NCBI GenBank assembly: GCA_014905635.1
Contig: JABVCE010000021.1
Span: forward strand, 1 to 64,000
DNA: 64,000 nt
From: Scenedesmus sp. PABB004
Taxonomy: Eukaryota
Reading direction: 5' to 3'
Below, one piece after another: positions 1 to 64,000 of the stretch. How positions within the stretch are numbered: position 1 is the stretch's first letter; every line of letters begins with the position of its first letter. The notes beneath the pieces are model-generated. The model saw only the letters and a list, made by a program, of their open reading frames with translations, was not told where the DNA came from and searched no databases. A program made the translations under genes and the position numbers.

Positions 1-209
1 CCCTAAACCCTAAACCCTAAACCCTAAACCCTAAACCCTAAACCCTAAACCCTAAACCCTAAACCCTAAACCCTAAACCCTAAACCCTAAACCCTAAACC
101 CTAAACCCTAAACCCTAAACCCTAAAACCCTAAAACCCTAAACCCTACCCTAGAAACCCTAACCCTAAACCCTAAACCCTAACCCTAAAACCCTAAACCC
201 TAAACCCTA
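1..209. repeat. Telomere, (CCCTAAA)n = TTTAGGG type, left chromosome end
   Basis: 17 perfect CCCTAAA units at 1-119, then a degenerate proximal zone at 120-209 (CCCTAAAA, CCCTAA, CCCTA, CCCTAGAAA variants). C-rich strand at the 5' start, as expected for a left end. Confidence 0.99.
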
Positions 210-215
210 TCTGCC

Positions 216-486
216 TCTGATGATGTCAGCGCGGCGGTCAGCGTCAGCAGCGTCTCTGCTGGTGCGGCGGCCCCTCGGGCTGCCGTTACCGGCGCGGCGA
301 GTCGGTGTGCAACACTGGAGCAGGCTCGGCGTTATCTGCTTGGTGACCTGCTGCAGGATCAGCTTGCTGTTCACTCTGTGGCAGATTATGTGATGGACAT
401 CTGGAAGATGCGGGACACCGTCCTTAAGGGGCGCGGGACCAATGGGCGCGAGCCTGTGGTGTAACTATCTTTATCTTTATCTTTTA
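216..486 (+). mobile_element. 5'-truncated non-LTR retrotransposon (LINE, RTE/RTEX-like) 3' remnant with tandem-repeat tail and 7-bp TSD
   Basis: Lower-GC segment with a stop-free frame ending at TAA 462-464 (...LEQARRYLLGDLLQDQLAVHSVADYVMDIWKMRDTVLKGRGTNGREPVV*), resembling LINE ORF2 C-termini (WxxR motif). (TATCTT)3 follows at 466-483. ATCTGCC flanks it at 209-215 and 487-493. Confidence 0.7.
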
Positions 487-1034
487 ATCTGCCACGGAGC
501 GAACAGCAAGCGCCGATGCGCCCGCCCGGCACTGACGCCCGAGGCCGACGCGCCCTGGCTGAACGGCCCCGCCCGCCGCGCGGTCTAGGGGGAGGAGGAG
601 GAGGATGGGGGGAACGCACGGCAGACGGGCACGGCTCGTGTTTCAGCGCCCCGCCCGAGCGCTTGCTGAGAGTGCAGTCTTGCGCGTCCCCATCGACGCC
701 GCCGCACGTCGCGCAGCCGGCCACCGCGACCACGCTCGCCGCACCGAGCAGGGCGCGCGCCAGCCAGCATGCGTCCCCGGGCCGCCGCGTTGCCCCCCCT
801 CTTGCCACCCATTCGCGACGCGCCGCCGGCGCCCCTTCGCAGCGATGCCCCCACGCCCCCAAGCCATGCAGACCCTGCTGACACCAGTCAATGGGCCGCG
901 CCTGCTCGGCGCGCGCCCAGCCCCCTCGCGCCCGGCCGCGGCCGTGCTCGTGTGATGCGAGCGCGTGCCCGCCGCCCCCAGAAAACCCCACATGTGCGTC
1001 GCGTGCTCGCGCAGCCATCCTCTCGCACACACCC

Positions 1035-2385
1035 CTAACGCTGCCGCACGCGCCACGCGGTGCGGCTGCCGCCGCTGCTGCCGCTGCCGCCGCTGCCGCC
1101 GCTGCCGCCGCTGCCGCCGCTGCCGCCGGCGCCGCTGGCCTTGGCGGTGCCAGCGGCAGGCTGGGCGGCCGCGCCCTGCGCGCGCTTGCCGTCACCGGCC
1201 TTCGCGGGCCGCCCCTGCCCCCCGCGCTGCTGCGGCGGCACCATGTGGATGGCCGCCGGCAGCGCCGCCGCCGCGTTGTGCGGCGCGGGGGCGCCGCCGA
1301 CGCCGCGGCCGTGCAGCGCGCCCGTCGCGCCAGCGGCGCCCGTGCACGCCTGGCGCTGTGGCCTGCCGTGCGTGCGCGTGACGGCCTGCCAGCGCCCGTC
1401 GAGCAGCTCGCGCGCGCCGCCGGCGTCAAAGCTCCTGGCGGCGTGGCGCGCCGCCGGGGGGCTGGCCGGCGCGCCCGCAGCGCCGCGAGCGTCACCGCCC
1501 GCGCGGGCGTCGCCGGCGACGGGCTCCAGCGCGGAGGCAAGGCTCGCAATGAACGGCGGCGCCGCGCAGCGCGCGCCGACGCTGGCGTGCCCCGACGGGC
1601 CGTCGCCCGCGCTGGGCGCCGCGCACGGCTGTGCTCGGCGCGGCGGCTCACCGCCACGCTGCTGCTCGTGCGGCGCCGCGCCGCAGGCGCTGTGCTCTGC
1701 CACCACGCCGCCGTCCTCGACAGGGGCGGGCGTGACAGCAAACTCCGCGGGCAGGGTGCCAAACTGCAGCTCAGCCGGCGCGGCCTCGCCCGCCTCGCCG
1801 CCGGCCGTGCCGCCGCCCTGGCTGATGAGCCCCGGCTGCTCCGCGGGCGCGCCGCCCCACTGCTGCCACGGCGGCTGCTGCGCCTGCTGCACCGCCGTCG
1901 CCGCGGCGAGCGCGTACTGGCAAAAGTAGTAATGCGCCCAGCCCGCCACGTACGCCTGCTCCTCGGCGCTCAGCGGCGAGACCTCCGCGCCCGCCGCCGC
2001 GGCCGCGGCGCGGCCGGAGTGGACCCACATGTCGCGCACCGCCGCGTCGTGCGCCGCCGCAAGCCACTGCTGGTGCAGCAGCGCGGCGCCCTGCAGCTCA
2101 GAGCCGGGGTACGACGGCTCTGCCGCTGGCAGCGAGGGCGGGCCGTGGCCTAGCAGACCGTGGAGCGCAAGCGCCTGGGTCGCCACCGCCCCGGCGCTGG
2201 GGGCTGCTGCAGCTGACCGCTCCCGCGCCGCTGCTGCGTCCGCCGCTGCTGCCGCCTCGCCGCCACCGCTGGTGCGCCGCTCGGACGGGGCCACCGCGGC
2301 GGGAGCCAGCTGCCCCGCCTGCGCCTGCGGCTGCGCCTGCGGCTGCGCCTGCGGCTGCGCTTGCTGCTGCTGCTGCTGCTTCTGC

Positions 2386-2427
<42 letters not shown>

Positions 2428-5400
2428 GCCTGCTGCGCCTGCGGGTGCTGCTCCTGCTGTGCCTGCTGCGCCTGCGGCTGCTGCTCCGGCCTCAGTGCCT
2501 CGGCCGGTGCCGGCAGGCGGGTGCCCGCCTTGAACGGCGCGCGCGGCTCAGCTGCAGCGCGCGCGCCGGCGCCGGGCGTGGCGCCGCGCGCCGCGCGCAC
2601 GGAGGGCGCCGCTGCAGCCTGCTCTGCGCCGGCAGCCGCAGCATCCGGCTTGCGCGGGGCGCTCCGCTCCTGCTGCTCTCCGCGCTGCTGCTGCTCCTTG
2701 AGCCTCCAAAGCTGGCTGAGCTCCTCGGTCTGCTGCAGCAGGCGCGCCTGCAGGAGCTGCTCTGCGACCAGCCTGCCCTTGGTTGCGCTGTCGCGCTGCA
2801 GGGCCGGCCCCAGCGCAGCTGCCGCGCGAGCAGCACCGCCCTGCAGCTTGTCACCGGCGCCGCCGCCTCCGCTGGCAGCTGCCGGCGCCTGCGGCGGCGC
2901 GCCAGCAGCGCTGCCCTCCGTGTCGCTGCCGTCGCTGTCGACCGCCTTCCACGCGGGGACCTTGCGCGGCCCGCTCGCGGGCTGGGGCTTGGCGGGCCTG
3001 GCGGGCTTGGCGGCCTTCTTCTTGTCCCGCCTGCCCTTGCCCGCTGCGCTGCTGCCCTGGCCGTCGGCCTGGCCGCTCGGCGCCGCGCTCTCCTCCAGCA
3101 GCTGCGCCATGATGCGCTGCGCCTCGGCGTCCTTGGCCTGAGGGCGTGCCGCGCGCGGGAGCGAGCGGTGCGCGGCGGGCACGTCGGCGCGCCGCGCCGC
3201 GCGCACGCGACAGCGCTGCCGCCCGCGCGCGCGCGCGCGCACGCTCCCGCGCGCCGCCCGGAGCAGGCTCCCCCGCACCTTGTGGAAGGCCGTGACCACG
3301 CGGCGCTCGAGCCAGAAGCTCAGCGCGGCGTCGTCTGCGCCCCACTGCGGCAGCACGTCCAGCACGTCGCGCCCGCTCGCGACGAGGGTCATCACGCCCT
3401 CCGCCGACCAGTGCCCGCTGCAGCCGGGCTCGCCCGCGCCCGGCACGATCACGCCCGTGTGCCCGCGCAGCAGGCCGTCGCAGACGATGCAGTCGCACGG
3501 GCTGGTGTGGGGCTGCTGCAGCAGCCCGGGGTTGCACAGCCATGTCTCCTCGCTTGCGCGCTCGAGCAAGCACAGAATGCGCTCCAGGGCCGGCAGCGGG
3601 GCGCGCGGCGCGGGCGCCGCCGGCGCGTGGCAGCCGCACGCGCACGCCCACGTGTGCGAGGCGCTGGCATCGCCGCCCGGCGCGCTGCAGCCAGAGCAGC
3701 AGGCGCGGCGCACGCGCGCCACGTGCGCGGCGGCCAGGGCAGCGGCGCCGCTCGGGGGCGGCGCCTGCGGCTGCGCTGGCGCCGCGGGCTGCTGCTGCGC
3801 CTCCTGCCGCTCCGCCTCGGCTGCGCTCTGCGCTGGCCAGCCTGCGCACAGCCGCTGCAGCTCGCTGAGCTGCAGCGGGGTGCCCTCGCCAGCCACGCCT
3901 GGCAGCAGCGCGCCGCTGAACCACGCCCTGGCCGTGCTCAGCGCCGCCAGCCGCGCCTGCGGCGTGACCTCGCCTGCGGCGTCGCGCTGCCGGCTGCGCG
4001 CGTCGAGGCGGGCGAGACCCTCTGCACTGACCGCGTGCGGCTCGGGCAGCGCCAGCAGCGCCGCCAGCGCGCCCTCCGGCAGCGCGCGCAGGAACGCCAC
4101 CACCCCTGCCCTGAACGCCTGCGGGCGCGCGCGCGAGGGCACTGCGTCAGCGGCGCTGCAGCAAAACTTCACGGCGCCCTCACAGCGCGCAGCGGGCCGC
4201 CGCTGCACACCTTGGTCGTCGCGCTGCGCGCCGACGGCAGGTGGCTCAGCTGGCAGCGCGTCTTGTTGAGCTCCGCGCGGAAGGTGAGCTTGCAGCCCTT
4301 GAACTTGCACCGCAGCGCTGGCGCGGCTGCGGCAGTCGGCTCCGCAGCCACGGGCGCAGGAGCAGCCGCGGCAGCCCGCCGCACAGCGGGCGCCTCGTCC
4401 TCGCTGTCACCCCCGCCCGGCCGGTCCCACAGCGCGCTCTCCAGGTTGTCGCGCGCGCGGCGGCGCGCCTCTCGTGCGGCGCGCGCTGACGCGTCCGCGT
4501 GCTCGGGCGCGCCCGCCTTGGCGCGGGGTGCCTTCTTGGCCTTGGCGCCGCCGCCAGGCTTGGCGCCGCCACCGGCCGCCGCGCCAGTGGCGACGGCCGC
4601 TCTCGAGCGCGGCGCGCCCGCGCCGCCCCGCTCCGCCGCCGCGTGCGACGCCTGCTGCTGGCGCTGCTGCAGGCGCACGCGCAGCTCAGGCGGGTCGTCG
4701 TCGCTGCAGTCGCTCGCAGCGCAGCCCGGCAGCTGCGGGTCGCTGCGGCCCGGCTCAGGCTGCTGCCCAATCACGTGCGTGCCCGGGCCTAGCTGGGCGC
4801 GGCGGCCGCCATCGTGCGGCCTGAGCTCTGCGCCGTTGGGCGCCGCAGAGACCCCCGGGCTCGAGGGGTGGCTGGTGCTGCTGAAGGTCGACCGCACGCC
4901 GCCTGGTGCCAGACCCGCGCTGCCGCCCAGCGCGGCGGCACCCGGCGCCCAGTTGAGCGGCGGCAGCAGCCCGGGTTGCCCCGGCGCCCCGCCCGGCAGG
5001 GCCCTGGGCAGCTCCATCGGCGCCGTCTGCGCAGCCGCATCGGCGGTCGCGCCGCGCCTGGGCGGCAGCGTGCGCGGCGGCAGCTGACGCAGCACGTGCT
5101 GCACCGGCGCCCGCGCCGCGGTCAGGGCGGCCGCCGCGAGCGCCGCGGCCGCGCTGAAGCCTGCGCGGCCCTCGCCGGCGTCGCTGCCGCCCGCCTCGCT
5201 GCCGCTGCCGCTGCCGCTGCCGCTGCCGCTGGCGCCACTGCCGCCACCGCCGCCGCCCGCGCTGCTACCGCGCGGCCCGCCGCCGCGGGCTGCACAGCGC
5301 AGGCGCACGTCGTCCATGCCGGCCTCCGAGCCCGAGCTGCTGTGCGCGTCGCTCTCGCTGGGCAAGCGCTCGTAGCAGAACTCGGCGTCATCCACGCCGC

Positions 5401-7091
5401 TGGAGCTGTCGCGGTCGCTGTCGGCAGCTGCCAAACCGCTCAGCGCCGGCGGCTGTATGCCAAGCGCCAGCGCCTCCAGGCCCTTGGAAAAGCTGTGCCG
5501 AACGCACGGCGTGGCGCCGGGCTCGCCGTCGCTGTCAGTGCCGCTGTCGACGTCCATGGCCTCCGCGCCGCCACCCCACGCCGGCCGCGAGGCCTGCAGG
5601 CTGGCCACGCCGCACACGGCCGCGGCGGCAGAGGCCGCTGACGTGGCTGCCGCCGCTGCCGCTGCCGCAGCCGCCGCCGCCGCCACGGCCGGCCCTGCCT
5701 CGCCGCACGCGCTGCCGACGCGGGCCGGGGCGGCGTCCAGCTCATCACCGTACGCGGTGGCCCGCCGCGCCCACCACCCCGCACGGGACAGCTCAGACGC
5801 GCCGCTGACGGCGGCGGTCAGGCTCGCCACGTCCGCGCCTGGCACTGTGCTCGCCGCCAGCAGCTCGAGCACGCCATGCTCGCTGGGCTGCTGCAGCAGG
5901 CTGTCCGACGCGTCAGACACGCGCCGCATGGCCGGCTCCGCACCCGCGCCGCGCGTCAACGTGGCGACGCCGACGTCGTCGTCGGCGCCGTCATCGCTGC
6001 CGCGAGCGTGCCGCTGCTGCTGCGCCTGCTGCTGCTGCGCCTGCTGCTGCTGGGCCTGCGCCTGCTGTGCCTGCTGCTGCCAGTGCGCGGCCTTGGCAGC
6101 CAGGCGCGGGCTGTCGGCCCGCGCGCGGCTGCCCAGCGGCGGCGACAGGCGGCCCGCGGCCACCGACTTGAGCGCCGCCGCGCTCCCCGGCGCCGCGGCC
6201 GCGGCCGCGTGCTTGGGCGCAACAGCAGCCAGCGGCGCGAGCGCGCCGGCCGCCTGCGGCGGCGCGTCCGCGGCCTGCTGCAGGCCGGGGGCCGCGGGCC
6301 GCGCCGCGTGCGCCGCGCCGGCCATGAACGGAAACACGCCCGACGTGAACACGTACCGCCCGGGCTCCGCCAGCGCCGCGCTGAACGCGTCCCCCGCGAG
6401 CAGCACGCCCGACGCCGCGACCGCATCGCCCGCGGCGTCGAGCACGCTGATCTGCTGCCGCGAGCACCGCGGCGCCAGCCGGAAGTGCAGCTCGCACGGC
6501 GCCTCGCACTCCACGCTCGCCGGGCTGAAGCGGAAGTCCTGCACGGTGATGGTCACGCGCGGCATGGCGCGCGCTGCGGCACGGCGGGCGTGGCGGCGCA
6601 CGGTCGGCGGCGCGGGCCTGCGCTCGCGCCTGCCGCATGCGCGGCGGCCCAGCGGGTCCTCTGCCGCTCCCCGCCCTGCGCGCACCGTCGATGCCACGCG
6701 CGATGTCCTTGCTGGCGTCCAGCAGCGCCTCTCGCGTGGCGCGGTCCGCCGCCGCGTCGGCGGGGACCTGCGTGGCGGCGAGCAGCGGCGGCGCCTGCGT
6801 CGGGCCGCCCGCAGCGCGCCGGCCGCTCGCCGGGCGCCCACGTCCGCGTACCGTTGCCACGGGGCCGCAGCAGCGCGCCCGGGGCAGGAGGGGGCCGCCC
6901 CACGCCCGGGAGGACCGGCGCCAGATTTGCGCGCCACCCGCCGCGCGCCGCGCGCCCCGGCACCTCCCGCGCCTCGCTGCCCGCACCGTGTCCCACGCCT
7001 CCAGGAAGGCCTCGACCGCGCGATCGCTCAGGCCGCCCTCGTTGTGGTCGCTCGCCAGGAGGCGCCCAAGCTGCGCGGCGACCTCGCGCAT
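1035..7091 (-). CDS. Large multi-exon protein: N-terminal cupredoxin-like domain, C2H2-like zinc finger with conserved helical region (plant C2H2-like family), polyQ/low-complexity C-terminus
   Basis: ATG 7091; exons approx 7091-6987, 6767-6686, 6573-4211, 4118-3280, 3137-1035, joined in phase by GT-AG. Motifs: VTITVQDFRFSPASVE...PGRYVFTSGVFPFMAG; CKFKGCKLTF...CQLSH; LERASEETWLC; LERRVVTAFHKAKDAEAQRIMAQLLEE. The 3' end is uncertain. Confidence 0.7.
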
Positions 7092-7329
7092 GGCCGCCGC
7101 CGCCGACGGCCGTCGCGGGGCGGGCCAGGTCTGCTGCGTGGGCCGGCGACGCAGAGATGCGCAGCGCGCAGCAGCAGCAGCTGGGCGGGCAAAGGACGGT
7201 TTTGCGCATGGCCACGCCGCGCGCGCCGCCCGCGCCACACCGCTCCTCGTGCGCCCACGACGCGCAGGCAGGGCGCGCCGCTGCGCCGCAGAGGGCTGCC
7301 ACCCGGGCGTGCTGCCGCCGCGGGCAGCG
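7092..7329. promoter_or_regulatory. Short bidirectional promoter/5' UTR region
   Basis: Only 238 bp between the divergent ATGs at 7091 (-) and 7330 (+). Confidence 0.55.
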
Positions 7330-10014
7330 ATGAGGGGCACGACGCTGCGCCTGCTGATCAACGCGGGTGCGTTGATCGCCCCGCACCGGGCGCGCCGGGA
7401 GGGCCAGGCGTCCGCCACCGCGCCGCGGGCGGGCGAGATCACCTCCAGCGCCGCCCCGCGCGACGCCCTGGGCGCCCAGCCGCCCGCCGCGCCGCTGGGG
7501 ACCGGCGCCGGGGCCTGCCCGTGCCGCGGAGGCTGCGGCCCCGCCGTGCGCCGCGCACCAGGCGCCGGGCGGCCGCAACAGCAGCGAGGCGCTCGAGCGA
7601 GTGCTGCCCGCCCACCGCCGGCCCCCCGCTCACGCTGGGGGCACAGCGGTGCCGACGGCGTCCGCGCCCGCAAGCCGGGCAGGCGGCAGCTGGCCGGCGC
7701 GCGCCGCGCGGCGCCCCAACCCCACGCCGCCGCTGCTGCCGCCGCTCCCGCAGGCGCGCAGCGCCTCGCGGCGGCGCAGGCAGCCCCGGGCCTGGCCGGC
7801 AACGCAGCATGGCTCCGCGGCGTGGCGCAGCTGCCGGCGTTTGAGCGGTGCGGGCGCCGCCGGCGCTGCGCAGACCGCGCGCGCACCGCGCGCGGTCAGC
7901 GGTCGCGACCCTGTGCCGCGCCCGCCCCGCGCGGCCCGCAGGCGCGCGCTGTCTACGAGTGCGGCGTCGGGCGCGGCGGCCCCTGCCGCGGCGCAGGTCA
8001 GCGGCGACCTGGCGGGCGTGCTGGCGCAGGTGGACGCCGTGGTGTCGCGCGCCGACGCGGGCGCCAAGGACGTCGCCGACGCCGCGATGGCCCTGGCCTA
8101 CCTCCAGGCGCGCGCCGACCGCAGGTGCGTGCGCAGCGCGGCGCGGCGCCGGCGCCGGCGGCGCGCTCCCCGCTCGCCCCAACGCGGTCGCCGCCGCCGC
8201 CGCACCGCCGCCGCCGGGGCTCGCGCAGGCTCTGGGGCAAGGTTTTCGAGCGCGCGTCGGCGGCCAAGGCCTCCTTTGACGCGGCCAGCCTCGCCGCCTT
8301 TCTCTGGGCCGCCAACACCGCGGGTGCGCGCGGCGCGGCCGCCGGCGCTGCCGGGCGCCGCGGCCGGGCGGACGCGTGCTGAGCGCGGCCCGCGCGTCGC
8401 ACCGCAGGCGTGTCTCACTTCAAGACCACCTTTGAGCTCGCGGGCCCCGCCGCCAAGCTGCTGGGCAGCTTCAGCCCCGCGCAGCTCGCGGTCGTGGTGG
8501 AGGCGCTGGGCGGCGCGGGCGTGAACGACGGTGAGCTCATGAAGGCGGTGAGCGCGCACGTCGTGTCCAAGGCGGCAGAGTTCTCGGCCTCCCAGCTGGC
8601 CAAGGTGCTGGCCGGCTTTGCGGGCGCGGGCGTCGTGGACGTCGCGCTCACCAAGGCGGTGCTCGCCGCGCTCGCGGGCAAGGCGGGCGGCGACGCGAGC
8701 GCCAAGGACCTGGGCCAGGTGGTCTGGGCGCTCGCCAAGATGGGCCGGTGAGCGCGGCGGCGAGAGCGGCGGCGCACCGCGCGGGCGCCCCGCCCCGCTG
8801 CGCGCCGACCCTGCTCGCCCCGCGCGCGCAGCGTCGACGCGGGCGCGCTGGGCGCCCTGTCCAAGGCCATGGCCAGCAAGCTGGGCGCCGGCGACGCGCC
8901 CCAGGACGTGGTCGCGGCGGTCTGGGGCTTTGCGCACCTCAACGTCAAGCCCGACGCCGGCCTGCTCAGCAAGGCCGCCGCGCTGGTGAAGGGCGCGACC
9001 GCGGAGCTGAGCGCGGAGCAGCAGATCTGCGCGGCCTGGAGCTTTGCGCTGCTTGGCGCGGTGAGCGCGCTGGCGGCGGCCGGCGCGCGGCGCCGCCGCC
9101 GCGGCACCGGCCGCGGGCGGCGCCGCTGACGATGGGCGCCCCGTGCCGTGCCCCCCCCCCCCCCCCCTATCGCAGGCGGACAAGGACCTCTACGCCGGGC
9201 TCTTCACCGCCCTGGGCGGCGCGCTCAGCTCGGCGCCCGACAGCGTGAGCGTGCCCCTGCTGGCCCAGCTCGCCGAGGCGCAGCTGCTGGTGGCCGACAA
9301 GCTGGGCGCCCAGGCACCCAAGCTGCCGGAGCAGGTGCGCGGCACAGCGCACGCGACGCAGCGGCAGCTGCGGCGCCTGCGGCACCGTGGGCGCCGCGCG
9401 CTCACCGCGTGCCGCGCCCCTCACGTGTCGCCGCGCGCGCGGCAGGTGCTCAACTACTGCCTGGCCATGCACGGCGTGGTCGGGGACGCCGCCAAGATCA
9501 AGGCCGGCAGCGCGGGCGCGGCGTTCCGCGCGGCCGTGGCGGCCGCGACCGCGCGCGCGGGCGGCGCGAGGTACAAGCCGGAGATCGCGGCCGCGGTGGC
9601 GGCGCTGCCGGGCGCCACGCCCGACGGCCTGCCCGTGGAGATGGCGCTGCCCGCGCTCAAGGCCGCGGTGCTGCCCGTCGACGCGTCACACCTGAGCAGC
9701 AGCAGCCCGCGCGTGCCGCTCGGGCCCGTGGCCGCGCGCGCGGAGCTGCTCAAGGCGCGCGGCTTCGCGCCCGCGCTCGTGCCGCAGCCCGAGTTCTCGG
9801 CGCTGCCCGACGCGACCGCGCAGGCCAAGTGAGCACGCGGCGGCGTGGCGGGCGGCGCAGCGCGCGCGCGCGCGCCCGGCTCTGCGTCGCCCACTCACAA
9901 CGCGCGGCCCGCAGGTTTGTGCTGGCCGCCCTCAAGGCCGCCACGGGCGGGTCCGCCGCGGTCACCGCGCTGGAGAAGAAGCTGGCGGAGCCGTTTGACC
10001 CCTACGCGGAGTGA
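7330..10014 (+). CDS. ASA2: Mitochondrial ATP synthase peripheral-stalk subunit ASA2 (chlorophycean-specific)
   Basis: Multi-exon, presequence-like MRGTTLRLLINAG. AKDVADAAMALAYLQARADRRLWGKVFE, SHFKTTFELAGPA, VVEALGGAGV, GARYKPEIAAAVA and VPQPEFSALPD match recalled Polytomella/Chlamydomonas ASA2. Stop TGA 10012-10014. Confidence 0.92.
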
Positions 10015-10433
10015 GCCCGGCTGGGGGGTTAGGTAGCGCGGCGGTGGCTGGCGGGCGTTCAGGCGTCCCGCGGCTTGGCAACCTGGCCTGGGGCGGCGCG
10101 GGCGGGTGCGGGCGCGGGGGGCGGCGCGGGTCGGCAAGGATGACGTGACGCCTCGCGTGCGGGTCACGACTCGACAGCGACTTGATCGAGGGCTGACAGC
10201 GCCGCGCAGAACCCGACCTCCAGCAGGCTCCAAGCAGCCACCGTCACGGCTCGCAGCTCGCTGCACCGCGGGCGCGCTCTGTGTCTTTGACCTGCGTCGG
10301 CGCTGCGCTCAGCACGTGAAACCCCGGCCCAGCCGCTCGGAGGACCGCCCCGCCCGCGCACAACCGCTCGCACGCGCCGCACTGAGCAGGCGGCGCGCCC
10401 CGCCGCAGCGGCGCGCCGCGCCGCTGGCTTCGC

Positions 10434-13044
10434 ATGGCGTTCACCAGCCGCGAGCCTCGACGGAGCGTGATGTCGCGCGTTGATGGCGCCGCAACGGTGG
10501 GCGCCGTGCGCCTCTGTCTCTGTCTCTGCCTCTCGCCCGCCGACCGTTCAACCGCGCTGCTCCGTGCGCGCACTCAGGTCGGACCGGGCAGCTACGAGCT
10601 TTCGCCTCCTCGCAAGCTGGCGCCCAGTGCCGTGCCGTTCGGGAGCTCCAGGGGCTTGAGCTGCGGCGACGGTCACGCCGCGTGCGCGGCGCCCGCGCCA
10701 GAGCAGCAGCACGCGCCGTCGCCCGCGCCGGCGCCGGCACCGCCGCGCAGCCACGCGGCAGCAGGGGGCCCCAGCAGCAGCAGCAAGAGCAGCAGCAAGA
10801 GCAGCAGCAGCTTTGCCAGTGGCACCCAGCGCTTCGTGACGCGCGGCGGTGGCGCGCCCGGGTGCGGCCGGCCGCCCGCTGGCTTGCAGCTGCCGTCACG
10901 CGCCCCGGCGAGCCGCCCGCTGCCGACGCTCCCCGCAGGCCGGGGGCCTACCAGACAGAGCTGCGGCGCTGCCCTGCCAGCTCTGGTGCAGCGCCGCAGC
11001 GCGTGGCGGCCAGCCGCCAGCTCGCCGCGCTGCTCGGCCCCGGCGCCGCGGCCGCCTCGGCTGTGCTGGGCTCGTCTGCTACGGCGGCTGCAGCTGCTGG
11101 TGGCGCGGCTGAAGTGGCCCTGATCACACCACCGAGCATACCGGCCCGCGGGCAGTGCTTTGGGTACGAGAGCGGCCCGGGCGGCGTGCTGGTCATGCAG
11201 CCGCCAGCGGCCAGCACGGCTGCGCAGCCGGGCGCAGCGAGCAGCAGCAGCTGCCGCGCGGCCTCCCAGGGAGGCACGCGGTGGGCCGCCAGCAGGACTG
11301 ACCGCTTTGCGTCGGCGCGGCCGCGGCAGCAGAGGGCGCCAGCAGTGCCAGGCGCGGGCGGCAGCGGCGGCGGCAGCGCCTGCCCCCTGCCGACGCGGTG
11401 AGGACGGCAGGGCCGGGCGCTGCTCAGCCCGCTGCACGCACGCCGCCGCACCGTGTCACGCGGCCCCATCCCCCTCCGCCGCAGGTTCCTGCGGTCGCCG
11501 GACGGCCGCCTGCTGCCTTGCCGCACGACGCCGTCGACGGCGCGCCGAGGCGGCAGCACAGGCTGCGCGGCCTTCCTCTCCAAGGTTCCGCGCCCGCATC
11601 AGGTGGACGGCGAGCCCGGCGCCCCAGGCCCCGGCGCGTACATCCTGGAGCGGCCGAGGTCTGCGCCGCAGGCGACGGCGGCGGTCGCGGGGTTCAGGCC
11701 GGCACACAGCAGCTGCCCGTCGCGCGAGCTGTTCAGCCGCTGCGCCGGGCGGGACGCCGTCCCCATCCCTGGCATCACGCGGCCGGCCTGCGCTGCACCC
11801 GGGGTGAGTGAGAGCCCCCGGGCTCAGCGTGCCTGCGGGCCCGCGGCCGCTGCCACCAGCCCAGCTCCAAGCGCCGCGCCAACGCCGCGCCGCTGCCGCC
11901 GCGCTGGCGCGGCACCGCCCCCGCGCAGCCCGGCGCGTACGACCTGTCAGCCTCCGGCGCGCTGTCGCGGTCGCTGAGGCGCAGCAGGGCGGCGCCGCTG
12001 TCGGCGGCTGCCTGGGCCACGGCGGGCCGCGCCTGCCAGGACCAGGCGGCCTGGGCCGCGATGCCAGCGGCGGGGTTTGGCAGCACGAGCAGCCGATTTG
12101 TCGACGGCGCCGACGCCTCCCAGGGACCGGGCAGCTTCGTGGACGCCACCAGCCTCGCTGCGGACGTGTCGCGCAAAGTCGCGGCCGCCAGCCGCCGCGG
12201 CGCGTTTGGCTCGGCGGCCGACCGGTTTGGCGCGGCCGTGTCGGCCGGCTGCCCGGGCGCTTGGGGCGCAGCAGGCGAGCCGGGCCCCGGGCCTGGCGCG
12301 TTCGAGCCCCCCGCCGGCGTGGCGCAGCCCGGCGGCGCCGCGCGGCCCTCACCCGTGAGCTGCGCGCCGTTGTCGCCAGCAGCCGGCGGCCGCCCTGACA
12401 GGGCCCTGCGCGCAGCGGCCACGCTGACGCCACCACCACTGCCCCCCGCCGTCAGGTCTTTGCGTCGTCGACGCAGCGCTTTGCACCGCCGCCGGCCGCG
12501 CCGGTCGCGTGCCCCGAGCTGGCGCCCAGCTGCTCCCCCGACGACGGGGGCATCTGCATGCGCGGCGACGTCACACGGCTCGGCCCTGGCTCGCACACAC
12601 GCCTGGTGGACTGGGGCGCCTGCCAGCAGTGGCACCGCCACGCGCGCCGCGCGACGCCCTTTGGCAGCGACGCCCACCGCAGCAGCGGCGCAGCGAGCGG
12701 CGCACCTGGGCCAGGTGTGCGCGCACCGGGGCGGGCCGCCTCTGCGCCGCGTCCGCCAGCAGCGTGTCGCGCCGCGCGGGCGGGCACAAGCACGCCCAAG
12801 GGGCGTGCCGCGGCCAGCGCGCGCGCGCAGTTGACCACCCGCCGCCGCCGCCGCCCGCGCAGGCGCCTACCACGTGAGCCGCGCCAACAGGCCGCGCAGC
12901 TCCCCTGGACGCGCCGGGTCGTCGTTCGCGAGCGGCGCGCGGCGCTTCTTGCCCGACGGCTCCGCCGCGACCCCCGGCCCGGGCACCTACAGCGTCGCGG
13001 GCGAGCTGGCGCGCCCGAGCTTCAACGTGACCCTGGACGGCTGA
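10434..13044 (+). CDS. STPG2: SHIPPO-repeat (PGPGxY) protein, STPG2/ODF3-like, probably axonemal
   Basis: Spliced exons with repeated VGPGSYE, PGPGAY, PGPGAF, PGAY and PGPGTY, plus PPSIPARGQCFGYE. Ends RPSFNVTLDG* at 13042-13044. Confidence 0.75.
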
Positions 13045-13422
13045 AGAGGCTCTGGGCGCAGGCGAGCCCACACACTCGGCGGGCGGTCGGGCTCGGGGTC
13101 GAGGCGTCACCGAGCCGCCGTGTTGCGGCGCCAAACCGCGGGGAGCGCCGGAAGCCGCGGCGGGCACCGGGGTGCAGAGGAGCGCCGAGGCACAACACTG
13201 TGGCCTGCCGCCGGCGCGCGCTGTCCGCCCTGGCCCGCTGCCGCCGCCGCCGCTGCTGCTGATTGCTGTGCACCAGCCAGCGAATTTGGCTGAGCCCGCC
13301 CAGGCCAGCGCCGTAGGCCGATCGACCCGCTTGCCCGTTCTCTCGGTCCGAGACCCGCCGGCCGGGCCCGCCGGCGAAGGGGGCGGCCGGGGAGGCCATC
13401 TCCTGCGGCAGCAGCAGGCCCG

Positions 13423-15350
13423 ATGGACGCCTCCGGCAAGCGCGGCGCGGAGGAGGGCGGCGGGGCCGACGCCCCCGACGCCAAGAAGCCCCGGACCGAG
13501 CCCGGCGCGGCGGGCAAGCCGGCTATGAACCTGGAGGCGCTGGCAAAGGCCAAGGCGCTGCTCGAGAAGCAGAAGGCGCTGCGGGAGAAGCTCAAGAAGC
13601 TGCCGCAGGCGCGCGCCCCGCCACCACAGGGGGCAGGCGGCGGCAGGGGGGCGGGGCTGCGAGCCGCCAGGTGAAGGGCGCGCGCGCCGCGCGGCGGCCG
13701 CCCACGCGTGCGCACGCTGCGCGCAGGTCGCCGGCAGCGCTGGCGGCGCGGCGGCGCTGGCGGCGACGGCCAACCCGCTCGCGCCCGGGGGCGCGCCCGG
13801 CATCGACGCGGCGGCGCTGGCGGCGCGGGCGGCCAAGGCGGCGGAGATCGCGGCCAAGTGCGGCTCAGCCGGCGCGGGGCGCGCGCTGCGGCGCCGCAGC
13901 GGCGGCGGCGGCCGACCCGGGCGGCGGCGGCAGCGCCGGGCCGACCCGCGCGCACGCGCCGCCGCCGCCCGCAGGCTGGGCGTGCAGGCGTCGCTTGCGG
14001 GCATGGCCGCCGCGGGCGCGCCGCGGCCGCTGATCGCCCCCGCCGGCGTGGGCGTGGGCGTGCGGCCGCCGGCCGCCGGCGCCGTGCCGGGCCTGGCCGG
14101 CCCGCGCCCGCTGCGGCTGGACGCGGAGGGGCGCGAGCTGGACGAGGAGGGGCGGGTCATTGACACGCGCGCGCGCGCGCCCGTGACGACCAGCCTGGTG
14201 CGCCGCGCCCGCGGCGGCACCCGCGCCGCCAGCCCCGCGCTGCCAGCCCCGCGCCCGCCCCAGCGCCCACCCCCGCGCCCGCCCGCGCGCCGCGCGCAGA
14301 TCAACCAGCGGCGTGAGGAGGCGGCCGCCGCGCCGCGGCCGCGCGCGCCGCCTGCTGGGCCGCGTGACGAGGACTTTGTGGACCCCACAATGGCCGCGCG
14401 CCCGCCCGACAAGGCCACCGGCGCCGCCGCGGCGCACCGGCGGCGGCGCGGCGCGCTCGAGTTTGTTGAGGAGGGCACCTTTGCGCGGCAGGCTGAGATC
14501 ATGCGGCTCAAGGCCAAGTACGGTGAGGCGCCCACCACAGCCCGCCGCGCCCGCACCCTAGGGGGGGGTGCCTGAACGGGAGGCACGCAGCGGCGGCCGC
14601 GCGGCGCGTCGCGGGCGCGTGGCGGCTCACAGCGCCCCCCCCCCCTCCGTCTCCCCTCCCCTCCCGGGGGCCCGCAGGCGAGGCTGACTTCAAGAAGCAC
14701 ATGCCCGCCCACCTGCGCCGCCCGCCGCGCGGCCCGGCGGGCCCCGCGGAGCGCGGCGGCGACGCCAGCCTCGCCGCGCCGCCGAGCGAGCTGGCGCAGG
14801 GCGCCAACGCCACGCCGCTGGGCGTGCGCGAGGTGGAGGTGTCGGAGGAGGACCAGCTGCGCGCGCGCCTGCCGGAGGCCGCCGAGGCGCCGCCCGAGGT
14901 GGAGTGGTGGGACCGGCCGCTGCTGGAGGGCGGGGCGTACTTCAGGCCCCCGGGGGGCGCCCCCGACGCTGGCGCGGCTGGGGGGGCGGCGCGTCGACGT
15001 CCGACAACGTCATCGCCGCCGCGCCCGACGGCAGCGGCGCGGTGATGCGGCTGCGCCTGGGCAAGGTCACGCACTACGTGGAGCACCCCGTGCCGCTGGA
15101 GCCGCCGGCAGCGGGCCCGCCGCCGCCGCCGCAGCCGCTGAAGCTCACCAAGAAGTGAGTGAAGGGCCGGAGACCGGGAGGGGGAGGGGTGCCGCAGTGC
15201 TCGCCGCACCCTGACTGTGCTCCCCCCTTGCCCCCCCTTAGGGAGCTGAAGAAGATGCGCACGCAGCGCCGCCAGGCGCGTGAGAAGGAGAAGCAGGAGC
15301 TCATGCGGTGCGCGCCGCGCGCCGCCCGCGCGCCGCCTGCGCGCCGCTGC

Positions 15351-15406
<56 letters not shown>

Positions 15407-16301
15407 TCCGCCCCACCCCTCGCGCCCTGCGCGCTCTGCCCCCGCGCGCGCAGTCAGGGCCTGCTTGAGCCGCCCAAGCCCAAGGTCAAGATCAGCAACC
15501 TCATGCGCGTGCTGGGCGAGGAGGCGACGCTCGACCCGACAGCCATTGAGCAGGAGGTGCGCCGCCAGATGGGCGAGCGCCAGGCGGCGCACGACGACCG
15601 CAACCTCGCGCGCATGCTCACGCCGGCGGAGCGGCGCGATAAGAAGCTGCGCAAGCTCTTTGACGCGGGCCCCCCCGGCGAGAGCAGCCTGGCGGCGGTG
15701 TACCGCGTGGAGGACCTCACCTCGGGGCAGCACCGCTTCAAGGTCGAGGTCAACGCGGTGGAGAACCACATGTCAGGTGCGCGACCCACACACCCACGCA
15801 CACACACACACACTCAGCACGCGCACCCACCCCGCGCCCGCCAGCGCGCGGCGTGGCGCAGCGCCGCCCTGCGCGCCCGCCGCGCGCCCACGCGCGCCCG
15901 CCGGCGTGCCGCCCCCGCCGCCGCATGCGCGCAGGCGCGCTGGTGGTGGTGCCGGGCGCGTTTGGGCTGGTCGTGGTCGAGGGCGTGCCCAAGGCGCTGA
16001 AGCGCTACAACCGCCTCATGCTGCGCCGCATCGACTGGGCCGCGCCGCCGCCGCCGCCGCCGGGGAGGAGCCGGCCGAGGAGGAGGAGCACCGCGCCGGC
16101 GGCGAGGGCGGGCGCGCCAACAGCTGCCACCTCGTGTGGACCGGCGTCGTCGCGGCGCCGGCGTTCCGCAGCTTCACGCGCCACGAGCCCGCCACGCCCG
16201 CCGAAGCGCGGCAGCTGCTGGAGCAGCACGGCGTCGCGCACTACTGGGACGCGGCGCAGAGCTTCGACTTTGACGCGCCGCCGCTCGAGGAGCTCGTGTG
16301 A
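13423..16301 (+). CDS. PRP3: U4/U6 snRNP protein Prp3
   Basis: PLRLDAEGRELDE, PEVEWWD, VTHYVEHPVPLEPP, LTKKELKKMRTQRR, GLLEPPKPKVKISNLMRVLG, HDDRNLARMLTP, HRFKVEVNA, VVVEG..KALKRYNRLMLRRIDW, CHLVWTG, HYWD. Apparent single-base indels at G runs near 14985 and 16062. Confidence 0.95.
15357..15405. repeat. Poly-C tract (49 nt) in a PRP3 intron
   Basis: Uninterrupted C run inside the intron between ...QELMR and QGLLEP... Confidence 0.9.
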
Positions 16302-16582
16302 CGGGCGCGCGCGGCGGCGCGGCGGCTGAACGCGCACGAGGATCGCGCTGCGTGACCGGACGCGCCTCGCGGGCGCGAGCTGCGTGGTTGTGGGGTCGAG
16401 CGCTCGAGGGCAGCGAGGGGAAACCCGGCCCGCCCGCACCCCACGCGACCCCTGCAGCTCCTGCCCTGCGCCGAGAGAATCCCCCGCAAGCCCCCCGACC
16501 GCTCTCGAGCTCGCCAGCAGCGTGCGGGCTCGCTGCTGCCAGACCAGCTGCTGCTGCTGCCAGGCCAGCTGCTGCTGCCAGC

Positions 16583-17239
16583 ATGGCCGAGGCGCAGGGC
16601 GTGGCGCTGGGCAAGGGCGCCTGGGACTGCGACACCAACAGCGCCATCCCGCCCGAGAAGGAGGCCGAGGTGTTCGAGGAGGTCGCCAGCATGGCGCACC
16701 AGTTTGAGGGCATACCCACCGTCCCGCCGCGCACCAACACGACGCACATGGCGGCGTTCGCCGAGGGCTGCCGCTACCGCGTGGCCGCCACGCCGGACAT
16801 GACCGCCGCGCAGGTGAAGCAGGCGCTGTGGGCGGGCGGCATCGCGCGTGCCAACCGGGAGGGCTCCAACACGCCCGGCCTGCGCGACTGGACCGACCTG
16901 GTGCGCCCGGCACGCCCCGCTGCGCTTGCCGCGCCGCGCGCGCTGGCTGCTGAGCCGCCGCGCGTGCCGCGCGTGCCGCGCGTGCTGCGCAGGCGCTGCT
17001 GTACGCGATGCAGGTCATGGACGACGACCGTCCGCTCAGCGACTTCCACGTGCCGCCCGGCTGCAAGGCGCGCAGCCGCACGCCGCACGAGCAGCAGCCG
17101 CGCTGCCGGCCAGCGCCGCACCAACGCCGGCCCCCGCACGCGCCCGCCTGCACCGCCGACGCGCTGCCAGGTGCTGGTGGCCATCGAGGCGGCCAAGCTC
17201 GGCGCGAAGCCGCCACCCGACTCGGCGTACTGGAACTGA
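16583..17239 (+). CDS. Small protein with a ubiquitin-like (beta-grasp) domain, 3 exons
   Basis: Exons 16583-16900, 16993-17067 and 17171-17239 (intron 2 has a GC donor). YRVAATPDMTAAQVKQALW...ALLYAMQVMDDDRPLSDFHVPPGCKVLVAI fits the Ubl pattern. No C-terminal GG. Confidence 0.7.
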   Translation: MAEAQGVALGKGAWDCDTNSAIPPEKEAEVFEEVASMAHQFEGIPTVPPRTNTTHMAAFAEGCRYRVAATPDMTAAQVKQALWAGGIARANREGSNTPGLRDWTDLVRPARPAALAAPRALAAEPPRVPRVPRVLRRRCCTRCRSWTTTVRSATSTCRPAARRAAARRTSSSRAAGQRRTNAGPRTRPPAPPTRCQVLVAIEAAKLGAKPPPDSAYWN

Positions 17240-17401
17240 CGCCGGCCGCGCTGCGGCGCGCCGCGCGGTGTGGCGGACGCGGCGTGGACGGCTGAGTGCA
17301 ATCGGCGTTGCCTCAGCGACGCGCGCGCCCCGCTCGTCCGCTCGCTCGCTCGCTCGCTCGCGCGCCCTGACCAGCGCACCCCGCGCTCGCCCCTCGCGCC
17401 G

Positions 17402-18799
17402 CTAAATGTGCAACGTGGCCAGCTGCAGCGGCAGCGCGCCGGCCGCCGCGCCCTTGGGCGCCTCGCCACCAGCCGGCGCCGCCCTGCCGCGCGTGCCGCA
17501 GCAGGTCTTGTGCTTGCGCCCGCTGCCGCAGGGGCAGGGCTGGTTGCGGCGCGGGCGGTCGTCGGCCGTGGCGGCCGCCGCCCCGCCGCGCTGCTTGAGC
17601 TTGCTGCTGCCCTTCAGCCGGACGCCCTTGGGGTGCGCGCCGCCGCCGCCCGACGGCGCCGCTGCGCCGCCCGCGCCGCCTGCGTCTGCAGTTTGCACTT
17701 CCCCTGCTTCTGCAGCAGCGTGCGCTTCGTCCCCCGAAGCCTGCTGCTCTGCCTGCTGCTCTGCCTGCTGCTCGTCCTGCGGCTGCGCCTGCTGCTCCGC
17801 CCTCTCCCCCTCCCCCTCCCCCGCCGCGCCGCCCCCCGCCGCGCCGCCTGCGCCCTGCTCGCCCCCGCCTTGCTCCGCTGCCAGGAGCTCAATCACGGCC
17901 TCGATCGCCGCGCCGCAGTCACCCTGCGCAGCCGCCAGCTGCGCCCGCACGAGCGCCAGGTTGTCGCACCCAGTGCCCGCCACCACCGCCGCCTCGTCCG
18001 CCGCTGACCAGCACGACCGCAGCTGCAGCGCGCGCAGGCGCCGCGAGCAGGGCGGGCGGTGTCAGCCGAGCAGCGCGCTCTGCGCGCGGGCGCCGCGGCG
18101 GCAGGCAGCTGCCGCTCCGCAGCGCGCGCGGTGGCACGCGAGCCCCGCCCCGCCCCACACCTCGTCGCCGTTTGCCACGGGCGCGAGCTCGACGGGCAGC
18201 GGCGGCCCCGGGCCGTAGTCGTCGGCGCGGCGCACGCTGTTGTAGTGCTGCTGGTCGTGGTAGGACACGTGCAGCTTCTGAGCGCCCGGCGGGTGGTTTG
18301 CGAGCAGCCAGACCGGCTGTCCCGCCTGGTAGACTGCGATGTTGACCTGCAGCAGCAGGCTGGTGGCGTGGAGCTCCAGGTGGCCCGCCCACACGCCGTC
18401 GCGGGCCATGCGCGCCAGGTGTGCCTCCAGCCCCGCGTCGTCCCCGACAAACGGCTCAAACTCCGACGCCCGCGCCCGCATCAGCTCCACGCAGCGCGCC
18501 CGCAGCGCGGCGTGCTGGCCCTCGTCGCCGCTCAGCTGGTCGGAGATCGCCCGGAAGAAGCAGTTGCCGTCGGCGGTGATGTCCTTCACGCGCAGGCCGA
18601 GCAGCGCGAGCTCCCGCTCCAGCGGCTCAGCGAGGTCGAGCTCAGCCCGCGGCCGCCGCGCCCGGCCGCTCGCGCCGCGCTTGGCGGCAGCGGCGGCTGC
18701 GCCGCGCTTGGGAGCAGCGCCGCCTGCGCCGCCAGCTGCTGCTGCGGCGGCCTTGCCGGCCTTCGCCTGCTTTCCGGCCTTCTCCTTCTGCCTGCCCAT
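17402..18799 (-). CDS. OTU-domain deubiquitinase (OTUD3/plant OTU7-like) with C-terminal SEC-C motif
   Basis: Catalytic ADGNCFFRAISDQL, WAGHLEL, LHVSYHDQQHYNSVR; UBA/CUE-like segment; PRRNQPCPCGSGRKHKTCCG. One intron near 18025-18160. Confidence 0.92.
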
Positions 18800-19396
18800 G
18801 GCGACACCGGCAGCCCATCAGCCGCGCACCACGAGCGGAGCGGCGGGCTGCGCGCCGCGCCGCGAGCGCGCCGGAGCAGCAGGCTGCGCGCCGCGCGGCG
18901 GCCGGCGGCGGTTAAAGCGCGGGCGACGATGACAGACGCGATGCCGTGCGCCCCTCTGGCAGCAACGCGCGGCAGGGCGAGTGGTCCTCGCGCCGGCAGC
19001 GGGCGACGTTGGGAGTGGTGCTGCACCGCGGCGCCGCCCCGCGCATAACACGGCACGCGCATCATCCCGTTACATCGTCTCCGATCGAGCCACAGCGCCC
19101 AGTGCACGGCAAAGTCACACGCTCGCCCGCGTCGCCGCCGCCGCCAGGAGCAGCGCGCGGCCGAGCAACCGCTGCGCTCCGCGCCGCCCGCCCGCCGGCG
19201 CGCCTTCCCGGGCGTTGTCACGGCCGCGCCGGCACGGCTGCTTCGCTTCGGGCAGCTCAGCCTGAAGGCAGCGGCGGCACGCCGGCAGCGGCGGCAGCAG
19301 CGCAACCGCCGCGTGTTCGGGCGCCGCCGCCCCACGCGCGGCCGCGGCTGATGCGCGGCGCGGCGCCGGCGTGCCGCCTGCAGCCCAGGCAGCAGC

Positions 19397-21836
19397 ATGG
19401 AGCAGGGCGAGGAGCTGCGCCGCCTCAAGGAGGCGTTTGTCAGCGGCCACGCCGGCACGACCAAGTGGGAGGTCTTTTGCGTGGTCGGCTGCCTGCCGCT
19501 GCTGCTGCTCGTCGGTGAGCGCCTGCGGCGGCGGCGGCGCGGCGCGGCGCGGCGGCCGGCGCGGCCAGCACGCGCAGCCGCTGCCCGCCCGCCCAGCCGC
19601 CCGGCGTGCCCCCCCCCCCCCCCCCGCTCGCAGCCGCCTACGCTGAGGCGTGGCTCGCGGCGCGCGCGCGCTCCAGCCGCTGGCGCGCCGCGCGCGCGCT
19701 GGCGGCGCTGCCGCAGCTGGCGCACGAGTACGCGCTGGTGGTGGCGCCGTGCGTGCTGCTGCTGCTGAGCGTCGCGCCCGCGGAGCCGGCCTTCCTGCTG
19801 CTCTTCCTGCTCTGGGGCAGCCTCGCGCTCAAGGCCTGGATGCGCCTCGCGCACAGCCCCGCCTCGCGCAGCCACATGCTGCACATGCTCGCGCACCTCA
19901 GCGCGCCCCGCAAGCGGTGGGGCGCGGCGCCGCGGGCTGAGGCACGGCGCGCGCGCCGGCGGCGGCGGCGCGCGCTGCCCCGCCAGTCGTGACGCGTGCG
20001 CGTGGCTGCCGCCCGCAGGTATGTGTCTGTCTTCCGCGGCGGCGTGAGCCTGCTGACCTGCGCGGCCATCCTGGGCGTCGACTTTGCCGCCTTCCCGCGG
20101 CGCTACGCAAAGGCGGAGGCCTACGGCGCGGGGCTCATGGACGTGGGCGTCGGCGCGATCGTCTGGGCGGGCGGCCTCGTCAGCGCGGCTGCGGCGGCGC
20201 CACCCGCCGAGCCGGGCGGCGCGCCGCCGGCGCGGCGCGCTGGGCGCGGCGCGTGGCGCGCGGCGTGCGTGCGGCGGCGCCGCTGGTGGCGCTCGGCGGC
20301 GCGCGGCTGGTCGTAGTGGGCGCGCTGGGCTACCAGGCGCCGCTGGGGGAGTACGGGCTGCACTGGAACTTTTTCTTCACCATCGCGGCGGTCAGCCTGG
20401 CCAGCCTGGCGGCGCCGCTGCCGCCGCGCTGGCTGGGGCCCGCGGGTCTCGCCGTCGCCGCGCTGCACCAGGCCGCGCTGAGCCTGGACCTTGGGCTCAC
20501 GCCCGCGGGGCGCCTCGCGGCCTGGGTCGCGGCGCCGCTGCCCGCCGAGGCGCGGCGGCGGCTCGGGTGGGGTGCGTCGAACAAGGAGGGCCTCGCCTCG
20601 CTGCCGGGTTACTGGGCGCTGCACCTGCTCGGCGGCGCGGCGGGGCACCACCTGGCCGCCAGCTGGACGGCCGCCAGCGCGGCCGCGCGCGCCTGCCTCG
20701 GGGCGGGCTTCAAGCCCGGCGGCGCCGCCGGCACGGGCGGCAGCGGACGCGCCGCCGCCGCGGTGGCCGAGTGCGCGCGCGTGGTGTGGTCGTGGGTGGG
20801 CTGCCTGCTGCTCGCGGACGGCGCGGTGTGGGGCGCGCTGCTGGCGGCGGAGGCATGGGCGGAGCCCATCTCCCGCAGGCGCGCGCCGCGGGCGCCGCAC
20901 GCCGCACGCCGCATGCCTGCGCGGCTCCTCGCGCGCTGACGCCGCCGGGGCCGCCGCGGCCGCCGCCGCCGCGTGCGCCGCTGCGGTCGCCGCAGGTCGT
21001 GCAACCTCGCGTACGTGCTGTGGGTGTGCGCGCAGTGCCTCGCCTGGCTGCTGCTCTGCCTCATCGCCGACCTGCTCACCTGCGGCCTGGGCGCGCCCGC
21101 GAGCAGCATGCCCAGCCCGCTCCTCTCCAGCCGGCTCGCGCGCATCAGCGACGGGGCGGGCCCGGCAGGGCCACCGCAGGCGCCCGGCGGCGGCGGCGTC
21201 GCGGCGCTCACGGGCGCTGCGCCCGGCACCGCCGGCGGTGCGCGGGCAGCGGCCCGGCGCGCGGCGGCACAGCGCCTCGTCGCCGACCGCCGCGCTGGCG
21301 GCCGCCGCGGCCGTCAGCGCAGTTGCGGGCGGCTCGCCCGTCAGCAGCGCGCAGGGCAGTCCGGTGCGCGCGGCGCCGGCCGCCAGCAGCTGCGGCGGCC
21401 AGCCCGCAGCGCAGGGCTCGCCCAGCAGCGGCAGCGGCGCGCCGGCGGGCGGCGGCTCGCCGGAGCGGCACCGGCGCAGCGCGGCGCCGCCCGGCGCGCC
21501 GGCGCCCGGCGGCGGCGGGAGCGGGGCGGTCGGGGCGGCAGCGGCGGCGCGATGCGGCTGGCGGTTGCGTTCAACCGCAACATGCTGCCCCTCTTCCTGC
21601 TCGCCAACCTGCTCACTGGCGCCGTCAACCTGAGCCTCAACACGCTCGCCGTGGGCCGCTGGCCCGCGCGCGCCATCGTCGGTGCGCGCCGCGCGCGGGC
21701 CGCCACGCAGCGCGCGCGCGCGACGCCGCGCGCCGCGCCCACGCGTGCGCCGCGCCCTGCAGGGCTGTACATGCTCGTGCTGTGCTGCGCGGCGGTGGCG
21801 CTGGACAACGCGGGCGTCACGCTCAAGCCCTGGTAG
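19397..21836 (+). CDS. PIGW: GPI inositol acyltransferase PIG-W/GWT1
   Basis: KEAFVSGHAGT, AILGVDFAAFPRRYAKAEAYGAGLMDVGVG, YQAPLGEYGLHWNFFFT, NKEGLASLPGY, ISRRSCNLAYVLW, NRNMLPLFLLANLLTGAVNL. Apparent indel near 20250. Confidence 0.95.
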
Positions 21837-21891
21837 CGGCGCCGGCGCTCGGCTGACGGGGGCGCCGGGGCGCCGGACGGCCAGAGCCCCG

Positions 21892-21896
21892 TGTAA
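21892..21896 (+). promoter_or_regulatory. TGTAA polyadenylation signal (chlorophyte type)
   Basis: TGTAA about 55 nt after the PIG-W stop, in otherwise GC-rich sequence. Confidence 0.6.
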
Positions 21897-22092
21897 CGCC
21901 CCGCCGCCTCTCCCTCCCTCGCCCGGGGTCGAGCGCCCCATCGTTCGCGCCCGCGCGCCTTCTCACGAGCGCGCCGCGCAGCCCGCACGCCCCGCCGGCA
22001 GCCGCCGCGAGCAGCGGCCCGTGCCGCCTCCCCCGTGCTTCGCGGTGCGCCGCCGCCCCGTGACTGGACGTGAGCGCTTGGTCGAGACCGCT

Positions 22093-26686
<4,594 letters not shown>

Positions 26687-27136
26687 GCGCGATGAGCGGT
26701 CCGGCCTGCAACCGCGCGCGCCACCACCACCCGCCGCCGCCAGCCGCCCGCGGGGGCGCTCGCCTCAAAACGCGCGCTGTCGCATTCGTTCAAGCGCTGC
26801 CGCTGCCCCAAGCCCCGCCGCACCCACCCGCCGCGGCCTGGCGCGTCCCGTCACGTCCAAGTTGCGGGCCTCGCAGCCGCGGGCGCACGCGGGGCCACGC
26901 GGCGGCGCGCACGCCACGCGAACGCCGCCGCACCAGCGCGGCCCGCGCATGCTCACGGCCCCTTCGCATCGCGCTGCAGGCCGCTCCCGGTATCCACGGG
27001 TGCGCCCCGCAGCAGCGCCACCGCGCGGGCCCCACCGGGCCGGCCTCACACGCCGGCGCCGCCGCGGGCCGCTGCTGCTGCTGCCGCCGCCCGCGCGCGG
27101 CCGCCGCCGCGCGCCAGGCCCCCGCAGAGCCCCTCC

Positions 27137-30100
27137 ATGACGACAGAGCTGCCCTACAAGGCTGAGGGCGACGGCGGCGCGATCGCCGTGGCTTCGCCGC
27201 CCGCTGGCGCGCCAGCAGCTGCGCCGCCACCGGCGCCGCTGCGCGCGGCGAGCATCCCCGTGGAGGGGGGCGCCGCGCCGCGCAAGCCGCGCACCTCAGC
27301 GACCGGCTCGGCGCAAGCCGGCGGCCGGGCGCCCGCGCCGCGGGCGGCACCGGCCGCGGACGTCGAGGAGCCCACAGCGGGCGAGCAGGGGCAGGCAGCG
27401 GCGGCGCCGCAGCGCGCCGTGGAGCTGCGCGTGGACCTCGGCCAGCTGGTGCTGGAGGCTCTGGTGGCGCCTGGCACCACGCCGCAGCAGCTGCAGGTCG
27501 CCATGGCCACCGCGGAGGCGAGCGCGCGGGCGGCGGGGACCGCCGCGGCGGCAGCCGCGGCGCAGGCGGTGCTGGGCGCGCTGGCACCCGCTGGCGGGGG
27601 CCAGGACCAAGCCGGCGGCGCGCTGCAGGCCGCGCTGCAGGCCGCTGCATGCCGAGGCGGCAGCGACTGCGAGCGAAAGCAGCTAGCACGGGCGCGTGGC
27701 ACGAGCAGCGCGCGTGGCACGGGCCGCAGCGGCCACACGCCGGCCGCCACGCAGCCCGGCGCGCCCGCTGCGGCTGGCGGCGCGGCGGCAGCGGCGGCGC
27801 GGCGGGCGCCCCGGCGGGCGGCAGCGGCTGAGGCCGCGAAGCGGCGGCGGGGCGCGACGGACGACGACGAGGAGTCGGAGGAGGAGTGGGAGGAGACGGA
27901 CAGCGACGCCTCTGAGGCCGCCGCGGCGGCGCGGGCGAGGGCGAGGCGCCGGCGCACCGGCGGGGCGCGCAAGCGCCCCGCGGCCGCGCCCGCAGCCGCG
28001 CCGGCCGGCGGGGGCGGTGCCGCCGGGGCGCGGACGAGGGCGCAGGCAGCAAGCAGCAGGCCAAGGGCCAGGGCGGCAAGCAGCGCGCGGCGCGCAGCGC
28101 CGCGGTGCAGCGCGCGCCCGCCGCCAAGCAGGCAGTGGCGGCAACGCCCGCAGCGCAGGCCGCGCAGGGGGAGCAGGGCGAGCCGCTGGCGGCGGACCCC
28201 GAGCCGGCGCCGGCGGCGGCGCCGGCGGCGGCGGCTGTGCCGGCAGCGCCGCCGCCGGCGGCAGCCGCTGGCGCTGGCGCCAGCGCCGGCGAGCTGGCCC
28301 TTCCCGAGCACGCCGTGCCTGGCTTCCCGCCCAACGCGCTGACCGCGCCCGACGCGGAGCTGGCGGCGGCCGAGGCAGGCCTGCCGCGCCTGCCGCCGGG
28401 CGCGGGGCAGCTGCGGCAGTCCACCGCGGGCGGCAGCTTCGCGGCCAACGTCGACTGCGCGGACTTTTGCGAGGGCCAGCAGACGGGGCACCACGCCAAG
28501 CTCTTCCGCCGCCGGGTGCGCGCGCCGCGCCGCCGGCCTCGGCCGACACCGTGCAGCGCGCACACTGTGCAGCCGCCGGCCCCCGCCACACCCAGCCCCT
28601 TCCCCTCCTCCCCGCCTGCCGAGGGCGCAGGCCGACGGCGAGTGGGAGCAGCTGACGGCGTCGTGCCACGACTGCCAGTACCAGCACGTGCGCTGGCGCT
28701 GCCCCGCGCCGGGGCACGGGCAGCGCAGCGCGAGCTTCTGCAACCGCTGCCTCCTGTCGCGCTACCGCCACACCTCGCTGCCGGTGGCGGACCTGCACGT
28801 CGCCTGCCCGCTGTGCCGCGGCATGTGCACCTGCAAGGCCTGCCTGCGCCAGGGCGAGCACGCGGGGCGCCTGCCCACGGGCGAGTGGGGCGGCCCCGAG
28901 CTGGCACGCTACGGGCGGTACACGCTGGCGCTGCTCGGCCCGCCCCTGGCGGCCTGGCTCGACGCGCAGGCCGACGAGGTGCGCGCCGGCGCCCGCGCGC
29001 CGGCCGCGCGCCGCCCGCGAGCGCGCCGCCCGCGAGCGCGCCGCCGCCCGCGAGCGCGCCGCCGCCCGCTCGCCGCCCAGGCGGGCGCGGCGGGCTTTGC
29101 GCGCCTGGAGGACGTGCCGGTGGACGGCCTGGCGACCCAGGAGCGCTCCAACTGCGACCGGTGAGGGGCGCGCGGCGCGCGGCGCCGCCGCCGGCGCAGC
29201 AGCCGCTGTGCGCGCGCGTGCGATGCGCTGCCCCGACCGCGCGCGCCGCGCCCGCCGCCGCAGCTGCGCGACCAACCTGGTGGGCATGTCGGCTCACTGC
29301 CCCGACTGCGGCTGGGACCTGTGCGGCAGCTGCCTCAAGGACCTGCGGCAGCACGGCCTGAGCGCCGCGGCCGACCAGCGCGGCGCGCCGGCAGCCGACG
29401 CAGCGGACGCAGCCGGCGGCGGCGCGCCTACCTGGACCTGCTGCAACCCGACCTGCAGCAGCACGGCGCCGCGCGGCGACGCGGCAGCAGCCCCCGGGGG
29501 GCTCGCCGCCGAGCCTGGCGCCACGCAGCAGCCGCCCGCGGGGGCGGCGGGCGGCGCGGCGCTGCCAACCGACGAGCGCGGCGGCGCGCTGTGGTGCCAG
29601 CCCGGCGCCGCGGCGCTGGTGGCGCGCGTCATCCTGCCGGCGGACCTGCTGGACGGCGCGGAGCAGGGCACGGCCGAGGAGGAGGAGGAGGAGGTGGAGG
29701 AGGCGGAGGCGGCGGTGGAGGAGGGCGGCGGCACGGGCGCGGACGGGGAGCACGGCGGCGCGCAGCAGCCGCGCAGCGGCAGCGGCCGTGCGGTGCTGGC
29801 GAAGCTGCGCGAGCTCGCCGAGGTGGGCGGCCGCGCGCGCGGTGTGGCCGCGGCGTGGGCCGCTTGGCGGACAGGCCACCGCTGAGCCCCTCCTGCCCGC
29901 CACGCCGCGCCGCCGCGCCGCCGCGCCGCCGCGCCGCCGCGCCGCCGCAGCCGTACAAGGGCGTCACCCCCGCAGACGCCAAGGCCCGCCTGACGCTGGC
30001 GGACTGCCCCTTGCTGCCCGCGGGCGCCGAGGTGCCGCGTGGCGCAGGCGGCGAGGCGCTGACGCTCGATGTGCTGCGCGGCGAGCGCTGGTGGGAGGCG

Positions 30101-32858
30101 CTGCCGGCGGCGGTGCGGGACGTGTGGCGGCGCCGCGCGGGCAGCGCCACCTGGCTCTTCACGCCCGCCGTCGAGGACCTGGAGCTGCCGGCACCGGACG
30201 GCGCCGGCGGCGGCGCCGGTGACGACGACGGCGCCGGCGGGCTGCCGCGGCACGAGCGCGTGCTGCTGGCGCGCTGCGTGTGGTGGGCGCGCTGGCTGGT
30301 GGGCGACCCGGTGGTGGTGCGCGGCGCCAAGGTGCGGGGCGCGCGCCGGGGCCGCGCGCGGGGCGCACGCTTGCGCGCGCCGACGCCGCGCGCCGACGCC
30401 GCGCGCCGCCGCCTCGTTCCGCCGCCTCGCTCCGACGCCGCGGTCAGGGCCGCGTTCCGTGGGACCCGTCCACGATGCTGCGCGCGGTGCGCGAGGTGGG
30501 CGAGGCGGAGGACCGCGTGACGGTCATTGACTGCGCCGACTTCCACGTCGCACCGGGCGTCCGGCCGACAGCCTTCTTCAAGGGGTGAGCCCCCTGAGCC
30601 CCCTGAGCCCTCCCCTGTGGGGGAAGGGGAGGGCGAGACGCGCCCGCCGCGCCCGCCGCTGCCCCGCCCGCCGCGCCACCCCCGACGCCGCGCGCCGCCG
30701 TGCCGTGCCGCGCTGCCGCGCCGCAGCTACTCCGCTGGGTTCTGGCCCGGCCGGCGCGACGCGCGCCGCGACGCGGGCCCGCCGCCCGACGGGGGCGCGC
30801 CCGGCGGCGCCGGCGCCTCCGGCGGGGCGGGTCCTGGGCCGCGGCCGGCGATGCTCAAGGTCAAAGACTGGCCGCCGGGGAACGACTTTGGGCGCGAGCT
30901 GCCGCGGCACATGATGGCGCGCGCGCGGGGCAGGGGGCGCGGCGCCGCGCGGCGCGGCGCGCGGTGTCCGGGGGGCGCGCCGCGGCTCGCGGCGCCGGGC
31001 CGCGCAGGGCTTGACGGCTGCGCCGCCGCGCGGTTTGGTTTGGTCGCAGGACTTCATTGAGCGCCTGCCGCTGCGGTCGTACAGCGACCCGCGGCGGGGG
31101 TGGGGCCCGCTCAACCTCGCGGGCGCGCTGCGGGCGCGCGACAACCCCACCGACCTGGGCCCCAAGTGCTACCTCGCGTACGGCCGGCACGCGCCCGCGC
31201 CGCCCGGGGGCGAGGGCGACAGCGCGACCAAGCTGCACCTCGACATGACAGACGCGGTCAACCTGCTCGTCGACACACACCCAGGCGGCGACGCGCTCTG
31301 GCGCGCGCGCGCGGCCGCCGCCGCCGCCGGCGCGGGCGGCGAGCCGGGCGCGGGCGACGGCCCGCCGCCGCGGCCGCTCGTGGTGGTGCGCTGCGGCGAC
31401 GCCGAGGCGGACGCGCCCGGGTGCGGCCGCCGCCGCGCGCCGCCGCGCGGCCGCCGCGCGGCCGACGGCGCGGGCCGCCGCGGCACTGCCGCCGCCGCGC
31501 CGGTGAGGCGCGCGCGCCCCCTGACGCGGCGCCGCCCCGCGCGCCGCCGGTCGCAGCTTTGGCGGCGCGGGCGCGGTGTGGGACATCGTGCGGCGGGGGC
31601 ACGTGCCCGAGCTGTGCGCCTTCCTGGCGGCGGCCGCGGGCGAGTTCACGCACATGGGCGGCCCCGTCGACGGCGCGGCGCTGTCCGGCGGCGGCGCGGC
31701 CGGCGCGGTGATGAGCCAGGCATTCATGCTCGCCGCGCCGCACCGCGCCGCGCTCGCGGCGGGCGGCGTGGCGGTGCTGACGTTTGAGCAGCACGCCGAC
31801 GAGGCGGTGTTCATCCCCGGGGGCTGCCCCCACCAGGTCCGCAACCTCGCGTCCTGCTGCAAGGTGCGTGCGCGTGCGCGTACACGGGAGCGGCGCGCGG
31901 CGGCGGGCGCCCCCGGCCCGCGGCGCGGCGCGCGCCGACGGCCCCTCCGCCGCAGGTCGCGGTTGACTTTGTGTCCCCCGAGAACCTGGCCACCTGCCTC
32001 GAGCAGCGCGGGCGGCTGCGAAAGCTCGACCTCGCTCGCGGGCAGCAGCTCCAAGTGAGCGCGGCGCCGCCCCCGACGCGCGCCGCCCTGCGCGCGCGCG
32101 GCCCCACGCTGCGCCGCGGCCCCGCGCCGCGCCGCGCCGCACGTCAGGCGCCGCCGACGGAGCGTGAGTACGCCGAGAAGCTGCAGAGCCAGCTCATCCT
32201 GCTGCGCGGCGCGCTCGCGGCGGCCGGCCTGGCGGCGCAGCCCCAGGTGCGGCCGGCGCGGGAGCCGGAGCTGCCCACCGCAGCCATGGCCGCGCAGCGC
32301 CGCGTCACGGGCGCGCGACGCGCGACCGAGCGCGGCCAGGCGCGGCGCGGCGCCGACGACGGCCGCGAGGGCGGCGGCGGCAGCGACGCCGGGGACAAGC
32401 AGGCGGCGCCGCCGCCCGGGCGGCGCAGCCGGCCGGCTGGCGCCCAGGCGGGCGGCCAGGGCGGCGACGGCGCGCAGCGCAAGCGCTCCCGCAGCGGCGT
32501 TGCGCGCAAACGGCCGCCGCCGAAGGAGTGCGGCGGCGACGCGGGCGGCGCGCAGCCCGACCAGGCAGCCAAGGAGACGGGGGCGGGCAGCGCCGAGGCC
32601 GGCGCCGAGGCGGGCGGCGACGCGGGCGGCGACGCAGGCGGCGAGACGGGCGGCGCCGCCGTTGAATACGGTGTAGGGACTGTGCGCACGTGCGCAGTTG
32701 CAGGGACGGGGCGGCACGGCGTAAAGCGACGCGTGTGCAGGTGCACGCGCAACCTGGTCAGCGGCTCGCCGGCGTCACACCTCGCGGCCCACTGCGTGCC
32801 AGGAGGCCTCCTCCCCCTCAGTGCGTGCGCAGCAGGTAGCCGCCCGCGTTGCTGCTGA
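27137..32858 (+). CDS. JmjC histone demethylase, KDM3/JMJD1 class (plant JMJ25/IBM1-like), with Cys-rich zinc-finger regions
   Basis: SCHDCQ...FCNRCLLSRY...CPLCRGMCTCKACLR; CDRCATNLV..HCPDCGWDLCGSC; MLKVKDWPP; DLGPKCYLAYG; DSATKLHLDMTDAVNLLV; GAVWDIVRR; EAVFIPGGCPHQVRNL..CKVAVDFVSPEN, with Fe ligands HxD...H intact. Both ends approximate. Confidence 0.92.
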
Positions 32859-35116
32859 AGAGCGGCGGCTCCGCCAACGTGTCGACGCGGAACTCGGGGT
32901 GCCGCGCCAGCCAGGCCTTCACCGCCGCCACGGGGCCCGGGTCGGGCTCGCCGCTCCAGCGGCTTAGGCGTGTGTCCTGGCAAATGCATAAACTGCCGGG
33001 GGTGACCAGGGTGCAATAGGCCTCGAGCTCGGCCGCGACGTGCGTCGCCGAGTGCAGGCTGTCCAGGATGACCAGCACGCGCAGCGCCCGCCCCGCGCCC
33101 TCGCCCTGGCCCTCGCCCTCGCCCGCCAGCCGCCTCTGGGGGACCCGGCTGCGCGCGGGCCGGGCGGCCGTGCTGCGCAGCAGCCGCGCCGCTTGCACCC
33201 CCGCCGGCGCCGCGCCGTGCTGCTCCGCCGGCCGCCCGGGAGCTGCCACGGCGCCGGCCGGCGCGGCCGCGGGCTCTGCCGAGGGCAGGGGCACGGCCGC
33301 GGCGCCGCCGCGCGCGAGCGCGAGCTGCGCGTCGTGCAGCGCGCGCACCACGGCCGCGCGCACGTGGGGGTCTGTGCTGTCGCCCTGGACGAAGGTCACG
33401 AACCGCCGCCACAGCGGGTGGTCCACCGCGCGCGCCTGCGCCCGCTCCACGGGCGAGGCGAGCACCCAGGCGCTGGCGCCGGGCGGGGGCTGCGGCTGCC
33501 GGTGCGGGCCCTCGTCGGCGCCAAACGCCTCGGCGCTGCTCGGCGGCTGCATGTCGATGGTGACCACGCGGCTGCCGCGCAGGCCGGCCAGCTCGAGCAC
33601 GCTCGCCCAGACGAGCGCGGAGCCGCCGTTGGCGGTGCCCGTCTCAATGATGACGTCCGGCTTGACCGCGACGATGACGTCAGCGATGGCCATCAGGTCG
33701 GCGGGCGCCTGCATCGCCGACACACCCAGCCAGCGCTGGCGGAGGAACACCTCGCGCATCTGGCGGCGGCCAGGGCCAGGGCCAGGGGAGGGCGCGGAGC
33801 GGCGGTCACTGCCGCGCGCCGGCCGGCCGGCGCAGCGCACCCCGCGCGCGCGTCCCTGCCGGGCGTGGGCGCTGCCGCGGACCTCACCTGGTACAGCACT
33901 TCCGCCAGCATCAGCACTGCGCCCTCGTCGGTGCTGCCCGTGCCAGCGGCGTGCCACGCCGGGTCGCGCGCGCTGCGCGGCGGCGCGGGCGGGCGGTGAG
34001 GGCGCGCGCGTGCGCGGCTCGGCCCGCGCGCCCGCCCCCTTGCGTGCGCGCGCGCCGGGGGCGCACCGGGCCGCCAGGAAGGCGCCATAGCTGGCCGCGC
34101 CGCCCCAGCCTGCGGTGCTGGTGGTGCAAAGCCCCGGGCCGCCGACGACCGCGGCGGCAATGCTGGCGATCGGGGCGTGCGCTTCGGCCATCAGTCCCGT
34201 GGCGGCGAGCAGCGCGGCGCCGTCCCTCGCGCCGTCCCTCCCGGGACAGCCGGGCAGGGGCAGGTCTGCAAGCTCCAGCCGGAGCTCTGCCGGCATGCCT
34301 GGGCCGGGGCGGCGCGGGCGGGCGGGGCTGCCACGGAGAGGGCCGGCGGCGCGCCGGCGGCGGCGCCGCGCGGCGCGCACCTGGGCAGGGCACCGCGGGC
34401 CCCCGCGTGTCCAGGGCCACCAGGTAGCGCGCCAGCACGGCCATCAGCGCGGGGCCCCACGCCGCGTAGCCCGCGTCGCCCACCACGGAGCGGGACGGCG
34501 AGGCCGGGCGGCCACGCAGCGCCGCCCACCACGGCTTGGCGGGGTCGAGGTCGCCCGGCGCCACGCCGCGCGCCGCCGCGGCCGCGGCGACCAGGTCGCG
34601 CTCCAGGCGCGCGCGCAGCGCCGCGAGCTGCACCTCGGGCGCGTGCGGGAAGACCTCACGCAGGCACGTGAAGCACCGCTGCGGCGCCCAGGTGACGCCG
34701 CCCGACCAGGCGCGCAGGCCCAGCAGCTCTACCAGGTCCAGGCACAGCGTGCCAGGTTGGTGCTGCTCCTGGGCGCCGGCGCTGGCGTTGGTGGGCACGG
34801 CGGCGGTCGCGTTGGTCGCCGCGACGGCGCCGCACGCGCTGGGCGCTGTGCCCGCCGCGCTGGGCGCTGTGCCCGCCGCGCTGGCCGCTGTGCCCGCCGC
34901 GCTGGCCGCTGCGCCGCCGCCAGGCTCCGCGCCGCCAGGCTCCGCACTGGCTGCAGCGTGGCGCGCAATCAGCAGAGAGCGCAGCGAGTCGTTCTCCGCG
35001 CGCAGCGCGCCGAGCTGGGCGGCAGTCTGGCTGTGCAGGCTGCACCCGGCGAGCGCCACCGCGGCGAGCGCGCAGGCCCCGAGCGCAGCGAACAGGCGTC
35101 CCCGCAGCTGCGCCAT
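32818..35116 (-). CDS. CmcI/cephalosporin hydroxylase-like (rhamnosyl O-methyltransferase family) SAM-dependent protein with N-terminal signal anchor
   Basis: WLGVSAMQAPADLMAIADVIVAVKPDVIIETGTANGGSALVWA, VQGDSTDP, VLVILDSLHSATHVAAELEAY, VTPGSLCICQDT, SSNAGGYL. Hydrophobic N-terminus plus coiled coil. Confidence 0.85.
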
Positions 35117-35429
35117 GCGACTGGCGGGCGGTCGCGGCGGGAACCGTCCGTGCTGGAACCGCGCCGGCGGGGCGGCGCCAACCGCCGCCAGCCAAACGCA
35201 CGGCTGCGAGGAAAGCCCCTGACGCCCGCTGCGGCTGTCTTGTGGACCTGGCGGTCGGTGAGGAGAGCGATCGCGGGCTCTGTGCAGCCTTTACTGCGTG
35301 GCGGGCGCGCGTGACGGCGTCACCTGACGCGCCGCCGCTGGTGTGCCCGCGGTCTGGGACCGCCGCCCGAGTCCAGCACCCCTGCTCAATTGCCCGACCG
35401 CGCCCCGGTCACTCCCGTCACAGCCAGCG

Positions 35430-36461
35430 TCACAGCTCGACCAGTGCGTCTCGCCAGCCGCGCCGCGGCCGGCCGACGAACAGCGACAGCGCGACCCGGG
35501 CGAGCAGCAGCCGGCGCAGCCAGCACCCGTACCAGCCCCACCCGTGTCGCCGCCGCGCCCGCCTGCTGCTGCTGCCGCCCTCACTGCCCTGCCTCGCCGC
35601 CGCGGGCACGAGCTGCCGCTCTAGCTGCGCGCCCGCCAGGCTGCCGCCGCCGCCGCTGTGCGTGCGCTCCTTCTGTGCCTCCTCCTCGCCGCCCTCCTCG
35701 CTCAGCTCCTCGCTCAGCTCCACGCTCATCTGTCCCGCGGGCCGCAGCAGCAGGTCCGCGAGCAGGTCGCCCAGCCCCACCGCGCCGCCGCCGCCCGGCC
35801 CAGCGGCGCAGGGCGCCGCCGCCGCGCGCGCCGCGAGCTCCCGCCGCCGGCCCAGCGCCGCGTGCAGGCGCCGCCAGAGCGCCTCGTCCTCGGGCGCCGG
35901 CGGCACCGCCGCCAGCGCGGCCGCCAGCTGCCCCGCGGCCGCCGCGCGCGCGAGGTCGGCCAGCGCGGCGACCTCGCCCGGGGCCGCGCCCGAGCGCAGC
36001 GCCTCGTCCACCAGGGCGTCGCTGAAGAGCGCGCCGCTGCCGTACGACGCCTCAAACGCCGGCCAGGTCGCCGACGCGGCCGACGCGGGGCTCGCGGCCC
36101 GCCCGCCGCCGCCCGTGAGCAGCGCGTGCGCCGCCGCGAGCGCAGCAAAGCGCGCGTTGGCCTCCGCGTCGCGCGTCTTGTCCGGGTGGGCGCGCAGCGC
36201 CAGGCGCTTGTACGCGCGCCGCACGTCGTCGCGGCTCGCCCCGGGCGCGAGGCCCAGCAGCGCGAGCGCGCCGCCGACGGTCGTCGGGGCCGGCACGGCG
36301 CCCGCCGGCGGCGGCGGCGGCTGCTGCTGCTGCGACTGCTGCGGCCGCGGCAGCGGCTGCTGCTGCTGTTGCTGTGACTGCTGCTGCTGCTGCTGCGGGC
36401 GCGGGTGGCCAGGCTGCGGCGCCGCCGCGCCCGCCGTTGCCGGCCGCTGCTGCGCCGCCAT
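35430..36461 (-). CDS. DnaJ-domain protein with C-terminal hydrophobic segment, apparently intronless
   Basis: ATG 36461 (MAAQQRP); LLGLAPGASRDDVRRAYKRLALRAHPDK with the HPD motif. Confidence 0.85.
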   Translation of the reverse strand: MAAQQRPATAGAAAPQPGHPRPQQQQQQSQQQQQQPLPRPQQSQQQQPPPPPAGAVPAPTTVGGALALLGLAPGASRDDVRRAYKRLALRAHPDKTRDAEANARFAALAAAHALLTGGGGRAASPASAASATWPAFEASYGSGALFSDALVDEALRSGAAPGEVAALADLARAAAAGQLAAALAAVPPAPEDEALWRRLHAALGRRRELAARAAAAPCAAGPGGGGAVGLGDLLADLLLRPAGQMSVELSEELSEEGGEEEAQKERTHSGGGGSLAGAQLERQLVPAAARQGSEGGSSSRRARRRHGWGWYGCWLRRLLLARVALSLFVGRPRRGWRDALVEL

Positions 36462-36891
36462 CGCGCCGGGTTCTGCTGTGTGGCGCGAGGAGTGGCGCGA
36501 GTTCGGTGGCCGTTGTTTCGCGCAGGGGAGCGCCTGCGAATGCCTGGTGCCCGCTGAGGGCGCTGCTCCTGGGGCGCCGCCGCCGGGGTGCCCGGCGGTG
36601 CAAGCGCAGTGTTCGCGCTCGCCCCCCTGTCGCCGCCGTCCCACAGCGCAATCCAGGAGACCTCCGGGCAATCGCTCATCGTTGCGTTGCGCCCGTGACC
36701 TTCAGGCGGCGGCAGCACACGGCCGCCGCGCAGAGCGAGCAGCCACCCTGCGCCGCCAGGCGCGCCTCATGACCGCCAGACCGTGCACACACACATGAAG
36801 TTGGCGGCGTGAGCGCGGCGCGGCCGCATCCGCCGGCGGGGGCGCGCAGCAGCGCCGGCCGGCCGGCGCGGGCGGCGCTGCGCGGCGCGCG

Positions 36892-39751
36892 ATGCGGGTG
36901 CCTCCCGTGCGGCGCAGCCGCCTGGTGGGGGCGGCCCTGGTGGCGCTGCTGGCGTGCGGCACGGCGCTGGCGGCCGGGGCGCACACCGGCGCGCACGAAG
37001 GTGCGCGCGCTCGCCGGCGCGCGGTGGCCGGCGCGCGGTGGCCAGCTCGCGCCGGCCCTGGCGCGCGCTCACGCCGCCGCCGCCGCCGCCCCTGCAGGCT
37101 GCGGGCAGCACCACCCGCTCGTGGCGGCGCAGCACGCGCAGCTGCGGCGGCGCCTCGCGCAGCAGGGGGAGCCGGCCGCCGGCGGCGGCGGCGGGCGCGG
37201 CTCGCCGTCGCCGTCGGCGCTGCGCATCGTGCCGGTGTACCAGCTGAGCGGCCTGGAGCCGGGCGACGCGGCGCGCGTGTCGCAGCAGCTCGTGCCCGCG
37301 GCCATCGCAGTGCTGGCCCGCTCAATCAAGGTGCGTCGCGCGCGGGGCGGCCTTTTGAGGGGCGGCGCCCGCGGGGCGCCCCGCCCGCCAGGGCCGGCGG
37401 GGCGGCGGCGGCGGCGGCGGCGGCTAGGGCGCGACCTGAGAAGGGCGGGCGGCCGCGCCACGCTGCGCCCCGCCCTGCGCCCCGCCCTGCGCCGCGCCGC
37501 GCCGCGCCACGCCGCGCGCCACGCCGCGCCGCGCCGCGCCGCGCAGGTGCTGCGGCCGCCGCGCGGCGGGCTGCTCAAGGCGTCTGCGCTGTTCGGCGAC
37601 GGGCAGCAGACCTGCCTGAGCAGCCGCGTGGACGCGTACGTGGCGCGCGCGGGCGTGTCGGGCGCTGACCTGGTGCTGTACGTCACCTCCGACGCGCCCA
37701 GCTGCCTGCCCGGCATGGTCGCGGTCGCGACCGCGTGCGACGTCGACCCCGGCACGCGCCGGCCCACGCTCGGCGCCCTCAACGTCTGCCCCGGCGCGCT
37801 CGGCGGCCTGGCCGGCCTCGCGCCGGGCAGCGAGGCCGAATCAGAGGCTCTGGGGCGCCTCGTAGAGGTGGCGGTGCATGAAGCTATTCATGTGCTGGGG
37901 TTCGGGGCCACGTACTACCCAGACTGGCTGCGCGCCAACGGCACCCGCTACGGCGAGCGCGACGTCGTGCGACAAGTGCGGGGGCGCGCGCGCTGCACCG
38001 CCGCGCTGCGCCGCCGCGCTGCACCGCCGCTCCGCCGGCGCGCCGCCGCCGGCGCGCCCTGCGCCGACGCCGTCCGCCGTGCGGCGGGCCCCAGGTCGAC
38101 GGGCGGCCGTACCTGGTCACGCCCAAGGTCACCGCGGTGGCGCGGGAGTACTTTGGGTGCGCCAGCCTGCCGGGGGCGCCGCTGGAGAACGAGGGGCCGA
38201 GCTTCAGCGCGGCGAGCCATTTTGAGTACAGATTAATGCAGCGAGAGCTCATGGGCCCGGCGCGGCCCATCGACCGCAGCCGCACGCGGCTCTCGGCGTT
38301 CACGCTCGCCGCCCTGGACGACACCGGGTGGTGCGCCGCGCGCGCGCCCGCTCGGCCGCGCAGGCAGCGGACGCGGCGCGCCGCCGCGCTCGGCCGCGCG
38401 TGCGCGCGCGCTCACCCGCTCCCCCCCCACCCGCCGGCCCGCGTGCCCGCCCGCCCGCGTGCGCGCCCACCCCAGGTACGTGATCGACTACAGCCACGCG
38501 GAGCCGCTGGAGTGGGGCCGCGGCGCGGGGTGCGCCTTTGTGCGCCGCAGCTGCTGGGACTACGCGCGCGCGACGCCAAACCAGCCGTACTTTTGCGGCG
38601 CGGGCGCGACCAACGCAACGCGCTGCACGCCTGAGGCGGCGGGCTGGGGCGTGTGCCGCGCATCGGCGTTTTCTGACAACTGTCTGCTGGTCGGCAAGTA
38701 CGCCGCCGCTGGGCCGGCCGCGGCGGTGCCCCGCGGCACGCCGCCCGGCGCCGCCGACGGGCGCGAGGCGCGCTGCTACAGCCCGCCGCAGCTCGCCGCG
38801 CTCGCCGGGGCGCCGGGCCGCGCCGGCGCGGCCGGCTCGCCGCTGCTGCCCTTCCTGGGCGGCAGCTTTGGCGCGGCGCGGCGCGACATCTGCTACAACC
38901 TGCTCGCGCCCGCGGCCGGCCGCGACGGGGCGCGGGCCGGGGGCGCCGTCGCCATTCGCGACGGCCGCGGCGCGCTGCCAGAGGACCTCGCGGCCGCGGC
39001 GGCGGCGGCCAAGCAGGCCGGCGGCGCCGGCGGCGGCGGCGCGCCGCAGGTGCGGCCGCCCAAGGAGCGCGGCGCGGCGGGCCCCGGCCCGCTCCCTGGC
39101 GCCGGGTTTGTGTTGATTGACGAGCTGCTGCCCCCGGCCCACAGCCAGCACGCCGGCGGCGCCGAGCGCGCGGCGTCGGCGGCGCGCGTGGCCGCCGCGT
39201 GCGTCAGCGTGCCGCCGCACGCCTCGCCCGGCGCCAGCAGCCGGCGAGGCGCGGGGCGGCGCCTGCTGGCGGCGCTGGCGGCCGCGCTCGGCGACAGCGG
39301 GCGGCGCCTCGCCGCGGCGGCGGCGGGCGCGGGGGCGGCCGCCGCGGCCGGCCCGGGCGCCCGCGCTGGCGCCGCCGCCGCCGCGGCGGGCGCCGGGGCG
39401 TGCACAAGCTCGCCCGTGCTCTGCTTCCGCAGCAGCTGCACGCCCGGCGGGCAGCTGCTCATCACGGCGGCGCCGCCGGGCGGCAGCGGCGCCGGCACGC
39501 GCTTTGCGTGCCCCAGCGGCGCGGTGGTCGACCTCGCGGCGGCGCTGCCCGGACAGTACACCTGGGGTTTTCTGCAGTGCCCCAGCAACGCGCTCGTGTG
39601 TGAGGCCATGGGCTGCGAGCGCTGCAGCGGCAGCGGCGGCTACTGCGCGCGCGGGCGGTGCGTGTGCCACATGGAGCGATACGGCCCCGGCTGCGCGGGC
39701 ACGCTGGTGCCGCGCCTCCAGGGCGCCGCGCCGTCGTCGTCGGCGGGGTGA
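36892..39751 (+). CDS. Leishmanolysin-like metallopeptidase (M8/GP63) with signal peptide and C-terminal EGF-like module
   Basis: ADLVLYVT, RPTLGALNVCP, HEAIHVLGF (HExxH), AREYFGC...GAPLENEG, SHFEYRLMQRELMG, TLAALDDTGWY, WGRGAGCAF, CSGSGGYCARGRCVCHMERYGPGC. The stop overlaps a GTGAGT, so a further exon is possible. Confidence 0.9.
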
Positions 39752-40693
39752 GTGAGTGTGTGTGTTGAGCAGTGATCCCTCCTTCCTTTGGCGCACTCGC
39801 GTGGGGGAACAGGTCGCGCACTTGCCGGCGTGATTGCTTTCGCCGGCGGTTTTTGGGGGACGCCGCCTTGGGAGGCAGGGGGAACGCGCTGGTCGGGTTC
39901 AGGCGCAGAGCTGAGCTCGCCAGCGAAGCCAGTGCGTGTACTTTTGCCCGGCGACGCCGCCGCCGCCGCCGGAGCGACGCCCACGGGGGCGAGGAAGGGC
40001 GAGCCGCTGAGTCGCTGCGCCCGACGGCGTTCTGCATGGCGGGGGGGGGGGTGCTGAAGCGCCCGCGCTGGGCTGCGGCACCTCTGCGATGCCACCCGCG
40101 CGGCTTGGGCCGCGGCGCCTGGTCGCCCCATCGCGGTGGGCCGATTCTGGACATGCCCGGCCTATCAAACGACGCGCACGAACGCGCGTCGGAGGTCGCA
40201 GGCACCTCGAGCCTCGAACATCAAAACCCGAACTCATATCGCGCGGTGCGCCCCGTCCCGGCCGCACTCGACCGCTCATCAGCTGGATGCTAGGCGCCAC
40301 TGCTAAGCACGGTAGAGAGCCCAATCGAGAGAGCTGCGCGCATTGGTGAGCTTTACCCGCGCATCCGGCTCACGCATGCGGCCGCGGCGCCGGGACGCGC
40401 GGTGAAAGGCCTCCCCGACAGCCCTCGTGGGAGCGCGGCCCGCCTCGCGCGCTCCCGCGGCCCGCCTCGCGCGCTGTCTCGGGCCGCGCCGCCCGGGCCC
40501 CAGGCGCCTCGCCGACGCGTGTCCTGGGTCGCACGCACCGCGCTGACGGCGCGACGCCCGCCGCCGCGACGTCGCAGGCCGTGGGCGAGGTGCACGTAGC
40601 CATCGCCCGCGCAGCAGCCCCCGCGCCACCGCGACGACGGCCGCCGACACCGCGCCCCCGACCCTCGCGCTGGCGTGCTTCATCGTGGCAGCC

Positions 40694-41584
40694 ATGGTCC
40701 CGGGCGAGCCGGGGCCCGGGCGGCCGGTGCTCGTGCCCATGGAGGGCTGCTGGGCCGGCACGCCGCGCGGCGGCTCGCCGTCGCCCGCCTACGGCCTCAG
40801 CGCGCCCCAGGCGGCCCGCCCGGCGGGCGCCCAGCAGCAGCCGGGCGGCGCGGCGCGCAACCCGTTCGCAGCGATGCCCCGCGAGCTGCGCAACAACCAG
40901 CTGCGCAGCAACCTCGCCGCCGTGGCGGGCGCGTTCAACAACAACAACGCCAGCGCGCCTCAGCAGCAGCCCGGCGGCGCCGCGCCGGCGCCGCAGCCGC
41001 CGCGCGCCCCGGCGGCGGCGGCGCCGCAGCCGGCGTACGCGTGGGCCGGCGGCGGCGGCGGCGGCGGGCCCCAGGTCCTCAGCTACCCGCCGACCTACGC
41101 CGCGCCGCAGCAGCCCGGCTGCGGCGGCGGCAGCGCCACGGCGCTGCCCCTGCTCGCCGCGCCGGCGGCGCGGCCCGACTACGCCGACGCGGCGCCGTAC
41201 GGCGCCTACGTGCCCGGCGCGGGCTCGCAGTCCGTGCTGGCGCTCGTCGCGCACCACGTCGCGCCCGCGGGCGGCTACGGCGGCGGCGGCGGCCGCGGCG
41301 GCGCGTTTTACAGCGACCCGCTGCCCTACCTCGCCTCCGACGCCGGCGTGCCGCACCCCGCGCAGCGGCAGGCGGGCGCGCAGCTGCAGGCCCAGCTGCC
41401 CAGCGCCTGCCTGCCCCTGGCGCCCGGCCTGGCGGCGCCAGGCGTCCTGGCGATGCCGGGCGGCGGCGGCGGCGGCGACGCGCACATGTCCAACGTGCAG
41501 CAGCTGCTGCAGCGCCAGCACGCGCTCGTGGCGATGGAGCAGGCGGTGCAGCAGCAGCTGCTGCAGCTGCTGCCCGACGCGTGA
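40694..41584 (+). CDS. Hypothetical Gln/Pro/Gly-rich protein (~296 aa)
   Basis: GCCATGG start; G/C-ending codon usage with N/Y/F/M codons unlike the shadow frames; C-terminal Q/L helix. No recognised domain. Confidence 0.6.
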   Translation: MVPGEPGPGRPVLVPMEGCWAGTPRGGSPSPAYGLSAPQAARPAGAQQQPGGAARNPFAAMPRELRNNQLRSNLAAVAGAFNNNNASAPQQQPGGAAPAPQPPRAPAAAAPQPAYAWAGGGGGGGPQVLSYPPTYAAPQQPGCGGGSATALPLLAAPAARPDYADAAPYGAYVPGAGSQSVLALVAHHVAPAGGYGGGGGRGGAFYSDPLPYLASDAGVPHPAQRQAGAQLQAQLPSACLPLAPGLAAPGVLAMPGGGGGGDAHMSNVQQLLQRQHALVAMEQAVQQQLLQLLPDA

Positions 41585-42517
41585 GGCGCGCGCGCGCGCG
41601 ACCGCGGCGAGCGGCGCGGGAGAGACCGGCCGCGCGGGCACGCAGCGCGCGCGCGGCCGCGCGCTGCGTGCGTGCCCGCGTGCGCGCGAGCGAGTGTGAT
41701 GGTGGTGGTTTTGCTTTGAGGGTGCCGGTCAAACCCACACCCAGCTTCCATGGACGGCGTCAGGAGTACTCTAGGGCGTGGATGTTGGTTTGATGTGGCC
41801 GCTTGCCTTGCTGGCTGCCCTTGGGGCGCCGCGCGCACTGCTCAGCACGTGCCGACGTCGGGCCGCGTTGCGCACTGTGGCCGCCGCCGGCGGCCATCCA
41901 CCCGTCCAGCGCCCCCGTGGCGCGTGCGCCCACGCCTCGCGCGCACCCCACCACGTCTCGTCTCGCCCGCCCCGCCCGCACCGTCCCTTGCTGCGGCGCC
42001 GGCACTGGGGAGCACTTGCGATCCTGTTTTTGTGCATGTGGCGCGCAGCAGCTGCACTCCATGGCACCGCCACCCATGGCACTGCCACCCACCCGTCCCG
42101 AGACGCGCCCCAACGGCCGCGCGGCAGCTGCTGCCGCGCGGCCTGCGCCCACCGGCCGGGCGGCGCCACGCCGTCGCGCACGCCAGCCGCCACCGCCTCA
42201 CCCTTGCCCCGAATGCATGCGCCGTTGTGCTGGTCCTTCCCTTGCCGCACCACCCCTCCCCTCCTGCCCTGTGCGGCGCGCGCGCGCACGGGCGTGCGCG
42301 CCCGCGGCGGCACACTCACTAAGCAGTCCCGACAGGTTTTGCCGCAGCAGCACTGCACTCGCCTGCCCCCGTCGCGGGGCCGGCGTCGCGGCGCTGCCGC
42401 GCGCGCCACCCACCACTCCTGCGTTCCCCTTCCGCGCGCCGTCGTGCGCGCGGCTCCATCGCATCGCCCCGCCCCGCCGCGTCGCCAGGCGCGCGCGTGC
42501 GGGCAGGCGCCTCCCCC

Positions 42518-42630
42518 GGTTGCTTGGCGGGGGGCGTTCGGTTGCTTGGCGGGGGGCGTTGGTTGCCTGCTCCTTGAGAACGCGGCGCAGAGCGAGTGGC
42601 TGGCTGGGCTGAGCTGAGCTGAGCTGAGCT
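42518..42630. repeat. Tandem 21-nt duplication plus (CTGAG)n pentamer run in a non-coding region
   Basis: GGTTGCTTGGCGGGGGGCGTT at 42518-42538 and 42540-42560; about four CTGAG units near 42609-42630. Confidence 0.8.
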
Positions 42631-43686
42631 GGCTGTGGGGCGAGACGGCCCGGCAGCCGCGGCGGCCAACGGATCTCTTCGTCTGGCGCGCGCGCACACA
42701 CACCGCACGTCGCGCGCGTCGAACCGCGCGCGGCGCGGTTCTGCCGTTCTTTATTGCAGGGCCGCCGCGCGCGACGGCGCGCGGCGCCCTGCCCCGCCCT
42801 TGCACAGGGGGGACCTGCGCTGCTGCGAGCCGACGCCAATCAACCAACGCACCCAGCGGGGCGCGCCGACGGCGACGCTGTGTGCGCCGCCCGCCGCATG
42901 GCGGGCGGCCAAGCAAGCCTGGGTCGCGGCGCCCAGCGCGCGCCGTCTCTTTTCTCTTTGGGCGCACGGCCCGCACGCCGCCGCAGCGGCCGCTTCAGGA
43001 TTTCTTGCTGCAGCCGCAGCACTGTCCGGGACGCTGCACACGGGCGGGGGAGGCGCAGGGCGCGGCCTCGCGCCCTGCCACTGGCTCTCTTCGGGCTTTG
43101 TCCGTGCGCGCGCGTGCGCGGGCGCGTGTCTGGCGCGCCCCGTGACAGCGTCGACGCGACGCATGGCGCGGCCAGCCGCCAGCGCCAAGAGCTACAGCCC
43201 CTGCACTGCACTCCAACACTGGGAGCGGCGGGCCCGCATCCCGTCGCGCATTGATCGTGCGCCGTTGATGACCATCGAAACCTGGGGAGCAGCTCAACGC
43301 GGCCGGCGCGCGCTGACCGGCGGCCCGGCCTTAAAGCCTATTCTTCTTCTTCTGTCTGCGCCTCTCTGGTGGCGAACACATAGAGGGGGCTGTGTGCAAC
43401 TGAACAACGGCACCTGCCGCGCGCGCGAGGGGCCCGCAATCGATCGTCTGCGATCGGCCGGCGCCGACGCAGCGAGGTGTTTACCCCGATGCCAGCCATG
43501 CCCGCGCCACACACACAGCCCCCCCTCCCCCCCCTGCCGCCGCGACGTCACTGCGCGCATCGGCGCACGCCCCTGCGTGCGCCGGCGTGCAGGCCGCCGC
43601 GCCCCGCGCGCGGCGCCGCCAGCGCCTGCTGGCGCGCGCCTCGCCGGGGCCGCCCCGCGCTCCTGCTGCTCCTGCTGCTGCTGCTG

Positions 43687-43717
<31 letters not shown>

Positions 43718-43727
43718 CTCCCGAGGC

Positions 43728-44226
43728 TCAGTTGGCCTTGGAGACGACCACGACCTCCGGCGGCGGCGGCGGCAGCGGCTCGTACTCGTGCGGCTTGCGG
43801 TTGCGGTCGGCCGGCGTGTACTGCGGCGGCGGGCGCGGCGGCGGGCGCGTCACGCGCGGTCACGGGCGCCCGGCTGCGGCCTGGCCCGCCTGGGCACGAG
43901 CCGCACGCGCGCGCGGTGGGGGCCTTCGGAGCAGCGGCGGCCGCCGCGCGGCCTCGCCGCCGCGCCGGCGCCGCGGGCGCGGCGCCGACCGCGGGGCCAG
44001 ACACAGTGCGGGCGCGGCCGGGCGCCGGGCGGCGCCAATGGCGCGCCGCGCGGGCGGGGCGGGCCGCGGCATCGCGCGCCCGCGTCCACACCTTGATTGG
44101 CCGCGCCCGCACGTGGCGCTTGGTGGCCTTCTGGCGGGGCGTGCTGGCCATGGCAACCACGCTCATGCGCGCGGCGGGCGCGGGCGCGGCCAGGCGCGAC
44201 GGCGCGGCGCGGGCGGCGGCCAGCAT
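43728..44226 (-). CDS. PSRP6: Plastid-specific 50S ribosomal protein 6 (cL38), 2 exons, 75 aa including transit peptide
   Basis: Exon 1 44226-44092 and exon 2 43820-43728 (GT-AG, phase 0) give MLAAARAAPSRLAAPAPAARMSVVAMASTPRQKATKRHVRARPIK|YTPADRNRKPHEYEPLPPPPPEVVVVSKAN*. This matches the PSRP6 pattern KxTxxHxxxRPxK...DxxRKPxxYxPLP. Not resolved in the ORF track. Confidence 0.88.
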
Positions 44227-44637
44227 CGCTGCTCTGCTCTGCGCTCCGGGCGGCGGCTGCGGATGCGCGCACTGGGCAGCAAAGTGCGAGGGATGGTGGT
44301 GGGACGACGGAGTGGAGCTGTTCTTTTTTGCGCCCTTAAAACGCATGGGCGTGCTCCCCGGCCTCGCTACCGCCGTGGGAGCGCCGGCCGGTGGTCTCAA
44401 CACCGGCGGCTGGGGGGATGGGGGCTGCCGGGGCGCCCCGGGGGGCGCCCCGGCGCCGCGGGCGCGCGGCGCGCGTGCGCGGCGCTGCCGCCAACACCGA
44501 CCATGGGCATCCTCTGATCGCCGGCCGCCTGAAACAGGCCACAGTGGCGCGAGGCATAACGGTTTGGGACCGGCCCGCAGGTCGGTGCCCCGCGAGGGGT
44601 CCCCCCCACCCGGAACGGGTGACAAGGCGAGAAACGC

Positions 44638-44753
44638 ACGCGCACACGCCTGACCTAACGCGCACACGCCTGACCCAAGGTCGAATCAGCAGCCGCGGAG
44701 CCCCCAAAGGTCAGATCGGTGGCGGTACGGTTAGGTGGCGGTACGGTTAGGTG
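44638..44753. repeat. Two short tandem duplications upstream of PSRP6
   Basis: 20-nt ACGCGCACACGCCTGACC(T/C)A x2 at 44638-44677; 16-nt GGTGGCGGTACGGTTA x2 at 44718-44749. Confidence 0.8.
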
Positions 44754-45955
44754 TACAGAGCGAAATAAACGCGTGCAGGGCCCCCCCCCCCCGTGCGCGG
44801 CTGCGTGTTGCAGCAGTCGGCCGCCGCCGGGCGGCGCCCCGCCCGCGTGAATGGGGCGCCCGCGGGGCGCGTGTGCCACCGGCGTCGCTGGAGCGGCGGC
44901 GGAGCGACCAACAACCGACAACCCAACGACCCAAGGGCATCCAGAGAGCTCCCCTCCCCGTCCATGTGTGCGTCGTCCATCCTGCGGTCAGGAGCGTCGC
45001 CGTCAGCCGTGGTCGGCGAGCACGGCCTAGTTTAGTAGTCTGGGTGAGGGGCGTCCTTCGCAGCGCGCCGGCGCACGCCGCGCGCCGCCGCACGGGGGCG
45101 GCGCGCGGCGCGGCGGTCCACCCGTGCAGCGCGCAGCTGCAGGTCAGGGTCGGGCGCGACCGTCAAGGGTCAGGCCGGGGCGGCCGCGCGCGGGGCAGGG
45201 GGCATCGCGGCGCCCGGGCCCGCGGCGGCCGCCGGCGCGCAGGGCTCGGCCCAAAAACAGGCATGCATTAGCATCATCAGCGACGGCAGCGTGCGCGCCA
45301 GCTCATCAGCTGCGGTGGCGGCAGTGAAGGAGGAGGGCGGAGCCGCGCCGAGGCGGGGCCCGCCCCGGGTGCAGCAGGCGTGCCATCGAGCCACCACCAA
45401 GGCCCGCGCGGGCGACAGTGCGGTGTGGTGTGTGGCTGCCTCGGCGGCGCGCGCGCCCAGCGGCGCGCCGAGCCGAGCCAGGGAAGAGGATGCAGGTCCC
45501 GCAGCGCGCCGCCGCAAAGCAAAGGGGCGGCCAGCCACGCGCACGGGCGGGGCGCGCGCTGACGCCCTGAAATGCTGCGCACACGACACGACACGCACCA
45601 AGAGCCAAGGCCTAGGGCAGGTGCCTGCGGCACCGCAAAGGGCCGCGGGCCTGCAAATACGTGTAGCAGGCTCGTCGCTCCGCAGCGCGCGCGGCGCGGG
45701 CGGCGGCGGCGCGGGCGCGCCAGCCGCCCCCGTCGCTCCCCTCCCCGCGCCGGCTAGCAGGTTGGCAGAAATGCGTCAGGTCAGAGTCGTCGCGCAAAAC
45801 TGGCGGCGCGCAACACACCTCCTGTGTTTGCGCGGCCGCGGTCACGCGCTGCGGTAAGGTAGTGGTGGTACAACAGACCCCTCCCCCCTCCAGCCCCGTC
45901 AGCAAGGCCTGCTGCGCTCTCGCTCCGTCAAGCCCTTGCGCCGCGGGGCGCGCAG

Positions 45956-46708
45956 CTACCGCGCCTCCAGCGCCGTCAGCCACGCGCGCGCCGCCTGCAG
46001 CTCGGCGGCGCTGGCCGGCGCGAGGCCCGGCAGCGCGCGCGCCGCGGCACGGGCGGGGCCGGCGCAGCCGCCGCGCGGCGGCGCGGCGCCGCCCTCCGCG
46101 GGCGGCGGCAGCACCGAGCACTTGCGCGGCGCGCCGGGCACCTGCCCGCCCGCGCTCGCCAGCGCGGGCGTGGCCGCCGGCGGTCGCGGAGGCGGCTGCG
46201 GCTGCGGCTGCGGGTCGGGCTCGCACAGGCCGCTGCCCGCCGCCGCGAACATGACGGCCCAGCTGCGCCTGCTGCTGCTGCTGGCCGGCGGCGCGCGCTC
46301 CTCGGCGCCGCCTGCGGCCCAGGCGGGCGGCGGCGGGCCCACGCGGCTGCCGCTGTCCGCGAGCAGCGCCGACGCGAGGCTGCGCGCGACGCCGCGCTGC
46401 GCCGGCGGCGCCTCGCGCGCGCCCGCGGCGGGCGCGCCCGCGCCCGCCAGCAGCATGACGGCGCCGTCGTGCGTGGGCGAGCGCAGGAGCAGCTCGCTGG
46501 GCGGGCGCGCCTGGCCCGGGTGGGCGCGCGGGGGCGGGGAGAGGCAGGGCGAGGCGCCCAGGTCGCCGCTGTCGCCGCCGCAGTCGCCCACGTCCTGCTC
46601 GGGCGCCTCGCAGACGCCTCCACAGGGGCTGGCGGCGCCGGGGGCGCCGGGCCAGAGCAGCCGGCGCTTGGCGCCCAGGCCCGCGATGCCCGCGCCGGAG
46701 CGCTTCAT
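45956..46708 (-). CDS. Hypothetical disordered protein (~250 aa)
   Basis: ATG 46708 (MKRSGAGIAGLGAKRRLLW) open to TAG at 45956; contains SP sites and VPGAPRK. No firm family. Confidence 0.5.
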   Translation of the reverse strand: MKRSGAGIAGLGAKRRLLWPGAPGAASPCGGVCEAPEQDVGDCGGDSGDLGASPCLSPPPRAHPGQARPPSELLLRSPTHDGAVMLLAGAGAPAAGAREAPPAQRGVARSLASALLADSGSRVGPPPPAWAAGGAEERAPPASSSSRRSWAVMFAAAGSGLCEPDPQPQPQPPPRPPAATPALASAGGQVPGAPRKCSVLPPPAEGGAAPPRGGCAGPARAAARALPGLAPASAAELQAARAWLTALEAR

Positions 46709-47067
46709 GCCGCCCCGACGCGCAGCGCCGACGCGAGGGAGGCCTGCTAATGCGATGCGCCGGCTCTCCGCGGCGGCGTGGCGCCTGTGGCGGCCGGGGC
46801 GGGCGGGCGCGCGACAGCGCCGCGCTCGGCGACACGCGCACGGGCCCGAGCAGGATGGCCGCCGTCGCTGGGAGACGCCTCCAGGCCGCCAGCTAGGCGA
46901 TCCGCGGCGCGACCTGCACACTAACGCTGCGCCAGACCAGCCGCTCGACGCTCCGATCGCTGCTGTAACGCTGCGGATATCCCATGCGCACGCACCGACC
47001 GGGTGCGGCGCGCGCGGGGGCGGCTGTGCGGGCCTTGCGAGCTCCCTGCTCCCCGGCAGCCCGCGGG

Positions 47068-50000
47068 CAGAGCGATGGGCGCAGGCGCTTTGAGGCGCAG
47101 GCGCTTTAGACGCTTTCAAAGCGCCCAAAGCGTCTCGGGGCTTCGCTCAGGCGCAAAGGCGCAATTGCTGAGCCCCAAAGCCCGATGTTCAAAGTTGCAG
47201 CCGGATTGCGCAGCGCAGAGCGCCGATCAGCTGCCGCCGGGGAGCCAGTCCCGCGCATTGCCTCCCCGCCCATGTCAGGCCGTGCGGGCAGCGACCATGG
47301 AGGACGCTAGCGCCAGCAACGAGCCCGCATCCTCGCCGCTGGACTCCCAGGCCACGCCGGCCTCCGCTGAGCTGCGCGGCACGCGCGGAAGGAAGCAGGG
47401 CACGATTCGCGACCACTACAAGGTGACGGGCCTCGTGGAAGCCAGCACCAAGCGGGCGCCGTGCAAATGCAACTACTGCGACACGCCTTTCAGCCAGGCC
47501 AAGCTCGACGACCTGACGGCGCACATGCTTCAATGCGCTGATGCGCCCGACGGGGTGCAGGCGGAGGTCGCGCGGCAGCTGGAGGCGAGCGCTGCGAGCG
47601 CCGCGACCGACGGCGCTGCTGCGCCCGCCGCCGGCGGCGGGCGGAAGCGCGGCCGCCAGACCTGCATCGACGGCTTCGTCGCCAACAGCAAGGTCAACCA
47701 GATGACGCCGGCCCAGCTGCTCCAGGCCAACCTGCACCTCGTGCGCTGGTTCGTCACGTCGGGCCTGCCGTTCAAGGCGCTCAAGAGCCCGCACCTGGCG
47801 GCGTACCTGGAGCTGGTGCGCCCCGGCCTCGCCGCGCCCAGCTTCACGGCGATGCGCAAACACCTGCTGATCCTCGAGTACGGCTCTGTCGTCGCCAAGA
47901 TCATGCGGCTGGTCAAGAGCTCGTTCAACATCACCATCTCCGCCGACTTTTGGACCGACGCGCAGCGCCGCGCGGTGCTCGCTGTGGTGGCGCTGCTGCC
48001 CGGCGGCCAGAGCCAGCTGCTGCGCTGCAAGGAGATGTCCATCGAGTCGCACACCGCCGCCGTCGTCGTGCGCGAGCTCAAGGACACCATCGAGCTCTAC
48101 GGCATCGCCAAGGAGGTCAGCGGGCTCGTCACCGACAACGCCGCCAACATGCGGGGGGCGCGCGAGCTGCTCGTGAAGACGGCGGGCTTCCAGCACATCA
48201 TTGAGCTCAGGTGCGCCCCTGGCAGCAGCGCGCGCCGGCCGCCGCCGGGCGGCAGCAGCAGCTGTGGCGGCCGCGCGGCCGGGCGTGCTGCAGCGGCGGC
48301 CCGGCTGCCAGGCTGCCCGTGCAGTGCGGGCTAGACCACAAGCAGCAGCGCGCAAAGCAGTAGCACGCAGAGCAGCAGCGCGCAGCCGCCGCGCGGCGCG
48401 CGGCGCCTGGTGCGCGTCACGCGCGCCGACCTGCACCGTCGCCCGACCCCGCGCGCAGGTGCTACATGCACGCCTTTGGGCTGGTGCTGGGCGACCTGCT
48501 CTCGCACAACTATGCCAAGAACTTGGTCGTCAACGCGCAGAAGATCGTCACCTATTTCCGCGCGTCGCACAAGCCCCTCGCGCTGCTGCGCGAGGCCGAG
48601 AGCCAGCTCAAGATCAAGATCGGCCTGCGCAGCGCCTGCGCCACGCGCATGACCTCCGTGCACCTCTGTGTGGAGTCGCTGCTCGCCAACGAGGCTGCCT
48701 TCACGCGCCTACTCAACGAGCCCGAGCACCGCGCGCTGCTCAAGGCCGAGGTGGTCGAGCTGCTGGCCGACGCGCAGTTCTGGTGCGACACGCGCAAGCT
48801 CGACAAGCTGCTGCAGCCGCTCAGCCAGATCATCATGGCCGTGCAGCGCGCCGACACCACGCTCGCAGACGTGGCCAGGTGCGCTGCCGCCCCGCGCGCG
48901 CGCGCGCCGCACGTCCAGCCCCGCGCGCGCTGGCGCCCGGCGCGCCCGGCCCTGCGCGCGCCCTGCGTGCCCGCGCGCAGCGCGCCCCGGCGCCACGGCG
49001 CGAGCGCCGCCGCGGCGCGTCAGCGCGCCCCGCCGCCGCGGCGCGGCCAGGTCGCGCGCCCAACACGCCCCGCCCGCCGCGCGCAGGTACTGGCACCACC
49101 TGGCCAAGACCATGGGCGACGCGCTGGCCGGCCTCGACAACACCTTCCAGGCCCACTGCATGGCCAAGTTCCATGGGCGCGCCGCCGAGATGGACACGCC
49201 GACGCTGCGCGTCGCGCTGCTGCTGCACCCCCGCTACCGCCAGGCCGCGCAGCGCAGCAGCAGCAGCACGACCGCCGGCGCGGTGCACTCGGCGCTGGTG
49301 CACAAGGCGGGCGACCTGCTGCACAAGCTGGGCTACAGCATGGAGGACTTCCGCTGCCACCCACGCGCTGCTCAACTACATGGCCGGCGCGCCGCCCTTC
49401 AACCTGGACTGCAGCGGCATCGCGCCCAAGTCGTGGTGGCAGATGCTGGTCGCCAGCGCGCCGACGGCTGGCATGAAGCAGCTCGCCAACCTCGCCACCA
49501 CGCTGCTCGACATCGTGCCAACAGCCACCGCGCCCGAGCAGGTGTTCAGCCGCATGGGCTACTTCCACAACCGCGCGCGCAGCTCGCTCGGCGTCGACAC
49601 GCTCGGCCTGATGACCACCATCAAGCTCTACCATGAGGCGGCCAACGAGAAGCCCCGCCCGGCGCGCCCTGAGCGCGCCCTCAACGCCGCCAACCTGGCC
49701 CCGGCGGGCCACGTGGAGGTGCGCAGCCGGGCCGCCAGCGCTGCCCGCTGCGCGCGGCGCGCTGCGCGCGGCGCGCGCGCACGCTGGCGCGCGCGGGGCC
49801 CCCAGCTAACATGCCCCGGCGCCGCTGCCTCTGCTGCAGATGTCGGCCGAGGTGCAGGCCATGGTCAACGAGGCTGTGGAGGCGCAGCGGGAGCTGGACG
49901 CCGACGCCGCCGGCGACGACGAGGCCGCCCCGACGGGCGAGGAGCTGGCAGAGGCGCTCAGCGAGGTCGGGGCCAGCCTCAGCCTCGGGGCGGCGGTGCT

Positions 50001-51257
50001 GCCGCCGGAGTTCAGCAGCTGGAGCGCGATGATGGCTGACGCCATGGGGCTGGACTGGGACCTCAGCATGGACCTGCTGGATCAGCAGTACTACGAGGCG
50101 CCGAGCACCGTGCGCATCGAGGTGCAGGCGCCGCAGCAGTTTGACGCGCGCAGCGCGACGGCGGCGGTGCTGCAGCAGCACGCGGACCAGCAGCTCCGCC
50201 TGATACAGCAGCAGGCGGCGCAGCAGGCGGCGCAGCAGGCGGTGGCCCAGCAGCGCCTGCGGCAGCTCGTGATGCAGCAGGCCATGTCGTCGGCGGCGGC
50301 GGCGGCGCAGCAGGCGGCGCAGCAGGCGGCGCAGCAGGCGGCCCAGCAGCCCTGGGAGCCGGACGGTCTGGAGGGCCTGGTGTAGAGGCAGCCGCTGGCG
50401 GTGGCCGCTGGCGGCGGCCCTGGCAGCAGCGCGCGCGAGTGGCGCGCGAGCGGCGCCGGCGTGTGCTGCGCTAGCGGTGCCTGAGGCTTGCGTGCGTGCT
50501 GGACGTGATCTACCGGTTTTGGCCGCTGCACCGCCATCGCCATGACGTGCGCGCACTGCACGACGGCAAGCGCGGCACGGCCCAGCAGGCGCGGGCAGGC
50601 GGGCGGGCGGCGGCAGCGGGGTGTGGGATGCTGCCGCGGCGGGGCGCGGCCCACCAGTGCGCCGCGGCGCGCCGCGCCGGGTGACCGGCCCGGCCAGTGC
50701 TGAGCGCGCGCCGCGCCCGGGTGCCTCTGAGGCACCGTACCTAGTACCTCTGAGGCACCGTGCGCGCGTCCTGCAGCCGCGCCGTCGACTTGCGCTCCAC
50801 GCCTGCGCGCGGCGCGGTGCGATGCGAGCGGCGCGGGGCGGGAGCGGCGCGGGAGCGGCGCGTCGGCGGCGGCAGCGGCGCGGGGCGCGCGCCCAACCTC
50901 CCCACCGCTGCCGCGGCGGCTGCCGCTGGCGCACGGCTGCCGGCACCGCCGGCGGGGCCACGCCGGTGGGCTCCCAGCTGGGTGGCAGGCAGGCAGGGGC
51001 CTCGCAGGCGCCGCGGAGACGGGGAGGACGTGGCCAGAGGACGCGGACCACGGCCTCGCGCTCGTTCAGGGCGCAGCAGCAGCCCCCGCGATGGCCACCG
51101 ACGCTGGGCCCTCGAAACATTATCGCCCGGCCTCTCCTGGGCCAGAAACGGCTCAGAAAAGGCCCCAGAGCAAAGCGCCTATTGCGCCTAAAGCGCCTGA
51201 AAGCGCCTGGGCAATTGCGCCTGCGCCCGGGGTCCAGGAAAAGCGCCCATCGCTCTG
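47068..51257 (+). mobile_element. Full-length hAT DNA transposon (4190 bp)
   Basis: Perfect 15-bp TIRs CAGAGCGATGGGCGC (47068-47082 and 51243-51257); 8-bp TSD CCCGCGGG (47060-47067 and 51258-51265); subterminal AGGCGCTTT/AAAGCGCCT repeats at both ends; internal transposase. Confidence 0.96.
47297..50385 (+). CDS. hAT transposase (BED finger, DDE core, hATC dimerisation domain), 4 exons, one frameshift
   Basis: Exons 47297-48210, 48459-48878, 49087-49718, 49840-50385. CKCNYC...HMLQC; ISADFWTD; VTDNAANM; RCYMH; CATRMTS; LHPRYR; WW...PTATAPEQVFS...RSSL. One extra C near 49351 shifts the frame. Confidence 0.92.
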
Positions 51258-51673
51258 CCCGCGGGCTCTCCGACATTCTTGTCCTTCTAGGCTAGCGCCA
51301 CACCGGCGCCCGCTGCGGCACAGCACGCCCGCTGCGCTTTCCGACTCTGCCGACGCAGCGTGGTGCGGGGGATCGCCGCCGGAGTCGTCCCACGGGGCGC
51401 GCAGTCGGGGGGCTCAGTCCGCCGAGCAGCCGGCCAGCGGCGGCGGCGCCGCGCGGCGCACGGCGCCGCTGCCCGCGCCGGCGGCCCCCTGGCCTGCCCG
51501 CGCCCTCACCCCTCGCCCTCGCCTGGCCCCTCACCCCCCCCTCTCGCCGCAGGGCGCCGCGGGGCGAGCCGGGGGCGAGCCGCGGCCAGGGAGCGCAGCA
51601 GCAGCGGCAGCGGCGACGGCGCCGCCGGCGCCCGCATGCTGCGCGGCGCCGCGGCGCGGGCTGCGGGGCGGGC

Positions 51674-52479
51674 ATGACCAAGCCCGGCGCCCCCCACCAC
51701 CACGCCCACCACCGCCAGCACCCCGGCAGCGGCAGCGGCTGCGCGGGATGGCGGCGGCGCAACTACGTGCTGGTGCGGCGGCCCCCCCTCTCTGCGCCGA
51801 GCGCGGGCGCGGGCGCGGGCCCATCGCGCGCCGCGCGCTCAGCCCGCCCCGGCCGCGCGGCAGGTGCTGGGCGTGCTGGTGGGCGTGCTGGTGGTTAACA
51901 TGCTGCTGCTGATGCCGCAGCTGCACGCGAGCGACAGCTGGCGCCTCGTCGGCTTCACCTCGCACGGCGGCGGCGCCACCACCGGCGCCAGCAGCGGCGC
52001 GCCGGCCAGCGGCCGCGGCGGCGGCAGTAGCGGGCGCGGCGCGGGCGGGGTGGGCGGGCGCGGCGCGGCGAGCGCAGACGGCGACTTTGTCGGCGCGCAC
52101 GACGCCGACCACGACGGCGTGCTGGGGCGGGCCGAGTTTGACGCGCTCGTGCAGGTGGGTGGGTGTGTTTTGGGGGGGGGGGGGGGGAGGGGTGCGCGCG
52201 TGGGCCGCCGCCCAGCGCACGAGTCCGCGCGCACGCGCACCCCCCCCCTCCCGCGCCTGCCCGCCCACCCGCCCCGCCTGCGCCGCGCCGCGCCGCGCCA
52301 GGAGGCGTGCCTGAACGACCGCGCCAGCCTGCCGCTGCTGCGCCGCGCCGTCCGCTTTGTGCGCCTCGCGCTCGGCCGGCCGCCCGGGGCGCGGCGCGGC
52401 GGCTACCCCTGCACGCTGCGCGGCGAGCTCGCCGACACGGCGCGCCGGGCGGCGGCCGCGCTCACGGGCTGGGGGCGCC

Positions 52480-52512
<33 letters not shown>

Positions 52513-55011
52513 GCGGTGGCGCAGCCGGCGGCGCCGCGCGGGAGGGCGCCGCGGCGGCCCAGCAGCAGCACGCTGCGGCGCTGGACCCGGACTCGCCCGA
52601 GGGCAAGGCCGCGGCGCGCGCGGCGGCGCTGCTGGCGGGCTGCTCGCCGCTCACGCCCGAGCTGGCCGCGGCCGCGGTGCGCGGCGGCACGACGCTGCTG
52701 GTGGCGGCGGCCGACTGGTCCATGTTTGAGGTCTTTGGCGTCAACTGGCTGGCCCACGTGCAGCGCGCGGGCGGCGCCAACTACCTGCTTGCGGCGCTGG
52801 ACCAGGTGCGCCCGTGGCGGCACAGGCGGCGCAGGCGGCAGCAGCGGCGCCTCGCGCGTGCGCGCCCCTCCCGCCCGCCCTCCCTCTCTCCCTGGGGCGA
52901 CGCGCCGACGCCCACGCGCCCCGCGCGCCCCGTGCGCCGCGGCCGCAGCGCACTGCCGACTTTATGCGAAACAATCGCCTCGGCCGCTGCGTGACCTGGA
53001 GCGCCGGCGCGGGGCCCGCCGCAGGCGGCGCGGGGCCGCTGCCGCAGCAGGCGCCGCCGTACGAGCCGGGCAGCGCGGCGCACCGGGTGCGGCGCGCGCG
53101 CCGCGGCAGCGGGGCACTGTCGGCGGCGGGCGCTGCGCGCGGCGCGGCGCTCACGCGCTGCCGTGCCGCTGCCAGGCGGCGTCGTGGGCGAAGCTCGGCG
53201 TGTCGTCGGTGCTGCTGGGCTGGGGGTACGACGTCGTCGCGAGCGACCTGGACGTCGTGTGGCGCGCCGACCCGGGGCCCGCGCTCGCGGGCCTGCCGCG
53301 CGCGGCGGACGTCGTGATCGCCAGCGACGCGCCGGCGCCGCGCCACGAGCTCGCCGCGCACGCGCCGGGCCTGCTCACAGCGCCTGGCGCCGCGGGCGGC
53401 GCGCTCAACCCGGGCGTCGCGCTGCTGCGCGCGACGCCGCCCGCGCGCGCGCTGCTGGCCGAGTGGCTGGCCGCCGCGGCGCGCGCCGAGGAGGACGGCG
53501 GCGACGCCGCAGCGGCGGGGCCGGGCGGCGCGGGCGCCGAGTCGCCCGGCTTCCCCACGCCCGTGCTGCGCGCGTGGCTGGCGGGGCAGCGCGCGCGCGC
53601 GGCGCCGCACCCCGCCGCGCCCGGCGTGCTGCAGCTGCCCGCGCCGCGGCGCGGGGGCCTGCTCGGCGGCCTGCGGCCGCGCCGCGCCGGGCTGGGCGTG
53701 TTCAGCCAGCTCGCGGTGGCCAACAGCTACGCCTGGGCGGTGCAGCGCGTCGGCGGCGCGCCGGGCGCGCGGCGCGCAGCCGGCGGCGGGGCGCTGCCGC
53801 TCGCCGTGCACTTTTCACGCGGCGGCGCGAGCCTGGAGGCGCGGCTGCACCGCATGCGCGAGGCCCAGTGGTGCGTGCACCCCGCGCCCCGGCGCACCGC
53901 CGCGGCGGCCGCGCTCGCCCGCCGCCCGCGCGCGCGCGCGCCCAGTGGGGCGCTCCCCTCCGCCACGCCACACACCGCTCGCGCCGCCCACGCCGCCTGC
54001 ACACTACCACCTCCCCCCTTCCCACACCCACACCCACCACCCGCCGCCGCCGCACCACCACACGTCAGGTACGCCGACGGGCCGCGTTACTACAGCGAGC
54101 CGGGGCTGATGAGCTTTGCGCTCTCACGCTACGCCGGCCCCGCGCTGCTGGCCGGCGCCGCGCCCGGCGCGCGGCCGGGCGCGCTGCTGGCGCTGCACGT
54201 CGCGTCGCTGGCGCACGAGCTGTCCCAGTTTTACGCCGCCGCCGCCGTCGCGGCGGCGCTGGGGCGCGTGCTCGTGCTGCCCGCGTTCACCTGCTGGTGC
54301 TACGCAGACCCCGACGGCGGCCCGGGCGGGCCGCCGCCGCGGCTCGTGTCCGAGGCGGGCGCGGCGGGCGGCTGGTCGTGCCGCGCGCCGGGCGACGCGA
54401 GCAGCGCGCTGCCCTTCAACTGCAGCCTCGACGCGGTGCTCGCCCCCGCCGCGCTCTACGCCCACGCGCCGCTCTTCGCCGGCCGGCCGCTCAACTTCAG
54501 GGAGGCGGGCTTCCTCCACCACCCGCGCACGCCGAGCTGGGTGCGCCACGCCGCGACGGCCGTGCGCAGCGGCGACCCCGCGGGCTGCGAGCCCGGCCCC
54601 GGCGGCGCGCCGGGGCGGTGCGCGCAGGCGCTGCCGGGCAAGCCGCCGCCGGGGACGAACCAGCAGGTCGTCGTGCCGCGCGGGCTCACCGACGGCGAGC
54701 TCGCGGCGCTGCTCGCGCCGTGGGGCGGCTCGAAGCACCTCCGCTTTGACGACGTGGCCGAGGTGTGGGGCGGCTTTGACAGCCCCGTGGCGGCGGCCGA
54801 GTATGACGCCTGGCTCGCGGGCGCGGTGCGGCCGTGGTGCTGCAAGCCCGGTCCGCCGAGCGGGCCGGGCGAGGCGGCCAGCGCGCTGCCGGGGTGGACC
54901 TACGTCAACCTCACCGCGCGCCCGCCGCCCGGCAGCGCCGCTGCGGCTGGCGGCGGCGCCAGTGGCGCGGCGGCGGCGGCAGGGCCGGCGGCGGCGGCTG
55001 GGCGGCGCTGA
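51674..55011 (+). CDS. Type II membrane nucleotide-diphospho-sugar transferase (GT77, XEG113/RRA arabinosyltransferase-like) with an EF-hand motif
   Basis: N-terminal TM (VLGVLVGVLVVNMLLLM); NWLAHV...NYLLAALD; GYDVVASDLDVVW (DxD); LNPGVALLR; HRMREAQW; ALGRVLVLPAFTCWC; FREAGFLHHPRTP; WCC. Stop 55009-55011. Confidence 0.88.
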
Positions 55012-55114
55012 CGCGGCCCGGGCGGGCGGCGCGCGCGGCGCGGCAACTCGTGTGTTCCCCCGGGACTTCTGCCCGCCGCCCGCCAGCGACAGCACGCGCT
55101 CGCCGCGCACGCCG

Positions 55115-56767
55115 TCACTTGGCCGCGCCGCTCGCGAGGGACAGCACCAGCTTGCCGCGCACGTGCCCGCCCTCCAGCTCCTCGTGCGCGCGCGCCGCGG
55201 ACTCGAGGCCGGGCAGCGCCGTGACGGTCACCTTGAGGCGGCCCTCACGCAGCAGCGCCGCGATCTGCGCCGCGGCGGGCGGCGCAGCCGGCGGCCGCGC
55301 GTGGGCGGGCGGCGCGCCACGACGGGGGCGGCGCACCCCGCGCTGCCGCCCAGCCCGGCGCGCGCGCGGCGCGCGCGCGGCGCGGCGCGCCTCGTTCAGG
55401 CCGTGCTGCGCCGCATGGCGCATGATCGTCAGCCGGTAGCGCGGGCCCAGGCCCAGCGCGCCGCGCAGCATTCCGGCTGCAACGTGCCACGCCAGCACCG
55501 CGGCGCCGCGCGCCGGGCCGTATCTGGCGAACGGGGGGGGGGGGGGGGGGGGCGCGGTTTGCGCCCAGGGGCACGCCGCCGCGCGCGCCGCGCCCCCCGG
55601 CATGCCCCGGCGCCCCCCGCTAGGGGGTTAGGGCCCTAAACCCTAACTCACTGGTTGACGAAGCCGCTGTTGAGCACGTGGGCGAAGAGGCCGCCGGGAC
55701 GGAGCAGGGGCAGGGAGCGCGTCTCGTAGTCGCCGCCCATGAGGTCCAGCACGACGTCATACCCGCCCGCCGGCACGTCCGCGGCCTCAAACCTGCCCGC
55801 GGGGGACGAGGCGGGAGGACAGCGGTCGGCGGGGCGCGCGGGCGGGCGCGCACGCCAGGGCGCGCGCCGCCAGGCCGCCGCCCGCCGCGCGCGGCCCGCC
55901 GCACCGCTCGCTGGCGTAGTCGATCGGCCGCGTCGCGCCGAGGCCGCGCACGTAGTCGGCGTTGCGCGCGCTGCACGTCGTCGCCACGACCGCCGCCCGC
56001 TGGGCCGCCGCGATCTGGAGCGCAAAGCCGCCCACGCCGCCCGCGCCGGCGTGGACGAGCACCGCCTTGCCCGCCAGGGGCATGGCCGGCGCGAGCGCCT
56101 GCCACGCGGTCATCGCCGCGAGCGGCACCGCCGCCGCCTCCTCGTCGCTCAGGCCCTCGGGGATGGGCAGCAGGCAGCTCTCGTGCGCGACGACCACCTC
56201 CGCGTACGTGCCTGACCAACGGGCGGCGCGCGGCGCGAGCGCGCGGCTGGGCACGCGGCGGGCCCGCGGCTGGGCGGCGGCGTGGGGTGTGTGGCCCCGG
56301 GCCCCGGGCCCCACCACACACCATAAGTGCACCAGAAGGCCTGCGTGCCGGTGCAGCCAAACACGCGGTCGCCGGGCGCGAAGCGCCCGCCCGCGTCCGC
56401 CTCCTCCACCACGCCCGCGACGTCGCCGCCGAGCACCTTGGGCAGCGTCACCGCGAGCCGCGGCACGTCGCCCCTGGGCGCGCGCGCGGCGGGGGCGGCG
56501 GCGGCGCGACGCGTGCGCTGGGCGCGCGTGGGCGGCGCGGTGGCGTTTTTTCACGCGCGCGCGCTTGCACAGGTTTCAGGACACTCACTTGCGGGTCTTG
56601 AAGTCGATGGGGTTGACGCCGGCCGCGGCGACGCGGATGCGCACCTCGCCGCGGCGCCGGGGCGGCTGCGGGAAGTCGTCCTCGACCGCCAGCGCGCCCG
56701 GCGGGCCGAAGGACCGCATCACCACCGCGCGCATCGTCCCGGGGCTGGGCGGCACGCCCCGCGGCAT
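55115..56767 (-). CDS. Zinc-independent MDR-family NADPH:quinone oxidoreductase (RTN4IP1-like)
   Basis: EVRIRVAAAGVNPIDFKTR, VLGGDVAGVV, FAPGDRVFG, GTYAEVV, AAAVPLAAMTAWQAL, VLVHAGAGGVGGFALQIA, YDVVLDLMGG, GHVRGKLVL. Confidence 0.92.
55625..55647. repeat. Interstitial head-to-head telomere-like motif / telo-box in an intron
   Basis: GGGTTAGGG immediately followed by CCCTAAACCCTAAC; overlaps the minus-strand GTGAGT donor. Confidence 0.75.
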
Positions 56768-57147
56768 GGCGCGCGAGCCGCTTCGCGCCCGCCCGCTTCG
56801 CGCCCGCCCACTTCGCGCCGCGCCGCGCAGCAGCAGCAGCGCTGCGCCGCACGCCCCGCCCCGCCTCGCGCCGCCTCGCTGCTGGCCACGCCTCGTGCAC
56901 AGCGCGCTCCCCGTGCTTTGTCGGGCGGGCGCGTGGGCGGCGCGGCGAGAGAGGAGCGGCGAGAGCAGCGAGAGCAGCGGCACTCGCGCGCTCGGCGAGC
57001 TGCCGCGGGCTGGGGCTGCCGGGTCGGGTCGCGACGAGTCGGGCGCGACCAGGGACGCCGTTGGGCGCCGCCTCGCGACCGTGGCTCAGCGTTGGCGCCG
57101 CCCCGACCGTCATTACGCGCCCGCCAGAACGCCGCGCGGCGGCGTTA

Positions 57148-57164
57148 TTACGTCCCCTTTTCCT

Positions 57165-57202
<38 letters not shown>

Positions 57203-60200
57203 TCGTCGCCGCCGTGGAGGCGCTGCCAGGCCGCCGCCGCGCGCCGGCCGCCGAGCATGAGGCACGCCACGCACGCCACGACGCGCAGCCACGCCACCGC
57301 CTGCCCGAGCAGCGCCGCCGCCAGCATGTAGCCCGCCGCGCTGCGCAGCACCAGCTTGCACAGGTCCACCGCCCCGCGCCGCGCGCCGCCGCCGCCGCCG
57401 GCGCCCGGCCCACCGAGCGCGTCGAGGGTGCCGGCTGACATGGCAGTGATGTGCGCCAGCAGCGGCGCCGCGAGTGCCACGTCGGCGGGGTGCGACAGCG
57501 CCCGCGCGCCTGCGCGGCACGGCGCGGGCGGGTCGGCGGGCGGGCGGGCACGCGCCCGGCGCCGGGCGGCCGCCGCGGCGGGCGGCGCGCGGCGCGCGGC
57601 GCCGCGCCGCGGCCGCACCCAGCGGCGTGCGCGCCCAGGCGAGCAGCGAGGGCGCGAGCATGAGCGCGGCGCTGCCATAGAGCAGCGCCCAGGCGTGGAC
57701 CATGTGGCAGCTCAGCTGGTGCAGCGCGAGCGCGCGCACTGCGGCGGCGTCGTGCCGCGCCGCGACGTGCGGCTGCCCGCCGGCCGCGCCCGCGGCGGCG
57801 GGCACCGCGCGCGGCTCCGCCGCGGGGCCTGCCGCGGCCGCGTCGCGCGCGTGGCCGCCGGCGGGCCCCGCGGGCGCGTCGGGGTCGTCCGAGCGGTCCG
57901 AGTCGCCGCCGCTGTCCGAGCCGGGCAGCAGGCCCGCGTCGGAGCGCACCGGCGCGCGCGGTGCCGGCCAGCCGCCCGCTCCCTCCGCCACGCTGGCGAG
58001 CCGGCCGGGCTCGCCTGCGGCCGCGGCCGCCGCAGCGCCTGCACGCGCGGCCGGCAGCGGGCTGCCCGTCCGGCTGGCAGCGCGGCTGCCGGGCCTGCTG
58101 CCGAGCAGCAGCTCGGCGACGCGCGACGCCGCGGCCGCGCTGTTGCTGGGGAGGTGCCAGGTGAGGAAGAGCAGCGCCACGCCGCAGGCCAGCCCCAGCT
58201 GCAGGAGGAGCGGGGGACCGGGCGGGGGACAGGGCGGGCGTGGGAGCAGGGGGGGGGGGGGGGCTCGACGGCGCGCGCGCGCGCGCGCCGCCACTGCACG
58301 GGTCAGCGCGCGCGGCCCCCCGTGGTGCCCAGGCGGCGCCGCCGGCTCACCGCGATGTTGGCGGCGCTCAGCAGCAGCAGCGCCGCCAGCTGCGCCTGGC
58401 ACCGGGGGCGCCGCCACCAGCGCGCAGGCGCGGCGCGCGCAGGGGCGCCCGCCGCCTCGGGCAGCAGCAGCCGCGTCTCGCTGGGAGGGCCCTGGGGGGC
58501 GGCACCGCTGGCCGCGGCGACGGCCGCGAGCGCGTCGCCGTCGGGCGCGAGGGACCTGCGCAGCGACCGCTCGGCGGTCAGCGCGCGCGCGCGCGCGCGC
58601 TGCGTGGCCGGCCCGCCCTGCCCCAGCCCCTCCTCCTCTCCCTCCTCCCTCAGCGCCCACACCTGCGCAAGGCGGCCACCGCCGCCGTGCACCAGTCCAG
58701 GCCCCACTTCAGCCCGACGCTCAGGCCCACCGCCACCAGCAGGCACAGGAGTGCGCAGCCAAGCAGCAGCGCGGCGCCGACCACGCCGGTGCTGGCGCCG
58801 CGCGGTGCGAGGCCGACCGCCGCCAGCAGGCTGCGCAGCGCCGAGGCGCCCGCGGCCAAGGGCCCCCGCACGGCCAGGTGCCCGTCAGCGCCGCGCCGCG
58901 AGCGGGGCAGGCGGCCCTGGCGGCACTGGCACTGCTGAGCGCCGCCGCCGCCGCGGCCGTGAGCCCCGCCAGGCCCAGCACGCGGGCGTCCGCGGTCACC
59001 GCGGCGAGCGAGCCGCGCACCGACACGCCCGCGCCCGCCAGCGCGCCCTCGGGCTGCGGCACAAAACCCGCGCGGCTGCCCGGCCGGCTGGCTGCCGCCG
59101 CCGCCGCCGCCGCCGCCGCCGCGCGCAGGCCGGCCGCCGCGGCGCCGACCGCGTCTGGCGGCGGCGCGCCGCCGAGTGTGTCCTGCAGGCGCGCGCGCAG
59201 GCGCTGCAGCGCGCCGGCCGACGCCTGCCGCAGCTCCGCGCCGCCGCCGGGCCGCGCCGGCGCGGGCGGGCCGCCGTGCCGCGCGGCGGCCACGACGCGC
59301 TGCAGCGCGCTCATCTGGTGGCTCAGCACCAGCAGCAGCAGCGCCACCGCCATGCCCGCCGCCGCGCTCGCGTGGCTCAGCAGCGTCAGCGCCGCCCCGC
59401 CGAGCACGTCCCAGCGCAGCGCGAGCTCAAAGGCGCAGCCCGGATCGAGCAGCAGCGTCAGCTCCGCGCCGGGCGCGAGCGCCGCCAGCGCGACGGCCGC
59501 GCCTGCCGCCGCGGTGCTGCCCGGCTCCGCGCTCGCCTTGCGCCGCGCGTCGAGCCACGGCCGCGCCGCCGCGCGCAGCGCGCCCAGCGCGCCGCCGGCG
59601 CCAGCGGGCGCGGTTGTGTTGAGCACCGCCACCTGCTCCGCGCCCCAGGCGCCGGGAAACACCGCCACCGGCTGCCAGCACGCGCCGCGCCCGCCGCCGC
59701 CCCGCGCGGGGGCCGCGCGCACGCGCAGCGCGAGGCCGTCCAGCAGCCAGCGCCAGCGGGGGCGCACGCGCAGCAGCATCGCGCCGCCGGCCGGCCGGAC
59801 CAGCGGCCGCAGCGCCGCGCCCGGGCCGAGCGCCAGCGGCGGCCGCCGCAGCCGCGGCGGCAGCCACTGCGCTGTCAGGCCGGCCGCCGCGGGCAGCGCC
59901 TGCGTGCTCACGTTGGTGCCGGGCACGGGCGTGGGCGCGCCCGGCGCGCCCTCCTGCGCCGCTGGCGGCGTGGCGGGCGCCAGCCACACCGCGACACGCG
60001 CCACGGGCGCGCCGCCGCCGCCGCCGCCGCCGGCGAGGTGTGTGTCGTGCGGCAGCGCCAGCGCCCACGCCGCGCGCGCCAGGTGGTCGCTGCCGGCCAT
60101 GACCGCCAACCAGGCGCCGGGCGCGCGCACGCGCGACACCAGCCCGTCGCCAACTGCCGGCAGCGGCGCGGCCAGGCCCGTGGCGTCCGCCCAGGCGCCG

Positions 60201-62537
60201 CCGCGGCGCTGCAGCCAGACGCGGAAGCCGGTGCAGGGCGCCGCGCCCGACGACAGCAGCACAAAGTCGGCCCCGGCGCCCCCGGGCGCGTCGCCCGCGG
60301 CCGCGGCGGGGGCGTCCCACACGAGCAGCGACCCGCCGCCACCGCCGCTGCCGGCGGGTGCGGGCGAGGCCTCGACGCTCGCCTCCCCCGGCGGCACGTC
60401 GCGCCGCGTCGCCTGCAGGCGGCCGACAAACCAGTCCGGGTCGGCCGCGGGCAGCCGCCCACCGCGGCCAGACGCACGTCGGCCGGCGCGGTCGCCGGCA
60501 GCAGCAGCGCCGGCGGCGGCCGCGCGCCGGCGCTGCCGTCCAGCGCGGCGGCCACGCGGCTGACCAGGAAGCGCGAGAGCACCGCCGACGCCACCGCCTC
60601 CCGCGCCTGGTGGGGCAGGGGGCCCGCCGCCGCAGCTGCCGCCTCGGCGCGCGCTGGGACGGCGCCGCCGCCGCCGCCGCCGCCGCTCTCACTGCTGCTG
60701 CTCTCGCCGCTGCCGGCGCCGCTGCCGCCACCGCTGCCGCTCTCACCGCCGGCAGCCGCAAGCAGCGTCCTCGCCCCGACGCCCGGCTGCTCAGCGCCGC
60801 CGACCGCGACGCGCAGCAGCTCCCTCGGCTGCCGCCGCGCGCACTGCAGCTTGAGCGCCTGGCCGGGCCACAGCAGCGCGGCGACGGCGCACACCGCGCC
60901 CGAGCGCCCGCCACCGGGCGGCGCGCTGCCCAAGGCCTGCAGCGCCGCCAGCGGCCGGAGCACCCGCTGGCTGGCGGGCGCCGCTTCCGCGCCTGCCGCC
61001 GCGCACGAGGCGTTCGAGCCCGCGCAGGGCCGCGGCAGGGCCGTATGCGCGGCGTGCGGCTCCCGCGCGTCGCGCAGCAGCAGCAGCGCACGCCCGTGCG
61101 CGGCGAGCTGCTGCTGCTGCGCGTGCACCTCCACCAGCGCCGCTGTCAGCCGGGTCACCAGCTGGTTGCACCAATCAATCTGCGTGTGGCCCGCCGCCAC
61201 CCAAGCTCCCGGGATGTGCTCGCTGGACAGCGAGAGCCGCGCCGGCGCGGGGCTGCCGCCGTCGGCTGCGCTGCTGCGCGGCCGCCATGCAGGCAGGCGC
61301 GTGAGCAGCGGCGACACCTGGTTGAGGCAGGGGGGGGGGGGGGGGCTCACACACGGGCCTCCTGCCGGCGGCGGCGGCGGGGCTCTGCGCGTGCGCGCGC
61401 CGCGCCGGACCTGCATGTCAGCGCCGCCACCGTGCACCGACACGGCGGGCAGGCCCGGCGGCAGGCGCGCCGCGCCGGTGCCGTCGTAGAAGCGGGCCAG
61501 CGCGGGCTGCAGCAGCAGCGGCGGCGCCTCGTGCGGAGACGCCAGCGTGAGCAGCAGCGCCACGGAGCCGGGGCCTGGCGCGGGGCGGCGCGGCGGCGGG
61601 GCGGCGGCTGACGGGCCGGGGCTGGGCGGCCCCCGGCGCGCGAGCGCGCACGCTGCCGCCGCCGCGCGCGCCGGGCGGCGGCGCAGCAGCGCGCACCCAG
61701 CGCCGGGTGCGTCCACGCGGCGGCCGCCGCCGCGCGCGCGATCACGCCGCCCATGCTGTGCCCCACCAGCAGCACGCCGCCGCCCGGCGCGCCGCCGCCG
61801 CTGTGCGGCCGCACGTCGGCGGGCAGCGTCTGCGCGCCCCGCCCCGGCCCGTACGTGTCTGCCAGCTGCGCGAGCGCCGCGAGCGCAAACGCGGTCTGCT
61901 GCTCCAGCAGCGCCCCGTCAAACGCGGACAGCTCGCCCCGCAGGTCCAGCGCGTACCTACCCAGGCGTGCGCAGGCGCGGCGCGGGCGCGGCGGCGGCCC
62001 CGGGTCGGGCCACCTGCCGCGCGCGCCGCGGGGCGCTGTGCTGCGCCGCCCGACCGCGCCGCCGCACCAGTCAACGTCGGCCAGGCCGTCCGGCCCGCCC
62101 GCGCCAGGCCTGCGCGCCGCCGCCACGACGCGCGCGCTCTGGGACGCCAGCGAGCGCACCTGCTCGAACGACCCCGCATTGCCGGGCACCAGCAGCGCCG
62201 GCCGGCCCGCCGGCGGCAGCGCTGTGCGCGGCGGCGGCGGGTGGGGGTTGATCCCCCGCGCCGCGCGCCCGCCGCGCGCCGCCCGCACGCGCCGCGGCCC
62301 GCGGCGGCCCGCCGCGGCCCGCCGGCGCGCACCCTGGCGCGCGAAGCTGGTCTCCCTGTACAGCAGCAGCCGGTAGCGGTGCCCCGCCCAGGCGGGGTCG
62401 GCCAGCGGGACGGGCGTGTAGCTGGAGTACATGTAGGTCTGCTCGCACGCGCAGCGCTGCGCCCGCTGCAGCAGGCCACCGAGCGCGCCGAGCAGCACCA
62501 CGCCCGCCAGCGCGGCAGCGGCGGCCAGCGCGCGCAT
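57148..62537 (-). CDS. PGAP1: GPI inositol-deacylase PGAP1/BST1-like
   Basis: N-terminal TM; CEQTYMYSSY, YRLLLYRE, PALLVPGNAGSFEQVRSLAS, ELSAFDG, LVGHSMGGVIAR (GxSxG), TLASPH, SVHGGGADMQV, IPGAW...HTQIDWCNQLV; multi-TM C-terminus. Apparent indel near 60460. Confidence 0.92.
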
Positions 62538-62955
62538 GGCTGCAGCCGCAGGGCGTCCGGGGCATGTCGGGGAGCGGCCGCCCGCGGTGCCTGGCGGCCG
62601 GCGCGCGCGCGCCGCGTTTGCGCGCGACGCCGAGAGCCCACCGGCGGCGGTCGCGGCGGCGCGCGTGGCTGCTGCGCCTGCGGCGCTGTGACGCGGTGAC
62701 CGCGGGCGCTGTGGCTGTGGCGAGGCCAGCTGCGGTGGTCGTTCGCTGGGGCGCAGGAGCAGCGGGCGGCGGCGGCGCCGCCCGCTCAGCTCCCCTGCGC
62801 CCACCCCGCCGCGCCGCGCCCACGCCCGCAGTCCCGCCACAGTCTCCGCACCACTCCCGCTGCGCCCAGGCCCGCGCCGGCGCACGCACGCCGGCAGCGG
62901 CCCGCAGCCACCGCAGCGCGAGCGCAGCGCCGACCCCAGGCGGCGAGCCGACACG

Positions 62956-64000
62956 ATGCGGCGGGCGGGAGCTCTGGCAGCGGCCGTCGCGGCGCGGCGC
63001 GCAGGTGGGGCGGGGAGCGGCCGCGCAGGCGCAACGAGATCACGCCCGGCGCTGCGCGGCGTCCCGGCCACCCCAGGCCCCGCCCGCGCGTGGCGCGACA
63101 GACGCGGCGGCCAGGCGTCGGAGACCGCAGCCCCGCGCGCCGCCGGCCGCCGCGCGCCGCTGGCGGCCAACCCCTGCCGCTGCTGCTGCCGCGCCCGCCG
63201 CCGCGCGATCGATCCGCAGGCGCTGTCGCCGCGGCCGAGGGCGCCGCAGCAGGGTGAGGCGGCGGCGGCGCAGGCGCCGCTCCGGCGGTTCGGCGGCGCG
63301 CGCAGGCGGTGGGGGCCGCGCCGACGCCGAATCGCCGCCGCCGCCGCCGCAGGTGGCCCGCCGCGTCGGCGCCGGCGCAGCAGGCGCTGCGCGGGCTGGC
63401 TGGCGGCCCCGGCCCCGCGATCGTGCCCAACCCGCTGCAGCAGATCGTGCCGCCCATCCTCAAGGGCATCGGCGGGGGTTTGTCGGGCGCCAAGGCCGGC
63501 GCCGCGGCGGCGTGGGAGCAGGTGACGTCGGGCCCCGCCACGCGCGGCGCGATCGCCTACTTTGCTGACAAGCTGCTGCTCAGCGGCACGTTTGTGTCGC
63601 CGGAGGACCTCGACCTCGCCAAGTGGGCGGCCTGGCTGGCGGGCAACGGCTACACGAGCAAGGCGGGCTGGGACGTGCTCGTGGCCGGCATTAAGGTGCG
63701 GGGGGGTGTGGGTGTGCGGGTGCTGTGGGTGTGGGTGTGGGTGGGTGTGTGTGTGTGTGTGTGTGGGGGGGGGGGGGTTGCGTACGCGCCTGCTGCCGCA
63801 CGGCAGCAGCAGCGGCCCGGCGGGGCGGCGGCGGCCGCGCGGCGCCCCGAGCGCGCGTCGCCGCTGCGTGGGCGGCCCGCGCAGGCCAAGGCGTCCAGTC
63901 TGGGCCCCGCCGAGATTGAGACGCTCGGCCCCGCGCTGCACGCGGTCGGGCGGTACGACAAGGAGCTCTTTGCGACCTTTGCGGAGACCATCAAGGTGCG
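62956..64000 (+). CDS. ASA3: Mitochondrial ATP synthase peripheral-stalk subunit ASA3, 5' part (truncated by window end)
   Basis: Exons approx 62956-63004, 63220-63253, 63353-63695 and 63885-63995 join in phase. Presequence-like start, then DLDLAKWAAWL..GY...GWDVLV...IETLGPALHAVGRYDKELFATFAETIK, resembling recalled ASA3 (IEQLTPALKALGRYEEALY..F..ITK). Confidence 0.78.

Follow-up and report, generated by a model that had tools for sequence, protein, structure and literature searches.

At one end of a contig of the green alga Scenedesmus sp. PABB004, the telomere runs straight into the remnant of a retroelement, and the locus raises the question of how the remnant came to lie there. The first-pass annotation of this DNA had placed the insertion exactly at the telomere junction, and had proposed that either a LINE family targets such junctions or a break at the insertion was healed by telomerase. 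We analysed the whole stretch in which the remnant lies, called here the window (64,000 nucleotides of contig JABVCE010000021.1). The observation itself was confirmed: a young, 5'-truncated 3' end of a LINE, with a target-site duplication (TSD), lies at the junction with the telomere array (Table 1).

Table 1. Features of the chromosome end, in window coordinates.
Feature	Position	Strand	Basis
Telomere array, C-rich strand (CCCTAAA)n	1..208	+	TRF: period 7, 29.7 copies, score 345
5' copy of the TSD, ATCTGCC	209..215	+	direct reading; the only other + strand occurrence of the 7-mer in the window is at 487
Single extra T at the 5' junction	216..216	+	no counterpart in the parent; metagenome contigs and parent protein match only from 217
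5'-truncated 3' end of a LINE, putatively L1-like	217..484	+	match to P0001 and to the X1 and X3 contigs; TRF
LINE segment: last 81 codons	219..461	+	
LINE segment: stop codon TAA	462..464	+	
LINE segment: C	465..465	+	
LINE segment: (TATCTT)3	466..483	+	
LINE segment: T	484..484	+	
TA of ambiguous origin (from the tail end or from the target)	485..486	+	other copies diverge after 484; the inverted 27-base match includes the TA
3' copy of the TSD, ATCTGCC	487..493	+	direct reading; 7-mer count in the window
Inverted LINE fragment of the same family, equivalent to LINE bases 362-388	485..511	-	blastn, shuffles, DNA fold

The telomere array (92% matches by TRF) was perfect over its outer 120 bases, and variant units were found within 121-208, namely CCCTAAAA (twice), CCCTA, CCCTAGAAA and CCCTAA (twice). 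Perfect outer units with variant inner units are what is usually seen at genuine ends maintained by telomerase, and not in assembly artefacts. The CCCT(A) of the last unit abuts ATCTGCC directly, and a stop-free frame of 86 residues (204-461) runs through this join, with the C-terminus ...DYVMDIWKMRDTVLKGRGTNGREPVV*. GC content was 54-69% over 201-500 and 70-89% further in, with 79.1% for the window as a whole, and TRF scored the tail at 3.2 copies with 100% matches. The join between the telomere and ATCTGCC, the open frame of low GC content, its stop codon, the hexamer tail and the second ATCTGCC were thus all found as they had first been described. Inward of the LINE, about 550 bases (494-1037) separate it from the end of an open frame of 1,123 aa on the minus strand (1038-4406), and subtelomeric satellite repeats are absent from this interval. 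A gene-like frame so close to the end, with no satellites before it, fits an end made by terminal truncation and healing. The frame, which has long runs of Q and A, is a candidate gene; it matched no Pfam family, and a homologue search at E 1e-10 was negative over 8,000 candidates, a set in which low-complexity words were abundant.

The identity of the remnant was established from its reading frame. Residues 5-86 of the frame were identical at 80 of 82 positions (98%) to residues 1682-1763 of a 1,763-aa protein (P0001), and the C-terminus of a second protein of 1,661 aa (P0002) was 95% identical to the frame. Both proteins carry the source label 'LINE-1 reverse transcriptase-like [Scenedesmus sp. 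PABB004]', and Pfam detected RVT_1, Exo_endo_phos (APE-type) and PTM_DIR17_Tudor in each; the 86-aa frame on its own gave just a sub-threshold hit to Gal4_dimer (E 0.2). A parent that encodes a reverse transcriptase (RT) and ends in this 3' sequence, the existence of which had been set as a test of the initial proposal, is therefore present in P0001 and P0002, with both APE and RT domains. The two proteins are imperfect gene models, with N-termini that differ and are possibly chimeric. In an alignment of seven family members (A1), the P0001 model was seen to miss about 80 residues of the APE domain relative to P0002, and the P0002 model to have a foreign-looking N-terminus and gaps in the RT. 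In a further model, P0015, part of a LINE (85% identical, with 25% of the query aligned) is fused to a P-type ATPase model named CA1.

A protein search recovered 14 further clusters of the family, and several likewise combined Tudor, APE and RT domains; 12 of the clusters showed 42-49% identity and came from contigs 4-7 kb long. ORF length in the family ranged from 1,661 to 1,819 aa, and some contigs of about 6 kb were taken up by a single ORF for a protein of about 1,800 aa. Two conserved Tudor-like blocks with the signature Y.V.YTDGD.ETM lie ahead of the APE domain (A1 columns ~430-700; P0001 residues ~215-335, with the Pfam Tudor match at 31.9 bits) and are common to the relatives at 42-49% identity; PTM_DIR17_Tudor was recognized by Pfam in five of the seven aligned members. 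A CCHC-like motif, C-P-x-C...H-F-L-x-E-C, follows the RT and is invariant in all seven, and the last 40 residues, which are the part kept in the window, are conserved across the aligned members. Keyword searches of the papers available to us found no description of a LINE with a Tudor-type domain, and nothing relevant on telomere retroelements of Scenedesmus.

The element had been assigned at first to the RTE clade, and the resemblance is evident in the combination of APE and RT in one ORF, the near absence of a 3' UTR, the short tandem tail and the frequent 5' truncation. However, RTE ORFs are about 1,000 aa long and are not known to carry a C-terminal CCHC motif, whereas the proteins of the present family measure 1,660-1,820 aa and possess such a motif. 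The best matches among solved structures were to human L1 ORF2p (E 1.9e-15 to 2.5e-14), and those to R2 proteins were only slightly weaker (2e-13). The RTE assignment is accordingly not supported, and the parent looks L1-like, as judged from ORF length, the CCHC-like motif, the L1 match and the source label. Tails made of short tandem repeats recur across the wider family: one relative, present in three runs, ends in ...TAA A (TGACCT)n, another (L010) has (TCTTA)4 directly after its TAA, and three (L001, L003 and L005) have a common 3' UTR ending in (ATGT)4-5, after which their flanks diverge. The DNA directly after the tail of L010 (1663-1800) recurs about 1.2 kb downstream (2866-3008), which places this LINE inside a long repeat, either direct or tandem.

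Where the element begins and ends could be determined from other copies. Logan contigs from four freshwater-metagenome runs were placed on window positions 190-1200; the runs contain at most 0.29 of the sampled words, and stretches that they do not cover are uninformative. Contigs from X1 (1,161 bases) and X3 (455 bases) matched 217-484 with one letter different, A312G, which restores the alanine of the parent. Upstream, both contigs continue into parent coding sequence, and after 484 they pass into two different flanks, so that the truncation at 217 and the 3' end are fixed independently of the TSD. These longer copies, together with the match to the parent, bear out the original description of the segment as the 5'-truncated 3' end of a non-LTR retrotransposon. 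Its placement at 216-486 was right overall, with two adjustments: the element starts at 217, T216 being extra, and the tail common to the copies reaches only to 484. T216 is probably an untemplated base added at the end of the cDNA. X1 also contained 667-813 of the window exactly, and X8 contained 496-760 exactly; with the longer copies of the element, this indicates that near-identical organisms carry both the unique DNA and the element. No contig of the four runs bridged 190-216 or 485-495, and both junctions are therefore known from this assembly only. When the LINE C-terminus was sought at the DNA level, 597 pattern matches came from JGI metagenome contigs, 591 from GTDB genome contigs and 444 from IMG/VR, and none was confirmed in any of the three collections.

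ATCTGCC flanks the boundaries of the element, as had been claimed, with one extra base on the 5' side and two ambiguous bases on the 3' side. The composition-based probability of this 7-mer is 2.7e-5 per position, from which we estimate the chance of a 7-base repeat within a few bases of both boundaries at roughly 1e-4 to 1e-3. A TSD at boundaries that were set independently is what target-primed reverse transcription characteristically leaves. At the 3' junction the TA is surplus to a perfect in-phase join, and if it derives from the target, the 5' copy of the TSD is one A short. The proposed microhomology between tail and target was also found, the empty site CCCTATCTGCC having TATCT in common with the tail unit. 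TATCT occurs seven times on both strands of the 64 kb, and five of these occurrences lie within 208-482, at the telomere edge and in the LINE itself. If the tail must pair with TATCT-type sites, which are this rare in DNA of 79% GC, nested and end-proximal insertions would be expected from availability alone, and target availability is the simplest account of the place of insertion. The 3' flanks of both other copies begin with ATC, and there the ATC may belong to the tail.

A second piece of the same family adjoins the first. The inverted match at the inner edge of the element comprised 25 identities in 27 bases, both differences being transitions to G/C; it had an E value of 9e-6 in blastn against the whole window, and none of 2000 shuffles reached its local alignment score. 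When 355-520 was folded as DNA, the two arms paired with each other (z -5.4) in a stem of 27 bases that encloses the end of the ORF and the tail. Short-word blastn did not extend the match past 511, and neither tblastn nor blastn detected the LINE anywhere else in the 64-kb window, so that two pieces 0 bases apart are not background. Because the flanks of the two other copies differ from 485-511, the 27-mer is not part of the 3' end of the element, and its higher divergence (two differences in 27 bases, where the young copy has one in 268) indicates that the fragment is older or belongs to another subfamily. On the simplest reading of these bases, 485-511 would be what is left of an older, 5'-truncated copy in the opposite orientation, which would have been the target of the young insertion. 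The tail-ward part of this fragment is missing and the telomere stands in its place, which suggests an earlier terminal truncation capped by telomerase. In the fragment's own orientation (512-519, minus strand), the bases directly upstream of its 5' end read ...GCATCGGC and contain ATC, as do the first flank bases of the three other insertion sites; they may be the remains of the older fragment's TSD.

We favour, with moderate confidence, the explanation that the 3' end of a young, L1-like LINE was inserted by ordinary target-primed reverse transcription at the telomere boundary, within an older inverted scrap of its own family, and that target availability decided the place. The family would be built as a single long ORF (tandem Tudor-like domains, APE, RT and CCHC), followed by the stop and almost at once by (TATCTT)n. 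Earlier, a terminal truncation inside the older inverted copy would have been capped by telomerase, leaving a pre-insertion site at which the telomere was joined directly to ATCTGCCACGG; if the 27-mer predates the insertion, the empty site would have consisted of telomere or other DNA, then ATCTGCCACGGAGC... A nick in the G-rich (bottom) strand, predicted at 5'-GGCAGAT^AGGG, would have released a 3' end, ...AGAT, able to pair with AUCU of the RNA tail and to prime cDNA, the synthesis of which would have halted at element base 217 plus one untemplated base. A nick in the top strand 7 bases further in, at a position and by an endonuclease that are likewise presumed, would then account for the duplication of ATCTGCC. 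The insertion would merely have pushed the telomere 278 bases outwards. If the tail needs a TATCT-like site, targets would be few, and would cluster in LINE copies, which are richer in AT, and along the edge of the telomere. The order of older copy, healing and new insertion is reconstructed from a single locus, and it would need three events at nearly one nucleotide. The insertion appears ordinary, if unusual in its place, and the locus does not have the look of a new telomere system.

An alternative is that the family is actively drawn to chromosome ends or to copies of itself, in the manner of Zepp, through the specificity of its endonuclease or through its Tudor-like, chromatin-reading domains; many other insertions at telomere junctions or in older copies would then be expected besides this one. 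Two pieces of one family at one chromosome end, with none elsewhere in the 64 kb, would suit such behaviour, as would a 3' tail that faces the centromere and a parent ORF with a PTM/DIR17-type Tudor domain, seen as two conserved blocks and detected by Pfam in five of seven members. However, the 3' flank was neither telomeric nor LINE-like in either of the two other copies (30 letters shown; a telomere would be at the unseen 5' side), and telomere-type repeats were absent from all 80 related loci in metagenomes, which represent relatives with 23-57% identity and lie on short contigs. The fragments here are also inverted and not head-to-tail, and the rarity of suitable sites alone can account for the place. 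We regard active seeking as unlikely. A more elaborate form of it, in which a Tudor-APE-RT LINE of scenedesmacean algae homes to ends and to its own copies and repeatedly rebuilds the subtelomere after terminal breaks, seems to us similarly unlikely; its Tudor-like domains would perhaps read end-specific chromatin, and its (TATCTT)n tail would perhaps pair with rare AT-rich sites.

Comparison with known systems bears on the same alternative. TRAS1 and SART1 of Bombyx mori, which belong to the R1 clade, cut a fixed position in the telomere repeat and have telomere repeats on both sides. They resemble the present element in being APE-bearing LINEs that touch telomere repeats and insert by target priming. 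Here, in contrast, the duplicated target and the 3' flank are non-telomeric, and the telomere is in contact with the 5' side only, so that a fixed site inside telomere repeats, with repeats on both sides, was not found. The nearest parallel, judged by published descriptions, is provided by the Zepp and ZeppL L1 LINEs of Chlorella vulgaris, Coccomyxa subellipsoidea and Chlamydomonas. Zepp has a poly(A) tail, whereas the tail here is (TATCTT)n. One report describes Zepp as targeting existing copies and building arrays that consist mostly of 3' ends (PMC8226300), which counts in favour of active seeking. A second source places the first discovered nested Zepp clusters at chromosome termini and assigns Zepp two ORFs, one Gag-like and one encoding the RT (PMC3446292). 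The likeness lies in a green-algal LINE that is frequently 5'-truncated and inserts in its own copies, as a 3' end here lies in a fragment of its own family beneath the telomere. The gene models and relatives of the present family have, in contrast to the two ORFs described for Zepp, a single long ORF with Tudor-like domains before the APE domain, and the pieces at this locus are inverted and form no array.

The inverted 27-mer might instead have arisen in the same event, by snap-back (fold-back) synthesis at the 3' junction, in which case there would have been one insertion only and the first subtelomeric bases would have been made by it. The right arm begins exactly at the tail junction, the stem encloses the ORF end and tail as described above (27 bases, z -5.4), and by direct reading the terminal TA could pair with the TA at 387-388. 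However, the 5' TSD copy equals the first 7 bases of the inverted piece, which requires these bases to have belonged to the target already at the time of the top-strand nick, and the mismatch rate of the 27-mer (2 in 27) differs from that of the element (1 in 268). Target-primed reverse transcription, moreover, does not require end joining at the 3' junction. We consider snap-back synthesis improbable. Two other origins were tried and rejected: twin priming would put the inverted piece at the 5' side, and template switching or hairpin priming cannot be the source of the 5' ATCTGCC, as the cDNA end has no complementarity there.

The absence of subtelomeric repeats and a 1,123-aa frame that ends only about 550 bases inside are as expected for a healed terminal deletion, and they raise the possibility that the LINE was inserted internally and that a later break, at the outer edge of the 5' TSD, was healed by telomerase. 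A T-ended break can seed the addition of TTTAGGG. Such a break would have had to fall by chance within 0-2 bases of the edge of the TSD, and nothing ties a later break to the insertion. The presence of ATCTGCC at 209-215 implies, in addition, that the telomere was already joined to this sequence when the top strand served as primer; a 5' TSD copy needs the telomere beside ATCTGCC before the insertion, and the healing of a break at the insertion, one of the two explanations originally put forward, does not agree with this. We judge it quite improbable, and retain the preferred order, in which healing of the end preceded the insertion of the young copy.

Endonuclease-independent addition to an uncapped end, followed by telomere synthesis on the 5' end of the element, would also leave the element with its 3' tail facing the centromere and its truncated 5' end covered by telomere repeats. 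HeT-A, TART and TAHRE of Drosophila attach to the chromosome end with no TSD and form head-to-tail arrays that replace telomerase, and endonuclease-independent L1 insertion occurs at dysfunctional mammalian telomeres; both share with the present case the direction of the tail and the position of the element at the very end of unique DNA. The gap in the APE region of P0001 relative to P0002 would suit an endonuclease-independent route, against which the APE domain is kept in family members. End priming yields no TSD, whereas a 7-base duplication flanks this element, and in place of head-to-tail arrays the locus has a single young copy and an inverted scrap, with a normal telomerase-type array capping the end. 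This route is very improbable. That there was no insertion at all, the locus being ordinary subtelomeric sequence in which a repeat occurs by chance, or a chimera produced in assembly from a telomere read and a LINE copy, might be entertained for junctions that no independent contig bridges, and is similarly far-fetched given the 98% identity to a LINE ORF end, the coincidence of the boundaries with those of other copies, and a TSD exactly at these boundaries, which a chimera would not create.

On the preferred reading, the locus would constitute a base-level record of how a chromosome end was built in a very GC-rich green alga, with an old LINE scrap capped and a young copy inserted at the cap. 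It suggests a possible simple, non-adaptive reason for LINEs to pile up on each other and near telomeres, namely a tail that pairs with AT-rich sites and has few targets. As it stands, the case is one ordinary insertion in a notable place. If the family were found to favour ends genome-wide, the Zepp phenomenon would be extended from trebouxiophytes to the Scenedesmaceae, and a Tudor-type reader would be a possible targeting module of a LINE.

A minor observation concerns the DNA further inside. One X8 contig of 151 bases matched 637-760 exactly and then continued, on the inner (right) side, into 27 letters of degenerate telomere-like C-strand repeats; this join comes from one contig of low depth, and the X1 contig spans 667-813 as in the window. 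The terminal block could thus lie somewhere outside a telomere-like array. Such an arrangement might reflect a telomere that is interstitial or older, a second chromosome end, or a strain with a rearrangement. If the LINE did home to chromosome ends, the same contig would be a second case of sequence added outside an older telomere.
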